Source: Oscillospiraceae bacterium
GTDB taxonomy: Bacteria; Bacillota; Clostridia; Oscillospirales; Ruminococcaceae
Reading direction: 5' to 3'
Assembly (NCBI GenBank): GCA_900768105.1
Contig: CAAGBQ010000055.1
Coordinates: 928 to 64,927 of the forward strand
Length of the DNA stretch: 64,000 bases
Below, piece after piece: positions 1 through 64,000 of this stretch (positions within the stretch are counted from its first letter, which is position 1; every line of letters starts with the position of its first letter). A program made the translations under genes and the position numbers. Under the pieces are notes generated by a model, which made no database searches, was not told the DNA's origin, and worked only from the letters and a program-made list of their open reading frames with translations.

Positions 1-1898
1 ATTACTATGAGGGCGGGATAGCGCAGAATTATTACGATGCCTTGGCAAAAGAATACGGATTTTCCCTTGATGTTCCGGTAAAGGACCTTCCGAAGGAAGT
101 TATGGATATAATTCTGTACGGAACAAACGGAAAAAAGCTTCAGGTGCGGCGTGAAAGCGACAGTATGCACGGCTATATTACAACGGATTTTGAGGGTGTT
201 GTGAATAACCTTGAACGCCGCTTCCGTGAAACAGGCAGCGAATGGATGAAGGAAGAAATTGCGCAGTTTATGCGCGCGGTGGACTGTCCGGAATGTCACG
301 GAGAACGCCTAAAAAAAATCTCTCTCGGAGTGACCGTTGCAGGAAAAAACATTAGTGAATTTTCAAAGATGTCCGTAAAACAGGCGCTTGATTTTGTTGA
401 AAATATGCAGCTTTCCGAAAGAGAACAGATGATTTCCCACCTTATTTTGAAGGAGGTAAAATCGCGCCTTGGTTTTTTAAAAAATGTAGGGTTGGAGTAT
501 CTTACGCTTTCCCGCGGGGCGGCAACTCTCTCCGGCGGTGAAGCCCAGCGAATCCGCCTTGCAACGCAAATCGGTTCCTCGCTTATGGGCGTTTTGTATA
601 TTCTTGATGAGCCGAGCATCGGTTTGCACCAGCGCGATAACGAAAAGCTTATTGCGACGCTGAAGCGCCTGCGCGACCTTGGCAATACCGTAATTGTGGT
701 CGAGCACGATACGGATACAATGCTTGCCGCCGACCATATTGTCGATATAGGGCCGGGTGCGGGTGTTCACGGCGGCAATGTGGTATGCTCCGGAACGGTG
801 GAGGATATAATAAATTGTCAGGAATCCATAACCGGCGCATATCTTTCGGGAAGAAAGAAAATAGAAATTCCGGAGCAGCGCCGTGCGGGAAACGGCAAAA
901 AAATAACAGTAAAAGGGGCGGCGGAAAACAATCTGCGCCATATAGATGTAGAGTTTCCCCTTGGAACATTTTGCGTTGTCACAGGTGTTTCCGGTTCCGG
1001 AAAAAGCTCGCTTGTGAATGAAATCCTTTATAAAACCCTTGCAAGGGATCTTAACGGGGCAAAGTCGATTCCGGGAAAATGCGATGCGGTTGAGGGTGAG
1101 GAATATCTCGACAAGGTAATCTGCATAGACCAGTCGCCCATAGGGCGCACTCCGCGTTCCAATCCTGCGACTTATACCGGGGTTTTTACCGATATACGCA
1201 ATCTTTTTGCCGAAACGGCAGAGTCGAAGGCACGCGGTTATAATTCCGGCAGATATTCGTTTAATGTAAAGGGCGGCCGCTGCGAAGCGTGCGAAGGCGG
1301 CGGCATTATTGAAATTGAGATGCACTTTCTTCCGAACATTTTTGTTCCGTGCGAGGTTTGCAAGGGAAAGCGCTATAACCGTGAAACTCTTGAAGTGCGT
1401 TATAAGGATAAAAACATCAGCGATGTGCTGAATATGACCGTAGAGGAAGCACTTGTTTTCTTTGAAAATGTACCGAAAATCCGCCGAAAAATCGAGGTTT
1501 TGCAGGAGGTGGGGCTTGGCTATGTAACCCTTGGCCAATCGGCGACTACACTTTCCGGCGGTGAAGCTCAAAGGGTGAAGCTTGCGACGGAGCTTTCCAA
1601 ACGCCCGACCGGCAAAACGGTTTATATCCTTGACGAGCCCACCACCGGACTTCATACGGCAGATGTTCACAAGCTTATTGATGTTTTGCAAAAGCTTGTG
1701 GATGGCGGAAATACGGTAATCCTTATTGAGCATAATCTTGATGTAATCAAGGTTGCGGATTATCTTATTGACCTTGGGCCGGAGGGCGGCGATGGCGGCG
1801 GTACGGTTGTTGTTGCGGGAACGCCCGAAAAGGTTGCCGCCTGCAAAAAATCCTATACGGGACAGTTCCTTAAACCGATTTTGGAGCAGAAAAAGTAA
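1..1898 (+). CDS. uvrA: Excinuclease ABC subunit A (UvrA), 5'-partial. The reading frame is open from the window edge.
   Basis: Two ABC signature/Walker B regions ([12 protein letters not shown]...[12 protein letters not shown] and [12 protein letters not shown]...[12 protein letters not shown]), a P-loop GVSGSGKSS and a zinc-finger CxxC pair. The frame continues upstream of the TTG at 42 with no stop. Confidence 0.95.
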
Positions 1899-1905
1899 TA
1901 AAACG

Positions 1906-1947
1906 GAGCAAAAGAGCATAAAAATGCCTTTTTGCTCTGTTTTTTTT
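1906..1947 (+). terminator. Intrinsic terminator after uvrA
   Basis: Stem gagcaaaag/ctttttgctc followed by a T8 run. Confidence 0.6.
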
Positions 1948-2031
1948 AAAATATTTGTTCAAAAGCCTGTAAAAACGCCAAAAAATATGTTATGATAAAC
2001 TATCAATATGTATAAAAGGAGCGGCTCCACT

Positions 2032-2781
2032 ATGTCCGAACAGATAATTTTTAAAAATCAGGCTTTCGGCGGCTTCAATAAAGAGGAAGTCCTTAAATAT
2101 ATAGATTTGCTTAATGCAAAGCACACCGAGGAACAGGAGCAGGCAAGCGCAGAGAATGCGAGCCTTGCTTCACAAATTACAGACCTTAAAATAAAAACCG
2201 AAGAAGGCGAAAAAAGCTTTAATGAGCTTATGAACGCCTATAACGAAATGCGCGAGCATTATATGATGCTCAAAACCCGCTGCGATAATCTTGAAAGCGA
2301 TAATGCAAAGCTTAAAACCCGCTGCGAAATTGCGGAAAAGGAGCTTTGCATAGAAAAGGAACTTAATAAGCAGCTTGAAGATAAAATGGAGCAGGAACAC
2401 CAAAAAGCCGATGAGCATGCGGCAGAGGGAAAACGCCTTGTTGCCGCGATGAAAGAAATGGGAGATTCGGCAAGAGTGATGCTCAATGGAGCAAAGAACA
2501 ATGCTCAAAGCATAATAAATGATGCTCAAGCCTCCGCAGAGAGTATAAATGCAGAGATTGACAGCTTCTGTGCGGAGGTTGAAAAGACGAAAGCATTTAT
2601 GCAGGATTCCCTTTCCGTGCTTACCCAACGCCTTGAATACATAGGAAAAACGGCCGCCGCGGCAAAGATTGCTTCCGACGGTAAGGCGGAAAAATGCAAC
2701 GAAATACAAAGCGAGTACGAAAAAATGGTAACGGAAGCGAACGGCAAGGTGGAAGCCTTTAAAAATCGCTTTTTTCAGTGA
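2032..2781 (+). CDS. Coiled-coil protein with a DivIVA-like N-terminal motif
   Basis: The N-terminus FKNQAFGGFNKEEVLKYIDLL resembles the DivIVA-domain start. The rest is E/K/A-rich heptad-like sequence. The ATG at 2032 has an AAAGGAG RBS, so it is preferred over the ATG at 2008. Confidence 0.6.
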   Translation: MSEQIIFKNQAFGGFNKEEVLKYIDLLNAKHTEEQEQASAENASLASQITDLKIKTEEGEKSFNELMNAYNEMREHYMMLKTRCDNLESDNAKLKTRCEIAEKELCIEKELNKQLEDKMEQEHQKADEHAAEGKRLVAAMKEMGDSARVMLNGAKNNAQSIINDAQASAESINAEIDSFCAEVEKTKAFMQDSLSVLTQRLEYIGKTAAAAKIASDGKAEKCNEIQSEYEKMVTEANGKVEAFKNRFFQ

Positions 2782-2845
2782 CCCGCCGCAGCCCGTAACG
2801 GAAGTTGAAATCGCGACGGGCGGCACAGAAGGCGGTAATCGAAAC

Positions 2846-3181
2846 ATGGCTTTACAAAAGCCGCGGCAGATTGTGCCGCGGCCATCGTCAAAAATTGTTC
2901 TGCGGCAAAAGCGCAGCTTTGCGGACGAGATAAAAAGCCTGATAAGAGCGATAATAAAACGATTTTGAACACAGCGCCGAATGAAATATTTCGGCGGTTG
3001 TTTTTAAAAGGAGGAGATGCCGGTGCGGGTAGAGCTTACGGTATATTCGGATAACGAGCGTGCAATTCACCTTTATGAAAAATACGGCTTTGTAAAAGAA
3101 GGCGTAAAACGCAGGGCTGCCATAAGCTGTGGGCAATATAAGGACGAGGTAATTATGGCGCGAATCAAGGATTTCGGTTAA
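2846..3181 (+). pseudogene. Degraded GNAT N-acetyltransferase remnant. Only the C-terminal 54 codons (3017-3181) are intact.
   Basis: 3017-3181 translates to MPVRVELTVYSDNERAIHLYEKYGFVKEGVKRRAAISCGQYKDEVIMARIKDFG, a typical GNAT C-terminal beta4-alpha3-beta5 region. An upstream out-of-frame piece (...VLRQKRSFADEIKSLIRAIIKRF*) is weakly motif-A-like. No full-length frame exists. Confidence 0.45.
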
Positions 3182-3190
3182 GGAGAAAAT

Positions 3191-4315
3191 ATGGATAAGC
3201 TTAAAATATCCTGCCCGTGCCTTTTTGGACTGGAAAGCGTACTTTCCGGCGAGATGAAGCGTATGGGCGCAGAAAATATAACCGCAGAGGACGGCAGAGT
3301 TACATTTGAGGGAAGCTTTGAGGATGCGGCACGCGCAAACCTCCGCTTGCGTACTGCGGAAAGAGTGCAGATAATTGTTGCGGAATTTACCGCGCGAACA
3401 TACGAGGAACTTTTTCAGGGCACTTTGGCTGCTCCATGGGAGGAATTTATCGGGCGCAAAGATGCGTTTCCGGTAAAGGGCAGAACGGTAAAAAGTCAGC
3501 TTTACAGTATGTCGGACTGTCAGTCAATCATTAAAAAAGCGGTGGCGAAGCGCCTTGAAAGCGTTTATCATCAAAGCTGGTTTGATGAAACCGGCGCGAC
3601 GATTCAGATTCAGTTTATGCTGCTGAAGGATAGGGTAATGCTGCTGCTTGATACATCCGGTATTGGGCTTCATAAAAGGGGCTATCGCCGCAATGCGGTG
3701 GAAGCACCGATAAAGGAAACAATCGCTGCGGGAATTGCCGACCTTGCCCATGTGTATCCGGACAGTGTTGTTTGCGACCCGATGTGCGGCAGCGGCACGC
3801 TTATGATTGAATCTGCGCTGAAAGCAATGAACATTGCTCCGGGAATAAACCGCCATTTTGCTGCGGAGCAATGGGGATGCTTCCCATCTGATGTGTGGCA
3901 GCGCCAGCGCGGCGCCTGCCTTGATGAGATAAACCGCGACGCTCCGTTTGAAGCGTTTGGCTCCGACATTGATCCGGAAGCGGTGCGCCTTACTATGGAG
4001 AATGCCGCTAACGCGGGCGTTGCAGGAAGGATTCATGTTGAACAGCGGGATATGCGCGAATTTGAATTTCCAATGGCGGAACGCCGCCTGATTATGCTTT
4101 GCAATCCGCCTTACGGTGAACGGATATTGGATATAAAGGAGGCGGAGGAGCTTTACCGCGCCCTCGGAAGGCTTTGCGAGCCTGCGGCGGGCAGAAGCTT
4201 TAACATAATTTCCCCTCACGATGAATTCGAGGCACTTTTCGGAAGAAAAGCGGACCGCCGCCGCAAGCTTTATAACGGTATGATAAAATGCCAGCTTTAT
4301 ATGTACTTCAAGTAA
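3191..4315 (+). CDS. THUMP-domain class I SAM-dependent RNA methyltransferase (RlmL/YpsC-like)
   Basis: N-terminal THUMP-like region, SAM motif DPMCGSGTLMIE and catalytic NPPYGERI. Confidence 0.85.
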   Translation: MDKLKISCPCLFGLESVLSGEMKRMGAENITAEDGRVTFEGSFEDAARANLRLRTAERVQIIVAEFTARTYEELFQGTLAAPWEEFIGRKDAFPVKGRTVKSQLYSMSDCQSIIKKAVAKRLESVYHQSWFDETGATIQIQFMLLKDRVMLLLDTSGIGLHKRGYRRNAVEAPIKETIAAGIADLAHVYPDSVVCDPMCGSGTLMIESALKAMNIAPGINRHFAAEQWGCFPSDVWQRQRGACLDEINRDAPFEAFGSDIDPEAVRLTMENAANAGVAGRIHVEQRDMREFEFPMAERRLIMLCNPPYGERILDIKEAEELYRALGRLCEPAAGRSFNIISPHDEFEALFGRKADRRRKLYNGMIKCQLYMYFK

Positions 4316-4371
4316 TTTGAGCACGAAGTGCTCAAATTAAAAAGGCTCCGTGCTTAAATGAGCACGGAGCC
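4316..4371. terminator. Two adjacent hairpins between convergent genes, probably a bidirectional terminator region
   Basis: tttgagcac-gaa-gtgctcaaa, then ggctccgtgct-taaat-gagcacggagcc with an A-run on the left, which is a T-run for the minus-strand gene. Confidence 0.6.
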
Positions 4372-4391
4372 TTCGTTACAATTAGGAACAA

Positions 4392-6815
4392 TCAGTTATC
4401 AACAATCTCCATAACCGCTTTTGTTACGGCAAGAGCGGTTTTTTGTATGTCTGCTTTGTCAATAAGGCTTTCAACCTCTGCGGGATTGGAGATAAAACCG
4501 ACTTCGAGCATAACTGCGGGGCAGAGGGTAAGGCGCGTGACGGAATAATAATCTTGCTTTGAGCCTTCGTTATCGCGCCGTGTTGCCGCAGAAATGTAAT
4601 CCACAAGCTTTTGCGAAAATTCTGCGGATTCCGCATAGTGATAATATACCTCTGTGCCGCACCAAAGGTTAGCATCGGCATTTTCTGCAATGGAATTGGA
4701 GTGGCAGCAGATATAAACATCTACAAAGGCCGCGCGCGCAGGGTCGGTTCTGCCATAGGTATCAAGCTTGCTTCCGTCGGAAACAAGCAGCACGATTTTT
4801 GCGCCTAACCGCTCAAGGCTTTCTGCAATGGACATGGTGTTTGCAAGGTTGATTTCCGCTTCGTTAACTCCATAGTCGCCTGCGGGACTTAAAGCGCCGG
4901 GGTCCGGTCCGCCGTGGCCGGAGCATACCGCGATAGTTATTCCGGAAAGAGGCTTTTCAAGGTTTCCGGAAAGTACAGGCTGTTTTTTAAGCACAACGGT
5001 CATTGTTCCGGTTTCTTCGTCCGTCTGAATATCCCAACCCCAAAGGCTGTGCTTTGCAAGAACGACCACCGTAACCGTGCCATCGCCGTTATCAATTGGA
5101 TTTACTATATAAAATAGCTCGGAAGCTTTATCAATGGAGCCAAAGTCGCTGTATGCGGTATTATAAAGGGTAAGCCGCAGCTTTTTGCCGTCAATTTCAC
5201 CACGGAATGCAGGAATATTGGTGCAGGAAAGGTGAAGCAGCTCATAATTTTCACCGGTTTCTCGGCCGGCGGCGGTAACAGTGTTTTGAATATCTCCGCT
5301 TCCTATAACGGGGGTGCTGTGTGCTTTTTTGATGTAGCCGCCCATGGAAAGACCATACCAGTCATCGGTTTCCTCCACAACATAGTCGGTGCAGCCGGTG
5401 CGCAGAGTAGCCGTAAACCCGCCGGTAGTTTCCGGCTGCGGTTCTATGCCGGCAAGGTTGCAGTTTGCGCGGATTGCGAGCTTTGCTCCATCGCCTATGG
5501 CAAAAACCTCGCCCTCGCTTTTATAGTTTTTCGTTTCGCCGTTATAAACAAGGGTGTATGAAACAGAGCCGAGGGAGGTTACTTCTCCGGAAACAAATTT
5601 TTCCTCCGGAATAACGACCTCCGCCTTGAATTTTGCGGGAACGCCGGCGTCCGCGGCGGCAACCTGCGAAAGAGTTACGCTTTTGCCCGCAACGCTGGCA
5701 TAAACCGTGCCGCCGCTTGGTCCAATGCAGGTTATGGTTACGGCTTCGCCAATGCGTGCGGAAAGGGAGGCAGTGGGCGCAATGGAGGAAAGACGGGAGG
5801 TCTTTCCGCTGCCGCCGGTCGCGGTGCCGCGGTTTATGGTTACATAACGGACGGAGTCACCTTGGGTAAATGTATATGTAGCGCCTTTTTTCGGCGCATC
5901 AACCGTTACGGCAAAAAGTCCGCTTTTTCCGGTGCGCTTGATTTCGGCTCCGTCCATATAGAGCTTTTTGTTCGGGTCGGAGGTACCGAAAATTGTGTAT
6001 TTATATGTTTGCACGGTAAGTGCGGAAGTGCTTGGGCGGGTTATGGCAAATTTTTGCGAAATTGAAAAGTCGGCATATTCATCAAGCACCGTACTGCCGA
6101 ATGACCCAACAAGATAGCTTGCGCTTCCATTTGCGTCGTCTTTAAGCGCCGCATAGTCATAAACGCAGAAGCCCGCGTTGCGAAGGCGGTTGACAAGATA
6201 CTGATTATTAAGCTCATATGCATCGCCGAAAAAGTCGCCGCGGCTTACCGGAACAAGCACGCGTGAAAGGTCGTTTACCGTGTAGAGTGAAGCTCCGGAA
6301 AAGTCTGTTTTGAGCTTTTCTAAATAATCCTCATAGCTGTTTTCGGAATAGGAGGAGCAAAGGTTTTCTGCAAAAATAATATTGAAGAGGTTGGAGGAAT
6401 AAAGCTCTGTGGCTCTTGCCGCAGCTGCTTCGCTGCCGAAGGGCAGAAAAACGCCGGCCTTTTCGCCAAGCGCGGCAAGGTTCTCTTCGGATGCCTCCAT
6501 AGCGGGGATGAGAACGGATTCAAAATTTTTTGCGGAAAGGACGGCTGCGGAATCGCTGTGGCAAAGGGCAAAAAGCTTTGCACCGTCAACCGTGCCGAAA
6601 AGCTCGTCTATGTAGCTATCGGAAAAGCCGTTCCGGCAGTCGAGTAAAATTCCGTTAAAGCCGCTTTCCTCTGTAAAAGCGGCAATCTCCGAAGCGGAAG
6701 CGCCGCTTTTCGCGTCGAGCACGAAAAGCTTATCCGTATTTTCTGCGGCAAAGGCGCAAACAGAAAGAATGAGCACCGCCGCGACGGCAAAAATCAAAGA
6801 AACTGTCTTTTTCAA
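4392..6815 (-). CDS. Secreted N-acetylmuramoyl-L-alanine amidase (C-terminal Amidase_3 domain) with a large N-terminal region of unknown function
   Basis: Signal peptide MKKTVSLIFAVAAVLILSVCAFA. The C-terminus has AVCSGHGGPDPGA...CHSNS...EVGFISNP, typical of Amidase_3. TTG start with a GGAGGA RBS, overlapping the upstream ORF stop (TTGA). Confidence 0.8.
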   Translation of the reverse strand: MKKTVSLIFAVAAVLILSVCAFAAENTDKLFVLDAKSGASASEIAAFTEESGFNGILLDCRNGFSDSYIDELFGTVDGAKLFALCHSDSAAVLSAKNFESVLIPAMEASEENLAALGEKAGVFLPFGSEAAAARATELYSSNLFNIIFAENLCSSYSENSYEDYLEKLKTDFSGASLYTVNDLSRVLVPVSRGDFFGDAYELNNQYLVNRLRNAGFCVYDYAALKDDANGSASYLVGSFGSTVLDEYADFSISQKFAITRPSTSALTVQTYKYTIFGTSDPNKKLYMDGAEIKRTGKSGLFAVTVDAPKKGATYTFTQGDSVRYVTINRGTATGGSGKTSRLSSIAPTASLSARIGEAVTITCIGPSGGTVYASVAGKSVTLSQVAAADAGVPAKFKAEVVIPEEKFVSGEVTSLGSVSYTLVYNGETKNYKSEGEVFAIGDGAKLAIRANCNLAGIEPQPETTGGFTATLRTGCTDYVVEETDDWYGLSMGGYIKKAHSTPVIGSGDIQNTVTAAGRETGENYELLHLSCTNIPAFRGEIDGKKLRLTLYNTAYSDFGSIDKASELFYIVNPIDNGDGTVTVVVLAKHSLWGWDIQTDEETGTMTVVLKKQPVLSGNLEKPLSGITIAVCSGHGGPDPGALSPAGDYGVNEAEINLANTMSIAESLERLGAKIVLLVSDGSKLDTYGRTDPARAAFVDVYICCHSNSIAENADANLWCGTEVYYHYAESAEFSQKLVDYISAATRRDNEGSKQDYYSVTRLTLCPAVMLEVGFISNPAEVESLIDKADIQKTALAVTKAVMEIVDN

Positions 6816-7027
6816 AGCTTAAAATCCTCCGGATTATATTGCTGAAGCGCCGGAGCGGTGGGCTTCGGCCTTCTTAAAATTGGGTCGTAAGTAAAGGAAA
6901 GGCAGGAAAAGCCTTTTTCAACAATACCTTTCTTTTTGCAAAGGATATTTTTGCCGTCGGCAGAAAGGTATCCCTTTTCACAATATTCACAGCGCGGTTC
7001 AATATTTTTATCGAAAAATCTTTTCAT
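6812..7027 (-). CDS. Small 71-aa four-cysteine protein, translationally coupled to the amidase
   Basis: GGAGG RBS 7 nt before the ATG. Cys pattern CxxC-x13-C-x11-C. The stop overlaps the amidase start. Confidence 0.5.
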   Translation of the reverse strand: MKRFFDKNIEPRCEYCEKGYLSADGKNILCKKKGIVEKGFSCLSFTYDPILRRPKPTAPALQQYNPEDFKL

Positions 7028-7377
7028 AAAAACACCTCCCTTTTATACATCAATATTATATCAAAGACGGCACAGATTTTCTATAATAAAATGTTACGAT
7101 TTTATGCTGAATTCGACTAAAATCGCTTTTTGTGAAGGCGGCTGCGCCGCTTTTTAAAAAAATTTTGACCGTTATTGCCATCTTTTCGCAAAGCGCTTGA
7201 CAGAAAGCAAAAATGCGGATAACATAGATAAGACAACATATGTGTTATGAAGCTGCGGAGCGGTACCGCTCCATTCTTTACTCCGTAAAGAATGATAAGC
7301 CTGTATGATAATAGGCAATTACAGCCATAGAAGGCTGTTTGCGAATACATTATAATTTAAATGAGGAGGAATTTGCA

Positions 7378-10300
7378 ATGAAAAAATTCCTGTCGTTATT
7401 GCTTGCGGCAATAATGATGCTTTCAGTTTTGCCCATTTCGGCGTTCGCCGATATGCAAGGCATCGACTTTGCGCCAATCGGAGCGCGGGGCGAGCCGGCA
7501 CAGGAACAGCCTGCCGAGCATGAGCAAATATCTGAAGCGCCGGAACAGCGGGAAGAATCCGGCGAAGAAATAGAAGAAAGCGTGTTTTTGGCTGCGCCGG
7601 CGGCGAATGGTTCAGCACCTGCACCAAGTGCCGAAAATGGTTTTGTTGAAGAAATATATTTTCCTGTTTCCGCAAAAAGGTCTTTGGGAAACGACCTTGA
7701 GCGTATTCAAGGCTTTACTTTTGACAAAAATGTAACAAGCTATGATTCCGTTGTTTTGCCGGATATTGCAGGAACGCTCGGGCAAGCCTCCGTCTATATC
7801 GGAATTACTGTTCCGGAAAGTTATGTCGCCGGAACGGAAGAACTTTATTATCAGCTCTATTTTGACGGTGTAGCATCGGGTAAGTTGACCAAAATTAAAA
7901 CAGCAATGACGAGGGTTGTAAGCTTGTTTCCGATGAAACAAGTAGAAGTCGGCAAATGGAGAACCCTGACCGTTCAGGTGGGAATACTTGATTCTACAAA
8001 AAAGAATTATAAGTTCTTTGATGCTTATGAATTCCACCTTACCCGTCAGGCTTCAATAAAGACGCTTGCAATTTCTTCTGCCGGAAAAAGCCTTACTATA
8101 AATCCTGCACCCGATTTTACAAATGAGCCTTATGTCCGCGATTACTATATTGTAACATCGGAAAGCAGCATTGACCTTAATATTACTCCGTCCACGGGCG
8201 CGAAAATATATTTGGGAGAAAGTGAGATTGAAGGTAAAAAGAATGTAAACATCGACCTTGAACCTTACCGTACCGGAGAAAATTCGGCCAAACTTCCCGT
8301 AACAATAAGGCATGACAGCGGCGTTGTAAAATCCGAAACCACATATAATATATATGTAAGCGACAAAGATTACACTCCGGTTATCACAGAGCAGCCGAAA
8401 AATACTGTGGTCGAAAAGACCGATAAGATTCCTCTTGCGGTTGAAGCCACAATAGAGGATGGCGGAAGTTTGAGTTATCAATGGTATTTGGTGTCGAGCA
8501 ATGGTTTGGCAAAGAAAATTGAAGGCGCTACCGAAGCAAAATATTTTCCTTCGACAGAATATGCCGGAAAAAGCAAATACTATTGTGTAGTAACAAATAC
8601 CATGGAGGGAGTACCGTATATGGATACCTCCGAAACAGCGGAATATGAAGTAAAGCTTACATATCTTACCGCACCGAAAAGCTATATTAGAAGCAACAAC
8701 GGATATTCTTTTTATGAAAACGGTCGCCCATGGTTGGTGGTTGGCGTGGCGGACAAAAGTTCCGATAACTCCGATAACGATACATTTGAAGGTCATGACA
8801 TATATAAAGAAATAAAGGTTGCAATTTACAGGACGGACAAGGACGAATCCACAGGCGGCGAGCTTGTTGCCGAAATCGGTTTTCCGAAGGCAGAAGAAGT
8901 CAATTACAGAATGTACCACAAAATGCTTTCTCCGCAATCCGTAAAGGGCACTTGGTATTATTATGCGGTCATAACTTTTTCCAAAGAGGGATTTGAGGAT
9001 GCGACGGGCACTTCGGAGCCTATTGCCATTACATTTAGCGAAATCGGAGGGCTTATTACAGGTCTTGAAGGTTCCGGTTCCGCTGCCGATCCATTCCTTG
9101 TTCATAATCAGCAGGAGCTTGAATATGTAAAAAGCATGGTAGAAGGCAAAAACGGAACGGCATATGATTTTGCCGGACAGACCATTGCGTTTGCGAACGA
9201 TATTTCACTTTCCGTGGATTGGCAACCTATCGGCGGCCTTAGGGAAGGTGCAAGTGAAAAGGACAGAGGTTTTGGACTTTTGCCGTTTGCAGGTATAATT
9301 GATGGGCACGGATATACCCTTACTATTGCCGATAACGGAAAGTGCCTCCTTAAATATGTTCGTAATGCCACAGTAAAAAATCTTAATATAAAAGGAAGCC
9401 ACATCCGAAGCAATGGTCTGGTAGAAAAATATATAGTGGACTATGGCGCAGATGCTAAATATGACGGACAGGTGTCAGAAAAAACCGCAACCATAGATAT
9501 TGAGAATGTCACTATAAAATCCGGCACAAAAATTTTAATGTCCGGCTTTATCAGCGGCTATGCCTCCGGAGCAAATACAGTTAATATTACGAATTGTGTG
9601 GTTGAAAAAGGTGTCGTAATAGGGGATGACGGTACTTGGGGAGAAGTTGATGACGACGAGTTCGAGTATGAATATGTAGGAAATCTGAATCACAAAGATT
9701 GCATTGGTTCTTTCGCAGGTTCGTTTAACGGAACAGTTAAAAACAGTGTGAGTTACGCTACCGTTTATGGCAGAAACCATGTTGGCGGTTTTGTTGGTAT
9801 GAAGGGTCAATCGATGGGTTCGTGCGATTTTGTGAACAATGCGTTTTTCGGTAAGGTAATAGCAAGCGGTGACGGCGCGGGCGGAATTGTAGGAAGCGGT
9901 TATGGCGGCGCAAGCGGCACGCCTATGGTACAGATACATAATTGCTATGTTGATGCCGAAATCGTAGGCAACGACAGAGTCGGTGGCATCATCGGTGAAG
10001 AAGGCGGACACAAAGATAATGTTGATGAAGGCGATGTTTACGGCGTAAGGGGCGTTGTTTCCGTTTCAGAAACACATTTCTACGGAAAGGTTTCCGCAAA
10101 AGGCAGTTATGTTGGCGGTATTATCGGATACTTTAATGATTTTACCAAAAAAACCGGAGAAGCAAGCAACTTCTTTATTGATACCTGCGGAACCGATAAA
10201 GCAATCGGCGGCGTTGCCGATGGCAATGAGGTTGTTGGCGAAGAGCTTTACGGCATGGCTTTTTCTAAAAAGGAATTTGAAGATGGCACTATAAACGCAA

Positions 10301-10719
10301 AGTTGAACGCTTCTGAAACCCCATACAGAAGCTATTATGGTTATTCGGAATGGGTTCAGGCAGAAAAATACCCTGTTCTCGACGGTACCGCGCCCGCTGC
10401 TGAAGCAAAAATTGCCGCAATCGGCACAGTTACCAGGGAAAGCGGTGACGCAATAAGAGCCGCAAGAAACGCATACGATGCCCTTTCCAAGGAGCAAAAA
10501 AAACTTGTTTCCAAAGAAGCTTACAATACTCTTGTAAAGGCGGAGGCCGATTATGCAAGACTTATGCGCATAAATGAGGACAGCAAGCCTATTCATATCA
10601 GCGCAAAAGGCGAAAGCAAGGGAGAGCAGAACCCAAATACCGGCGCATCGGCTTTGAGCATTGCTCCCGCAATGCTCGTGCTCGCGGTGGCGGCGCCCGT
10701 GCTCAAAAAACGCGGCTGA
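7378..10719 (+). CDS. Large cell-wall-anchored surface protein with Ig-like segments, GLUG-type Gly-rich repeats and a C-terminal sorting signal
   Basis: GAGGAGGA RBS then ATG at 7378. Signal peptide MKKFLSLLLAAIMMLSVLPISAFA. Repeated VGGFVG/GGIVGSG/VGGIIGE/VGGIIGY motifs. The C-terminus is NPNTG + hydrophobic stretch + KKRG. Confidence 0.8.
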   Translation: MKKFLSLLLAAIMMLSVLPISAFADMQGIDFAPIGARGEPAQEQPAEHEQISEAPEQREESGEEIEESVFLAAPAANGSAPAPSAENGFVEEIYFPVSAKRSLGNDLERIQGFTFDKNVTSYDSVVLPDIAGTLGQASVYIGITVPESYVAGTEELYYQLYFDGVASGKLTKIKTAMTRVVSLFPMKQVEVGKWRTLTVQVGILDSTKKNYKFFDAYEFHLTRQASIKTLAISSAGKSLTINPAPDFTNEPYVRDYYIVTSESSIDLNITPSTGAKIYLGESEIEGKKNVNIDLEPYRTGENSAKLPVTIRHDSGVVKSETTYNIYVSDKDYTPVITEQPKNTVVEKTDKIPLAVEATIEDGGSLSYQWYLVSSNGLAKKIEGATEAKYFPSTEYAGKSKYYCVVTNTMEGVPYMDTSETAEYEVKLTYLTAPKSYIRSNNGYSFYENGRPWLVVGVADKSSDNSDNDTFEGHDIYKEIKVAIYRTDKDESTGGELVAEIGFPKAEEVNYRMYHKMLSPQSVKGTWYYYAVITFSKEGFEDATGTSEPIAITFSEIGGLITGLEGSGSAADPFLVHNQQELEYVKSMVEGKNGTAYDFAGQTIAFANDISLSVDWQPIGGLREGASEKDRGFGLLPFAGIIDGHGYTLTIADNGKCLLKYVRNATVKNLNIKGSHIRSNGLVEKYIVDYGADAKYDGQVSEKTATIDIENVTIKSGTKILMSGFISGYASGANTVNITNCVVEKGVVIGDDGTWGEVDDDEFEYEYVGNLNHKDCIGSFAGSFNGTVKNSVSYATVYGRNHVGGFVGMKGQSMGSCDFVNNAFFGKVIASGDGAGGIVGSGYGGASGTPMVQIHNCYVDAEIVGNDRVGGIIGEEGGHKDNVDEGDVYGVRGVVSVSETHFYGKVSAKGSYVGGIIGYFNDFTKKTGEASNFFIDTCGTDKAIGGVADGNEVVGEELYGMAFSKKEFEDGTINAKLNASETPYRSYYGYSEWVQAEKYPVLDGTAPAAEAKIAAIGTVTRESGDAIRAARNAYDALSKEQKKLVSKEAYNTLVKAEADYARLMRINEDSKPIHISAKGESKGEQNPNTGASALSIAPAMLVLAVAAPVLKKRG

Positions 10720-10770
10720 TTAAATCAGAGTATAACTTCTTCTTTCATTTTTTGTATTGCAAACAGCGGC

Positions 10771-10816
10771 AAAATCCCTTTCGCACCGGTTAGGTGTGAA
10801 AGGGATTTTGTTTTTT
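10771..10816. terminator. Hairpin terminator shared by convergent genes
   Basis: aaaatccctttc...gaaagggatttt followed by T7. It overlaps the last codons of the minus-strand gene. Confidence 0.6.
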
Positions 10817-11914
10817 GCATCTGCAAAAAAGCTTGCGCAGCAGCGGTTCGCTTTCACTTTTCGGCGGTACGAGGGAAAGAAGAAAAAGTGCCGCCATGCA
10901 AAGAAGGCTTACCGCAACGGGCGCAGAGGCGGAGAGAACGGCGTTTATATTTCCTCCGCGTGCGGAAAAGGCAGCGGCGCTTTCGCCGGAAAACGCAAAA
11001 AATATTTTGAGAAGTATTGCGGAAATTGCTGCGGCGACCGGCCGTGAAAGCAAAAACGGGATAAGCGAAATGCGGCTTTCCTCCGTTACGGCGGCCACTT
11101 GCAGCATAACCGAAACGCCGGAGAAAGCGGAAATTACTCCCGCCGCAATAATTGCGGCCGTGCCGCCGATTGCGCCGCAGGCGGCACAGCCCGCAGTTAC
11201 CTCAAAAAAGCCCGCAAAAAGCGCTTTATAAAGCGGAGAATTGCAGATGTGGGTGAAAAAATAGCCCTGTTCGCAAACGCCGAGCACGCCGCAGGCAATC
11301 ACAATAAATGCGCACATCCGGAAGCAGCTTTCTGCCGCAGATATTACGGATTCTATTATACAGGCGGCGGTGCTGCCGCCGGCGGCGCTTTTTTGTGCAG
11401 AGGGCGGCGCTTTTTTCGCAAAAAAGGCGCCCGCAGCGGCGATTATTATTGCGGAAGCGGCCTGCGCTAAAAGAAGAGATATTCCCGCTTTTGCGCTGCC
11501 GAGCATTGCACCGCCCACCGCCGCAATAAGGAACGGCGGACCGGGGTTTACGCAAAAGGTGAGCATCCGCGAAGCGCTTTTTTGCGAAAGACAACCGGTC
11601 GTTACGGCGTCGTTTATGCACTTTGCCGCGGCGGGATAGCCGCCGATTGCCGCCGCAAGCAAAATACCTCCTGCGCTTTCCGGAATCTTCAACAGCTTTG
11701 TAACCGGTCGCAGCGCCGAGGAAAGAAAATCTGCGGCGGCGCTTTTGCAAATAAAAATCGAAAGCGCCATAAAGGGGAAAAGTGATGGAATAACCGCTCC
11801 GGAACAGAGCGAAAGCCCACGGCGGATTCCGTCGGAAAGATTACCGCTGTCAAAAAGCAAAATTATACCGAGTCCGCCGGCACAAATGGCGGTAAAAAGG
11901 TTCTTTTTGTTCAA
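10790..11914 (-). CDS. Polytopic membrane protein, YlbJ-like (sporulation integral membrane protein / nucleoside-recognition Gate-domain family)
   Basis: About 10 hydrophobic segments. The N-terminal DGIRRGLSLCSGAVIPSLFPFMALS resembles YlbJ. Assigned from memory only. Confidence 0.55.
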   Translation of the reverse strand: MNKKNLFTAICAGGLGIILLFDSGNLSDGIRRGLSLCSGAVIPSLFPFMALSIFICKSAAADFLSSALRPVTKLLKIPESAGGILLAAAIGGYPAAAKCINDAVTTGCLSQKSASRMLTFCVNPGPPFLIAAVGGAMLGSAKAGISLLLAQAASAIIIAAAGAFFAKKAPPSAQKSAAGGSTAACIIESVISAAESCFRMCAFIVIACGVLGVCEQGYFFTHICNSPLYKALFAGFFEVTAGCAACGAIGGTAAIIAAGVISAFSGVSVMLQVAAVTEESRISLIPFLLSRPVAAAISAILLKIFFAFSGESAAAFSARGGNINAVLSASAPVAVSLLCMAALFLLSLVPPKSESEPLLRKLFCRCKKQNPFHT

Positions 11915-12018
11915 AAAATCCCGCTTTCATAAACGAATTTTTGCACAGCTTGATAGGAAAACTGTAATATGATAAAATATATGAAAAAGCTTTCGTTTAT
12001 AGAAAGGGGATTTTTTCT

Positions 12019-12969
12019 TTGAAAAGGATAATTGCCGCAGTTTTGGCGCTGCTTATATTGCTTTCCGCCTGCGGAAAGCAGACCATAGGAACGGATTATG
12101 ATTTTTCTCCGATAATTGAGAAAACGATAAAGCAGGTTGCGGATATTGCGCCAAGCCCCACGCATGACAGCATTTACGGAGAATGGTCTGTAATAAATGC
12201 AGCGAGAAGCAAGGCGAATATCCCGCAAAGTTGGTTTGACGAATATTATAGCAATCTTTGCACGGCGGTGAAGGAATCGAACGGAGTATTGAGCACAACG
12301 AAAAATACGGAGTATTCGCGGGCGATAATCGCTCTTTCCGCAATCGGAAAAAATCCGGCGGATACGGCAGGTCACAACCTCTTTTCACATTATATGACTA
12401 TGGAGGAAATATCGAAGCAGGGAATTTCCGGAGTGATTTTTGCGCTTATCGCCCTTGACTGTATGGATTATCCGTTGCCGCAAGGTTCGGAGGTGACCCG
12501 CGAAGCGCTGGTAAACTATATTCTTGAAAATGAGTGCGAAGGCGGCGGCTGGGCAATAATCGGAGATTCCGCAGATGTTGATGTTACTGCGCAGACATTG
12601 CAGGCTCTTGCACCGCACACGGATGACGAAAGAGCTGCCGCCGCCGCAAACCGCGCAGTGGAGCTGCTTTCCTCCCTGCAAAATGACGAAGGCGGTTTTT
12701 ATGCGTGGCAAGGAATAAATTCACAAACCACGGCGCAGGTGATAATTGCACTTACATCCTTGGGCATAAATCCACGAACGGACGAACGCTTTATTAAAAA
12801 GGATGGTTGGACCGGTTCGTTCCTGATGAAATATTACCTCGGCAACGGAAGCTTTTGCCACACCATAGGTAACGGAGCGGACGCTATGGCAACCGACCAA
12901 TGCGTGCAGTCGCTGATTTCCATAAAGTTGCTTGACGACGGCGAAGGGACCTTCTATAATTTTAGATAA
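12019..12969 (+). CDS. Lipoprotein with prenyltransferase/terpene-cyclase-like alpha-alpha toroid repeats
   Basis: Lipobox LLSAC after a TTG start with an AAGGGGA RBS. Repeats of the EGGGWA / DEGGFYAW type. Confidence 0.6.
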   Translation: MKRIIAAVLALLILLSACGKQTIGTDYDFSPIIEKTIKQVADIAPSPTHDSIYGEWSVINAARSKANIPQSWFDEYYSNLCTAVKESNGVLSTTKNTEYSRAIIALSAIGKNPADTAGHNLFSHYMTMEEISKQGISGVIFALIALDCMDYPLPQGSEVTREALVNYILENECEGGGWAIIGDSADVDVTAQTLQALAPHTDDERAAAAANRAVELLSSLQNDEGGFYAWQGINSQTTAQVIIALTSLGINPRTDERFIKKDGWTGSFLMKYYLGNGSFCHTIGNGADAMATDQCVQSLISIKLLDDGEGTFYNFR

Positions 12970-12972
12970 AGC

Positions 12973-12998
12973 AAAAAAGGGAGCCAAGCTCCCTTTTT
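12973..12998. terminator. Bidirectional terminator
   Basis: A6-gggagc-caa-gctccc-T5. Confidence 0.6.
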
Positions 12999-13009
12999 GC
13001 GATATGCGT

Positions 13010-13594
13010 TTATTTTTTCTTTGGATTTTTCGGACGCTTTTTCCGCACGGTATAACCCATTTGACCAAGCTTTTTTCCCTGTGCAAAATATTCGCCGTGG
13101 GAATAGAACATAACTCCCGCTTTGCGAAGGTCAAGCTTTCCCTTTTCATCAATATATTTTTCGTCCACATCAACGGCGACTATTTCCGCAATAAACATAT
13201 CGTGACTGCCAAGGCGCTTTATTTCCTTTACTTTGCACTCAAGAGAAATCGGGCTTTGGTCGATAAGCGGCGCTTTTACCGCGGAAGCTTCTATGGCGGT
13301 AAGCTTCATTTCCGCAAATTTGTCCGTATCCTTGCCGGAACGCACCCCGCAAAAATCGGCTGCGCGGGTAAGCTCCGCGGTGGTTATATTTATTACAAAC
13401 TCTTTGCTTCCTTCAATCAAATGATGGCTGAATCTTTCCGGACGGATTGAAACATAGGTCATGGGCGGAACGGAATTGATTATGCCGGTCCACGCAACGG
13501 TAAGCACATTCGGCTGCTCAACGGTGCCGCAGGTTACAAGTGCGGCAGGAGCGGGAGCGAGAAGCGTGCCGGGTTTCCAAATTTGTTTTGACAT
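13010..13594 (-). CDS. Flavin reductase-like FMN-binding split-barrel protein
   Basis: MSKQIWKPGTLLAPAPAALVTCG...NVLTVAWTG is typical of the family. GGAGGA RBS before the ATG at 13594. The 350-aa track ORF is an unsupported N-terminal extension that runs into the HAD gene on the other strand. Confidence 0.8.
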   Translation of the reverse strand: MSKQIWKPGTLLAPAPAALVTCGTVEQPNVLTVAWTGIINSVPPMTYVSIRPERFSHHLIEGSKEFVINITTAELTRAADFCGVRSGKDTDKFAEMKLTAIEASAVKAPLIDQSPISLECKVKEIKRLGSHDMFIAEIVAVDVDEKYIDEKGKLDLRKAGVMFYSHGEYFAQGKKLGQMGYTVRKKRPKNPKKK

Positions 13595-13690
13595 AATATC
13601 CTCCAAAAAATTTGTTGTAAAACTGATTATAGCATTATTCTGCCGCCGCCGCAAGAGAGCGATGGCGCAGCGGCGGTAAAGGAGCAAAAA

Positions 13691-14377
13691 ATGATAGAAT
13701 ATATTTTTATCGACCTTGACGAAACCTTGCTTGATTTCAAAAGAGCGGAAAGAGAAGCCGTAGCAATGGCGCTTAAACATTTTGGAATTGAGCCGGAGGA
13801 AAACACGCTTGCGCTTTACAGCAGGCTTAACCTTGCCCAGTGGAAGCTGCTGGAGCAGCAAAAGCTTACTTTGCCGGAAGTAAAGCAGCGTCGGTTTGAG
13901 CTGCTTTTTGAAGAATTGGGCAGCACAGCTTCGCCGAATGCCGCCGCAGAATATTATGAAGAATGTCTTGCAGAAAGCGCCTATCCGCTTTCCGGAGCGG
14001 AGGAAGCACTTGAAAAGCTTTGCGGTGGCTATCGTCTGTTTTTGGCTTCTAACGGAACACAAAAGGTTCAGGAACGCAGGCTGCTAAAAACAGGCTTCGG
14101 AAAATACTTCGAAAAAGCTTTCGTTTCAGAAGAAATAGGATTTTTTAAACCGGATAGACGATATTTCGATACCTGCTTTAAGCAGATAAGCGGTTTTGAC
14201 AAATCAAAAGCGGTAATGGTCGGCGACAGTATTTCCTCGGATATATCCGGAGGTGAAAATGCAGGAATAAGAACAGTGTGGTTGAATCGCTTCGAAATAA
14301 AAAACGAAAGCGAAATCAAGCCCGACTATGAAATTTCCGATATTTCGGAGCTGCCGGAGCTTATAAAAAATATTTAA
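13691..14377 (+). CDS. HAD-IA family hydrolase (YjjG-like nucleotidase type)
   Basis: Motif I FIDLDETLLDF, motif III/IV ...MVGDSISSDISGG. Confidence 0.85.
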   Translation: MIEYIFIDLDETLLDFKRAEREAVAMALKHFGIEPEENTLALYSRLNLAQWKLLEQQKLTLPEVKQRRFELLFEELGSTASPNAAAEYYEECLAESAYPLSGAEEALEKLCGGYRLFLASNGTQKVQERRLLKTGFGKYFEKAFVSEEIGFFKPDRRYFDTCFKQISGFDKSKAVMVGDSISSDISGGENAGIRTVWLNRFEIKNESEIKPDYEISDISELPELIKNI

Positions 14378-14384
14378 ATCTGCG

Positions 14385-14413
14385 CAGCGGCAATCTTGCC
14401 GCTGTATTTTTTT
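14385..14413 (+). terminator. Intrinsic terminator
   Basis: cagcggca-atct-tgccgctg followed by a T-run. Confidence 0.6.
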
Positions 14414-14438
14414 ATTTTTCCTGGGGAAACTATTTCGG

Positions 14439-14855
14439 GTGAAGAAAATGAACGATTACAAAAAAGACGGAATAGTTTTTGCGGCGGGCGCCGCCGGATA
14501 TACCCTGCTTGAAATGCTGTGGCGCGGCCACAGCCATTGGAGCATGGCGGCGGCGGGCGGGCTTTCGCTTTTGTTGCTTTCAAAGGTGTTCCATAAGCTT
14601 GCCGCCGCGCCGATTTATTTTAAATCCATAATCGGCGGCGGAATAATAACCGTTATTGAATTTTGCTTCGGTGCGGTGTTTAATCTCGGCCTTGGTATGC
14701 ATGTTTGGGATTATTCCGGAGTAAAGGGCAATATTCTTGGGCAGATTTGTCCGGTTTATACGGTGCTCTGGTGTCTTATCTGTGCGCCGGTATCTTATTT
14801 TCAGCAAAAAATCGAAGAGGGCAAAATAAAATTTTCCAAAAAGGCGCTCCCGTAA
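14439..14855 (+). CDS. Small polytopic membrane protein (putative ABC-transporter type IV / CmpB-like family)
   Basis: Four hydrophobic segments and motifs YTLLEMLWRGHSHWSM and VWDYS. The start is ambiguous (GTG 14439 or ATG 14448). Confidence 0.55.
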   Translation: MKKMNDYKKDGIVFAAGAAGYTLLEMLWRGHSHWSMAAAGGLSLLLLSKVFHKLAAAPIYFKSIIGGGIITVIEFCFGAVFNLGLGMHVWDYSGVKGNILGQICPVYTVLWCLICAPVSYFQQKIEEGKIKFSKKALP

Positions 14856-14904
14856 AAATGAATATGAGCCGCCTTTGGTGGAAGAATAGTATCGAGGTGA
14901 GTCT

Positions 14905-15111
14905 ATGGATAAGAACGGAAAAGAGCTTCCCGCAGGGTTTGGAATGGCGCTTGCGCAGGACCCTAATGCAATGCGCTACTTCGCGTCGCTGTCGCCCATG
15001 CAGCAGGAGCGTGTTATCACGCAGATACACACCATTGGCTCGAAGCAGGAAATGCGCCATTTTGTCGCATCAATGCGGAATGCGGATTCCGGGCGGATTG
15101 AAACGCTTTGA
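14905..15111 (+). CDS. Hypothetical 68-aa protein
   Basis: The only ORF in this gap, with coding-like composition. No recognisable motif. Confidence 0.4.
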   Translation: MDKNGKELPAGFGMALAQDPNAMRYFASLSPMQQERVITQIHTIGSKQEMRHFVASMRNADSGRIETL

Positions 15112-15215
15112 AATACGCCGCTCTTTCGGCAAAGCGGAACGGTGCTTTGCCGTGGGTACATATCACCCCTTTACCGTGCTCGGAATAAAATGGAGTATCA
15201 GAAAGGGGGATACAT

Positions 15216-16289
15216 ATGCCAAAAGAAAGTCCTTGTTTTTTTCTTGGGTCAAACAGCCCAAAGGGATTTTATTCAAAATTTGACCAGCTTTTTAACTACA
15301 AAGAAGGCTGCCGCAGCGTGTTGATAAAAGGAGGCCCAGGAACGGGAAAATCCACCGTGCTCAAAAAAACAGCCTCGGTGCTCAAGGATAAGGGCGCGAG
15401 CACGGAGCTTATATATTGTACGGCGGATACGGATTCTCTTGACGCGATTATTACGGAGGACGGTGCCTTTTCCATGCTTGATGCCACGCTTCCGCACGCG
15501 GCGGAGCCGAAATATCCCGGCGCTTATGAAGAAATCCTTGATTTTTCGGATTGCTGGGATAAATCTGTGCTTAAAAATAATGCAGAAAAAATAATGGCGC
15601 TTTTCGATGCTAACCGTGAACTGCATGCAAAGGCGCGCAAATATATTTCTTCCGCTGCGGAGCTTTTGGAAGAGGCGGCGCGCCTTTCTATGGAAACGCT
15701 TCTGCCGGAAAAGATAACCCGCACGGCAAACAGAATATGCGCAAGGGAATTCGGTAAAAAGCGCCGCCGCGCCGGAAAGGAAAAACTGCGTTTTTTAAGC
15801 GCCGTTACTGATAAAGGCGTCTTTATGTTCCAAAACACGCCAAAGCTGCTTTGTGATAAAATATATGTGGTAGAGGACGACTGCGGCGCGGCTTCACGGA
15901 TATTTATGAATACGGTTCGGCGGATGGCGTTGGATTATGGATTCGATATAATCACCTGCCGCTGCGGAATTTTTCCCGGCGAAAAAAACGAGCATATATT
16001 TATTCCGGAAATCCGCCTCGGCTTTATGACCTCAAACCGACGCCACCCGATTTTGGCGCAACCGTACCGCGTGATTCACGCAAAGCGCTTTTTGAGCGAA
16101 AAGCAAACCGGCAAAAGCAAGCTGCAAATTCGCTTTTGCCTTCGCACGGCTGCGGAGCTTTTAAGCGAAGCTTCCGCATTTATGAAAGAAGCAAAAGCCA
16201 TCCACGACCGGCTTGAGGAAAAATACATTGCCGCAATGGATTTTGAAAAAGCGGAAAAGAAAGCAGCGGAATTTTTGAGTACGCTGTAA
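15216..16289 (+). CDS. P-loop NTPase of unknown function
   Basis: Walker A GGPGTGKST near residue 40. No other recognisable domain. Confidence 0.65.
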   Translation: MPKESPCFFLGSNSPKGFYSKFDQLFNYKEGCRSVLIKGGPGTGKSTVLKKTASVLKDKGASTELIYCTADTDSLDAIITEDGAFSMLDATLPHAAEPKYPGAYEEILDFSDCWDKSVLKNNAEKIMALFDANRELHAKARKYISSAAELLEEAARLSMETLLPEKITRTANRICAREFGKKRRRAGKEKLRFLSAVTDKGVFMFQNTPKLLCDKIYVVEDDCGAASRIFMNTVRRMALDYGFDIITCRCGIFPGEKNEHIFIPEIRLGFMTSNRRHPILAQPYRVIHAKRFLSEKQTGKSKLQIRFCLRTAAELLSEASAFMKEAKAIHDRLEEKYIAAMDFEKAEKKAAEFLSTL

Positions 16290-16301
16290 AAAATACTTGA
16301 T

Positions 16302-16340
16302 GCGCCCATTCAAATTATTTAAATGGGCGCTGTTTTTTTT
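16302..16340 (+). terminator. Intrinsic terminator
   Basis: gcgcccatt...aatgggcgc followed by T8. Confidence 0.65.
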
Positions 16341-16398
16341 CGCATAAGGATTTTTATTGCGCCAATATTAAAAATATAAATTTTATGCAGAGGGATAT

Positions 16399-18684
16399 AT
16401 GATGTTCAAATTTTCGGGGTTTTCTCAAAGGGCGAATGTCGCAATAAATTATGCAATAGGGCAGGCTTCCGCACTCGGTCATTGTTTTGTGGGAAGCGAG
16501 CATCTGCTTTTTGGAATAATTAAGGAGGGTTCGTGCTTTGAGCTGCACAGCCTGATAAAATGCGGAATAAGCTGTGACGGAATTACAGAAAAACTTCTTT
16601 CCACAGTAGGCAGGGGAATAAAAACCAGCCTTTCGCCTACGGATTTAACTCCGGTTTGCAGGCGCGTGCTTGAAAACGCGATAAACGACCGCCGGCTTTT
16701 TGGCACGGCGGCAGATATAAATAACATTATAGCATCAATTTTAAGGGAGCCGGGCTGTACCGCAGCAAAGTACCTTGCAGCTTTCGGGTGCGATAATGAA
16801 GCGCTTTTTCACGAGGCTTGCTCCGCAGGGCAAAGCTTCGCCGCGGAGCTTTCGCAAAGAGAGCGGCAGCGTGCGCAAAAAACACCGAGCCTTGATAAAT
16901 TCAGCCGCGACCTAACAAAGATTGCAAGAGAAGGAGGAGCGGACCCTGTTATAGGCAGGGATAAAGAGCTTTGCCGTGTTGTCCAAATTCTTTCGCGCAG
17001 GACAAAAAATAACCCTTGCCTTATAGGAGAAGCAGGAGTTGGCAAAACCGCAATTGCGGAAGGCGTTGCGGCTCTTATTGCCGCAGGAAGGGTGCCGGAA
17101 AACATAAAAATGTGCCGGCTTTGCGCGCTCGACCTTTCTGCGATGGTAGCAGGCGCAAAATATCGCGGCGACTTCGAGGAACGCATAAAGTCCGTGTTGG
17201 ATGAGGTAGTCCGATGCGGCAACATAATACTTTTTATTGATGAGGTTCATACCATTGTCGGTACAGGTTCGGCAGAAGGCGCGGTAGATGCTTCAAATAT
17301 ATTAAAGCCGCAGCTTGCCCGCGGAGAGATTCAGGTAATAGGCGCTACAACTACGGAGGAATACCGCCGTTTTATTGAAAAGGATTCCGCGTTGGAACGC
17401 CGCTTTCAAAGCGTTCTTATTGAGGAGCCTGCTCCGGAAGCGGCGGTAGGCATCCTGAAAGGAATACGCGCAAAATATGAGGAGTTTCACCGTGTAAAAA
17501 TCTCCGATGAAGCGGTGGAGGCCGCGGTGCGTCTTTCGGTAAGATATCTTACCGAAAGACGCCTTCCGGATAAAGCAATAGACCTTATGGATGAGGCGTG
17601 CTCAAGAAAGGCGATTGCAAGAACAGAGAAAAAAGCTGATGCTCAAGCGGGCTTTAACGGAATTGTCAGAGCAAAGGATGTGGCCGCGGTACTCAAGCTG
17701 TATACAGGAATTTCCGTAGGGGAGCTTTCTGCCGACGAGGGCAGGCGCCTGATGAAGCTTGAGGAGGAACTGAAAAAAAGAGTTATAGGTCAGGATAGGG
17801 CGGTTACGGCAGTGGCAAAGGCCGTCCGTCGAAATCGCGCGGGGTTGCGCGACCCAAAAAGACCTGTTGGAACATTTTTGTTCACCGGTCCGAGCGGCGT
17901 TGGAAAAACGGAGCTTGCAAAGGCGCTTGCGGAAGCACTTTTTGGCGATGAAAAGGCGCTTTTGCGCTTTGATATGAGCGAATATAATGATAAAGCCGCG
18001 GTAAACAAGCTTATCGGTTCGCCGCCCGGATATATCGGTTATGAGGATGGCGGCAAGCTTACGGAGGCAATTCGTCGACACCCATATTCTGTGGTGCTTT
18101 TCGATGAAATCGAAAAGGCGGATTCGGGAATCTACAATCTTTTTTTGCAGCTTATGGACGACGGCTTTATTACCGATTCCCAAGGACGCAAGGCCAATTT
18201 TCAAAGCAGCGTTGTGATTATGACATCGAATATCGGTGCGGAAGCCGCCTTTGGGAAAGCGGGCATAGGCTTTTATGCAACTGCGGCTCCTTCCGGAAAA
18301 GCGGTTATTTGCGAAATGAAAAAGGTGTTTCGACCGGAATTTATAAATCGCATTGATGAAACGGTGGTTTTTGACCGTCTTGATTTTTCCGCTGCGATAA
18401 AAATTGCAGAGAAATATTACAAGAAATTGTCGGAGAGGGCTGCCGCTTCCGGAATTGATGTGGCTTTTTCCGATGAGGTCATTGTTTCCGCAGCAAAAAA
18501 CGGCTTTGACCCGGAGCAGGGTGCCCGTCCGTTGGAACGCTATATCAGTGAAACGGCAGAGGACCCAATATCAGAAATGATGCTTTCCGGAGAGCTTTGC
18601 TCCGGAGAACGCTTGCTTTGCGATGCGGACGAAAACGGAAAAATGATTTTTAAAAAAGAAGCCGCCGCTTTGCAAAACGCTTGA
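16399..18684 (+). CDS. Clp/Hsp100 AAA+ unfoldase (ClpC/ClpA-like) with Clp_N, D1, D2 and an IGF loop
   Basis: Walker A GEAGVGKTAIAEG (D1) and GPSGVGKTELAKA (D2), sensor/arginine-finger regions, and GIGF as a ClpP-docking loop. The linker between D1 and D2 is short. Confidence 0.9.
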   Translation: MMFKFSGFSQRANVAINYAIGQASALGHCFVGSEHLLFGIIKEGSCFELHSLIKCGISCDGITEKLLSTVGRGIKTSLSPTDLTPVCRRVLENAINDRRLFGTAADINNIIASILREPGCTAAKYLAAFGCDNEALFHEACSAGQSFAAELSQRERQRAQKTPSLDKFSRDLTKIAREGGADPVIGRDKELCRVVQILSRRTKNNPCLIGEAGVGKTAIAEGVAALIAAGRVPENIKMCRLCALDLSAMVAGAKYRGDFEERIKSVLDEVVRCGNIILFIDEVHTIVGTGSAEGAVDASNILKPQLARGEIQVIGATTTEEYRRFIEKDSALERRFQSVLIEEPAPEAAVGILKGIRAKYEEFHRVKISDEAVEAAVRLSVRYLTERRLPDKAIDLMDEACSRKAIARTEKKADAQAGFNGIVRAKDVAAVLKLYTGISVGELSADEGRRLMKLEEELKKRVIGQDRAVTAVAKAVRRNRAGLRDPKRPVGTFLFTGPSGVGKTELAKALAEALFGDEKALLRFDMSEYNDKAAVNKLIGSPPGYIGYEDGGKLTEAIRRHPYSVVLFDEIEKADSGIYNLFLQLMDDGFITDSQGRKANFQSSVVIMTSNIGAEAAFGKAGIGFYATAAPSGKAVICEMKKVFRPEFINRIDETVVFDRLDFSAAIKIAEKYYKKLSERAAASGIDVAFSDEVIVSAAKNGFDPEQGARPLERYISETAEDPISEMMLSGELCSGERLLCDADENGKMIFKKEAAALQNA

Positions 18685-18709
18685 CATTTTCGCTTAAAAG
18701 TAACATAAT
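18681..18709 (+). promoter_or_regulatory. Sigma-A-type promoter for tRNA-Gly
   Basis: TTGACA-17 nt-CATAAT, overlapping the clp stop codon and about 17 nt upstream of the tRNA 5' end. Confidence 0.5.
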
Positions 18710-18726
18710 ATATAGTAACATAAGCC

Positions 18727-18800
18727 GCAGGCATAGTTCATCGGTAGAACGGTCGCTTCCCAAGCCACAAAGGCGGGTTCGATTCCCGTTGCCTGCTCCA
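18727..18800 (+). tRNA. tRNA-Gly (anticodon CCC), CCA encoded
   Basis: Hand-folded cloverleaf. Acceptor gcaggca/tgcctgc, D-arm gttc/gaac, anticodon loop ttCCCaa, T-arm gcggg-ttcgatt-cccgt, discriminator U plus CCA. One C-C mismatch in the anticodon stem. Confidence 0.85.
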
Positions 18801-18806
18801 GAGAAG

Positions 18807-18840
18807 AACCGCTTGATTAAGCTAAAATCAAGCGGTTTTT
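18807..18840 (+). terminator. Intrinsic terminator after the tRNA
   Basis: aaccgcttgatt...aatcaagcggtt followed by T5. Confidence 0.7.
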
Positions 18841-18883
18841 GCTTTTAAGATAACACACCTTTATTTTTACTTTTTAAAACGGC

Positions 18884-18920
18884 GGAAAAGCCCGTCGGAT
18901 CGCTGCGATCCGACGGGCTT
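18884..18920 (-). terminator. Terminator of the XRE-family gene
   Basis: 15-bp perfect stem aagcccgtcggatcg/cgatccgacgggctt with a T-run on the minus strand. Confidence 0.6.
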
Positions 18921-18930
18921 TGTTATTTAT

Positions 18931-19299
18931 TCAATATCTTATCCAGCCTGCGCTTGGCAGCAGGACATCCGCCGCCAAAAATATTGCCAGAAAGGCAACT
19001 ATGGCGCAGGCAAAAATTAAAATGCGTTTTGTTTGCCGGCGCTCGTGGGCAATGTCATCCTGACACTGCCGGATAAGTTGGTCGCGGTAGGACGGCATAG
19101 GCGGTACGATGCCAACAATGGTATCAATGGAACCTCCAAGCACTTTTACAACCGCTGCCACGGCAGAAAGTGACGGGTCGCCGGTGCTGCCGTTAATCAT
19201 TTTAACGACAGTGGATTCCGGAACGCCGGATTGGTCTGCGATTTGGCGTGAGGTCAAACCCTTCTCGTCTTTAAGCTTCTTAAGCTCGTCTGCTAACAT
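18931..19299 (-). CDS. Membrane-anchored XRE-family helix-turn-helix regulator
   Basis: HTH LTSRQIADQSGVPESTVVKMING followed by a C-terminal TM segment ILIFACAIVAFLAIFLAADVLL. Confidence 0.8.
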   Translation of the reverse strand: MLADELKKLKDEKGLTSRQIADQSGVPESTVVKMINGSTGDPSLSAVAAVVKVLGGSIDTIVGIVPPMPSYRDQLIRQCQDDIAHERRQTKRILIFACAIVAFLAIFLAADVLLPSAGWIRY

Positions 19300-19754
19300 A
19301 AAATCCCCCCAAAATCAAAAATGATTAAAAAAGTCACGCTCTCGGTCATTCAAAAACGAAAAAAGTCAAATTTGGTTATTTAAAGTCATTGTATAAAGTG
19401 GTAAGCTTTAGCTGTAAGAAACGCAAGGCGGCGCGAAGATTTCCCGCAGCTGTCAATATCTAAACAAGCGGCATAAATGCCGGTGAGTGCGGTCAGGAGA
19501 AAATATATGAAAAAAGCAGAATGGGTTTTCGGTGATGTACACAGAGTAATTACAGCTGCAGGCGAACAGTAAAAATGAAAAGTTTTTTTGACGCTTGCAG
19601 CGAAGAATTAAAAAATAGCTTTGGCAAATAGAACGCAAAGCGGCAGCTGTGCATACATATTGGATGCTCTATATATAAATTAGCACGAAATGCATCAAAT
19701 GTAAACTTTTGTGGTAATTTTTAATAGAAAACTAAAAATGTAAAGGAGAACAAA

Positions 19755-20369
19755 ATGACAAAATATAATGTATCGAAAAATGAATCTAACTGCGGCGGTA
19801 AAAAATATGATAAAAATATAGATTTGACAGAGAAAGCAGCGGACCTTTGCGAAAAAGAAATTTGCATTTATGAGGAACCGATATGTGTGGTAGACTGCGG
19901 AATTACGGAGAATAATTCAGCAGAAGAGGATACTATGCTAGAGGAAGCAAACGATTTCGGCAAAGGCTTTTCTGCAAAAAGGCTGAAAATCGGTGCGAAA
20001 ATAAGCCTTAAAGAGCTTATAAATGCACAGGTGGATGTTGATTTTGCAAAGGCAAACGGAGAAGGTATTTCCGGCTATGCAAAAGGCGCTTTTGGACGAG
20101 CAATGGCAAACGGCTACCGCGGAAACGCAATTGCGCAGGGATATCATGGCCGCGCAGCCGTAAGCGGAGAGAATTCAATAGCTGCGTCGCTTGGAGTAAA
20201 GGGAAAGGCAAGAGCGAGGATTGGCTCTTGGATAACGCTTGCCGAATGGAAACTTGTTGGGGGAAAATGGCATATTGCAGAGGTAAGAACGGAGCGTATA
20301 GACGGAGAAAAGCTGAAAGCGGACACATGGTATATTTTGAAAAACGGCGAATTTACGGAGACGGGATAA
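19755..20369 (+). CDS. Hypothetical protein with a Cys-rich N-terminus, about 8 heptad-spaced Gly/Ala repeats and a WxxxxW C-terminal module
   Basis: AAAGGAGA RBS. Repeat block ANGEGIS GYAKGAF GRAMANG YRGNAIA QGYHGRA AVSGENS IAASLGV KGKARAR. No family recognised. Confidence 0.6.
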   Translation: MTKYNVSKNESNCGGKKYDKNIDLTEKAADLCEKEICIYEEPICVVDCGITENNSAEEDTMLEEANDFGKGFSAKRLKIGAKISLKELINAQVDVDFAKANGEGISGYAKGAFGRAMANGYRGNAIAQGYHGRAAVSGENSIAASLGVKGKARARIGSWITLAEWKLVGGKWHIAEVRTERIDGEKLKADTWYILKNGEFTETG

Positions 20370-20476
20370 CAAACGCGGTGAGGAGCGCTTGCGCCGCTTT
20401 TATTGTACAAAGGTTGAATTGTTTCTCTTTTGGTGTTATAATTCAAAAAAACACCTGTATATAGAAGGGCACCATA

Positions 20477-21235
20477 ATGAGTATGGTTGATGAATTTGAT
20501 AAAAACGGCAAGCCGCTTTTTACTCCGGAACATATTTACGGAAAGCGGGATAAAATTGCGGATGTTTGCATAGTTACTTTCCATCATAGAGTGCTTGAAA
20601 AGGTGCTGGAGGAATATTCGCCCATTGTCGCGGCAAAAGCAGCGACGGCAAACGGACCGGTGAATATATATATAATTGAAAGCGGCGGGAAAAGGGTGCT
20701 GTTTTATATGAGTCCAATCGGCGCGCCCGCCGCAGGAGCAATTCTACACGAAACAAAGGCGCTTACCGGTGCGGAAAAATTTATTGTATTCGGCAGCTGC
20801 GGAGTGATTTCTCCGGAAGACTGTGCGGGAAAAATAATTGTTCCGACGGAGTCTTATCGGGACGAGGGAATGTCTTACCATTTTGTTCCGGCAGGGGATT
20901 ACATAAAGATGAAAAACAGCGGAGCCGTCACAAAATATCTTAAAGCGAAGAATGTTCCCTGTGTATGCGGCCGCAACTGGACCACGGACGCTATTTATCG
21001 TGAAACGCAGGATAACATAGCCCGCCACAGAGCGGAAGGCTGCATAAGCGTTGAAATGGAAACGGCGGGTCTTCAGGCGGTCGCAGACTATATCGGCGCA
21101 GAGCTGTTTGTTTTCTTTTTCGGCGGAGATATACTGGGAGAAAGCTGGGATATGGGAAATATGGGCGGTGAAAAGGAGCGGGCACAGCAGCATGGACTTT
21201 TTGATATTGCGCTGGGGCTTGCAGAAACAATGTGA
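20477..21235 (+). CDS. Nucleoside phosphorylase (PNP_UDP_1 family, uridine-phosphorylase-like)
   Basis: SPIGAPAAG..., FGSCGV... and SVEMETAGL motifs of the family. Confidence 0.8.
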   Translation: MSMVDEFDKNGKPLFTPEHIYGKRDKIADVCIVTFHHRVLEKVLEEYSPIVAAKAATANGPVNIYIIESGGKRVLFYMSPIGAPAAGAILHETKALTGAEKFIVFGSCGVISPEDCAGKIIVPTESYRDEGMSYHFVPAGDYIKMKNSGAVTKYLKAKNVPCVCGRNWTTDAIYRETQDNIARHRAEGCISVEMETAGLQAVADYIGAELFVFFFGGDILGESWDMGNMGGEKERAQQHGLFDIALGLAETM

Positions 21236-21237
21236 CG

Positions 21238-21267
21238 AAAAAGGGCGTGATTTACCACGCCCTTTTT
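21238..21267 (+). terminator. Intrinsic terminator
   Basis: gggcgtg-atttac-cacgccc followed by T5. Confidence 0.65.
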
Positions 21268-21278
21268 GTTACGGTTAT

Positions 21279-21307
21279 TTGACAAAGGCAAAGCGAAGTG
21301 GCATAAT
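21279..21307 (+). promoter_or_regulatory. Near-consensus sigma-A promoter driving a roughly 250-nt leader
   Basis: TTGACA-17 nt-CATAAT. Confidence 0.55.
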
Positions 21308-21563
21308 AGAGCCGTAAGAAAGGTTAAACTGCAGAAAAACAAAAGAACGGTTGAATCTCGCATATAGTGACGGTCGGGATGTACACGCCGCTTTGGATGT
21401 GATTATCCGAGTTTTTATGGTGTGAAAGTCGCTTGATGTTATGGTTGACATAAAGCCGCAGACATTTTTTGCGCCGGAGTGCAGGAGCCTTACCACAGTT
21501 GAATGATGCGGGACGAAGGCAAAATAGGACTATATGTCAGTGGTGCTTGGGAGGTAATGAAGA

Positions 21564-22331
21564 TTGGAGCTTTTGAGGGTAACGCCGGAAAATATTGAAA
21601 CGGAGCACATTTGCTGCGCCATATCAAATAACAAAGACGCACAGGTTATGTCCAAAAAAGAATGGATGAAAAATCGCTTTGCGGAAGGACTTGTGTTTTT
21701 GAAGTGCGATGTACGCGGAAAATGTTTTATAGAATACATACCTGCGGAAAGCACATGGGCGCCTGTATATGCGCCGGACTATATGTATATAAATTGTTTT
21801 TGGATTGCGGGACAGTTTAAAGGCCATGGATACTCCAACCTCCTTTTGGAGGAATGTATACGCGACAGCAGGGAAAAAGGAAAAAAGGGGTTGGCAATAC
21901 TTTCGTCAAAAAAGAAACAGGGCTTCCTTTCCGACCCAAAATATTTGCGCTATAAAGGGTTTAAGCTTGCGGATTGCGCGCCGCCATATTTTGAGCTTAT
22001 GTACCTCCCGTTTGAGGATAGTGCGGAAAGGCCGCGCTTTTATCCCTGCGTAAACGAGCCGGAGCACAGCGACATTCCGAAAGGCTTTGTAATTTATTAT
22101 ACGAGCCAATGCCCATTTAACGCAAAATATATTCCGCTGCTTAAAGCAAAGGCACAAGAGCTTGGTGCAGAGCTTACCGCAATACATATCGAAACAAAGG
22201 AGCAGGCGCAAAGCGCAAAAAGCCCGTTTACAACCTTTTCGCTTTTTTATAACGGAGAATTTGTTACCCACGAAATACTTTCGGAAGCAAAGTTTGAAAA
22301 GATAATCGCGGAAAAACAAAAGAACGGCTGA
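21564..22331 (+). CDS. GNAT N-acetyltransferase with a YoaP-like C-terminal domain
   Basis: The GNAT core has FKGHGYSNLLLEECI. The C-terminal YYTSQCPFNAKYIPLL resembles the YoaP domain. TTG start 9 nt after GGGAGG. Confidence 0.7.
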   Translation: MELLRVTPENIETEHICCAISNNKDAQVMSKKEWMKNRFAEGLVFLKCDVRGKCFIEYIPAESTWAPVYAPDYMYINCFWIAGQFKGHGYSNLLLEECIRDSREKGKKGLAILSSKKKQGFLSDPKYLRYKGFKLADCAPPYFELMYLPFEDSAERPRFYPCVNEPEHSDIPKGFVIYYTSQCPFNAKYIPLLKAKAQELGAELTAIHIETKEQAQSAKSPFTTFSLFYNGEFVTHEILSEAKFEKIIAEKQKNG

Positions 22332-22385
22332 CGCAATTTCTGTTGCACCTGCGCCGTATTAGTGATAATATAATAGCAAAAAAAT

Positions 22386-23429
22386 ATGAAAAAGAGTGAT
22401 ACTGTGGCGAAAGTTACCCTTGGTTCCACCGGAATTACTGTGGAGCAAAATGCATTTGGCGCGCTGCCCGTGCAGCGTGATAATATGGAAACGGCGGTAG
22501 CCATTCTTCAAAAAGCTTATAACGGCGGTATGAGATTTTTTGATACTGCAAGAGCATATACCGACAGCGAGGAGAAAATCGGCGAGGCGCTTTCTGGCGT
22601 GAGAGATAAAATTTATATAGCAAGCAAAACTCATGCAAAAACTCCGGAGGGATTTTGGGCCGACCTTGAAACAACCCTTAAAAATCTCCGCACGGATTAT
22701 CTTGATGTCTATCAGTTCCATATGGCGCCCCAATGTTTTGCACCGAATGACGGTACCGGAATGTACGAATGTATGCTTGAAGCAAAAAAGCGTGGGATGA
22801 TTCGCCATATCGGTATTACTGCGCACAAAATAGGCGTTGCTTTTGAAGCGGCACGGTCCGGACTGTATGAAACGCTGCAATTCCCGTTCAGCTATCTTTC
22901 CGGAGAGCGTGAAATTGAGCTTGTCAAAACCTGTCGGGAGCACAATGTCGGTTTTATTGCAATGAAAGGGCTTGCGGGCGGCCTTATAAACAATTCTGCC
23001 GCGGCATATGCCTATATTGCGCAGTATGACAATGTGCTGCCCATTTGGGGTATTCAGCGGATGAGCGAGCTTGATGAATTTTTAAGCTATATGGAAAATC
23101 CGCCGGAGATGACGGATGAAATAAAAACGCTTATTGAAGGCGACAAAGCCGCCCTTGCGGGAGATTTTTGCCGTGGATGCGGATACTGTATGCCGTGCCC
23201 CGCCGGAATCAGTATTCCGGATTGCGCGCGTATGTCGCTTATGGTGCGGCGCGCACCATCCGTAAATTGGCTTGGTGAGAAAATGCAGGCTGAAATGAAA
23301 AAGACAGAAAGTTGCCGCCACTGCGGAGCTTGTATGAAAAAATGCCCATATTCCCTCAATATTCCGGAGCTGCTTATTAAGAATTATGAGGACTACAAAA
23401 AGATATTGGCAGGAGAAATTACGGTTTAA
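22386..23429 (+). CDS. Aldo/keto reductase fused to a C-terminal 2x[4Fe-4S]-type Cys motif domain
   Basis: AKR-like N-terminus (FDTARAYTDSEE), C-terminal CRGCGYCMPCP and CRHCGACMKKCP. Confidence 0.85.
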   Translation: MKKSDTVAKVTLGSTGITVEQNAFGALPVQRDNMETAVAILQKAYNGGMRFFDTARAYTDSEEKIGEALSGVRDKIYIASKTHAKTPEGFWADLETTLKNLRTDYLDVYQFHMAPQCFAPNDGTGMYECMLEAKKRGMIRHIGITAHKIGVAFEAARSGLYETLQFPFSYLSGEREIELVKTCREHNVGFIAMKGLAGGLINNSAAAYAYIAQYDNVLPIWGIQRMSELDEFLSYMENPPEMTDEIKTLIEGDKAALAGDFCRGCGYCMPCPAGISIPDCARMSLMVRRAPSVNWLGEKMQAEMKKTESCRHCGACMKKCPYSLNIPELLIKNYEDYKKILAGEITV

Positions 23430-23455
23430 TAAAAAAGATAACCGATAAAAGAGAT

Positions 23456-23956
23456 ATGAAAAATAAAGCTTTGGTTGTTATTGACCTTCAAAATGATATT
23501 ACAAAAAATTACAAAGAAATAATTGTACAGGTAAACAATGCTATCGAGCTTGCTGCTGAAAATGATATGCATATAGTTTATATCAAGCACAACAATGTAA
23601 GTGAGGGAACAAGAACCTTCAAGCCCGGAACCCGTGGCGAGGAGTTTGTTCCGGAACTTAAAACCGTATCCGAAAATATCTTTACAAAAACTAAAAGCAA
23701 CGCTCTTACCTGCGAAGAGTTTTGCATATTTATCAAGGAAAACGGTATAACCGAATTTATTGTTGTCGGGGCGGATGCAACGGCATGCGTAAAATCCACC
23801 TGTTATAACATGACCAAAGCAGGCTATAAAGTCAGTGTTCTGTCGGATTGCGTTACAAGCTATGACAAAAAGAAAATTGACGAGATGCTGAATTACTATG
23901 CGGGAAAGGGCTGCACTGTTTGTACATTTGCCGAAGCCGCGCCGCTTTTTGAGTAA
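23456..23956 (+). CDS. Isochorismatase-family cysteine hydrolase
   Basis: ALVVIDLQND..., ...VVGADATACV (catalytic Cys). Confidence 0.85.
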   Translation: MKNKALVVIDLQNDITKNYKEIIVQVNNAIELAAENDMHIVYIKHNNVSEGTRTFKPGTRGEEFVPELKTVSENIFTKTKSNALTCEEFCIFIKENGITEFIVVGADATACVKSTCYNMTKAGYKVSVLSDCVTSYDKKKIDEMLNYYAGKGCTVCTFAEAAPLFE

Positions 23957-23975
23957 AACCGAATCTTTGCACACA

Positions 23976-24011
23976 AAAATCCCCAGACGGTAAACACCGT
24001 CGGGGGATTTT
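23976..24011. terminator. Bidirectional terminator
   Basis: aaaatcccc(a)gacgg...ccgtcgggggatttt. Confidence 0.65.
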
Positions 24012-24012
24012 G

Positions 24013-24675
24013 CTATTCGATTTCAATAAGTGAATGTGCGCCAAAGTCGAGAATCCCTCCGGTTTGATACGCAATCGGCGTATTAAAAAGCGGTCCGTCC
24101 ACGGTAATGGTGTGGTATTCGCCGTTTTCGCCGCATATGTCTATGCCGCAGCGCTCCATTTCTTCAAGCACGGCTTCATCAAGAATTTTGCCGAGCAGAT
24201 ACTTCGGAAGCTTTGTGTTATCTATGGATTTTATAATGCATTTGTAGCCAAGGTTTATTACTTCGTGGGCGTTTTCTACACGGTTTGCGTGCCAAAGGGG
24301 ATATATTGCGGAAAGCCCGGCGCTTTTGCAGCGCTCCTCGCCCCAAAGACGGTGGTCCTCAATATCAATGTCGCCGAAGCAGGCAAATTCCGCGCCCATA
24401 TTTTTAGCCTTGCACAGGGCAGTTTCCATTGCAAGGTGATATTCTTTTCCGGAAGAAGGCACGCAAAGCAGCGGAATTTGCAGCGATTCGGAATAGCGGC
24501 TTAACATTTCACCGGTTGCTCCGTGGAAAAAAGAGCGTCCGGAATCCGGATTAAACATAACCAGCAGCGCAACGGGAACGCCGCCACGGGCAACGGCCTT
24601 GTGCAGGGCAAGGGTGCTGTCCTTTCCGCAGCTGTAAGACATCACGAATTTTTTGTTTTTAAAAGAGGTGCTCAC
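24013..24675 (-). CDS. PP-loop ATP pyrophosphatase, Dph6/MJ0570-like
   Basis: N-terminal KKFVMSYSCGKDST (a variant of SGGKDS). GTG start overlapping the upstream stop (GTGA). Confidence 0.7.
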   Translation of the reverse strand: MSTSFKNKKFVMSYSCGKDSTLALHKAVARGGVPVALLVMFNPDSGRSFFHGATGEMLSRYSESLQIPLLCVPSSGKEYHLAMETALCKAKNMGAEFACFGDIDIEDHRLWGEERCKSAGLSAIYPLWHANRVENAHEVINLGYKCIIKSIDNTKLPKYLLGKILDEAVLEEMERCGIDICGENGEYHTITVDGPLFNTPIAYQTGGILDFGAHSLIEIE

Positions 24676-25613
24676 GCAATCAGCTCTTCCTCAATAAAGT
24701 ATTTCGGGCGGTGCTTTGTTTCAAGATAGGCTTTGCCTACATATTCTCCGATAACGCCGATGGCGGCAAGGTTTGTTCCCCCGCAAAGAAAAACGGAAGC
24801 GATTATCCAACCGGAAGAGCCTTTGAGCACGCCGGCAATGCTCAAAATAAGCATTATGAGCATTGCGAGCACGGAAAGCCCCGCGATGAGCACGCCCACA
24901 CCGAGTATCATTTCAATGGGGCGCGTGCTGAAGGAGGTTATGCCGTTCCACGCCAGGTCAAGCATCTTTTTTAAAGTATATTTGCTTTCGCCGGCGTGGC
25001 GTTCGTGCCTTTCGTAAAAGACAACGCCGGATTTATAGCCGATCATCGGAACCATTCCGCGCAGGAACAGGTTCACTTCTTCAAATTCGGAAAGCGCTTC
25101 AATGGCGCGGCGGCTCATAAGGCGGAAATCGGCGTGGTTAAAAATAATCTGCGCACCGAAAAGCTTCATAACTTTATAATAGCCCTCCGCAGTAAAGCGC
25201 TTCATAAATTTATCGCTGTCACGCTTGTTGCGCACGCCGTAAACAATGTCATAGCCATCGGCAAATTTGACTATCATCTGGTCAATAGCGTCAACATCAT
25301 CCTGGAGGTCGGCATCAATGGATATTGCCGCGTCACAGTGGGGCGCAGCCGCCATAAGTCCGGCATAAAGGGCGTTTTGGTGACCGCGGTTGCGTGAAAG
25401 CTTAAGCCCGCAGAAAATAGGCTTTTTTTCGTGGTATTCCTTAATCATATTCCAAGTGTCGTCGGAAGAACCGTCATCCACAAGCAGTATGCGGCTTTCT
25501 TCGGAAATCATGCCCTTGCGCATAAGCGTAAAATACTTGTCCGAAAGAATACGCACTGTTTCGGGCAGGGCTTCCTCCTCATTATAGCAGGGTACTACGG
25601 TATAAAGAATCAT
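24672..25613 (-). CDS. GT2 polyprenyl-phosphate glycosyltransferase (GtrB/CsbB/ArnC-like) with two C-terminal TM helices
   Basis: VVPCYNEEEAL, DDGSSDDT, DADLQD motifs. The ATG at 25613 has an AGGTGA RBS. Confidence 0.85.
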   Translation of the reverse strand: MILYTVVPCYNEEEALPETVRILSDKYFTLMRKGMISEESRILLVDDGSSDDTWNMIKEYHEKKPIFCGLKLSRNRGHQNALYAGLMAAAPHCDAAISIDADLQDDVDAIDQMIVKFADGYDIVYGVRNKRDSDKFMKRFTAEGYYKVMKLFGAQIIFNHADFRLMSRRAIEALSEFEEVNLFLRGMVPMIGYKSGVVFYERHERHAGESKYTLKKMLDLAWNGITSFSTRPIEMILGVGVLIAGLSVLAMLIMLILSIAGVLKGSSGWIIASVFLCGGTNLAAIGVIGEYVGKAYLETKHRPKYFIEEELIA

Positions 25614-25617
25614 TATG

Positions 25618-26382
25618 TCACCTGTCTTTCTCAATCAAATCAATTTCGTTTGCGGAAAGTTCGCGGCACTGCCCTTCGGAAAGTTCCTCCGGAAGGCAAA
25701 AACCGCCCATTGAAAGCCGCCGCAGTGCAACAACCTTTGCTCCGAAGCAGCCAAACATTCTTTTAATTTGGTGATACCGCCCTTCAAAAAGAGTTACGGT
25801 GCAGTCGTATTTTCCGCCGAAGGCAAGCCCTGCGGGCTTGCAAACGCCGTCGGAAAGGGCAACTCCGTTTTCAAAAGCCGTTTTCATCTCCGGCGTTACC
25901 GGAATATCCAGCGTTACGGAGTAGCTTTTGCGGATATGCTTTTTCGGTGAAAGTATTCTGTGGGCAAAATCACCGTCGTCTGTTATTATCATAAGTCCGG
26001 TTGTATCCTTATCCAGCCTTCCGGCAGGAAAAAGTCCTTTTCGAAAAAGCTCCCGCGGAACAAGCTCCAAAACAGTATGCTGGCTTGGGTCCTCCGTTGC
26101 GGAAACATAGCCCTGCGGTTTATTAAGTACAATATATATGTGCTTATTTTTATTTATTTTGTTGCCGCGGAGAAGAATTTCATCGTTTTCTGACACTTTA
26201 TAATCGGAAAGCTTTGTTACTGTGCCGTTTATGGCAACTTCTCCGTGGAAGATTGCGGATTTTACATCCTTTCGGGAAAGGCTTGTTCTGTCCGCTATGT
26301 ATTTATCAAGGCGCTCCGTAGCGAAACCCTCCTTTCGCGCCGCCGTTTTCGGGCGGGCTTGATTTCCGCCGCGAAAAGGCAT
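25618..26382 (-). CDS. S4-domain pseudouridine synthase (RsuA/RluB family)
   Basis: S4 motif RLDKYIA, catalytic GRLDKDTTGLMIITDDG. Confidence 0.85.
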   Translation of the reverse strand: MPFRGGNQARPKTAARKEGFATERLDKYIADRTSLSRKDVKSAIFHGEVAINGTVTKLSDYKVSENDEILLRGNKINKNKHIYIVLNKPQGYVSATEDPSQHTVLELVPRELFRKGLFPAGRLDKDTTGLMIITDDGDFAHRILSPKKHIRKSYSVTLDIPVTPEMKTAFENGVALSDGVCKPAGLAFGGKYDCTVTLFEGRYHQIKRMFGCFGAKVVALRRLSMGGFCLPEELSEGQCRELSANEIDLIEKDR

Positions 26383-26417
26383 AGAATATAGTAAATCAAA
26401 AATCGAGGTAGGCTGAA

Positions 26418-26885
26418 TTGAAAGATTTGATAAATTTTATAAAAAAGTTTTTCTCCCTGCTTTTTAAAGGCAATTTTAAAGCGCTGTTTATCGAACCGAC
26501 GGACGATGGCTTTATGCAGTTTTTTCGATATATATTTGTCGGCGGAGCTTCCTTTGTTGCGGATTATGTGCTTTTGCACCTAATAACGGAAATGGGCGTT
26601 TATTACCTGATTTCCGGAATTATTTCCTTCCTTGTCGGGCTGTGGGTAAACTACGCGCTTTCAAAGCTTTTGGTTTTCCAAAAGAAAACCTCCGGTGCGG
26701 AAAAAGCAAAGGAAATGATTGTTTTTGCCGTAGTTGCGGTAACCGGTCTTGCGATGACAGAAGGACTTATGTGGGTCTTTACCGAAAAGCTTAATTGGTA
26801 CTATATGATTTCAAAGGCTGCTGCCGCAATTATAGTGCTTTTTTGGAACTTCTTTGCCAAAAAGCTTCTGCTTTACAGAAAATAA
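26418..26885 (+). CDS. GtrA-family membrane protein
   Basis: FFRYIFVGGASFVADYVLL and four TM segments. Divergent from the GT2 operon. Confidence 0.75.
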   Translation: MKDLINFIKKFFSLLFKGNFKALFIEPTDDGFMQFFRYIFVGGASFVADYVLLHLITEMGVYYLISGIISFLVGLWVNYALSKLLVFQKKTSGAEKAKEMIVFAVVAVTGLAMTEGLMWVFTEKLNWYYMISKAAAAIIVLFWNFFAKKLLLYRK

Positions 26886-27532
26886 AGCCTGCTTATACCA
26901 AAGGTGACAAGCCCAAGGATAAAAAATGCCGCCAAAGAAAGGGCAATGTTCTGAATAAAGCGCCTTGTTCCTATAAGCTTGCGGTCAATAAAGAAGTAGG
27001 GATAGGGCGTATCTTTTCCGTATATATTTATTCCGTGAGCCGCCCTTGCAATGATATAAACGGAATATGCCACCGGTACCGCAAGCCATGCGAATATGCA
27101 CCAAAACGGAAGATTTTTATCTCCGAAAGCAAGCCAGAACAAAAGGGAGCAAAGCGGCACAATATAGTGAACGCAAAGATTGTTAGGGGTGATGATTCCG
27201 CCGGATTTTTCTGCATCGGTCATTGCCTCTCTTCTTTTTTTAATGGCAGGATAAAGAATAAAGTGATATACAAGGAATGTCATGGTTATGGCATTCGCAA
27301 CGGAATATTGCAAAACGGGGCAGCGCACGGCTGAATAAAATTTACTTTTTGGCACGAGGAATGACCCAAGCACGCAAAGCTGATATATCAGCACAAGAAT
27401 ATTGCTTAAATTTGTGTAGTATGAAAGCAGATTGTGGCTGTGGTTCGGGTTTTTCATACATCCGCCGAGAAAAAGTCCGTATATTGCCGCCGCGGTTATA
27501 ATTATGCTTAAAAGAATTTCGCCAAAAATCAT
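26873..27532 (-). CDS. Polytopic membrane protein (possibly Pr6Pr / AIG1-FAR17a-like)
   Basis: Six hydrophobic segments, YYTNLSNILV and YPYFFID motifs. Assigned from memory. ATGA overlap with ygiQ. Confidence 0.5.
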   Translation of the reverse strand: MIFGEILLSIIITAAAIYGLFLGGCMKNPNHSHNLLSYYTNLSNILVLIYQLCVLGSFLVPKSKFYSAVRCPVLQYSVANAITMTFLVYHFILYPAIKKRREAMTDAEKSGGIITPNNLCVHYIVPLCSLLFWLAFGDKNLPFWCIFAWLAVPVAYSVYIIARAAHGINIYGKDTPYPYFFIDRKLIGTRRFIQNIALSLAAFFILGLVTFGISRLYFL

Positions 27533-29424
27533 TTATGCTTTGCCCTCTTATTTCTATCGTTAGCTTTTTTATTATTCTTGCCAACATTCTTTGGATAATA
27601 TCGTCCGTTTTTGTCGGCAATATTCTTTGCGCGAAAATCCTCTCGTACAAGGCAGCCTTCTCCTCCGCCGATAAGGTCATCGCGGCGGGCTTTGTGCAGG
27701 GCCTTGCGCACGGTATCTGCATTATCAGGAACAAAGTACTGCAAAAGTGCGCGCTGCATCGCCTTCTCCTCCGGGTCTGTGGGAACATAAACCTCTTTTA
27801 GTGTATACGGGTCCAATCCGGTATAGAACATACAAGTGGAAACGGTCCCGGGAGTGGGGTAAAAATCCTGTACCTGTTCCGGACGGAGACCGTATTTTTT
27901 AAGGAACTGTGCAACGGCAACGGCGTCTTTTATTGTGCTTCCCGGATGTGAAGACATAAGGTATGGCACAAGGTACTGCTCCTTTTTTGCGGAGTGGGTA
28001 AGCTCCATAAATCGAGCCTGAAATTTGAGGTAGGTTTCTATATGCGGCTTGCCCATAAGGTCAAGAACGCCCGCGCTGCAATGCTCCGGCGCAACCTTCA
28101 GGTGCCCGCTTACATGGTATTTTACCAAATCCTTAAAGAATGAATCGTCCTTATCCGCCATAACATAATCATAGCGTATGCCGGAGCGAATGAAAACCGC
28201 TTTTACTTTCGGAAGAGCACGCAGTTCGCGCAAAATCTCAAGGTATTCGCTGTGGTCGGCAATAAGAGCAGGACAGGGAGTGGGCGCAAGACATTTTTTT
28301 CCTGCGCAAAGACCAAGCTTTATTTGCTTTTCGCAGGAAGGACGGCGGAAATCCGCCGACGGACCGCCCACATCGTGAATATAGCCTTTAAAGCGCGGGT
28401 CCGCCGTCATAAGCTTTGCTTCACGCAGGACGGATTCTTTGCTTCGGGAGGTAACATAGCGCCCCTGGTGAAATGCAAGGGAGCAGAAGTTGCATCCGCC
28501 AAAGCAGCCGCGGTTGTGCGTAATGGAAAACAATACCTCGTCAAGGGCGGGCACGCCGCCAGCCTTTGCATAAATTGGGTGGAAGTCACGCATATACGGC
28601 AGGTCATAAACTTCGTCAAGCTCCTCACGGGAAAGTGTGGCAGCGGGCGGATTTTGCACAAGCATAAGCTTGCCATGGCGCTGTATAACGCGTTTTCCGC
28701 GTATGTGGTCCTGCTCGTCCTGCTGTTTGCGGCAGGCGACGGCATATTCGCGCTTGCTTTCGCAAACCTTTTCAAAGGAGGGACATTCCACTGCGGGACC
28801 GGGTTCGTATTCCGTAACAGGAACAAGATAGCAGGTACCGCTGATATTGCGCATTGCGGAGATTGGTTCGCCTGCGGCGAGCCTTTCGGCAACTTCGAGG
28901 GTTTGATGCTCGCCCATTCCGAATGAAAGCAAATCCGCTCCGGAATCAATAAGTACGGAGGGCATTACCTTGTTGCTCCAATAGTCATAGTGGGCGAAGC
29001 GCCGGAGCGAAGCTTCAATTCCGCCGATTATAACCGGAATATCTGGATATATAGATTTGATTTTTTTGCTGTATACGGTAACGGCTCTGTCCGGACGAAG
29101 GCCGGATTTTTTGCCCGGAGAATATGCGTCATCATGGCGGCGGCGCTTTGCAACGGTATAATGCGCAACCATGGAATCAAGGTTGCCCGCCGTTACAAAA
29201 AAGCCGAGGCGGGGCTTTCCGAATTTAGTAAAATCAAAATTGTCTTTCCAGTTAGGTTGGGCAAGCACGGCAACGCGGAAGCCGCGGCTTTCAAGCAGGC
29301 GGGAGAGAATCGCTGTGCCAAAGGTAGGGTGGTCCACATAAGCGTCGCCGGTAACAAAGACAAAATCCACATCGTCCCAGCCCCGTTTTTTCATATCTTC
29401 ACGGTTTATCGGCAAAAAAGGCAT
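27529..29424 (-). CDS. ygiQ: YgiQ-family radical SAM protein (UPF0313)
   Basis: N-terminus MPFLPINREDMKKRGWDDVDFVFVTGDAYVDHPTFG, radical SAM CFGGCNFC, basic C-terminal tail. Confidence 0.85.
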   Translation of the reverse strand: MPFLPINREDMKKRGWDDVDFVFVTGDAYVDHPTFGTAILSRLLESRGFRVAVLAQPNWKDNFDFTKFGKPRLGFFVTAGNLDSMVAHYTVAKRRRHDDAYSPGKKSGLRPDRAVTVYSKKIKSIYPDIPVIIGGIEASLRRFAHYDYWSNKVMPSVLIDSGADLLSFGMGEHQTLEVAERLAAGEPISAMRNISGTCYLVPVTEYEPGPAVECPSFEKVCESKREYAVACRKQQDEQDHIRGKRVIQRHGKLMLVQNPPAATLSREELDEVYDLPYMRDFHPIYAKAGGVPALDEVLFSITHNRGCFGGCNFCSLAFHQGRYVTSRSKESVLREAKLMTADPRFKGYIHDVGGPSADFRRPSCEKQIKLGLCAGKKCLAPTPCPALIADHSEYLEILRELRALPKVKAVFIRSGIRYDYVMADKDDSFFKDLVKYHVSGHLKVAPEHCSAGVLDLMGKPHIETYLKFQARFMELTHSAKKEQYLVPYLMSSHPGSTIKDAVAVAQFLKKYGLRPEQVQDFYPTPGTVSTCMFYTGLDPYTLKEVYVPTDPEEKAMQRALLQYFVPDNADTVRKALHKARRDDLIGGGEGCLVREDFRAKNIADKNGRYYPKNVGKNNKKANDRNKRAKHK

Positions 29425-29584
29425 AATGACCTCCGAAAAAAATTTTTTTCACTGCAACAATTCTACCACAAAAGCGCACAATATAAAAGAGTTTAAAAAT
29501 GAATTTATCATTTCGCGGTTGACACCGCGGAAAAAAAGGAATAAAATTATCTTGGATAAGAAGTTGACGAAACGGGGGATATAA

Positions 29585-29797
29585 ATGAAAAAAATCGTTT
29601 CTGCCGCGCTTTGTGCGGTTATGCCGTTTTTGTTTTCCGTAACCGCTTTTGCGGGCGCGCCTTCTCCGTTTGAAGGGTTGGAGGAAATGATGCAAACCGG
29701 CGGCGATTTTATGATTTGGGTTTACATCGCCGGCGGCGCGGCGGCACTTGCTCTTATTGTGGGAATAATCATAATCGCAACGGGAAAGAAAAAATAA
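29585..29797 (+). CDS. Small secreted/membrane-anchored protein (70 aa)
   Basis: Signal peptide ...SVTAFA, a C-terminal TM segment plus KKK. GGGGGA RBS. A TTGACA-17-TAAAAT promoter lies at about 29519-29547. Confidence 0.5.
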   Translation: MKKIVSAALCAVMPFLFSVTAFAGAPSPFEGLEEMMQTGGDFMIWVYIAGGAAALALIVGIIIIATGKKK

Positions 29798-29809
29798 ATA
29801 AGAAAGCAA

Positions 29810-29851
29810 ATGCCCGACGGTGCCGTATGCACCGTCGGGCATAAATTTTTT
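29810..29851 (+). terminator. Intrinsic terminator
   Basis: atgcccgacggtgc-cgta-tgcaccgtcgggcat followed by a T-run. Confidence 0.7.
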
Positions 29852-29921
29852 ATGAATGAAGTAAAGCTTTTTCGCCATCGCTCATAAGCTTAAAAAAAGC
29901 TTCGTAAAGGGAGTGGGGCAA

Positions 29922-30092
29922 ATGGGGTGCAATGAAACAATATCGGCGGTTACCGCGCTTGCTTTTGCTATTACAGAAAAGCTTTCCGCAGAGCAAAGCG
30001 CATTTTTGGCGGCAATATTTACGCAGCTTGGCGATACCATAGCATCCATCCTTGCGGGAAACGCCCTTTGCGGCGGAAATCAAAGCGAATAG
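29922..30092 (+). CDS. 56-aa small protein absent from the ORF track (below its length cut-off)
   Basis: AAAGGGAG RBS then ATG. Translation [56 protein letters not shown]. The ...LAAxFTQLGDTxAxI core matches small proteins I recall from Clostridia. Confidence 0.5.
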   Translation: MGCNETISAVTALAFAITEKLSAEQSAFLAAIFTQLGDTIASILAGNALCGGNQSE

Positions 30093-30652
30093 GTTTCCGG
30101 ACAGATTTCCTTTATCTTTTCCTGAAGATCAAAAAAATCCTCCATGGCGTCCGGCTTGTTCCGCGGGTTGCGCAAAAGCGCGGCAGGGTGAAAGGTTCCC
30201 ATAACAAGGCGTCCGTCTTTTTCGATAAACCGACCGTGCTCCTTCGTTACTTTAAAATTGGGGTCAATAAAGCGGATTGCCGCGACTCTGCCGAGGCAAA
30301 CTATAATTTTCGGATTTATAATCTCAATTTGTGCGCGCAGCCAGTCGCGGCAGGCAGCAACCTCTTCCTCTTCGGGGTCGCGGTTTTGCGGAGGACGGCA
30401 TTTTACCATATTTGCAATGTAGATATTGCTTTTACGCGAAAGGTCAATTACCTCCAGCATTTTATCAAGCAAAATTCCGCCGCGGCCGACAAAAGGCTCG
30501 CCGCGAAGGTCCTCGTTTTCTCCCGGGCCCTCGCCGATAAAGAGAACATCGGCATTCGGATTTCCGACGCCGAAAACAACATTGGTGCGGGTAGAGCAAA
30601 GCTTGCATTTTTGGCAGCCGAGGCATTCGGCACGAAGCTCTTCAAGATTCAT
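30080..30652 (-). CDS. Uracil-DNA glycosylase, family 4 (Fe-S type)
   Basis: CxxCxLC..., [29 protein letters not shown]. Confidence 0.9.
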
Positions 30653-30734
30653 GATATTCCTCCGAAAAAGTTATAGAAATATCATATAGCAAAAGGCGCA
30701 CTTTGGCAAGAGAAAAAACGAAAAAACTTTGTGC

Positions 30735-31475
30735 TCAAAGAATGTTGATATAATCGGCGCTTGCGAAGCCGACGGTGCCGTTGTAATTAACCGTATACCA
30801 ATTTTTGTATTGGCCGAGCACCGTGAGCACGGCGCCGCGCGGCGCGGCGCCGATTACAGTGCCCGAAATATCCGGTTTGCTTCGGATATTAAGATTGCCG
30901 GTGCTTGTAACAACCTTTCCGGTTTGCTGTGCCTGCGGAGGAACAAGCGGCAGTCCGAAATATTCCGTCATGGAAAGGGCAAGCTTTTCTGCAATTTCTT
31001 CAAGGTTAGAGGTAATCCAGCGGGCGTCCTCGGCATTATCGTGGTATCCTATTTCCGCAAGTACGGCGGGGGCTTTTGTGCGGGTAACTTCACCAAGATA
31101 GGTTGTAGGTTCCGCACGAACCTTTTCCGGCAATGGATATATGCTTCGCAGATTATCCGCAATAAGCATTGCGGCGCGGCGGCCGTTTGTGCTGTTCGGC
31201 GCATAAAACGCAATCACTCCGCGGGCGGTGCCGTATTTTCCCTCCGGCGCTGCGTTTGAATGAAGCGCAAGGTGAAAATCATAGTTTCCCGCATTGGAAG
31301 CTCGGATTGAGGAAGCTGCGGTCATCTGCGGGGTGTTGCGTACATATTTTATTCCGGAGGAGGTGAGCCATGGCTCAAGCTCATCCGCAAGAAGGTTCAT
31401 CCAGTATTCCTCCGAGCCGCCGGAAACATATATGTTTGATTCTTGTGTAGATGGACTAAGGTATATTGTGGGCAT
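30735..31475 (-). CDS. Amidase_3 N-acetylmuramoyl-L-alanine amidase with a C-terminal SH3b domain and no signal peptide
   Basis: IYLSPSTQESN, HSNA and EIGYHDN motifs. C-terminal SH3b-like NIRSKPDISGTVIG...WYTVNYNG. GGAGGT RBS at the ATG at 31475. Confidence 0.8.
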   Translation of the reverse strand: MPTIYLSPSTQESNIYVSGGSEEYWMNLLADELEPWLTSSGIKYVRNTPQMTAASSIRASNAGNYDFHLALHSNAAPEGKYGTARGVIAFYAPNSTNGRRAAMLIADNLRSIYPLPEKVRAEPTTYLGEVTRTKAPAVLAEIGYHDNAEDARWITSNLEEIAEKLALSMTEYFGLPLVPPQAQQTGKVVTSTGNLNIRSKPDISGTVIGAAPRGAVLTVLGQYKNWYTVNYNGTVGFASADYINIL

Positions 31476-31614
31476 GGTGCTACCTCCGAATTTACAGTAT
31501 GCTATATTATACTGAATATAAGGAAAAATAATGACAAAAAGGATTTTTAAGGACAAAATCCACGGTCTTTATGTTAAATTACAATATAAATGAATAATAT
31601 TTTAGCAAAAAACT

Positions 31615-32709
31615 ATGAAAATAGTAAATGGAAATGAAAATAGCTTTTTGTTATACTTTACTATTGGTAATATAGCGTTTAGTGTAAAGGAGAAAATAAC
31701 TACGGAGCAATTACTTGATATTGGAAGAATGGAAAATGCCGTCGCACTTTTTGGAAGCTTTGATGAAAATGTAAAGCTTATTGAAGAAGAGTTTGGCGTA
31801 GGAATAGTAAACCGCGGAACGCAGATTAAAATATCCGGAGAGCCGGAAAAGGTTTCCCTTGCGGGCAAGGCTATGCAGGGACTTTTGCAGGTGATAAACC
31901 GCGGCGAGCAGCTTAATGACCAAAATGTACGCTATATCATTGCACTGGTTAAGGAAGGCAATGAAGAAAAGGTAAAGGATATAGGTTCGGATTGCGTTTG
32001 CATAACCTCAAAGGGCCGTCCGGTAAAGGCAAAGACCCTTGGCCAAAAGGCTTATCTTGAAGCAATAAGAAAAAACACAATAACAATAGGCGTAGGCCCC
32101 GCCGGTACGGGAAAAACCTATCTTGCAGTGGCCATGGCGGTACGCTGTTTCCGCGACCAAGAGGTAAGCAGAATAATTTTGACCCGTCCGGCAGTGGAGG
32201 CGGGCGAAAAGCTCGGCTTTTTGCCCGGCGACCTTCAAAACAAGGTTGACCCATATCTGCGCCCGCTTTATGACGCGCTTTTTGAAATGCTTGGTTCGGA
32301 AAACTATCAGCGATTTGTTGAACGCGGAAATATCGAGGTTGCGCCCCTTGCCTATATGCGCGGGCGCACGCTTGACGATTCGTTTATAATCCTTGATGAA
32401 GCTCAAAACACAACTCCGGAGCAGATGAAAATGTTTCTTACGCGCCTTGGATTTAACTCAAAGGCGGTAATTAACGGTGATATAACGCAGATAGATTTGC
32501 CATCCGTAAAAAAGAGCGGGCTTGCGGAAGCAATGACCGTGCTCAAGGATGTAGACGATATTGCGCTTATTAAATTTACCGAAAAGGATGTAGTGCGCCA
32601 CCGCTTGGTGCAGAATATAATAAAGGCATACGAAAAATATTACGAGGGAAAGGCAAAAGAAAATGGCAATCGCAAAAGTTATCATATCAAACAGACAGAA
32701 AGAAATTAA
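31615..32709 (+). CDS. phoH: PhoH-family ATPase (start uncertain)
   Basis: Walker A GPAGTGKTYLAVA, DEAQNTT, and the conserved phoH-ybeY-era neighbourhood. Confidence 0.9.
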   Translation: MKIVNGNENSFLLYFTIGNIAFSVKEKITTEQLLDIGRMENAVALFGSFDENVKLIEEEFGVGIVNRGTQIKISGEPEKVSLAGKAMQGLLQVINRGEQLNDQNVRYIIALVKEGNEEKVKDIGSDCVCITSKGRPVKAKTLGQKAYLEAIRKNTITIGVGPAGTGKTYLAVAMAVRCFRDQEVSRIILTRPAVEAGEKLGFLPGDLQNKVDPYLRPLYDALFEMLGSENYQRFVERGNIEVAPLAYMRGRTLDDSFIILDEAQNTTPEQMKMFLTRLGFNSKAVINGDITQIDLPSVKKSGLAEAMTVLKDVDDIALIKFTEKDVVRHRLVQNIIKAYEKYYEGKAKENGNRKSYHIKQTERN

Positions 32710-33154
32710 AATACCCGCAGGAGTGCGCTTGCTTATGCGGCGGTGCTGCCAGGCGGTGCTGCAAACGGAAGGCTTTCCGGAGCCTGCCGAAATCTGCATA
32801 AGCTTTATTTCCAACGAGGAAATAAAAAAGCTTAACCGCGAATTCCGTGGTGTGGATGCCGTTACCGATGTGCTTTCCTTCCCGCTTGGAGAAAACGGAG
32901 TTTATGACCGTAATCCGGATACCGGCGCGCTCCAGCTCGGCGATATTGCCATATCAATGCAAAAGGCGGAGCAGCAGGCGGAACAATACGGTCATACTCT
33001 TCAAAGAGAGGTTGCCTATCTTACGGTACATTCCACACTGCATTTGCTTGGCTATGACCATGTTAATGGTGGAATTGAACAGGTGCGTATGAGAGAAAGA
33101 GAAGAGGCTGTTCTTTCAAAGCTTGGGCTTGAACGCAGCGCAACATATGTATGA
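32663..33154 (+). CDS. ybeY: rRNA maturation endoribonuclease YbeY
   Basis: HSTLHLLGYDH zinc motif. Confidence 0.9.
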   Translation: MAIAKVIISNRQKEIKIPAGVRLLMRRCCQAVLQTEGFPEPAEICISFISNEEIKKLNREFRGVDAVTDVLSFPLGENGVYDRNPDTGALQLGDIAISMQKAEQQAEQYGHTLQREVAYLTVHSTLHLLGYDHVNGGIEQVRMREREEAVLSKLGLERSATYV

Positions 33155-33168
33155 CGGAGTGAAGAAAA

Positions 33169-34080
33169 ATGAATTTTAAAGATTTTGATACAAAGTCGGC
33201 GTTTATCGCCATTGTGGGACGGCCGAATGTGGGAAAAAGCTCGCTGCTTAATGCCCTCGTCGGCGAAAAGGTTGCGGCGGTTTCCGCAAAGCCGCAGACA
33301 ACGCGCACAAGAATAACCGGTATACTTACAAAGGGAAAAACACAGTTTGTGTTTATTGATACTCCCGGACTTCATAAGCCGAGGACGAAGCTTGCCGACT
33401 TTATGGTAAAGCAGGTCGGAGATTCTGTTTCCGATGTTGACCTTGCGGTGCTTGTTACGGAGCCGAAGGGTGAAATCTGCGCTGCGGAAAGGGAGCTTAT
33501 TCAGCGTTTCAAGGATTTGCATATGCCTGCGATTCTTTGCGTAAACAAAATCGACACCCTTGAACACAAGGAAGAAATGCTTGAAAAAATATCTGCTTTT
33601 TCAAAGGAATTTGAGTTTGAACAGGTGGTGCCTATTTCCGCGCTTCAAAACGATGGGATTGACATTCTTGTTTCCGTTTTGGATGGCTACGCAAAGCTGG
33701 GTCCGCACTATTTTGCGGATGATTCCCTTACCGACCAGCCCGAAAGGGCAATCGTCGCGGAGCTTATCCGAGAGCGTATTCTTGTCGATCTCGAAAATGA
33801 GGTTCCGCATGGCGTTGCAGTTTCCATCGAATCCATGAAGGAACGAGAGGACAAGGACATTGTGGATATAGACGCAATGATTTATTGTGAAAAGGATAGC
33901 CACAAAGGCATTATTATCGGCAAAAAAGGTGCTATGCTCAAAAAAATCGGCACGGAAGCAAGAGCAAGCCTTGAACGCTTTTTGGGCTGCAAGGTCAATC
34001 TGCAGTGCTGGGTAAAGGTAAAAGAGGATTGGCGCAACCGTGAAGGGCTGCTTCGCAACTTCGGGTTTACGGAGGAATAA
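33169..34080 (+). CDS. era: GTPase Era
   Basis: G1 GRPNVGKSS, G3 DTPG, G4 NKID, C-terminal KH domain. Confidence 0.95.
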   Translation: MNFKDFDTKSAFIAIVGRPNVGKSSLLNALVGEKVAAVSAKPQTTRTRITGILTKGKTQFVFIDTPGLHKPRTKLADFMVKQVGDSVSDVDLAVLVTEPKGEICAAERELIQRFKDLHMPAILCVNKIDTLEHKEEMLEKISAFSKEFEFEQVVPISALQNDGIDILVSVLDGYAKLGPHYFADDSLTDQPERAIVAELIRERILVDLENEVPHGVAVSIESMKEREDKDIVDIDAMIYCEKDSHKGIIIGKKGAMLKKIGTEARASLERFLGCKVNLQCWVKVKEDWRNREGLLRNFGFTEE

Positions 34081-34167
34081 AATTTAGTTTAAATTACCTC
34101 ACATAAGAAATTTTTGCGCTCATAAAATACTTATTGTAAAGAATCTTTTTTATGCGGGGTAAAGATT

Positions 34168-34386
34168 ATGAACGAAAAAGCGTGGAGCGATTTTGAAAAA
34201 ACCGGAAGCATAATGGATTATCTTAATTACAGGTTATCCGCTCCGGATGTGCCGGTGGGCACTGTCAGAATAGAAATGCCGAGGATAAACGGTGCTTCGG
34301 CATATAAAAAGCGTCACATAGCCGCCGGGAGATTGAACGATGCAGATAAAAACAAAGGCAATAGTTCTTCGGGCACAGGATTATAA
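34168..34386 (+). CDS. YqzL-family small protein (longer than usual, overlaps the recO start)
   Basis: N-terminal WSDFEKTGSIMDYLNY matches the YqzL signature. It occupies the same era-yqzL-recO position as in Bacillus. Confidence 0.55.
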   Translation: MNEKAWSDFEKTGSIMDYLNYRLSAPDVPVGTVRIEMPRINGASAYKKRHIAAGRLNDADKNKGNSSSGTGL

Positions 34387-35131
34387 CGAAAACGACAAGC
34401 TGCTTACGCTTCTTTCGGAGGAGCGGGGGCTTGTTTTTGCATATGTTTTTGGAGCAAGGAAGATGAAAAGCCGTCTTTCCGCAGTTTGTTCAATGCTTTC
34501 CTACGGAGAATTTGTTCTTTTTGAAAACAAAGGAAAATACAATGTGGACAGCGCAGAAAGTGAGCGGCTTTTCTTCGGAATTCGGCAAGATTTGGAGGAG
34601 CTTGCTTATGCAAGCTATTTTTGCGAGCTTTGTTCCGGTATAGTTCCTGCGGAGGAGCCTGCCGGAGATATGCTTCGGCTTTTGCTGAATACACTACATA
34701 TGCTTGAAAATAAAAAAATGCCCGCTCCGCTGATAAAAGCTATTTTTGAGCTTCGGGCAATGTGTATAGCCGGCTATGCCCCGAACCTTGTGGCGTGTTC
34801 CGAATGCGGGCATTATGACAGGGAAATGTTCTGGTTTAATTTGGAGCAGGGCTGCGTTACCTGTATGGAATGCAGACCCGCAGGGGATGCGCAGTATGAT
34901 ATGCCTATGCAAAAGCCGGTGTTCCTTGCGGCGCGGCATATTGTATATGCTCCGCCGGAAAAGCTTTTTTCTTTCAAGCTTGGTGAAAAATCGGCGGAGG
35001 AGCTTTCGCTGATAACGGAGAAATATACCGCACTTCAAACAGATAAAAATTACTCCACGCTTGAATTTTTAAATTCAACAAAAGAGATATTTAAACAACC
35101 TTCCATTGATATAAAAGAGGCGGAAAAATGA
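34340..35131 (+). CDS. recO: DNA repair protein RecO
   Basis: The N-terminal OB-fold start KAIVLRAQDYNENDKLLTLL, a CxxC...CxxC zinc motif, and synteny. Confidence 0.85.
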   Translation: MQIKTKAIVLRAQDYNENDKLLTLLSEERGLVFAYVFGARKMKSRLSAVCSMLSYGEFVLFENKGKYNVDSAESERLFFGIRQDLEELAYASYFCELCSGIVPAEEPAGDMLRLLLNTLHMLENKKMPAPLIKAIFELRAMCIAGYAPNLVACSECGHYDREMFWFNLEQGCVTCMECRPAGDAQYDMPMQKPVFLAARHIVYAPPEKLFSFKLGEKSAEELSLITEKYTALQTDKNYSTLEFLNSTKEIFKQPSIDIKEAEK

Positions 35132-37512
35132 CAGATAACAGACATTATAAGGCGTTGGAGCTGGACAAGATACTTGCTATGCTTGCGGAGCAGACCGGCT
35201 GTGAAGACAGCCGCCGACTTGCGCTTGAAACGGAGCCGAAAACAACCCTTCGGGAAGCACAGCGCCTTATGGACCGAACCGCGGACGCACATATGCTTTC
35301 CTGCCGTTTTGGCGCGCCAAGCCTTCGCGGAGTGAAAAATGTAACCGGAGCTTTGCGCCGTGCAGAGATGGGTGCGACTCTTTCGCTTCCGGAGCTGCTT
35401 GATATAGAGCGCTTTTTAAAGGCTCTGCGTGAAATGAAGGACTTTCGCAGCAATTATGAGGGGGAAAAAGCAACCTCCCTCGACGAGCTTTTTGAGGGAC
35501 TTATGCCCAATCTTCGCATTGAAGAAAAAATCGGCTTTACGGTTGTTTCGGAAGAGGAAATAAGCGATACAGCAAGCCCGACATTGGCGGATATACGCAG
35601 AAAAATCCGCAATTCTCAAGCTAAAGTTAAGGAACAGCTTGACCGCATAATCCATTCCCAAACTTATCAGAAGTTTTTGCAGGAGCCTATTGTTACAATG
35701 CGCGACGGGCGCTATTGTGTTCCGGTAAAATCCGAGTACCGCCAGGAGATAAAGGGCATGGTACACGATACCTCCGGTACCGGCGCGACAATTTTTATCG
35801 AGCCTGCCAGCGTTGTTGAGGAAAATAACGAAACCCGCGTCCTCCGCGCAAAGGAGCAGCAGGAAATTCAGCGCATACTGCATGAAATTTCAGAAGATAT
35901 AGGCAGCCACGCGCAGACTTTTATAGAAGATTACTCTGCATTGCTGGAACTTGACCTTTATTTTGCGAAGGCGCGCCTTGCGGATAAGATGAATGCCGCC
36001 GTGCCGCAGCTTACGGATGACGGAAGGATCCGCTTGTATAAAGCGCGCCACCCGCTTATTGACAAAGCAAAAATTGTGCCGGTGGATATAACTCTCGGCT
36101 GCGATTTTGATGTGCTTGTAATTACCGGCCCGAATACCGGCGGCAAAACCGTTACGCTTAAAACCATAGGTCTGCTTACGCTTATGGCGATGTGCGGCAT
36201 GATGATTCCCGCGGGGGAAAACAGCTCTGTTTCGGTATTTGAAAATGTATTTGCGGATATAGGCGATGAGCAGAGCATAGAGCAAAGCCTTTCCACATTC
36301 TCATCCCATATCAACAATACCATTCGCATTTTAAGCAAAGCGGATGACAGAAGTCTTGTGCTGCTTGACGAGCTTGGAGCGGGAACCGACCCGGTCGAGG
36401 GTGCGGCGCTTGCCGTTGCGATTATCGAACGGCTGAAGCTTTACGGCGCAAAGCTTGCGGCAACCACTCACTATGCGGAAATTAAGATGTATGCGCTGCA
36501 AACTCCGCGTGTGGAAAATGCCTGCTGCGAATTTGATGTGGAAACCCTTTCTCCGACATACCGCCTGCTTGTGGGAGTGCCCGGAAAAAGCAATGCTTTT
36601 GCAATCTCCGAACGCCTCGGAATGGACGAAAGCATTGTTGACCGCGCAAGAGAGCTTGTTTCTACCGAAAACGCGAATTTCGAGGACATTGTAGGCAAGC
36701 TTGAAGAAAGCCGTCAAGAGCTTGAAAAGGAACATCAAAAGGCGGAACAATACCGCAGGGAAACGGAGAAAATCCGAGCCGAAATTGCAAAAGAAAAAGA
36801 GGAAATGGAGCGCAATAAGGAAAGAGAGCTTGAGGCAGCGCGCCTTTCCGCAAAAAAACTTGTGGAGCAGGTGCGCGCGGAGGCACAGAAGCTTATTGAC
36901 GATATTACCGAAACGCAAAAGCTTGCCGATGGGGAAAACAGCGCGGATATGATTGCCCGCGCACGCGCACAGATGAAGGTCGGTATAGGAAAGCTTCAGG
37001 ATATAGCGGATCCTGTTTCCGCGGGAAGGGAGGCTTACCGCTTGCCGAGGAAGCTGGTGCGCGGCGATGTTGTGCGCATAAACGGAATGAACCGCGAGGG
37101 AACAGTCGTCGGTCTTCCGGATGGTCAGGGCTATTGTACGGTTCAAACAGGAATTATAAAGTCAAAGGTTCATGTTTCGGAAATACGCCTTGTTGAAAGC
37201 AATAAGAAAAAAAACACCCTTGGCGGCGGGGCGGTGACGAAGAATATAGAGAGCGCTTCACGCAGGGCAGCCGCTTCGGAACTTGACCTTCGCGGAATGG
37301 ATGTGGAGCAGGCGCTGTTGGAGCTTGACCGCTATATTGACGAATGTGTTATCCTTAATTTAAAGGTGGTTTCCATAATCCACGGAAAAGGCACCGGCAC
37401 GCTGCGTGCGGCGGTGCAGCAGGCACTTAAAAAGAACAAAGCAGTGCGCAGCTTCCGCCTTGGCGTATACGGCGAGGGAGAAAATGGCGTAACAATAGTT
37501 GAACTTAAATAA
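35128..37512 (+). CDS. mutS2: Endonuclease MutS2
   Basis: Walker A GPNTGGKT, DELGAGTDP, C-terminal Smr domain (LDLRGM...IHGKGTGTLR). Confidence 0.95.
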   Translation: MTDNRHYKALELDKILAMLAEQTGCEDSRRLALETEPKTTLREAQRLMDRTADAHMLSCRFGAPSLRGVKNVTGALRRAEMGATLSLPELLDIERFLKALREMKDFRSNYEGEKATSLDELFEGLMPNLRIEEKIGFTVVSEEEISDTASPTLADIRRKIRNSQAKVKEQLDRIIHSQTYQKFLQEPIVTMRDGRYCVPVKSEYRQEIKGMVHDTSGTGATIFIEPASVVEENNETRVLRAKEQQEIQRILHEISEDIGSHAQTFIEDYSALLELDLYFAKARLADKMNAAVPQLTDDGRIRLYKARHPLIDKAKIVPVDITLGCDFDVLVITGPNTGGKTVTLKTIGLLTLMAMCGMMIPAGENSSVSVFENVFADIGDEQSIEQSLSTFSSHINNTIRILSKADDRSLVLLDELGAGTDPVEGAALAVAIIERLKLYGAKLAATTHYAEIKMYALQTPRVENACCEFDVETLSPTYRLLVGVPGKSNAFAISERLGMDESIVDRARELVSTENANFEDIVGKLEESRQELEKEHQKAEQYRRETEKIRAEIAKEKEEMERNKERELEAARLSAKKLVEQVRAEAQKLIDDITETQKLADGENSADMIARARAQMKVGIGKLQDIADPVSAGREAYRLPRKLVRGDVVRINGMNREGTVVGLPDGQGYCTVQTGIIKSKVHVSEIRLVESNKKKNTLGGGAVTKNIESASRRAAASELDLRGMDVEQALLELDRYIDECVILNLKVVSIIHGKGTGTLRAAVQQALKKNKAVRSFRLGVYGEGENGVTIVELK

Positions 37513-37526
37513 AACGGGAGAATAAA

Positions 37527-38324
37527 ATGGATTTTGAAGAGCTTTATGGTATAAAAAATGAAGCGGAGCGGGTAAACCGTACCTACGATATATTTAATGA
37601 GGAAAAAAGGCTTTCTTCAAAGGCTGCACAGATTGAATTTATCACAACCGTACGCTATATCGAAAAATATCTTAAACCCGGCGACAAAATATTGGATATA
37701 GGAGCGGGAACGGGTGCATACAGCATTTATTTTTCACGCAACGGTTACGAGATTTCCGCGTTGGAGCTTGCAGATGCAAACATCCGCGCTTTTCGCAAAA
37801 AAATAATGCCGAGCGACTGCATAGACCTTGTGCAGGGCAACGCCCTTGACCTTTCGCGCTATCCGGATAAGCATTTTGACATAGTTCTCGTGCTTGGTCC
37901 GCTTTATCATTTGGAAAAGCCGGAGGACAAGCAGCGCTGCATTGAGGAAGCAAAGCGTGTTTGCAAGGATAGCGGAAAGATATTCTTTGCTTTTATTTCA
38001 AACGATATGGTTGCCCTAACGGAATTTGCATGTAATGGCAAGTATTTTCTTGGCGATACATATGACCACGAAACATTTAAAGTGTTTGATTTTCCGTTTG
38101 TATTTCAGACGGTTGACGAAATGCGCGAAATTTTACACCGCGGCGGCGTGAAAATCCTGAATGAGGTTGCTTCCGACGGAATGAGCGAGCTTTTGGCGGA
38201 GCGCATAAATGCTGCTGATGAAGTAAGCTATGACCAATATTTGCGGTATCATTTTTATACCTGCGAGAAGCCGGAAATGTTGGGCAGAAGCAATCACCTG
38301 CTTTTTGCCACGGAGAAAGAATAA
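37527..38324 (+). CDS. Class I SAM-dependent methyltransferase
   Basis: ILDIGAGTGAYS motif I. Confidence 0.8.
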   Translation: MDFEELYGIKNEAERVNRTYDIFNEEKRLSSKAAQIEFITTVRYIEKYLKPGDKILDIGAGTGAYSIYFSRNGYEISALELADANIRAFRKKIMPSDCIDLVQGNALDLSRYPDKHFDIVLVLGPLYHLEKPEDKQRCIEEAKRVCKDSGKIFFAFISNDMVALTEFACNGKYFLGDTYDHETFKVFDFPFVFQTVDEMREILHRGGVKILNEVASDGMSELLAERINAADEVSYDQYLRYHFYTCEKPEMLGRSNHLLFATEKE

Positions 38325-38337
38325 AGATAAACCGACG

Positions 38338-38363
38338 AAAGCCCCGCGTAAGCGGGGCTTTTT
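38338..38363 (+). terminator. Intrinsic terminator
   Basis: aaagccccgc-gtaa-gcggggcttt followed by T-run. Confidence 0.7.
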
Positions 38364-38456
38364 GCTTTATGAACAATGTGTTAAAAATAAAACTAAATGG
38401 CACAAAATATAGCACATTACACAAATTAACATGGCGAAATTTGTCACTTATGCCTA

Positions 38457-38484
38457 TTGAAAAATATTATTTCCAGTGTATAAT
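38457..38484 (+). promoter_or_regulatory. Candidate promoter of the AT-rich two-gene islet
   Basis: TTGAAA-16 nt-TATAAT, about 95 nt upstream of the ATG at 38581. Confidence 0.45.
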
Positions 38485-38580
38485 AGAGATGAAAATATAA
38501 AGGAAGAAAAAGAATATTGCGGACGGATAATCTTTTAATTTCTTATATTTCAAAATTTTTAATATAAAGGAGTTGTTGTT

Positions 38581-39375
38581 ATGAAAAAAACTAAAAAAAT
38601 CATTGCACTGTTTCTTGCATTGTGCATGATTTGTCTGTCAGCTGTTGTTGCATTTGCGGATGGGTCCGAAGAGGAAACGAAATATATTCCGCTTTGGATG
38701 AAACCGTACACGGTTATTGTGTATGACGCAAGTGGAAATCCGACCATCACAAAAGGTGGAGAACTTACACCCGAGGAAATATCCAAAAGACAAGATATAG
38801 CGGCGGTAGGCTTGGTAGATGAGTCAGCAGAGATGGTTGTGGTGCCGAACACGAAGGTTGAATACGATCTTCACGGATTTATGACCAATATCTACTACCT
38901 TGTTCCGGGTACACAGTCGGAATATCAGTTATCAAATCCGATTAGAACAAGAGTAAGATCTGGAATCATGGATGATGGTACAACTTATACATATCCCAAA
39001 TCCTATTATAACTATGATACACAGCAAAATGAGTATTGTGAATTAACGAGAGCGAACGGGTATATAACGGGTACTGGCAGAATAACTTTTTATGTAGGTG
39101 CAAAGGGTGAAGCCGGAACACATATTTTGGAAGAAGACGATTGTGCAACAAAGCAAGGTTATGCTGATGTTAAAGGCGGAACTAAAGTTACAGCTACGAA
39201 TACCAAAAACGGTAAGTCTCATGATTACTATAAGTATGATGTTGGCTCAATGCCAAAAGCTATTCTTGACATTTGGTCTGATGATAAAGTGAACCCTATT
39301 ACTAAAATATCCACAAATGGCAAGATAGACAATGTATACTCTGGTACAATACGCCTTAGAGTAGTAAGCTACTGA
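38581..39375 (+). CDS. Secreted hypothetical protein, possibly with a C-terminal RlpA/3D-like double-psi beta-barrel
   Basis: Signal peptide ...SAVVAFA. C-terminal GGTKVTATNTKNGKSHDYYKYDVGSMPKAILDIW resembles the RlpA DPBB core (weak, from memory). AT-rich codon usage. Confidence 0.55.
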   Translation: MKKTKKIIALFLALCMICLSAVVAFADGSEEETKYIPLWMKPYTVIVYDASGNPTITKGGELTPEEISKRQDIAAVGLVDESAEMVVVPNTKVEYDLHGFMTNIYYLVPGTQSEYQLSNPIRTRVRSGIMDDGTTYTYPKSYYNYDTQQNEYCELTRANGYITGTGRITFYVGAKGEAGTHILEEDDCATKQGYADVKGGTKVTATNTKNGKSHDYYKYDVGSMPKAILDIWSDDKVNPITKISTNGKIDNVYSGTIRLRVVSY

Positions 39376-39401
39376 TACTAATATAATCAGGAGATAAAAT
39401 T

Positions 39402-40517
39402 ATGAATAAAGTGACAAGAACGATTATCGTTGCTATAATTCTTGTTGCTATGCTCGCCTGCTGCAATGCAAATGCATTGCAGCAGGATTTTGAAAATAGC
39501 AGCACAAGCTTTCCTTCAGAGTCAAGCGATGCGAATGAACAAACAGACGACAATCCCTACCTTTCTATAACATATATAAAAGAAAATAAAGAAAGTTCAA
39601 CCGGTTGGGATACGGTATTTTATACTTATGATATAAATTCCAAAACACTGAAAGAAGAATGCGTTTTTCCATGTGATACAGGCTATGCTTCCGGCGTTGT
39701 ATCAAAATACGATAATGCAATTTATTATTCGGCAAATACGGTTGAGGGCGACTTCAGCGCAAACAGCCTTTGGAAATACGATATTGCGACGGGTGAAGCA
39801 ACAATAATTGATAATGAAAATCATTCCTATAACGATATTTTACTTGTAGATAGAAATACTTTACTTGTAATGATGATAACGGATGCAGATGAAAGGCCGA
39901 TTATGCCGGTAACTTTTGATTTGGCGAGCAAGGAATTTACTTATATGGCGGATGTAAATAATGAGCCGTTTATCTATACGAGCGGAGCTACAACGCCGAT
40001 ATATAATTATAAAACACAGGAATTCGCTTGTATTTACTGGAAAAGAAGTGAAGACCATGGTGATAATGGTTATACATCTTACGAAACGGCAATAGATCAT
40101 TATCTTACAGTTACATCAAAGGATTTAGTAAAAGATAAGAACAAAAGTTTCACTCATAGGGCAAGAATAGATGAAATGAATATGGATGCAGCAGTCCAGA
40201 TTTCCGAAAATGAGTTCCTTGTTACAATGGAAAATGCACCACACAGTGATGTTATCGAGTATTATTCGCTTGTTTTCGGTGAAGACGGAACGACATTCAC
40301 AAAAGTGGATTGTCCATATCCGGATTCTGATTATGTGATGAATTTGTACACCATTGACGGCGGCAAAACATTCTTCTTCTACCTTTACGGCGACCGCAGG
40401 GGAAACCTGAACGGTGTGTATTCCTATGACACAGAAACGGATGAACTGACACCGGTTCTGCTCAATGACGAAAAAACAAAAGGGCATTATGTAAACTTTT
40501 CTATCGTTGGTCCATAA
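39402..40517 (+). CDS. Hypothetical lipoprotein, beta-propeller-like (DUF5050/TolB-like flavour)
   Basis: Lipobox-like VAMLACC. Repeated YY/WKYD/YSYD strands. AGGAGA RBS. Confidence 0.55.
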   Translation: MNKVTRTIIVAIILVAMLACCNANALQQDFENSSTSFPSESSDANEQTDDNPYLSITYIKENKESSTGWDTVFYTYDINSKTLKEECVFPCDTGYASGVVSKYDNAIYYSANTVEGDFSANSLWKYDIATGEATIIDNENHSYNDILLVDRNTLLVMMITDADERPIMPVTFDLASKEFTYMADVNNEPFIYTSGATTPIYNYKTQEFACIYWKRSEDHGDNGYTSYETAIDHYLTVTSKDLVKDKNKSFTHRARIDEMNMDAAVQISENEFLVTMENAPHSDVIEYYSLVFGEDGTTFTKVDCPYPDSDYVMNLYTIDGGKTFFFYLYGDRRGNLNGVYSYDTETDELTPVLLNDEKTKGHYVNFSIVGP

Positions 40518-40530
40518 TTTTATAAAACAC

Positions 40531-40560
40531 AATCGCCCCTGCCATTCGGCAGGGGCGATT
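40531..40560. terminator. Hairpin between convergent genes
   Basis: aatcgcccctgcc-attc-ggcaggggcgatt, a perfect 13-bp stem. Confidence 0.6.
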
Positions 40561-40577
40561 CTTCAAAGAAGGCAAAC

Positions 40578-41825
40578 TTAAACTTCCGCTTTGATTCTTT
40601 TAAGATGGGCGTATTTTGGCATTCCGTTTTCAAAGGTTTGCTCAACCTGCCCTTGGATAAGCGGCAGAGCATATTCTATGAATTTTTCGTTTACATTGTT
40701 GCCCGCTTCGTTTATCCATTCGCGCGGAACCAGCTTTTCGACATTGGCAACCTCGGAAAGGGGAACAAGCTTCATTATACATTTATATCCTTCCGTTGTG
40801 TCACGGCGGAAGGCAATCATTTTGCCGGTTTCGCCGGCAACGGCAGCTTCAACGGCGGCTTTGCCCGCCGCAAAGGCTTCGTCGCGGTCGGTTTTGGAAG
40901 CACAGTGCGCAGCGCAGCGCTGGAGCAGCGAAAGCTCGATTCCGCGCACCTTTGCTCCGGTGCGGTTGCGAATAATATTTGCCATGGTGGCGGCAAGACC
41001 GCCAAGCTGAACATGGCCGAAGGAGTCTTTTATATTGGTATCGTTAATGCCATATTCGCTTATGAACATTCCGGTTTTGTCTTTAATGCCCTCGGACATA
41101 ACGATAACAATACGCTTGTGCTTTTTGCGGCATTCGTCAAGGTCGATGAAGAATTGCTCCATATCAAAGTCAATTTCGGGAAGATAAATGAACATAGGAC
41201 CTTGACAATTAAGCTTTGCGAGGGCGGCCGCACCGGCAAGCCAGCCTGCGTGGCGGCCCATAACCTCAATTATAACGATAGCTTCTTTATCATAAACATG
41301 AACATCCTTGATAACCTCTGAAACGGAGGTAGCAATATATTTTGCGGCGGAACCATAGCCGGGGCAATGGTCTGTATCAAGAAGGTCGTTATCTATGGTT
41401 TTGGGGATTCCGATTATGCGGCACTCATAATCCTGCATGGACATATATTCGGATATTTTATTGCAGGTGTCCATACTGTCGTTGCCGCCGTTATAGAAGA
41501 AATAGCGAATGTCATATTTTTTGAATATCTCAAGAATACGCTTGTAATCGGATTCATCTTCGGAATAGGGCTTTAACTTATAGCGACAACTGCGGATAAG
41601 GGAGGCGGGGGTGCTCATCATAAGTTCAAGCATTTCCGGATCCTCTTTTTCCATATCAATAATATCATCATCCAAAACGCCGCGGATTCCATGCTGTGCA
41701 GCGTAAACATGGGTAATGCATTCCTGCTCCATTGCGGTTTTGATAACGCCGTATGCGCTTGCGTTGATTACGGCAGTGGGGCCGCCGGATTGCCCGATAA
41801 GGCATGCTCCTTTGAGTTCGGTCAT
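40578..41825 (-). CDS. pfp: Pyrophosphate-dependent 6-phosphofructokinase
   Basis: PFK motifs GGPTAVINAS, GGNDS, PKTIDND, MGRHAGW. The Asp in GGNDS and the Lys in PKTIDND are the established PPi-type discriminators. Start at MTELKG (41825). Confidence 0.9.
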   Translation of the reverse strand: MTELKGACLIGQSGGPTAVINASAYGVIKTAMEQECITHVYAAQHGIRGVLDDDIIDMEKEDPEMLELMMSTPASLIRSCRYKLKPYSEDESDYKRILEIFKKYDIRYFFYNGGNDSMDTCNKISEYMSMQDYECRIIGIPKTIDNDLLDTDHCPGYGSAAKYIATSVSEVIKDVHVYDKEAIVIIEVMGRHAGWLAGAAALAKLNCQGPMFIYLPEIDFDMEQFFIDLDECRKKHKRIVIVMSEGIKDKTGMFISEYGINDTNIKDSFGHVQLGGLAATMANIIRNRTGAKVRGIELSLLQRCAAHCASKTDRDEAFAAGKAAVEAAVAGETGKMIAFRRDTTEGYKCIMKLVPLSEVANVEKLVPREWINEAGNNVNEKFIEYALPLIQGQVEQTFENGMPKYAHLKRIKAEV

Positions 41826-41955
41826 AAAAAGTGTTCCCCTTTCAAGTGATAGTATAATTTTACCACACCGGCGCGGCATATTCAATATGTAATAGATACA
41901 AAAAGAGGGCGCTATTTATGTGCAAAATAGCTATAAAAGCATAATGGGGAAAATC

Positions 41956-44900
41956 TCAAAAACACATCATGTACAAGAACACAAAATAAATATGCTGCTG
42001 TGTTAGTAAATGTGCCCAAAATGTAAAATGCCGAATTTTTAAGAAATTTGGCGTCTGCACCACTGCATCTGTGCCGCCTCTTGAGGCAATAAAGGTAGTT
42101 ACGGATTTAGATACATACTTACCGTTTATCTTCTTCGGCACTTCTGCATTTTGGTTCAGGGTGTAAAATACGCCGTTGTCGTTAAGCCACTTGCCGTAGT
42201 TATATGCGGATTTGGAAACCCTTACGGAGCTTCCGTCCTTGTTCTGTGCGTAATATTTGCCGTCCTGCTCAATAAACTTTGCGCCGTCCTTTGCAAGGTT
42301 CGCTATGTTCTGCGCAACGGTGATTTCGCCGAGCATAGGGTCGTTTATCTTCCTTGCAAGTGCGGCTCTTTCACCGCTCGGAATATCGTTATCAGCCTTG
42401 TATCTGTCGAAATCGGAAAAAGGCTTTTTCTTCTGCGGAAGTGCTCCGTTCTCGTTAATGGCTCTCGTAATGTTCTGCCTGTCGCTTTCCATTGCGCCGA
42501 CCGTTTCGGGGTGCTCCGCTCCGTTTTGATATTCGGGGGAATATTCGTTAGCGGGGTTGACAGCTTTGTTAGATTCTGCTATACTCTTAATAGAGGCAAC
42601 CTCCAGTTGCTCTGATGTCCGTGAGTTTAGCTCTGGCTCAGAGGAGGTTGTCTTTTTTTTATTTATATTTGAAAGGTCGTAAAAAAGCTTTCTTCCGTCT
42701 TTTTTTACCCCTATCAAAACATCCGCAGAATATTCATTTTCGCCGATTTTCAGGTTTACATTTCCTCTGTCAAAAGAAACAATATTATCGTTCCTCGGAT
42801 GCTCCGGAGGCTCATTTTTATACTCGGTGCTTTGGGAAATGGTATCAAGATATGGCGAAGTACGCATTTTATCTGCGTATACTTCCGGCTCATAAGATGA
42901 AAGGCTTTTGCTTTCTTTGGAATTTGAAAACTCTCCCCGGCTTTTTGCAGAAACCTCAATATGTTCTCCGTTTATGCTGAATCCTTCAGGGAAAACACTG
43001 CGGATAATGTTCTTAACCCTCGCAAGCCAATCTTTTTTCGGAATGTTTTCAAGAACATCCGATTTTATATCAATGGTAGTGTTATTGTCTGCATCGGTAA
43101 TAACGCTAACGCCCTTTTTTATCTCCGCAACTTCTTGTTTAGAAAGAGAGTATTTTTCTCTCTTCGTTAAGCTGTCATTTTCCGCTTGAGCACCGATATT
43201 TTCTGTTTGAGCACCGACATTTTCGGCTTGAGCACCGTTTTGAGCACGCATAAGCTCCAATTTTTCCTTGTATTTATCAATGAGCACGGAAACCTCGTCT
43301 GTATCATAAAAGTAATCGCTGCCGTTCTCATCGGCGGTTATTTGCTCAAGCTTGTACATCATTTCGCTGTATCTGTCGGGGTTTTTCTGCTCAAGCTTCG
43401 CCATATCGCCGTTTTCAAGGTGCTTTTTATAGTTTTCAAGGGTCTGTATGGTATTTTCAAGCTTTTTTTCCGTGCTCACGGGCTTTTTCTTCGGGGCTTG
43501 CTTTTCGGTTTTCTGCTCTGTTTTTTGAGAAAAATTCTTATCTCGGTACGCTTCAAGCTTCTTTATAGCCTCTCTGCGTGCCGCAATTTCGCTTTCCTCA
43601 AGCCGAAGCTGTACGGCGTCGCCGTTGTCCGCTTCGTCCCAGTACATACCGTTGTCGGCTTCCTCTTTGTACCTTGCAATAAGCGAATCGACATTTTTAC
43701 GGCTGTTAAGTAAAAAAGCGTCGTCCTCGTTCATAATCATTCCGTTATCAGAAAATGCCTTGGCGTTCGCTCCGTCCCTTGCTCTCTGCCCGTTTTCAAA
43801 GGCTTTCTGCATAGCACCTTTCAGCTTTTCGCCAAAGCTCGGGTGCTTTTTCGTAAAGGCTTCAAAGCTCTCTGCGTTGTACGCTTCGTTGTACAATGCT
43901 TCAAACCTCGATTGCTTCATACTGGTATTGCTGAAATCCTTGTACGCGCGTTTTACCGTGTCCCTGTCCGCTTTAAGCTGTGCGCCCTGCTGTGGGGCTT
44001 TCTGCGGGGCTTTTGTTTCGGCTTCACTCTTTACCTCTGTGGGCTTTTGAGCCTGCTGTGGTGCTTCCTGTTTGGGCTGTGCGGGGGTTTCGGTTTCCTG
44101 CCGTGCGGGGGCTTCCTGTGCAGCCTTTTTCTCGTTAAACAGCTCGATGTATGCCTGCTTGTACGCTTCTTTTTCCGTGCCTTCACTGCCGTTATACAGG
44201 TTTCTGATGCGCTGGAGTTTTTGCTCTATGGTAAGGTCGCTGTTTTTAACCGTTTCGATGGTTTTCTGTGCGGGATTTACTTTTTTTTCTGTGGTTTTTT
44301 TCTCCGCCGCTCTAACATCAAGCTGGTCAAGCATTTCCTCGTGCTTTACTTCCTTTTTGGAAGGCTTCTTTTTCGGGGCTTCCTGCTCCGTCTGTGCGGG
44401 GGCTTCCTGCTGTGTTTGAGTTTCTGCCTGCACATTTCCCGCCACGGAAGAAACGCTCTCTGCGGGGCTTGTAGGGGCTTGCTGAACAGTGTCGGGAATT
44501 GTTGCATCAAGTTGCGATTCAATCTTCGCCTTAACAACAGGGTCTTGCGACGCCTGATAACCGGTTGTTAAGTTGTCAAGCAGTTCGGTTTTTGCACGGT
44601 CGAGCTTTGCGTCAGTTTCCGCATTACCGGTATATGTGTTGTTGCCAAGTCTGTTTACGATTTGTTGCCCTCCGGAAAGCGCCACATTTCCTAATCCGAA
44701 TATACCGCCGCTCCAAAATCCGGTTTTGGCGTTGTCTAACGCTACATTCAGGTCGTAAACCTGATTCCATTTGCCCTGAACCGCAAGGTCAATAACACCT
44801 TGAGTAAGATAATTAAGGGTATACTCGGCAAATTCTTCTCCGCCTTCTTCAAAAGCGTTGTAAAGGAGATTTGTAATCCATTTTTGCTTTGCTGCGCTTT

Positions 44901-45117
44901 CAAGCTTGTTCAGCGGGCTTTTGCTTCCGCCAATACCGCCCATAGCTTCTGTGATATACGATATTGCACCTGCCGCGGTTGCTCTTATTGTGCTTTCAAG
45001 CTTTCCCTGCCCCTCTGCTCTGCATTCAACATATTTGTCGGCCGCGCTGCTCGCTGCCATTGCGCCGGTGTATATCCCGCCTTCAAAGTCATGTGCTGCT
45101 TTTCCGGCTGCAGGCAT
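41956..45117 (-). CDS. 1053-aa low-complexity, polyvalent-protein-like ORF, probably a truncated remnant of a phage or ICE giant protein
   Basis: No usable RBS. The N-terminus begins mid-domain. Long E/K/Q/A/P-rich linkers separate globular blocks. The last ~30 aa (NFLKIRHFTFWAHLLTQQHIYFVFLYMMCF) look like read-through into non-coding DNA. Confidence 0.55.
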   Translation of the reverse strand: MPAAGKAAHDFEGGIYTGAMAASSAADKYVECRAEGQGKLESTIRATAAGAISYITEAMGGIGGSKSPLNKLESAAKQKWITNLLYNAFEEGGEEFAEYTLNYLTQGVIDLAVQGKWNQVYDLNVALDNAKTGFWSGGIFGLGNVALSGGQQIVNRLGNNTYTGNAETDAKLDRAKTELLDNLTTGYQASQDPVVKAKIESQLDATIPDTVQQAPTSPAESVSSVAGNVQAETQTQQEAPAQTEQEAPKKKPSKKEVKHEEMLDQLDVRAAEKKTTEKKVNPAQKTIETVKNSDLTIEQKLQRIRNLYNGSEGTEKEAYKQAYIELFNEKKAAQEAPARQETETPAQPKQEAPQQAQKPTEVKSEAETKAPQKAPQQGAQLKADRDTVKRAYKDFSNTSMKQSRFEALYNEAYNAESFEAFTKKHPSFGEKLKGAMQKAFENGQRARDGANAKAFSDNGMIMNEDDAFLLNSRKNVDSLIARYKEEADNGMYWDEADNGDAVQLRLEESEIAARREAIKKLEAYRDKNFSQKTEQKTEKQAPKKKPVSTEKKLENTIQTLENYKKHLENGDMAKLEQKNPDRYSEMMYKLEQITADENGSDYFYDTDEVSVLIDKYKEKLELMRAQNGAQAENVGAQTENIGAQAENDSLTKREKYSLSKQEVAEIKKGVSVITDADNNTTIDIKSDVLENIPKKDWLARVKNIIRSVFPEGFSINGEHIEVSAKSRGEFSNSKESKSLSSYEPEVYADKMRTSPYLDTISQSTEYKNEPPEHPRNDNIVSFDRGNVNLKIGENEYSADVLIGVKKDGRKLFYDLSNINKKKTTSSEPELNSRTSEQLEVASIKSIAESNKAVNPANEYSPEYQNGAEHPETVGAMESDRQNITRAINENGALPQKKKPFSDFDRYKADNDIPSGERAALARKINDPMLGEITVAQNIANLAKDGAKFIEQDGKYYAQNKDGSSVRVSKSAYNYGKWLNDNGVFYTLNQNAEVPKKINGKYVSKSVTTFIASRGGTDAVVQTPNFLKIRHFTFWAHLLTQQHIYFVFLYMMCF
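43186..43248. repeat. Three and a half tandem copies of a 21-bp unit (ttgagcaccgayattttcngy) inside the large ORF
   Basis: Units start at 43186, 43207, 43228 and 43240 (partial). They encode AQNGAQAENVGAQTENIGAQAEN on the minus strand. Confidence 0.7.
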
Positions 45118-45196
45118 TCTCCGAATAATACTTGAAATGCAAAGGCAAAATTGCTATAATAGCATACGGAATATTTTGCGGAAAGGGATTTTTGAT

Positions 45197-45709
45197 TTGA
45201 GCTACAAAACTAAAGAAAATAATGCGGCTGCGCTTGTTACCACCATAATTTTTGTTGTTATAGTTGCGGCGGCTGTTGCGGCTGTTGTGTTTTTCGGCGG
45301 AACAAAGCAAACGCATGAGGAGGAGTACAGTTGGATAAAATCCGACAGCGCCGCGATTAACGGAATGTTGGACGGAAGCTGGTATACCGGCGAAAAAAAT
45401 CCCGCGGGAACGCTTTCATATAAGATTGCGGAGGAAATAACCGTTGGAAGCGATGGTAAAGGCGATTTTAAAATCGAAAATCCAGGAAAAAACAGCTGCC
45501 TTATGAAGGTGAAAATCACAATTTCCGGCGAAACTGTTTATGAAACCGGCTACATAAAGCCGAACCAGCACATAAATGAGGATATGCTCGAAAAATTGCC
45601 GCCCGTGGGCGAGTATGACGCCGATGTGACCTTTGAGGCGTTTGACCCCAGCACGGAAGCAAGCCTTGGTGCAACGGGAATGAAAATCAAAATTATTGTT
45701 GTGGAATAA
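45197..45709 (+). CDS. N-terminally membrane-anchored 170-aa beta-rich protein
   Basis: TTG start 8 nt after GAAAGGGA. TM segment AALVTTIIFVVIVAAAVAAVVFF. Divergent from the large ORF. Confidence 0.55.
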   Translation: MSYKTKENNAAALVTTIIFVVIVAAAVAAVVFFGGTKQTHEEEYSWIKSDSAAINGMLDGSWYTGEKNPAGTLSYKIAEEITVGSDGKGDFKIENPGKNSCLMKVKITISGETVYETGYIKPNQHINEDMLEKLPPVGEYDADVTFEAFDPSTEASLGATGMKIKIIVVE

Positions 45710-45712
45710 AAT

Positions 45713-45748
45713 AAAAACCGCTTTCCTAAAAAGAAAGCGGTTTTTATT
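45713..45748. terminator. Bidirectional terminator
   Basis: aaccgctttc-ctaaaaa-gaaagcggtt flanked by A- and T-runs. Confidence 0.65.
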
Positions 45749-46129
45749 TTAGAATATATTCGTAAATGTCGGCAGCTCCGAATCCCATATATCCTCCAAA
45801 AGAAGCTTGCATCGGGTTATTTCCGCGGCAAGCTCACCGCGTTCGCCATAAACGGCAAGCGGTTCAAACCGTGCCACCGCAAGGGTTATCTGGTCAAGCT
45901 GACCGTGGCGCACAATGCGGCAAAGGGTGTGGTGGCGTTCCATCCAATATTCGGTAAGCTCCTTTGCGGCGCTTGCCGCGGCGGCGGAATCGCCGCTTTC
46001 CACAAGCAAATACAGGCTGTCAAATTTTGAATCGAAATCGTTTTTTATGCCGGTAAGCAAAAAAAGTGCGCCCGCACTTATCAACACAACCGCCGCGATA
46101 AGTCCGACGGCAAGCCACATCCTCTTCAT
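45749..46129 (-). CDS. DUF4363-like small membrane-anchored protein
   Basis: N-terminal TM segment. Paired with and overlapping a DUF421 gene, a common arrangement in Clostridia. Assigned from memory. Confidence 0.5.
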   Translation of the reverse strand: MKRMWLAVGLIAAVVLISAGALFLLTGIKNDFDSKFDSLYLLVESGDSAAAASAAKELTEYWMERHHTLCRIVRHGQLDQITLAVARFEPLAVYGERGELAAEITRCKLLLEDIWDSELPTFTNIF

Positions 46130-46809
46130 TTGGCGGCCTCCTTTTTGACGATATAGTATTTTGCGGTGGGGTCGCAGGTCATAAGAAAAATTTCCTTTTC
46201 TGTTACGGCGTTTTCTTTAAGCACTCCGGAAAGCCACTTTTTTGTAAGGTTGCAGGCTTCAAGCACGGCGGGCATAATTACACCGTCGCTTATAAGCACC
46301 ATGGGAGGTGTATCGCACTGCTGATTTTCCGGGGAAACGAGCGCCTCCGGAGTGAGCGGCCGTGCCTTGAACTTTGGATAAACCGTAAGCTGACCGTTGG
46401 TTTCCACTATTGCCCAGGCAACCTCCTGCACATCAAAAATCCCGTTGATGCGGAGCTGGCTCATAAGGTCCTCGATTGAAAAGCGAAGTTCGCGCATACT
46501 TTTTTGGTCAATGAGGCCATTCCGTATTACCACCACCGGATTTCCGGTGACCATAGTTTGCGCTTTTCCGCTTTTCAGCGTAATATATGACAAAATTACC
46601 TCCGCGCTCATAAGGGTAATTATCGGTACAACCGCGCCAAGCAGCGGAATATCGGTGTCCTCGATGGAAAGCGTCGCAATGTTTGAAATAAGTATTGCAA
46701 TAACGAATTCCGACGGCTGAAGCTCGCCAAGCTGGCGCTTGCCCATAATGCGCAGACAGACAATTATGATGATATAAATCAGAAGAGTTCTGAAAAATAC
46801 AATAAACAA
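46126..46809 (-). CDS. DUF421 (YetF-like) membrane protein
   Basis: RIMGKRQLGELQPSEFVIAILISN is the characteristic N-terminal motif. Confidence 0.8.
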   Translation of the reverse strand: MFIVFFRTLLIYIIIIVCLRIMGKRQLGELQPSEFVIAILISNIATLSIEDTDIPLLGAVVPIITLMSAEVILSYITLKSGKAQTMVTGNPVVVIRNGLIDQKSMRELRFSIEDLMSQLRINGIFDVQEVAWAIVETNGQLTVYPKFKARPLTPEALVSPENQQCDTPPMVLISDGVIMPAVLEACNLTKKWLSGVLKENAVTEKEIFLMTCDPTAKYYIVKKEAAK

Positions 46810-46884
46810 AGCAAAGCTCCTTTCAAAAAAAAGGCTATGTTTGTATTATTGTTTCACGAAAATTCAAAATTAACATTGTATTTA

Positions 46885-46913
46885 TTGAAAAATTCCGAAA
46901 AGGCTGATATAAT
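46885..46913 (+). promoter_or_regulatory. Sigma-A promoter of lepB
   Basis: TTGAAA-17 nt-TATAAT. Confidence 0.5.
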
Positions 46914-46986
46914 AATTTAATTATCAGGTTAGTAAAAGAATGCCGCGTGTACGCGGCGATTTTAATAGATTACGGAGGGCGTTTTT

Positions 46987-47592
46987 TTGAAGGACGAAAA
47001 CGATATTTTAAATAACAGAGCAAATATTGAAGAAAGGGAGGAAGAACCTTTTTTTGAAGATGCCGCAGTAAAAAGAAAACGGCGTATAAAAGCGGAACTT
47101 TCGGATTGGGCAAAAACGCTTTTCTTTTTCTGTGTAATCCCCGTAATTATTTTTGAATGCTTTTTCTTTGTTGCAAGGGTGCCGACAGGCTCTATGGAAA
47201 CAACGGTTCCTGCCGGCGCGCAGGTTTTGGTAACTCGATGCTTCAATAAAGACAATATAAACCGCGGCGATGTTGTGGTTTTTTACAATGATGAACTTGA
47301 GCTTACGCTTTTTAAGCGCTGCATAGGTCTGCCGGGAGATACGGTGGAATTTGACGGAACCGGTGCGGTTTACATCAATGGGGAATACTATGATGAACCG
47401 TATGTAAGCAGCTATTCTCCGTTTTCGGGAAGCTTTACCGTTCCGGAGGACTGCTATTTCTTCTGCGGAGATAACCGCGGAAGTTCTTGGGACGCAAGGC
47501 TTTGGGACAACCCATACATAAATAAAGAAAATGTAAAGGGAAAAGCAAGATTTATTTTCTATCCCTTTAATTCCGTTGGGGCAGTTAAATAA
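46987..47592 (+). CDS. lepB: Signal peptidase I
   Basis: Catalytic GSMETTV (Ser box), KRCIGLPGD (Lys box), GDNRGSSWDAR. TTG start after GGAGGG. Confidence 0.85.
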   Translation: MKDENDILNNRANIEEREEEPFFEDAAVKRKRRIKAELSDWAKTLFFFCVIPVIIFECFFFVARVPTGSMETTVPAGAQVLVTRCFNKDNINRGDVVVFYNDELELTLFKRCIGLPGDTVEFDGTGAVYINGEYYDEPYVSSYSPFSGSFTVPEDCYFFCGDNRGSSWDARLWDNPYINKENVKGKARFIFYPFNSVGAVK

Positions 47593-47612
47593 ATTTTGGC
47601 GGTGATGCTGTA

Positions 47613-47711
47613 ATGAAAAACAAATTTTTTGTGCGCGTAATGATAATCATTTTGATTCTTGCAATGATTATTCCTTCGGTGGCATACGCGCTGGTATATA
47701 TGCTGGGATGA
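47613..47711 (+). CDS. Candidate 32-aa hydrophobic micro-protein, stop overlapping the mnmA start
   Basis: MKNKFFVRVMIIILILAMIIPSVAYALVYMLG. An ATGA junction with mnmA, but the RBS is weak. Confidence 0.3.
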   Translation: MKNKFFVRVMIIILILAMIIPSVAYALVYMLG

Positions 47712-48724
47712 GTAAGGACAAAATTATGGTGGGTCTTTCCGGCGGCGTAGACAGCGCCGTTGCCGCCTATCTGCTGAAAGAACAGGGCTATGAGGTCGCG
47801 GGAGCGACCTTTCGTATGGAGGATGATTGGGACGGCGCCGCAGACGCAAAGGCCGTTGCGGATTATCTTGGAATACTGCACTATATCTTTGATTTCCGCA
47901 CTGTTTTTAAAGAAAAAGTTCTGGATAATTTTGAAGAAGAATATAAGGCGGGAAGAACGCCGAACCCTTGCGTTCGCTGCAACAAATTTATTAAGTTCCC
48001 TGCGTTTTTGGAAAAGGCGCAGGAGCTTGGCTATGACCTTATTTCCACAGGTCACTATGCAAGGACGAACGGAGAAAATATTTTTCGTGCAAAAAATCTT
48101 GCAAAGGACCAAAGCTATGTAATGTACAATATCCAAAAGGATATGATACCGCATATCCGCTTTCCGCTTTCGGATATGAGCAAGGAAGAAATCCGCGAAA
48201 TTGCCCGCGAAGCGGGCATTCCGGTGGCGAACAAGCCGGATTCTCAAGACATTTGCTTTATTCCGGATGGGGATACGGGCGGATATCTTTGCCGTCACAT
48301 CGGAGAAATGCCGCATGGGCGTTTTGTTGATGAAAACGGCAAATGCCTTGGTGAGCACAAGGGCATTTATCACTACACAATAGGGCAGAGAAAAGGTCTT
48401 GGGCTTTCGCTTCCGGTACCGCTTTATGTAGGGAAAATCAATGCGGAAAAAAATGAAGTTGTGCTTGTAAAAAACGAAGAGCTTTTTTCAAAGCGTATTA
48501 TGGCAAAGGAATTTAATTGGATAAACGGCGCGCCGGATATGCCAATAAGGGTTATGTGCAAAATCCGCTATACCCAGGCTGCCGCGCCGGCAACGGCATT
48601 TACATTCGGCAATCCGGATAAGGCGCTGATTACCTTTGACGAACCGCAGAGGGCTGCCGCTCCGGGGCAATCCGCCGTAATATATGAAGGAGAAAAGCTT
48701 CTTGGCGGAGGCATAATTGTGTGA
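47708..48724 (+). CDS. mnmA: tRNA 2-thiouridine(34) synthase MnmA
   Basis: PP-loop GLSGGVDSAV, catalytic NPCVRCN, DQSY. Confidence 0.9.
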   Translation: MSKDKIMVGLSGGVDSAVAAYLLKEQGYEVAGATFRMEDDWDGAADAKAVADYLGILHYIFDFRTVFKEKVLDNFEEEYKAGRTPNPCVRCNKFIKFPAFLEKAQELGYDLISTGHYARTNGENIFRAKNLAKDQSYVMYNIQKDMIPHIRFPLSDMSKEEIREIAREAGIPVANKPDSQDICFIPDGDTGGYLCRHIGEMPHGRFVDENGKCLGEHKGIYHYTIGQRKGLGLSLPVPLYVGKINAEKNEVVLVKNEELFSKRIMAKEFNWINGAPDMPIRVMCKIRYTQAAAPATAFTFGNPDKALITFDEPQRAAAPGQSAVIYEGEKLLGGGIIV

Positions 48725-48753
48725 TTGACAACGCACAAAAAATGTTGTATAAT
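48725..48753 (+). promoter_or_regulatory. Consensus sigma-A promoter
   Basis: TTGACA-17 nt-TATAAT, starting immediately after the mnmA stop. Confidence 0.6.
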
Positions 48754-48833
48754 TTCTGCATTGTAATATTTTACGAAGGGTTTTAAAAATGGACGACGCA
48801 GACATACGATGTATGCATATAATGATTAACAGA

Positions 48834-48875
48834 GCATAGCCTGGGCGAAGCTTCGCCTTCGGGCTGTGCTTTTTT
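48834..48875 (+). terminator. Intrinsic terminator about 40 nt upstream of the CNNM/CorC-type gene
   Basis: gcatagcc...ggctgtgc outer stem enclosing the gcgaagcttcgc palindrome, then T6. Confidence 0.6.
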
Positions 48876-48913
48876 GTGCTTATTTTAAATAAAAGGGTGA
48901 ATTTTTTGGTCTT

Positions 48914-50170
48914 ATGAACAATACAACAACAATTATAATAATGCTTATGCTTGTTACTATGTCGGCATTCTTTTCCGCAACGGAAACGGCATTCAGCAGC
49001 TTGAGCCTTACCAAAATCAAAATATCCGCAGAGCAGGGGAACAAAAAATCGGCGCTGATTTTAAAGCTGCTTGAGGATTATGACAAACTGCTTTCCACAA
49101 TTCTTGTTGGAAACAATATTGTAAATATCGGGCTTTCTTCCATTGCGACTGTGTGGTTTATAGACCTTATCGGTTCCTCCGGCGCAACGGTTTCAACAAT
49201 AGTGATTACGATTATAGTCCTTATTTTCGGTGAGATAACGCCGAAAAGCCTTGCAAAGGAATCTCCGGAAAGCTTTGCGTCTTTTTCCGCACCGATAATC
49301 AATTTTATCAGAATAATTCTTACTCCGGTAAACTGGCTCTTCTCACAGTGGAAAAAGCTTGTTTCAAAAGCGTTTAAAAACAAGGACGACAGAACCCTTA
49401 CGGAAGAAGAGCTGCTTTCTCTTGTTGAAGAGGTTGAACACAGCGGAGGAATAGGCGAGCAGGAAAGCGAGCTTATCAAAAACGCAATGGAGCTTAATGA
49501 AAACGACGCTGCGGATATTGCAACTCCGCGCGTGGATGTTGTTGCTATTCCGGTTGACGCAGCAAAGGAGGAGATCTCCTCTGTGTTTGCCGAAAGCGGC
49601 TATTCGCGTCTTCCTGTTTATGAAGAAACCATCGACAGCATTATAGGAATTATCCACCAAAATGATTTTTACCGCGAGATAAATAATCCGGAAATCAACA
49701 TCGGCGACATTATGAAAAAACCGATTTTTGTTCCGCAAACACTTAAAATTGGTGCGTTGCTGAAGCTTTTGCAGCGTGAAAAATGCCACATGGCGGTGGT
49801 AAGCGATGAATATGGCGGAACTTACGGCATAGTTACCATGGAGGATGTGCTCGAAGAGCTTGTGGGCGAAATTTGGGATGAGCATGACGAAGTGGAGGAG
49901 GATTTTACAAAGGTATCCGATGGTGTTTATACCGTTGCCGGCTCCGCCGATCCGGAAGAAACTCTTGAAAACCTTGGTATAGATAAAGAGGTTGATTGCG
50001 CCACAATGGGCGGTTGGGTTATGGACGAGCTTAACAAGGTGCCGGAGGTCGGCGATTCATTTGATTGCGAGGGATATACCGTAACGGTAACTGCGGTTGA
50101 CGGAATGAGAGCGGAAACAATCGAGATAAAAAAGGACAGTCCGAAAGAGGCTGCCGAATCAAAAGAATAA
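48914..50170 (+). CDS. CNNM/DUF21-CBS-CorC_HlyC family transporter (hemolysin-family divalent-cation efflux type)
   Basis: Four N-terminal TM segments with GEITPKS, a CBS pair and a C-terminal CorC domain. Confidence 0.85.
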   Translation: MNNTTTIIIMLMLVTMSAFFSATETAFSSLSLTKIKISAEQGNKKSALILKLLEDYDKLLSTILVGNNIVNIGLSSIATVWFIDLIGSSGATVSTIVITIIVLIFGEITPKSLAKESPESFASFSAPIINFIRIILTPVNWLFSQWKKLVSKAFKNKDDRTLTEEELLSLVEEVEHSGGIGEQESELIKNAMELNENDAADIATPRVDVVAIPVDAAKEEISSVFAESGYSRLPVYEETIDSIIGIIHQNDFYREINNPEINIGDIMKKPIFVPQTLKIGALLKLLQREKCHMAVVSDEYGGTYGIVTMEDVLEELVGEIWDEHDEVEEDFTKVSDGVYTVAGSADPEETLENLGIDKEVDCATMGGWVMDELNKVPEVGDSFDCEGYTVTVTAVDGMRAETIEIKKDSPKEAAESKE

Positions 50171-50174
50171 TATG

Positions 50175-50209
50175 CAAAAAATCCCGCGAAGCTTTCGCGG
50201 GATTTTTTT
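50175..50209. terminator. Bidirectional terminator
   Basis: A6-tcccgcgaa-gc-ttcgcggga-T7. Confidence 0.7.
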
Positions 50210-50213
50210 GCGT

Positions 50214-50798
50214 CTATATTGCCGTGATTGCGGCGCAAAGCGCCGCAACGGTTTTATCAAGGGAAAGCGAGGGCTTATCGGTAGTTTGCTCCGGCAGAAA
50301 CGGAACATGGATGAATCCGGCACGGACGGAAGTTCCGGCAAAACGGTGCAAAACAGAATAAAGTACATCATTGCAAACAAAACTGCCTGCGGAATAGGAA
50401 ACTGCACCGGGTAAACCTGCATCGCAGATAGCCTTTGCCATCGCGCGTACCGGAAGGGTGGAAAAATACGCCGCGGGTCCGCCTTCTATAATGGGAATAT
50501 CGCAGGGAACGGCACCCGTATTATCCGGAAGGGTCGCAAAGCGGAGGTTTATACCCACCATTTCCGGCGTAACGGAGGCTCTGCCGCCCGCCTGCCCAAC
50601 GGAAATTATAACATCCGGATTAAGCTCCTCCGCTTTATCAATAACCGTTTGCGCAGCAACACCGAAAACCGTGGGAATTTCGAGCTTTGTAAGCTCATAA
50701 TCTCTGATGGCATCCGGCAAAAGCTTTACCGCTTCCCAAGCGGGATTTATACTTTCGCCGCCGAATGGGTCAAAACCGGTTATCAAAAGCTTTTTCAT
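50214..50798 (-). CDS. pcp: Pyroglutamyl-peptidase I
   Basis: MKKLLITGFDPFGGESINPAWEAV, catalytic ...SAGSFVCN..., ...FIHVP. Confidence 0.9.
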   Translation of the reverse strand: MKKLLITGFDPFGGESINPAWEAVKLLPDAIRDYELTKLEIPTVFGVAAQTVIDKAEELNPDVIISVGQAGGRASVTPEMVGINLRFATLPDNTGAVPCDIPIIEGGPAAYFSTLPVRAMAKAICDAGLPGAVSYSAGSFVCNDVLYSVLHRFAGTSVRAGFIHVPFLPEQTTDKPSLSLDKTVAALCAAITAI

Positions 50799-50845
50799 AA
50801 AAACACCGCCTTTCACAGCGGTATTGTATCACTTTTCATCGTAAT

Positions 50846-51616
50846 TTACATCTGTTTTTTTATTTTTTTGAGAGCGCCTTTTTCAAGGCGCGAAACCTGC
50901 GCCTGACTTATGCCTATTTGTGAAGCAACATCCATTTGTGTCCGACCGTCAAAAAAACGCATACTCAAAATTTTTTTCTCCCTCGGAGAAAGCACCTTGA
51001 GCGCTTCTTTCAGAGATATTTCCTCAAGCCAGCTTGAATCGGAGCTTTTGTCGCTTATTTGGTCCATCATATAAATCGTGTCGCCGGAATCCGAATAAAC
51101 CGGGTCATATAAAGAAACGGGCTCGACTATAGCTTCAAGAGCAACGACTACGCGGCTTTTCGGAATACCCATCTCTTCGGCAATTTCCTCAACCTTTGGT
51201 TCGCGGCCGTGCTCATTTATAAATGCTTCCTTAATCTGCATTGCCCTATACGCGGTATCACGCATGGAGCGGCTTACCCTAACGGGATTGCTGTCCCGCA
51301 AAAAGCGGCGAATTTCTCCTATTATCATGGGTACGCCGTATGTGGAAAAGCGTACATCAAGATTTGGGTCAAAATTGTCGATTGCCTTGATAAGACCAAT
51401 GCAGCCGACCTGAAAAAGGTCGTCCGGATTTTCTCCGCGTGAAGCAAATTTTTGCACTACGCTTAAAACAAGGCGCAGGTTGCCGTTTATCATGGTTTCG
51501 CGCGCGGCTTTATCGCCGTTTTTTGCGCGCTTTAAAAGCTCTGTTTTTTCACTTTCCGTAAGCACCGGCAGCTTTGCCGTATTTATTCCGCATATCTCAA
51601 CTTTTCCGTAATACAT
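50846..51616 (-). CDS. sigG: Sporulation sigma factor SigG (forespore)
   Basis: Near-collinear with B. subtilis SigG: KVEICG..T.KLPVL, NGNLRLVLSV.QRF, DDLFQVGCIGL.K.IDNF, STY.VPMIIGEIRR.LRD.NP.RVSRS, GISQAQVSRLEK. Start taken at MYYGK. Confidence 0.9.
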   Translation of the reverse strand: MYYGKVEICGINTAKLPVLTESEKTELLKRAKNGDKAARETMINGNLRLVLSVVQKFASRGENPDDLFQVGCIGLIKAIDNFDPNLDVRFSTYGVPMIIGEIRRFLRDSNPVRVSRSMRDTAYRAMQIKEAFINEHGREPKVEEIAEEMGIPKSRVVVALEAIVEPVSLYDPVYSDSGDTIYMMDQISDKSSDSSWLEEISLKEALKVLSPREKKILSMRFFDGRTQMDVASQIGISQAQVSRLEKGALKKIKKQM

Positions 51617-51870
51617 AAGCTTTTTACATTCCTCTTTTCTTGCAGGCACACTAATCATGGGCTTTTGAGCACGGAAATATTCATAAGCGGCGCAATGAAA
51701 AAAATACCGTGTTTGCCGGAATAAAAAGGAATACAGAGCTTAATCGAAAAAAGCGCATGAGCACGCCGCAAATTTGATTTGAGCACGCAAATGCAGACAA
51801 TATTTTTTGAGCACGGACGGATAGTTTTTGCACACTTCTTCATATAATTTTGCCGGAAGGGGTGCTTTTT

Positions 51871-52188
51871 ATGAAAATAACGCTGGAGGAAATCCGCAGG
51901 AAAGCGGTTGTAAATATGCTGGACGGTGCCTGCTTCGGCTATGCCGATGACCTTATTGCGGATACGGAAACAAAACAGGTGCTTGCACTGTTGATAAAAG
52001 GAAGGCTTAAGCTTTTTGGGATTCTTGGAAGGGAAGATGATGTGCTTATTCCGTGGGAGAAAATAGACACAATAGGAAAGGATACGATCCTTGTCCGTGC
52101 GGAAAATGTTACGGAATCTGCAGGCAGGTTTTCCGGCGGAGGGGGGATTATCGAAAAAATTCTCGGAATTTTTGGGATTACGCGTTAA
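51871..52188 (+). CDS. YlmC/YmxH-family sporulation protein (PRC barrel)
   Basis: MKITLEEIRRKAVVNMLDGACFGYADDLIADTETKQVLALLI... is the family hallmark. GGAAGGGG RBS. Confidence 0.8.
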   Translation: MKITLEEIRRKAVVNMLDGACFGYADDLIADTETKQVLALLIKGRLKLFGILGREDDVLIPWEKIDTIGKDTILVRAENVTESAGRFSGGGGIIEKILGIFGITR

Positions 52189-52307
52189 AAATGCGGCGCC
52201 GCGGCGAAAGTCGCCATCGCAAAACAGGGACAAGCACATTTGTAAGGCCCGCTTTGCAGCGGAAAATGCATAAAATAAATTTTATTATATAAAAATAGCA
52301 AAAACAG

Positions 52308-52336
52308 TTGCATTGCAAAGGGTTTAATGGTATAAT
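52308..52336 (+). promoter_or_regulatory. rpsB promoter with extended -10
   Basis: TTGCAT-17 nt-(TGg)TATAAT, giving a leader of about 125 nt. Confidence 0.55.
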
Positions 52337-52464
52337 CTAATGGCTGGAAAACTGTAATTTCCAAGCTATTAACAAAACACACACCTTACAATTACCGCGC
52401 TTGTGCCGAAAGGTTGCCGCGGTGAAGTGCGTAGGGTGGTGGCAACAACAAGGAGGAAAAAATA

Positions 52465-53190
52465 ATGTCCGTAGTATCTATGAAACAGCTGCTTGAAGCC
52501 GGTGTGCATTTTGGCCACCAGACCCGCCGCTGGAACCCGAAAATGGCTCCGTATATCTTCACCGAAAGAAACGGAATCTACATCATCGACCTTCAGAAAA
52601 CCGTTAAGAAAATCGAAGAAGCTTATTCTTTCGTAAACGAGCTTTCCGCAGAAGGCAAATCCGTTCTTTTTGTCGGTACCAAAAAACAGGCTGCCGATTC
52701 CATCCGTGAAGAGGCCGAAAGAGCCGGCGCTTATTATGTAAACGCCCGTTGGCTCGGCGGTATGCTCACCAACTTCAAGACCATCAGAAGAAGAATTGCC
52801 CGCCTTCAGCAGCTCCGCAAAATGGAGGAGGACGGCACCTTCGACCGCCTTACCAAAAAAGAAGCTTCCAAGCTTACTCTTGAAATCGAAAAGCTTGAAA
52901 AGTTCCTTGGCGGTATCGAAGATATGACCGAGCTTCCCGGCGCTCTTTTCATTGTTGACTCCAGAAAAGAAAAAATTGCAGTTGCAGAAGCACGCAAACT
53001 CGGTATTCCGATCGTAGCTATTGTTGACACTAACTGTGACCCTGACGAGATCGACTATGTCATCCCGGGCAACGACGATGCAATCCGTGCCGTAAAGCTT
53101 ATTGCAGGCACTATTGCAGACGCAATCATTGAAGGCAGACAGGGCGAACAGAATTCTCCTGAAGAAGAAACCGAAGAGGAGGCAGAATAA
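52465..53190 (+). CDS. rpsB: 30S ribosomal protein S2
   Basis: [19 protein letters not shown]... Confidence 0.97.
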
Positions 53191-53192
53191 TT

Positions 53193-54113
53193 ATGGCATT
53201 CACTGCACAGGATGTAAAGGCTCTCCGTGAAGCAACGGAGTGCGGTATGCTTGACTGCAAAAAGGCACTTATCGAAACCGACGGCGATATGGAAAAAGCT
53301 ATTGAGTTCCTTCGCGAAAAAGGACTTGCAGCCGCTGCGAAAAAAGCCTCCAGAATTGCTGCTGAAGGCATTGTTGTAGCAGTTAACGACCCTGAAAAGA
53401 ATGTGTCCGCCGTTATCGAAGTAAACTCCGAAACCGACTTCGTTGCAAAGAACGAAAGCTTCCAGGAGTTTGCAAAAATTGCCGCACAGGCGGTTATTGA
53501 CAACGACCCTGCTTCTGTTGAGGAGCTTCTCGCCGTTAAAGTCGGCGACCAAACCGTTCAGGAACTTCTTCAAGACAGAATTCTTGTTATCCGCGAGAAC
53601 CTGAAGATTCGCCGCTTCAAACGCTATGAAGGCGCAGTTGCCGTTTATGTACACGGCGGCGGCAAAATCGGCGTTATGGTTAAATTCGACACCGATGTAG
53701 CAGAGAAGGACGGCTTTGCAGAGTATGGCAAGAACATTGCCATGCAGATTGCAGCAGCAAACCCGCTTTATGTTTGCGAGCACTGCGTTCCCGCAGAGGT
53801 TGTTGAGCACGAAAAAGAAATCGCTCTTGCTCAAATCAACAACGATCCTAAAATGGCTGCAAAACCCGATATGGCAAAGACCAAAATCGTCGAGGGCAAA
53901 ATCAATAAATATTATAAAGAAAACTGCCTTGTTGATCAGGAGTATGTAAAGGATCCTTCCATGACCATCAAGGAGTACACCGACAAGACTGCAAAAGAGC
54001 TTGGCGGTTCCATCAAGATTGCCGAATTCGTCCGCATGGAAAAAGGCGAGGGCATTGAGAAACGCGAAGAAAACTTTGCTGAAGAAGTTGCAAAACAGAT
54101 TGCAGGCAAATAA
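53193..54113 (+). CDS. tsf: Elongation factor Ts
   Basis: VKALREATECGMLDCKKALIETDGDMEKAIEFLREKG... Confidence 0.97.
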   Translation: MAFTAQDVKALREATECGMLDCKKALIETDGDMEKAIEFLREKGLAAAAKKASRIAAEGIVVAVNDPEKNVSAVIEVNSETDFVAKNESFQEFAKIAAQAVIDNDPASVEELLAVKVGDQTVQELLQDRILVIRENLKIRRFKRYEGAVAVYVHGGGKIGVMVKFDTDVAEKDGFAEYGKNIAMQIAAANPLYVCEHCVPAEVVEHEKEIALAQINNDPKMAAKPDMAKTKIVEGKINKYYKENCLVDQEYVKDPSMTIKEYTDKTAKELGGSIKIAEFVRMEKGEGIEKREENFAEEVAKQIAGK

Positions 54114-54141
54114 TTTTTTGTACTGAATCAAGTGCGTTTAG

Positions 54142-54196
54142 CGGCGGCAACGGAGAATATAATTATTGAATAATATTTATATATTGCCGCCGTTTT
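54142..54196 (+). terminator. Long-loop hairpin plus T4 between tsf and the pduS-like gene (weak or partial terminator candidate)
   Basis: cggcggcaa/ttgccgccg 9-bp stem, a 33-nt AT-rich loop, then TTTT. Confidence 0.3.
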
Positions 54197-54243
54197 GCTT
54201 ATCAAAGCATAAATTGCAGAAAAATACAGGGAGGTGCATTGAT

Positions 54244-55599
54244 TTGAGTTTAGTCGAAACCGTTAAAAATGCCGGTATTGTCGGTGCGGGCGGCGCAGGA
54301 TTTCCTACCCATGTAAAACTCAACGCTAAATCTGAGTACTTCATCGTAAACGCAGCAGAGTGTGAACCGCTTATTGAAACTGATAAGTTCCTTATCAGAA
54401 CCAGAGCGGCAGACCTTGTTAAAGGCGTTGACATGATTGCAAAAGAGCTTGGCGCCGACAAAAAGTACATAGCCCTCAAAGCAGCGTACAAAACCGAGAT
54501 TGCTGCTCTTGAAAAAGCTATCGCCGAAGCAGGAAGCGACATTAAACTCCACAAAATGGGATATTTCTATCCCGCAGGTGACGAGCAGGTAATAGTTTGC
54601 GAAATCACCGGTAAATCCGTCCCCGAAAGGGGCATTCCGCTGATGGTTGGTGCGGTTGTTGATAATGTAGGTACTGTCCTTAATATTGTGGACGCCTATG
54701 ACGGCAAGCCTGTTACCGATAAATTCCTCAGCGTGGTCGGCGAGGTCAAACACCCTGTTATGCTCCATGTGCCGCTTGGAACCTCCGTTCGCGAGTGTGT
54801 AAAAGCAGCAGACCCCACCATTTCCAATTATGCGGTAATTATGGGCGGACCTATGATGGGTAAGGTTCATGATAATGACGAAGACATTGATAAGCTTGTT
54901 ATTACAAAAACCGACGGTAACATTATTGTTCTCCCGAAAGACCATTATCTTGTTACCAGCAGCCACCTTAAGCCCGAATCTATGATTAACAGAGCAAAAT
55001 CAAGCTGCATCCAGTGCCGTATGTGCACCGATAACTGCCCGCGTTATCAGACCGGACACGATATTAAGCCGCATATGACCATGAGAAACCTGTTCCGCGA
55101 GAGCCTTATCACCGATAACGATGAGTATCTCCGCGTATTCGGCCATGTTATGAACTGCTCCGAGTGCGGTGCTTGCGAACTGTTCTCCTGCCCGATGCAT
55201 CTTTCTCCCAGAAAGGCAAATGTGTACATCAAAAACCAGCTCCGTGCAAGAGGAATTGATGTTCCGAAGAATGCAGAGCCGCATGCAAGACCGGAAAGAG
55301 AGGTCCGCAAGATTCCTACCAACCGTCTTGTTGCACGCCTTGGCCTCAGCAAATATTACGGCAAGCACCTTGCCACTGATGAGCCTATCGTTCTGAACCC
55401 CGAAGTAGTCGAAGTGCCGCTTAAACAGCACATCGGCGCACCTGCAACTGCCGTTGTTTCCGTCGGCGATGTAGTAAAGAAGGGCGACCCGATTGGTGTT
55501 ATGGCTGAAGGCAAGCTTGGCGCGAATGTATACGCCAGCTTCGACGGAGAAGTCACTGCTGTCACTGACAGAGTAGAAATAGGGAGGGAGAGCAAATGA
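54244..55599 (+). CDS. pduS: PduS-like RnfC/NuoF-family flavo-iron-sulfur oxidoreductase (SLBB domain plus 2x[4Fe-4S])
   Basis: AGIVGAGGAGFPTHVKL, NAAECEPL, CIQCRMCTDNCP, CSECGACELFSCP. TTG start 9 nt after GGGAGG gives 451 aa. Confidence 0.8.
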   Translation: MSLVETVKNAGIVGAGGAGFPTHVKLNAKSEYFIVNAAECEPLIETDKFLIRTRAADLVKGVDMIAKELGADKKYIALKAAYKTEIAALEKAIAEAGSDIKLHKMGYFYPAGDEQVIVCEITGKSVPERGIPLMVGAVVDNVGTVLNIVDAYDGKPVTDKFLSVVGEVKHPVMLHVPLGTSVRECVKAADPTISNYAVIMGGPMMGKVHDNDEDIDKLVITKTDGNIIVLPKDHYLVTSSHLKPESMINRAKSSCIQCRMCTDNCPRYQTGHDIKPHMTMRNLFRESLITDNDEYLRVFGHVMNCSECGACELFSCPMHLSPRKANVYIKNQLRARGIDVPKNAEPHARPEREVRKIPTNRLVARLGLSKYYGKHLATDEPIVLNPEVVEVPLKQHIGAPATAVVSVGDVVKKGDPIGVMAEGKLGANVYASFDGEVTAVTDRVEIGRESK

Positions 55600-56144
55600 T
55601 CCAGACAATCGGAATGCTTGAATTTAACAGCATCGCAAAGGGTATTGAAACCTGCGATGTTATGCTCAAAGCTGCTGAAGTAAGTCTTATCCGTACTTCC
55701 ACAGTATGCCCCGGCAAATACATCATCATCATCTATGGCGATACCGGTTCCGTAAAAGCCTCCATTCTTGCTGGCGAAATCAACGGCGGCAACTGCGTAG
55801 TTGACAAAATGATTATCCAGAATGTACATCCGCAGCTTATTCCCGCACTCAGCGGCACCGCACAGGTTCAGCGCGGCGATGCTATCGGCGCAATGGAATT
55901 TTACAGCATCACTTCTGCCATTAAAGCAGCCGATGTTGCTGCAAAAGCCGCACAGATTACCCTTGTAACCATTACCATGGGTTATGCTGTCGGCGGCAAG
56001 GGCATTGTAACCCTTACCGGCGATGTCGGCGCAGTAAGAGCTGCTGTTGCTGCAGGTATTGAGGAGCCTTCCAGAAACGATTTGTATATCGGTTCCACCG
56101 TTATACCGAAATACGCTCCCGAACTCTTCGATTCTCTTCTGTAA
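55596..56144 (+). CDS. pduT: PduT-like tandem-BMC-domain shell protein (BMC-T) with the pore Cys conserved
   Basis: Two BMC domains (IGMLEFNSIAKGIETCDVMLKAA... and IGAMEFYSITSAIKAADVAAKAA...). Cys38 sits in the TVCPGK loop. ATGA overlap with the upstream gene. Confidence 0.8.
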   Translation: MIQTIGMLEFNSIAKGIETCDVMLKAAEVSLIRTSTVCPGKYIIIIYGDTGSVKASILAGEINGGNCVVDKMIIQNVHPQLIPALSGTAQVQRGDAIGAMEFYSITSAIKAADVAAKAAQITLVTITMGYAVGGKGIVTLTGDVGAVRAAVAAGIEEPSRNDLYIGSTVIPKYAPELFDSLL

Positions 56145-56156
56145 TTTCAAATTTAT

Positions 56157-56186
56157 AAAAAAGCCCGGCAATGCCGGGCTTTTTTG
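56157..56186 (+). terminator. Intrinsic terminator
   Basis: A6-gcccggca-at-gccgggc-T6. Confidence 0.75.
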
Positions 56187-56309
56187 TGTGTAAAAAATAT
56201 TGATGGATTTTATCTGTCCGGATTTTCGTTTTAATCTTTACATTCACCTTCGTTTAGTGTAAAATAATATAAAATAGGGGTAATTGGAAGGTCCGCTCCC
56301 TTTGACAAA

Positions 56310-57035
56310 ATGATAGGGGTGATTGTGTTGGAACTTAAATACAAACGCATTTTGCTCAAGCTTTCTGGAGAAGCGCTTGCCGGAGAAAAGGGTATGGGCA
56401 TAGACTTTGATGTGGCAACAAAAATTTGCGAGAGCATTAAAAAATGCAGCGAATTGGGTGTGGAGCTTGCCATAGTGGTCGGCGGCGGCAACTTTTGGCG
56501 CGGCCGCAGCAGCGGAAACATGGACAGAAGCCGCGCGGACCATATGGGAATGCTTGCAACCGTTATGAATTCGCTTGCACTGTGCGATGTTCTTGAGCAA
56601 ATGGGCGTGCCCGCAAGAGTACAAAGTGCGCTTTCAATGCCGTCCATAGCAGAACTTTTTGTTAAGGATAAAGCGGTACGCCATCTTCAAAAAGGACGCG
56701 TGGTCATCTTTGGCTGCGGCACGGGATGTCCGCATTTTTCCACCGATACGGCAAGTTCCCTTCGTGCAGTGGAAATCGGCGCGGATGTTATGTTTAAAGC
56801 CACTATGGTGGATGGGGTTTATGACAAAGACCCGCACAAGTATCCCGACGCCGTAAAGTACGACCGACTTACTTTTAAAGAGGTGCTGGATAAGGAACTT
56901 GGAGTTATGGATTCCACCTCCGCGGCGATGTGCCGCGATAACGATATGCCGGTTTATGTTTTCAGCCTTGCCGATCCGGACAACATTGTGCGCGCGGCTT
57001 GCGGAGAAAATATCGGCACCCTTGTTACTGACTAA
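56310..57035 (+). CDS. pyrH: UMP kinase. The true start is possibly GTG 56325 or TTG 56328, after AGGGGTG.
   Basis: [13 protein letters not shown]...[10 protein letters not shown]... Confidence 0.93.
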
Positions 57036-57120
57036 TAGGTTTATTATTTGTCGAAGGCCTTTCGGCAAAGGGCATTTCGGCTTTATCAAATTATTTTTGC
57101 CGGATAAAAAGGAGGACATT

Positions 57121-57675
57121 ATGAGAGAACAGCTTATTCCCTATAACGAAAAAATGGAAAAAACCTTGGCCGTCCTTGCAGAGGACTATGCTTCCATTCG
57201 CGCAGGTCGTGCTAACCCAGGTGTTCTTGACAGAATCAGCGTTGAATACTACGGAGCAATGACTCCCGTTAACCAGCTTGCTTCCGTTTCTGTTGCAGAA
57301 GCCCGCATACTTGTTATTCAGCCTTGGGACAGAAGCTCCCTTAAATCCATTGAAAAAGCAATCAACACTTCCGATATAGGCATTCCGCCGCAAAACGACG
57401 GAAGCTGCATTCGCCTTGTGTTCCCGCCTCTTACCGAGGAGCGCCGTAAAGAGCTTTGCAAGCAGGTAGAAAAGCACGGCGAAGAGGCAAAGGTAAATAT
57501 TCGCAACCACCGCCGCGATGCAAACGATTTCTTTAAAAAACAGCTTAAAGATAAACTTATCACCGAGGATGAGCAAAAAGACATTGAAAAGGATGTTCAG
57601 AAGCTTACCGATGACTTTATTGCAAAAATCGTCAAGATGATTGACGAAAAGAAAAAGGAAATTATGGATATCTGA
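57121..57675 (+). CDS. frr: Ribosome recycling factor
   Basis: ...IRAGRANPGVLDRISVEYYG...; AAAGGAGGA RBS. Confidence 0.95.
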   Translation: MREQLIPYNEKMEKTLAVLAEDYASIRAGRANPGVLDRISVEYYGAMTPVNQLASVSVAEARILVIQPWDRSSLKSIEKAINTSDIGIPPQNDGSCIRLVFPPLTEERRKELCKQVEKHGEEAKVNIRNHRRDANDFFKKQLKDKLITEDEQKDIEKDVQKLTDDFIAKIVKMIDEKKKEIMDI

Positions 57676-57701
57676 TTTCCGGATTGGCAGGAGGTTACTG
57701 T

Positions 57702-58385
57702 GTGATTGATAAAAATCTTTTGCCGCAGCATATTGGAATTATTATGGACGGAAACGGCCGCTGGGCAAAAAAACGCGGCCTTCCGAACAATATTGGACAC
57801 AAAAAGGGTGCCGAGGTATTTGAAAATATATCTCGGCATTGCCGTGATATAGGCATTCCGTGGCTTACCGTCTATGCATTTTCCACGGAAAACTGGCGCC
57901 GCCCAAAGGAGGAGGTCGCCGGAATTATGAATCTTATGCGCAGCTATCTTAAAAATATGGTGAAGGCAAAAAACGAGCATATTGCGGTGCGCTTTATAGG
58001 AAACCGCGATAATATCGAACCGGATTTGCTGGAGCTTATGGAAGAGGCCGAAAGCGCGGATGTGGGCGAGGTTATTACTACGGTTCAGGTGGCGTTTAAT
58101 TACGGCGGGCGGGACGAAATCGTTCACGCCGCGCGCAAGCTTGCCCAAAAAGGCGAGGAAATAACGGAGGAAAGCATATCCGCAAATCTTTATTCCGGCG
58201 TGCCGGAGGTTGATTTGATTATGCGGCCGAGCGGAGAAGAACGCCTTTCAAACTTTTTGCTTTGGGAAAGCGCATATGCCGAATTTGTGTTTATGGATGT
58301 GCTATGGCCGGATTTTACTCCGGAGGATTTTGACCTTGCACTTGAAGAATTTGCAAAGCGCAGCCGCCGCTTTGGCGGAGTGTGA
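57702..58385 (+). CDS. uppS: Isoprenyl transferase (undecaprenyl diphosphate synthase)
   Basis: HIGIIMDGNGRWA, ...FSTENWRRP..., RLSNFLLWESAYAE. GTG start 7 nt after AGGAGG. Confidence 0.93.
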   Translation: MIDKNLLPQHIGIIMDGNGRWAKKRGLPNNIGHKKGAEVFENISRHCRDIGIPWLTVYAFSTENWRRPKEEVAGIMNLMRSYLKNMVKAKNEHIAVRFIGNRDNIEPDLLELMEEAESADVGEVITTVQVAFNYGGRDEIVHAARKLAQKGEEITEESISANLYSGVPEVDLIMRPSGEERLSNFLLWESAYAEFVFMDVLWPDFTPEDFDLALEEFAKRSRRFGGV

Positions 58386-58403
58386 CAAAAAAGGGGAAAT
58401 ATT

Positions 58404-59219
58404 TTGAAAACAAGGATAATTTCCGCCGCGGTGGGTCTTGTACTGCTGGGCGTGGTTTTGTATTTTTTTAATACTCCGGTTTTGGATGCTGCGGTGGCGC
58501 TGCTTTCCGTAATTGCGGTGCATGAATTTGTACATGCGGCGGGTCTTTCAAAACACAGGCTGCTGGAAGCGGTCTGCCTCATTTTCGGGGCGGCTTTTTC
58601 CACGGTTTATTTTAATATTTTTTCCGGCATAACCTTTCTTGCAGAACTTATTTTTGCGGGAATACTGATGATAATGCTGCTTTTCGACCACAAAGAGTTG
58701 GAGGTTGGCAGAGTTGCATTTGTATTTATGGTATCGGCGCTTGTGCCGAGGGCATTTTCTATGCTTTTGCTTTATCGTGAATACGAAAGCCCCATTTGCT
58801 ACTATCTTGTGGGGTTAAGCCTTTGTGCCGCGTGGCTTAATGATATTTTTGCATATTTTTCTGGATATTTCTTCGGAAAGAAGAAGCTTTGTCCGGAAAT
58901 CAGCCCAAAAAAGACGGTGGAAGGCGCTGTCGGCGGCGTTGTCGGGGACCTTATACTTTGCCTTGTACTTACATATGCTTTTGCTGCTGCCATGCAGCTT
59001 TCGGTTAATTGGTTAAGCCTTTGCATATTCCTGCCCATCGGCGCAGTGGCAAGCATTTTTGGCGACCTTTGTGCTTCCATAGTAAAGCGCCAGTTTGGAA
59101 TAAAGGATTACGGCAACATCATGCCGGGTCACGGCGGAGTTATGGACCGCTTTGACAGCTGGGTTTTTGTTGCGCCGCTCCTTTATATATGGAATATTTA
59201 TCTTCCGTTCATAGGTTGA
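58404..59219 (+). CDS. cdsA: Phosphatidate cytidylyltransferase
   Basis: SPKKTVEGAVGG... and GHGGVMDRFDS signature. Confidence 0.9.
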   Translation: MKTRIISAAVGLVLLGVVLYFFNTPVLDAAVALLSVIAVHEFVHAAGLSKHRLLEAVCLIFGAAFSTVYFNIFSGITFLAELIFAGILMIMLLFDHKELEVGRVAFVFMVSALVPRAFSMLLLYREYESPICYYLVGLSLCAAWLNDIFAYFSGYFFGKKKLCPEISPKKTVEGAVGGVVGDLILCLVLTYAFAAAMQLSVNWLSLCIFLPIGAVASIFGDLCASIVKRQFGIKDYGNIMPGHGGVMDRFDSWVFVAPLLYIWNIYLPFIG

Positions 59220-59297
59220 ACAAAAAAATTTGATACAGTTATTATTGCCGCGGAAATTTGCGGCAATAATTTTATGTGATACATGGAGGAATTTGCG

Positions 59298-60437
59298 GTG
59301 AAAAGGATAGCCGTTCTAGGCTCAACAGGTTCGATAGGTACGCAGACCCTTGATGTTTGCCGTCGCCTTGGATATTCAATAGAGGCACTTGCGGCAGGAA
59401 GTAATGTTGAGCTTTTGGAAAAACAGGCACGGGAATTTTCTCCAAGGTTTGTTGCACTTGCGGACGAAAGTGCCGCAAGGCGCTTGAGCATCGCACTTTC
59501 CGGCACGGGTATAACCGTGCTCGGCGGAGAAAATGCCGTGCTCAAAGCGGCGGAAGCAAATTGTGACATTGTGCTCAATGCTGTAACGGGAATTGCGGGT
59601 TTGCGCCCGACTATTGCCGCTATCGAAGCGGGCAACGATATTGCTCTTGCAAACAAAGAAACCCTTGTGGCAGGCGGAAAAAGAGTCATGGACTATGCCG
59701 CGGAGCATGGAGTAAAAATCCTTCCGGTAGACAGCGAGCATTCTGCAATATTTCAATGCCTTCAGGCAAAGGGTGATTACGCCCGAATAAAAAAGCTGAT
59801 ACTAACGGCTTCCGGCGGACCTTTTTTCGGAAAGACCGCAAGGGAGCTTGAAAATATGCGTCCGGAGGACGCCCTCCGCCACCCGACATGGAATATGGGC
59901 AAAAAGGTTACGGTGGATTCCGCATCAATGGCGAACAAAGGGCTTGAAATTATTGAAGCGGCACATCTTTTCGGTGTGGAGCAGAATAATATTGATGTGG
60001 TGATACACCGTGAAAGCATTGTTCACTCGCTGGTGCAGTTTGCGGATAATTCCGTTTTGGCACAGCTTGGCGTGCCGGATATGCGCACACCCATTCAGTA
60101 TGCGCTTACATGGCCGGAACGCGAAAAAGGTGCGGCGGCAGAGCTTGACCTTGCGGCGGTGGGTGCACTGCATTTTTATAAGCAGGACGAAGAGGCGTTT
60201 CCGTCAACGAATCTTGCACGCCGCGCGCTTGCAAAAGGCGGCACGGCAACGGCGGCATTCAATGCGGCGGATGAAATAGCTGTGGCGGCTTTTCTTGGCG
60301 GAAAGATAAAATTTACGGATATACCTAAAATAATAGAAAAGACTATTGAAAAGGAATTTACAAACGGAAATTCTTTTGAAGAGGTATTCTATACCGACTC
60401 GGAAGCGCGCAAATTTGCATTATCACTTGTAAGATAG
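59298..60437 (+). CDS. dxr: 1-deoxy-D-xylulose 5-phosphate reductoisomerase
   Basis: KRIAVLGSTGSIGTQTLDV, ...LANKE..., DSEHSAIFQCL. GTG start 7 nt after GGAGGA. Confidence 0.95.
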   Translation: MKRIAVLGSTGSIGTQTLDVCRRLGYSIEALAAGSNVELLEKQAREFSPRFVALADESAARRLSIALSGTGITVLGGENAVLKAAEANCDIVLNAVTGIAGLRPTIAAIEAGNDIALANKETLVAGGKRVMDYAAEHGVKILPVDSEHSAIFQCLQAKGDYARIKKLILTASGGPFFGKTARELENMRPEDALRHPTWNMGKKVTVDSASMANKGLEIIEAAHLFGVEQNNIDVVIHRESIVHSLVQFADNSVLAQLGVPDMRTPIQYALTWPEREKGAAAELDLAAVGALHFYKQDEEAFPSTNLARRALAKGGTATAAFNAADEIAVAAFLGGKIKFTDIPKIIEKTIEKEFTNGNSFEEVFYTDSEARKFALSLVR

Positions 60438-60449
60438 GAGATTGCGGTT

Positions 60450-61478
60450 TTGAATATTTTAAGCATTATAATTGCAATTTTGTTTTTTGGCTTTATGATT
60501 TTCTTTCATGAGCTTGGTCATTTTGCAACGGCAAAATGGGCAGGGGTAAAGGTAAATGAATTTGCCATCGGCATGGGTCCAAGGATAATTTCAAAAACGG
60601 TGGGAGATACAACCTATGCTTTGCGCCTGTTCCCGATAGGCGGATTTGTCGCTATGGAGGGCGAGGACGAAGACAGCGCAGATGCAAAAAGCTTTACGGC
60701 TTGCCCGGTTTGGAAAAGGATAATAATAACCGCTGCGGGCGGGATTATGAACCTTATTCTCGGTCTTGCGGTGGTTATTGTGCTCACCTCCGGTCAAAGC
60801 CTGCTGGGGACTACTACGGTTGCAAATTTTACCGAAAATTCCGCCTCCGCAAATTATCTTCGGGTCGGGGACAGAATAACCGCGGTAAACGGGGAATCCG
60901 CAGATTGTGACTATGACATAATCTATTCGCTTATCCGCGACAGCGACGGCGTTGTTTCAATGGATGTTATTCGCGGAGGAGAAAAGCTTCATATTGACGA
61001 TATAGCCTTTAATATGGCAGATTATGACGGAACGAAGGCGATTGTTCTCGATTTCGGAGTTTATGGTGAAGAACCTACCTTCGGCGGAGTTATCTCATAT
61101 TCTTTCCGCTGGATGTATGCGCTTATCAAGCTTGTCTGGCGCTCCCTTGGTGATATAATCAGCGGAAATTTTGCGCTTAATCAGCTTTCCGGCCCGATAG
61201 GAGTTACGGAAGCGATTGCGCAGGCGGCTTCCTCCACCAACATAAAGAGCCTGCTGCTTATCCTTGCGCTTATTACGATAAACTTGGGAGTGCTTAATCT
61301 TATGCCGCTTCCCGCACTGGACGGCGGAAGAATATTCTTTATGATAATCGAATGGGTTCGCGGAAAGCCGATTAACCGCAAAGTGGAAGCCGTCATTCAT
61401 TCTGTCGGAATGGCACTTTTGCTTGTTTTGATGGTTATTGTGGCATATAACGATATAGTAAAGCTTGTTGCGAGGTGA
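60450..61478 (+). CDS. rseP: RIP zinc metalloprotease RseP/RasP
   Basis: HELGHF, PDZ-like middle region, NLMPLPALDGG. Confidence 0.9.
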   Translation: MNILSIIIAILFFGFMIFFHELGHFATAKWAGVKVNEFAIGMGPRIISKTVGDTTYALRLFPIGGFVAMEGEDEDSADAKSFTACPVWKRIIITAAGGIMNLILGLAVVIVLTSGQSLLGTTTVANFTENSASANYLRVGDRITAVNGESADCDYDIIYSLIRDSDGVVSMDVIRGGEKLHIDDIAFNMADYDGTKAIVLDFGVYGEEPTFGGVISYSFRWMYALIKLVWRSLGDIISGNFALNQLSGPIGVTEAIAQAASSTNIKSLLLILALITINLGVLNLMPLPALDGGRIFFMIIEWVRGKPINRKVEAVIHSVGMALLLVLMVIVAYNDIVKLVAR

Positions 61479-62521
61479 AACACTTGGCAAAGGAAGTTAA
61501 AATAGGAAATATTGCTATTGGCGGAAGCAACCCCGTGGCGATTCAGTCTATGATAAGCGTGCCTTCAACCGATATAGAGGGCAGCGTGCGCCAGGCTGTG
61601 GAGCTTGAGCACGCGGGCTGTGAAATTTTGCGTGCCGCAATTCCGGATATGGCGGCGGTGGAGCTTATTCCTGCCATAAAAGAAGCAATAGATATCCCCC
61701 TTGTGGCAGATATACATTTTGATTATAAGCTTGCGCTTGCTGCAGTGGAAGCGGGAGTGGATAAAATACGCATAAATCCGGGCAACATCGGCTCGGAGGA
61801 GAGGATTCGCAAGGTTGTTGAAGCTTGCGGAAACGCAGGGGTCACTATCAGGGTCGGCGTAAACGGAGGTTCTTTGGATAAGCGTCTGCTTGAAAAATAC
61901 GGCGCGCCGACTGCGGAAGCTCTTGCCGAAAGCGCAATTGAGAATGTTGCCCTGCTTGAAAAATTCGGATTTACGGATACGGTAATTTCCATAAAATCAA
62001 GCGGAGTAAAAACAATGATAAACGCTTGCCGCCTTGTGGCGCAGCGCTGTGATTATCCGCTGCACCTTGGGGTTACAGAAGCGGGAACGGAGCATATGGG
62101 TATAATAAAAAATGCCATAGGTATCGGCTCCTTGCTGGTTGACGGAATCGGCTCCACCGTACGCGTTACTCTTACGGCGGATCCCGTGCGCGAGATTTAT
62201 GCGGCAAAGGATATACTTAAAGCCGCCGGAGTGCGCAAATTCGGCGTAAATATAGTTGCCTGCCCAACCTGCGGCAGAACAAGAATAGATTTGATAAAGC
62301 TTGCAAAAGAGGTAGAAGCCGCCCTTGCGGGCTGCGATAAGGATATAACAGTAGCAGTAATGGGCTGCGCCGTTAACGGCCCCGGCGAAGCGCGGGAGGC
62401 AGATATAGGCGTTGCCGGCGGTGATAAATGCGGGCTTATTTTCAGGAAAGGCGAAATTCTTCGTAAGGTTCCGGAGGAAGAAATTCTTTCGGCACTGCTT
62501 GAAGAAATTGAACGGATTTAA
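61475..62521 (+). CDS. ispG: 4-hydroxy-3-methylbut-2-enyl diphosphate synthase
   Basis: ...IAIGGSNPVAIQSM..., RINPGNIG, CPTCGRT, GCAVNGPGEA. Confidence 0.95.
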   Translation: MKHLAKEVKIGNIAIGGSNPVAIQSMISVPSTDIEGSVRQAVELEHAGCEILRAAIPDMAAVELIPAIKEAIDIPLVADIHFDYKLALAAVEAGVDKIRINPGNIGSEERIRKVVEACGNAGVTIRVGVNGGSLDKRLLEKYGAPTAEALAESAIENVALLEKFGFTDTVISIKSSGVKTMINACRLVAQRCDYPLHLGVTEAGTEHMGIIKNAIGIGSLLVDGIGSTVRVTLTADPVREIYAAKDILKAAGVRKFGVNIVACPTCGRTRIDLIKLAKEVEAALAGCDKDITVAVMGCAVNGPGEAREADIGVAGGDKCGLIFRKGEILRKVPEEEILSALLEEIERI

Positions 62522-62524
62522 GGG

Positions 62525-64000
62525 ATGGGAAAAACTGTTGCGGAGGTTTTTGGGATAGAAGAAGGCTCCGTGCTTGCCTCGGCGGAAATTTCCGCTATGC
62601 GCATAGATATGGAAAACCGCAGCGTAGAAGCAAAAATTGCTCCCGCAAAAACGGTACATAAAAATGAAATATATGCGCTGCAAAGCAAGCTTTGTGAGAA
62701 GCTGGGCATTCACGATGTCCGGCTTATTCCTGTCTATGCTCCGTCGCTTTTAACTGAAAATTATTTCGGCGATATTGCTTTGGAAGCAGCGCGGAGAGGC
62801 GTTCCTACAAACGGATTTTTTGCGGATTGCACCGCGCATATCGGCGATGGCAAGCTTAAAATTGAGCTTGCGCACGGCGGGGCGGATATTCTTCTGCGGG
62901 AACGCTGCGACAAAATTATGCAGCAGATAATCCGTGAGGAGTTCGGAACGGCGATAGAGATTGTTTTTTCCGGGGTTACGGAGGTTGATTCAACCGTAAT
63001 AAATGTTCAGGCTCCGCCGCCGGTAAAACTTACATCTCCGTCGCAAAAACCGCGTGCAACCACACAGACGCGGACAATGCCCACGGCATCCGGCGCAGGG
63101 CTTGACCTTTCCGGATTGCCGATAGACGCTTCCGAAATGGCGGTGGTTATAGGGCGCCCGATAAAACAGCGGCCTATGCGCCTTGCGGATGTGGATATGC
63201 AAAGCGGAAAGGTAGTTGTTTGGGGAGATATTTTTTCTGCGGATTCAAGAGAAACCCGCGATGGAGAAAGCGTTATTATCTCTCTGATGATAACCGACCT
63301 TACCGGCTCAAATACGCTTAAAATAATAGCAAAAAAGAAGGATGCCGAAAATGTTCTTGCACTGAAGCCGGGAATGACCCTGCTTGTACAGGGCGAAGCC
63401 TCCTTTGATAAATATGACCACGATGTTACAATCCGTCCGAGGGATATTTGCAAGGTAAAAAGGATTCACCGTACCGATGATGAGCCGGAAAAGCGCTTTG
63501 AACTTCATATGCATACAAATATGTCCCAGATGGATGGCGTGACGCCGGGAGATAAGCTTGTTAAGCGAGCTTATGAGTGGGGGCATCGCGGAATAGCCGT
63601 TACGGATCATGGCGTTGTGCAGGGTTTTCCGGATGTTATGAATGCCGTGCGCGCATTGAAAGATGATAAATTTAAGGCGGTATACGGTATGGAAGCATAT
63701 TATGTCGACGATACCGTAAAGGCGGTTCATGGAACTCCGGATATGCCGTTTGACGGCGAAATAATTGCATTTGACCTTGAAACAACTGGACTTTCCGCCG
63801 CAATCGACAGAATTACCGAAATCGGTGCGGTGCGCATAGTCGGCGGAGTGCTTAAAGACGAGTTTTGCACCTTTGTAAATCCGGAAAAACACATTCCGGA
63901 GCGTGTTACCGAGCTTACCGGTATTAATGATTCTATGGTTGCGGATGCACCGAGCGAGGAAGAGGCTCTGCGCGATTTTTACGCCTTCTGCGGAAATTCA
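62525..64000 (+). CDS. polC: DNA polymerase III PolC-type, 3'-partial (runs off the window)
   Basis: Open frame from the ATG at 62525 to the window end. PHP start ELHMHTNMSQMDG, exonuclease motif IIAFDLETTGLS. Not listed in the ORF track because it has no stop. Confidence 0.9.
   Translation, partial: MGKTVAEVFGIEEGSVLASAEISAMRIDMENRSVEAKIAPAKTVHKNEIYALQSKLCEKLGIHDVRLIPVYAPSLLTENYFGDIALEAARRGVPTNGFFADCTAHIGDGKLKIELAHGGADILLRERCDKIMQQIIREEFGTAIEIVFSGVTEVDSTVINVQAPPPVKLTSPSQKPRATTQTRTMPTASGAGLDLSGLPIDASEMAVVIGRPIKQRPMRLADVDMQSGKVVVWGDIFSADSRETRDGESVIISLMITDLTGSNTLKIIAKKKDAENVLALKPGMTLLVQGEASFDKYDHDVTIRPRDICKVKRIHRTDDEPEKRFELHMHTNMSQMDGVTPGDKLVKRAYEWGHRGIAVTDHGVVQGFPDVMNAVRALKDDKFKAVYGMEAYYVDDTVKAVHGTPDMPFDGEIIAFDLETTGLSAAIDRITEIGAVRIVGGVLKDEFCTFVNPEKHIPERVTELTGINDSMVADAPSEEEALRDFYAFCGNS

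Follow-up and report, generated by a model that had tools for sequence, protein, structure and literature searches.

A PduS/PduT redox module between tsf and pyrH in gut Oscillospiraceae is very probably a satellite of an ethanolamine microcompartment locus

We analyzed a 64-kb stretch of DNA from an Oscillospiraceae genome (hereafter, the window), in which the gap between tsf and pyrH holds a genuine PduS/PduT (MNdh/BMC-T^SE) gene pair. The features of this gap are as follows:

54140..54194, + strand: hairpin 3' of tsf with a T-rich tail; GC stem of 11 bp just past the tsf stop codon
54197..54243, + strand: PduS/PduT leader, ~45 nt, nearly invariant, including the ribosome-binding site
54244..55599, + strand: PduS/MNdh-type NADH dehydrogenase, 451 aa, TTG start, TGA stop
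55596..56144, + strand: PduT-type BMC-T^SE shell protein, 182 aa, tandem BMC domains
56154..56188, + strand: intrinsic terminator of the PduS-PduT unit, located by direct folding
56237..56265, + strand: pyrH promoter-like site TTTACA–17 nt–TAAAAT from a promoter scan (10/12 matches)

All four domains of MNdh are present in PduS. Pfam matches cover Complex1_51K (PF01512, residues 7-149, E 1e-45), SLBB (PF10531, residues 164-189, weak), Fer4_17 (residues 254-321), and RnfC_N (PF13375, residues 367-444). The RnfC_N barrel is C-terminal, a circular permutation relative to RnfC, whose N-terminal barrel aligns to PduS residues 365-440. The motifs GAGGAGFPT, CIQCRMCTDNCP, and CSECGACELFSCP are all present and are invariant in relatives; the glycine-rich FMN/NADH motif GxGGxGFP and all eight Fe-S cysteines, which make up two [4Fe-4S] motifs, are invariant in 25 PduS homologues. 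Most related species have ATG at the position of the TTG at 54244, and metagenome gene callers likewise give a protein of 451 aa, which together confirm this start. The best relative of PduS among solved structures is RnfC of the Rnf complex (PDB 7ZC6_C, 9ERI_C), with which it shares the FMN/NADH and 2x[4Fe-4S] core. However, we rejected PduS as an RnfC subunit: the domain order is permuted, the RnfC profile TIGR01945 scores 236.7 bits (below its cutoff of 245.95), the annotated contigs contain no rnf genes (rnfABDEG) in the neighbourhood, and the partner of PduS is a BMC shell protein rather than a membrane complex.

PduT contains two PF00936 BMC domains (E 3e-41) and aligns over its full length with the PduT-type structures 3NWG, 3PAC, and 3N79 (E 1e-45 to 1e-38). 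Its pore loop, V37-C38-P39-G40-K41, lies opposite the ICPGK of PduT and is invariant in all homologues; in Salmonella, C38 of this CP(G/S)K pore motif is the residue that ligates the [4Fe-4S] cluster. Conserved elements include CPGK, two D-x-x-x-K edge motifs, VHP, and IPKYAP, and the edge motifs are consistent with tiling into a shell. The best NCBIfam model, TIGR02526 (eut_PduT), scores 139.1 bits and does not reach the equivalog trusted cutoff of 250.3, which fits the generic public name "BMC domain-containing protein" given to this family. Compared with the PduS/PduT of Salmonella and Citrobacter (PDB 3N79, 3PAC), the pair is collinear and of the same length class, the PduT Cys38 pore loop aligns, and PduS there also has 451 aa and the same domains. 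In contrast, similarity between the PduT proteins is distant (E ~1e-39), and the Salmonella/Citrobacter genes lie within the pdu operon of a propanediol compartment.

The two genes are translationally coupled through an ATGA overlap at 55596-55599; a 4-nt overlap is also found in relatives that carry the pair within an ethanolamine (EUT) locus. Upstream, the 136-nt spacer between tsf and PduS folds with -35 kcal/mol (z = -3.2). The hairpin at 54140-54194 is kept in 14 species despite differing stem sequences, with compensatory double changes in four of seven consensus pairs, and probably acts either as the terminator of rpsB-tsf or as a leaky attenuator ahead of the PduS/PduT module. The leader that follows is almost 100% identical across the 14-species clade alignment, as against tsf protein identities down to 74%, and carries the ribosome-binding site GGGAGG at 54229-54234, 9 nt 5' of the PduS start codon. 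An Rfam search with the leader gave no match (the sole miRNA match, E = 0.99, is noise), and the promoter scan reported no sigma-70-like promoter in the spacer. Because the consensus terminator scan did not report the PduT terminator, we folded this region directly; the hairpin at 56154-56188 has -24 kcal/mol and z = -5.7, and 0 of 200 shuffles fold as well. In all clade species this position holds a strong GC hairpin with a T-run, each with its own stem sequence. Other clade species have the TTTACA element of the pyrH promoter-like site at the corresponding position, and this site delimits the inserted unit on its downstream side. An earlier note on this DNA had described gene 1 as a 451-aa PduS/RnfC-type protein starting at TTG 54244, gene 2 as a tandem-BMC protein with Cys38, and the pair as ATGA-coupled with its own strong terminator. 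This description holds on every point: the domains, motifs, and start comparison for gene 1, the PF00936 domains and structural alignments for gene 2, the ORF coordinates, and the fold of the terminator.

We then considered what surrounds the pair. phmmer searches of the window found no other BMC-H, BMC-P, EutL, EutBC, aldehyde dehydrogenase, PduL, EutT, EutJ, EutH, or EutQ, as the earlier note had reported for BMC-H hexamers, a BMC-P pentamer, and a signature enzyme. Pfam-annotated contigs likewise show no further BMC/EUT genes in the 10 kb past each window end, bringing the coverage to ~84 kb altogether. PduT is the sole BMC-T gene over this distance, and neither PF03319 nor BMC-H genes accompany it; in this respect the locus has the content of a satellite as defined by Axen 2014 and Sutter 2021. 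The same absence is what one would expect if the pair were a true orphan, that is, a stand-alone two-protein electron relay in a genome without a microcompartment, and the pairs of other Oscillospiraceae (L032, L034, L035), which occupy a second context without BMC neighbours, also speak for that reading. It is nonetheless extremely unlikely, as the evidence on linkage presented below contradicts it.

Across species, PduT is followed by pyrH in 22 GTDB species representatives of the Oscillospiraceae, with tsf visible upstream in 13 of them, and the pair is kept intact in every clade genome seen. Outgroups whose tsf is at most 62% identical are without the pair, and in many of them tsf is followed directly by pyrH. 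The comparison of the tsf-pyrH junction in relatives that the earlier note had called for thus places the pair as fixed in ~22 representatives and absent from outgroups, in keeping with its expectation that tsf and pyrH normally adjoin; we also judge correct its remark that a translation-gene cluster is an unusual position for BMC genes. One outgroup (L131) has a PduS-like ORF after tsf, which is a NuoF/HydB-type subunit and a coincidence.

The closest homologues outside the clade (79-80% identity for PduT, 72% for PduS) lie within complete EUT loci of the order EutB-C-L-BMC-AldDh-EutM-EutM-EutT-PduL-EutJ-p25x-EutN-PduS-PduT-EutQ. EUT loci of Lachnospiraceae share this arrangement, with the pair after EutN. 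L033/L043 and, from Lachnospiraceae, L036-L040 are examples of the EUT2B/EUT2D loci, whose main locus includes PduS (Axen 2014, PMC4207490). They have the order EutN-PduS-PduT-(EutH)-EutQ and the 4-nt overlap, whereas in the window clade the pair is removed and a spacer of 213 nt separates EutN from EutH. Loci of the EUT2B/EUT2D type are the direct evolutionary source of the pair between tsf and pyrH. EUT loci missing exactly the PduS/PduT module are abundant (those of P0304, P0292, and P0284 are without it), and the EUT-locus protein p25x occurs in four independent variants, all in loci where EutN adjoins EutH.

A contig from a sister species links the two halves physically. On ERZ15610001 NODE_8 (285,200 bp), rpsB-tsf-PduS-PduT-...-pyrH lies at 32-54 kb, and a complete EUT locus, EutP-A-B-C-L-BMC-AldDh-M-M-T-PduL-J-p250-EutN-EutH-EutQ, lies at 124-145 kb without PduS/PduT, ~88 kb from the pair. 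This genome is ~84% identical to the window at the nucleotide level; the proteins agree more closely, at 98.4% for PduT and 97.1% for PduS. The shell proteins of its main locus are EutL, two EutM, EutN, and one EutK/M-like protein, with none of the PduT type, and the locus also encodes an acetylating acetaldehyde dehydrogenase (TIGR02518, 683 bits); the aldehyde-dehydrogenase BMC that accompanies MNdh is therefore absent from the window and found at the level of the genome. For the window genome itself, 631,780 bp is the longest contig recorded for the exact PduT (P0241) and equally for EutA P0407, EutJ P0496, and EutH P0515, and a second value, 367,569 bp, is common to PduT P0245 and EutC P0436; such shared values are a fingerprint and not sequence identity, and the proof of a common contig comes from the sister species. 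In a ruminant MAG, the accessions of PduT (MBQ2898845.1) and EutT (MBQ2898546.1) are 299 apart. We set aside a similar comparison of MGN0626453/MGN0626463 (EUT locus) with MGN0629183 (PduS of the L017 MAG), which are ~2,720-2,730 apart and may come from the same or an adjacent MAG. If gene order is conserved, the main EUT locus would be expected ~34-55 kb to the left of where the window begins.

Based on the relatives that carry the pair in their EUT loci, the same-contig EUT locus, the fingerprints, and the accession proximity, we conclude that the pair is very probably a satellite locus of an EUT2-type ethanolamine microcompartment, moved out of an EUT locus that is still present elsewhere on the chromosome. 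The earlier note had called the pair an orphan, an idea that was to fail if a complete BMC locus lay just outside the window; the sister species, the fingerprints, and the ruminant MAG point to such a locus, and the label does not stand. Between the two roles it had offered, a satellite locus or a shell-independent relay, the same-contig EUT locus favors the first and goes against the second. The genes would have moved, in an ancestor of this uncultured gut clade, as a self-contained unit into the gap that separates the tsf terminator from the pyrH promoter, bringing along the leader, ribosome-binding site, ATGA coupling, and terminator and leaving the main EUT locus without them. Known satellite loci (Axen 2014; Sutter 2021, PMC8217296), such as CcmK3/K4 and the EutABC-EutL "EUT modules", are likewise distal, carry an insufficient shell set that complements a main locus, and are probably fission products. 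The pair differs from them in its content, a redox enzyme and a BMC-T^SE protein, and in lying inside a cluster of core translation genes.

The module itself has been described. A PNAS 2024 study of Clostridium botulinum GRM1 proteins defined MNdh/BMC-T^SE as a cofactor-recycling module and renamed PduS as MNdh, the metabolosome NADH dehydrogenase (PMC11626177). NADH reduces the BMC-T^SE cluster via MNdh, in biochemistry done with the C. botulinum homologue only; the two genes adjoin in 97% of loci, and the module is mobile and sometimes found in satellite loci, of the PVM and ACI types (PMC11626177). The pair resembles this module in its four-domain enzyme with a permuted C-terminal RnfC_N barrel, in its adjacent tandem-BMC partner with a CP(G/S)K cysteine, and in its genome-level co-occurrence with an aldehyde-dehydrogenase-containing BMC. 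It differs in being the likely satellite of an EUT2-type compartment and in its clade-wide position in the rpsB-tsf/pyrH-frr cluster with its own leader, terminator, and high-expression codon usage. Both the module and the idea of satellite loci are thus already in the literature; what is new is the translation-cluster site and the apparent uncoupling from the eut operon. We regard this as a clean natural case of the PduS/PduT module as a detachable cassette, and the relocation supports the published view of a generic, exchangeable cofactor-recycling unit. It places the redox module ~90 kb from the compartment genes in abundant uncultured Oscillospiraceae of the human, pig, and ruminant gut. 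Locus-based BMC callers and generic names ("BMC domain-containing protein", even "CcmL/EutN") will miss or mislabel such a pair, and single-window analyses will wrongly label it an orphan.

By analogy with the published homologues, the PduT trimer would tile into the EUT shell and PduS would dock on its lumenal face. Electron transfer between the two would then regenerate NAD+ inside the compartment, and the pair may also reduce cobalamin for EutBC, which depends on B12. The weight given to these two roles could also be reversed, with PduS acting first as a cob(III)/cob(II)alamin reductase that feeds the adenosyltransferase EutT so that AdoCbl is regenerated for EutBC within the compartment, and with PduT importing the electrons. 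The EUT compartment depends on B12, and EutA, EutBC, and a cobalamin adenosyltransferase are among the products of the main locus in the sister species, where this locus and the satellite both have flanking cobalamin riboswitches. PduS was also first characterised as a cobalamin reductase, as cited in PMC4207490 and PMC11626177. However, the reduction of the BMC-T^SE cluster by NADH argues for the other order, as does the wide occurrence of the module in B12-independent compartments, although the NAD+ recycling and cobalamin roles are not mutually exclusive (PMC11626177). In addition, there is no alcohol dehydrogenase among the 17 main-locus genes, in keeping with NAD+ having to be recycled through MNdh. 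We therefore consider a primarily cobalamin-directed role possible but doubtful.

The satellite pair is under strong purifying selection, as judged from substitution rates: dN/dS is 0.03-0.10 for PduS and 0.03-0.12 for PduT, and dN of both lies below that of tsf, pyrH, frr, uppS, and cdsA. PduT matches rpsB in its low dS. In codon adaptation (CAI), PduT ranks first and PduS second among the 48 non-reference window genes, against a small reference set of 3 genes, and their codon usage appears typical of highly expressed genes. This bias, the position, and the finding of no promoter or regulator that could be recognised suggest constitutive or read-through transcription, and raise the question of why the only Fe-S shell protein of a compartment should have housekeeping-like expression.

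A rival reading is dual use, in which the pair serves the EUT compartment but is made constitutively and would also work in the cytosol independently of the compartment. There it could be a general NADH:acceptor oxidoreductase, say, or reduce cobalamin in corrinoid salvage, and the PduT trimer would act outside a shell when there is no ethanolamine. The uncoupling from the eut operon would fit this, in a unit that carries no regulator and has just a conserved hairpin and leader after tsf, as would the codon adaptation, the low dS of PduT, and the retention of an intact pair throughout the clade. The sister species also has a cobalamin riboswitch and its regulated gene directly after PduT. On the other hand, the main-locus EUT proteins are equally conserved across clade species (92-100%), so the conservation of the pair needs no extra function; PduT retains all of its shell-tiling features, and the codon bias was measured on the small reference set. 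Dual use is thus rather improbable, and we give little credence to its stronger form, a highly and constitutively expressed housekeeping redox device acting free in the cytosol while the compartment is uninduced. Such a cytosolic role, if true, would be the first shell-independent function of a microcompartment shell protein.

Two loci (L031, L042) have eutBC beside PduT. We rejected these genes as the remnant of a decayed EUT locus. Their homology to other contigs is confined to the two ORFs, and elsewhere the cassette is accompanied by eutVW-like regulators, so we treat it as separate and lineage-specific.

The features between tsf and pyrH in the window are as follows:

54140-54194, plus strand: hairpin with a T-rich tail after the tsf stop codon; structure conserved across 14 species; 4 of 7 consensus pairs show compensatory changes
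54197-54243, plus strand: leader with ribosome-binding site upstream of PduS; ~45 nt, nearly invariant across species
54244-55599, plus strand: gene 1, PduS/MNdh-type, 451 aa; Complex1_51K, SLBB, 4Fe-4S dicluster and C-terminal RnfC_N barrel domains (domain search)
55596-56144, plus strand: gene 2, PduT-type, 182 aa; two BMC domains
56154-56188, plus strand: terminator of the PduS-PduT unit; folds at -24 kcal/mol, z = -5.7

We confirmed both open reading frames proposed in the earlier note, their ATGA overlap, and the strong terminator of their own. RnfC subunits are the best relatives of solved structure for PduS, and its residues 365-440 align to the RnfC N-terminal barrel, which corresponds to the circular permutation of that barrel described for PduS/MNdh (PMC11626177). 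The start codon is TTG in the window and ATG at the same codon in most related species; since a GGGAGG ribosome-binding site is also positioned 9 nt upstream and gene calls made independently agree on 451 aa, we consider this start secure. Gene 2 had been described as a tandem BMC protein retaining Cys38, and indeed it aligns over its full length to the PduT-type structures 3NWG, 3PAC, and 3N79, with Cys38 within the V-C-P-G-K pore loop. All shell-edge motifs are intact in an alignment of homologues. The top NCBIfam model is eut_PduT, at 139 bits (below the curated cutoff of 250). At the sequence level, PduS has the features that define MNdh, and PduT those that define BMC-T^SE. Public annotation of the pair is generic or wrong: NCBI names are only "BMC domain-containing protein" for PduT-cluster members and "MAG: 4Fe-4S dicluster domain-containing protein" for PduS, and members of the PduT cluster in JGI/IMG are named "microcompartment protein CcmL/EutN", the wrong shell-protein class.

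Gut metagenome assemblies contain the exact window PduT protein in 147 blocks, with identical context in all. PduT is followed by pyrH in 22 Oscillospiraceae MAGs (GTDB species representatives) from human, goat, sheep, deer, and buffalo gut, and tsf is also visible upstream of the pair in 13 of them. The pair is absent from relatives with EF-Ts ≤62% identical. As the earlier note expected of a normally adjacent tsf and pyrH, many of these relatives have tsf followed directly by pyrH-frr-uppS-cdsA, the ancestral junction. The note had also found no other microcompartment parts in the 64 kb, and neither the window nor the 10 kb past each end contains another BMC, EutN, EutL, EutBC, aldehyde dehydrogenase, PduL, EutT, EutJ, EutH, or EutQ gene.

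Two explanations had been offered for the isolated pair: a satellite of a distant BMC operon, or a shell-independent relay. As query we used the fast-evolving TIGR02536-like protein that precedes EutN in main loci, those encoding the ethanolamine (EUT-type) compartment, and obtained 58-62% homologues in large numbers. All four variants examined belong to EUT loci with EutN, a 213-nt spacer, and then EutH-EutQ, and all four lack PduS/PduT exactly where relatives carry the pair. One such locus (L132) lies at 124-145 kb of contig ERZ15610001 NODE_8 (285,200 bp), which at 32-54 kb carries PFK...sigma-PRC-rpsB-tsf-PduS-PduT-...-pyrH-frr, on the same strand and ~88 kb downstream of the EUT locus. 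The genome is that of a sister species (~84% nucleotide identity to the window over 18 kb; PduT 98.4%, PduS 97.1%). For the window's own PduT sequence (P0241), the longest contig recorded, 631,780 bp, is identical to that for EutA (P0407), EutJ (P0496), and EutH (P0515); likewise, PduT variant P0245 and EutC P0436 share a value of 367,569 bp. A ruminant MAG has PduT (MBQ2898845.1) and the EUT adenosyltransferase (MBQ2898546.1) at accession numbers that differ by 299, and in one sample the EUT locus and the pair are on separate contigs of similar coverage (3.56 and 3.95). The link to a main locus is thus direct in the sister species and a longest-contig fingerprint in the window's own genome; the satellite reading is supported, and the orphan or shell-independent relay is not.

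The main locus encodes the shell proteins EutL, a EutK/M-like protein, two EutM, and EutN. No PduT-type protein is present in the gene set seen, so the satellite supplies the only Fe-S BMC-T. The 213-nt EutN-EutH spacer (L132:11064-11276 and L139:5053-5265) shows good conservation among clade species, includes GC-rich hairpins, and may represent either a regulatory element or an excision scar.

By the published definition, the tsf-pyrH locus is a satellite locus. Satellite-encoded MNdh/BMC-T^SE modules are known for PVM and ACI compartments (PMC11626177), whereas this one belongs to an EUT2-type compartment. EUT2B and EUT2D loci containing PduS have been published before (PMC4207490); we found no description of the tsf-PduS-PduT-pyrH arrangement in the literature searched. 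What is new is the EUT2-type instance, the pair's clade-wide fixation inside the rpsB-tsf/pyrH-frr cluster, and signs, in codon usage, of housekeeping-like expression.

The nearest homologues outside the clade (PduT 79-80%, PduS 72%) lie within complete EUT-type loci of other Oscillospiraceae, in the order EutB-EutC-EutL-BMC-AldDh-EutM-EutM-EutT-PduL-EutJ-p25x-EutN-PduS-PduT-EutQ, p25x being the protein used as query. In Lachnospiraceae EUT loci (PduT 63%) the genes are ordered in the same way, and PduT is followed by EutH. In a PduS+PduT distance tree, the Oscillospiraceae sequences fall into three lineages: the tsf/pyrH clade, the form found inside EUT loci, and a second context outside such loci. 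The last comprises DegV, L-serine dehydratase, PduS, PduT, an AraC/GyrI-like regulator, and an AMP-dependent ligase (L032:2449-4421, L034:2992-4949, L035:5542-7499; non-BMC neighbours; PduT 74-78% identical to the window's), and probably reflects a separate, independent move of the module.

We read the hairpin after tsf as the rpsB-tsf terminator, possibly leaky. The PduS leader is almost unchanged in species whose EF-Ts is only 74-84% identical; a promoter scan found no sigma-70-like promoter in it, and it has no Rfam match. A possible 4-bp UGCA/UGCA stem would form around the ribosome-binding site; being invariant, it offers no evidence by covariation. Each species has a strong terminator of its own 3' of PduT, and then a conserved TTTACA promoter element for pyrH. 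Given these elements, the pair forms a compact unit that lies precisely in the gap after one housekeeping operon and before the next. The spacer separating PduT from pyrH is a hot spot for insertions, holding a 775-aa secreted protein (L014), a 127-aa ORF (L021), eutCB (L031, L042), or an 858-aa protein behind a cobalamin riboswitch (L135-L137). Between relatives L028 and L030, synonymous divergence is 0.04-0.05 for PduS/PduT, 0.13-0.17 for rpsB/tsf, and 0.4-0.8 for pyrH, frr, uppS, and cdsA, a pattern suggesting that clade species have recombined, with a breakpoint where PduT adjoins pyrH.

Clade-wide identity to the window proteins is 92-95% for PduT and 87-90% for PduS. Among neighbours (EF-Ts 74-84%, PyrH 76-81%, RRF 78-85%, UppS 67-76%, CdsA 57-74%), S2 alone exceeds the pair (95-98%). 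The pair's dN/dS is 0.03-0.12, and the synonymous rate of PduT is as low as that of rpsB. Against a small reference set of three genes (rpsB, tsf, and frr), CAI ranked PduT first (0.65) and PduS second (0.58) of 48 other window genes, above phosphofructokinase; these ranks suggest that the pair is expressed at a substantial level, probably constitutively. The EUT proteins of the main locus show the same degree of conservation among clade species (92-100%); the EUT system as a whole is hence a core trait, and conservation of the pair calls for no special explanation.

The characterised MNdh/BMC-T^SE complex provides a model for mechanism by homology (PMC11626177). The PduT trimer would be one of the tiles of the EUT shell, with PduS docked on its lumenal face. 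NADH from the encapsulated acetylating acetaldehyde dehydrogenase would pass electrons through FMN, two [4Fe-4S] clusters, and the pore [4Fe-4S] to an external acceptor, regenerating NAD+ inside the compartment. No alcohol dehydrogenase is among the 17 main-locus genes seen (the region from EutP on), which fits the class of compartments lacking alcohol dehydrogenase, where MNdh alone does the recycling. The pair may additionally contribute to cobalamin reduction for EutBC/EutT.

Two ruminant clade species carry a divergent second eutBC cassette directly 3' of PduT (L031:2075-4346 and L042:204-2541, both minus strand), its EutB just 64% identical to the next nearest cluster. Elsewhere (L049-L051) the cassette lies behind eutV/eutW-like regulators and beside an esterase, in L049 also with glutamine synthetases; the EutB protein is identical in L031 and L049-L051, with DNA differing by ~7%. 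The N-terminus of its EutC (MANQKEIENLVAKIVSEIV) resembles the Salmonella EutC encapsulation peptide. EutB in L042:1105-2541 (minus strand) is in two ORFs, which could be a frameshift, pseudogene, or assembly error. Other neighbouring features, with RF00174 riboswitches scoring above the Rfam gathering score, are:

L136:12007-12224 and L137:2727-2944: cobalamin riboswitch (RF00174) directly after PduT, ahead of the 858-aa protein inserted before pyrH
L132:14230-14451: cobalamin riboswitch (RF00174) after the main EUT locus, ahead of a 2342-aa DUF4430/Flg_new protein
L014:1-162: cobalamin riboswitch (RF00174) upstream of an 863-aa secreted protein
41956-45117 (window), minus strand: Zeta_toxin/AAA_33 ORF adjoining the phosphofructokinase gene; 1053 aa, 1136 aa in a metagenome gene call

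The 858-aa protein (L136/L137) has no family match; together with the 2342-aa and 863-aa proteins, it may be a B12-capture surface protein. The window itself contains no cobalamin riboswitch of this kind. A hint that the organism has a surface system of the cellulosome or amylosome type comes from a cohesin-domain protein (L045:1-752), ~6-7 kb left of the window start. We also note several large signal-peptide proteins in the window, including 4392-6815 and 7339-10719.
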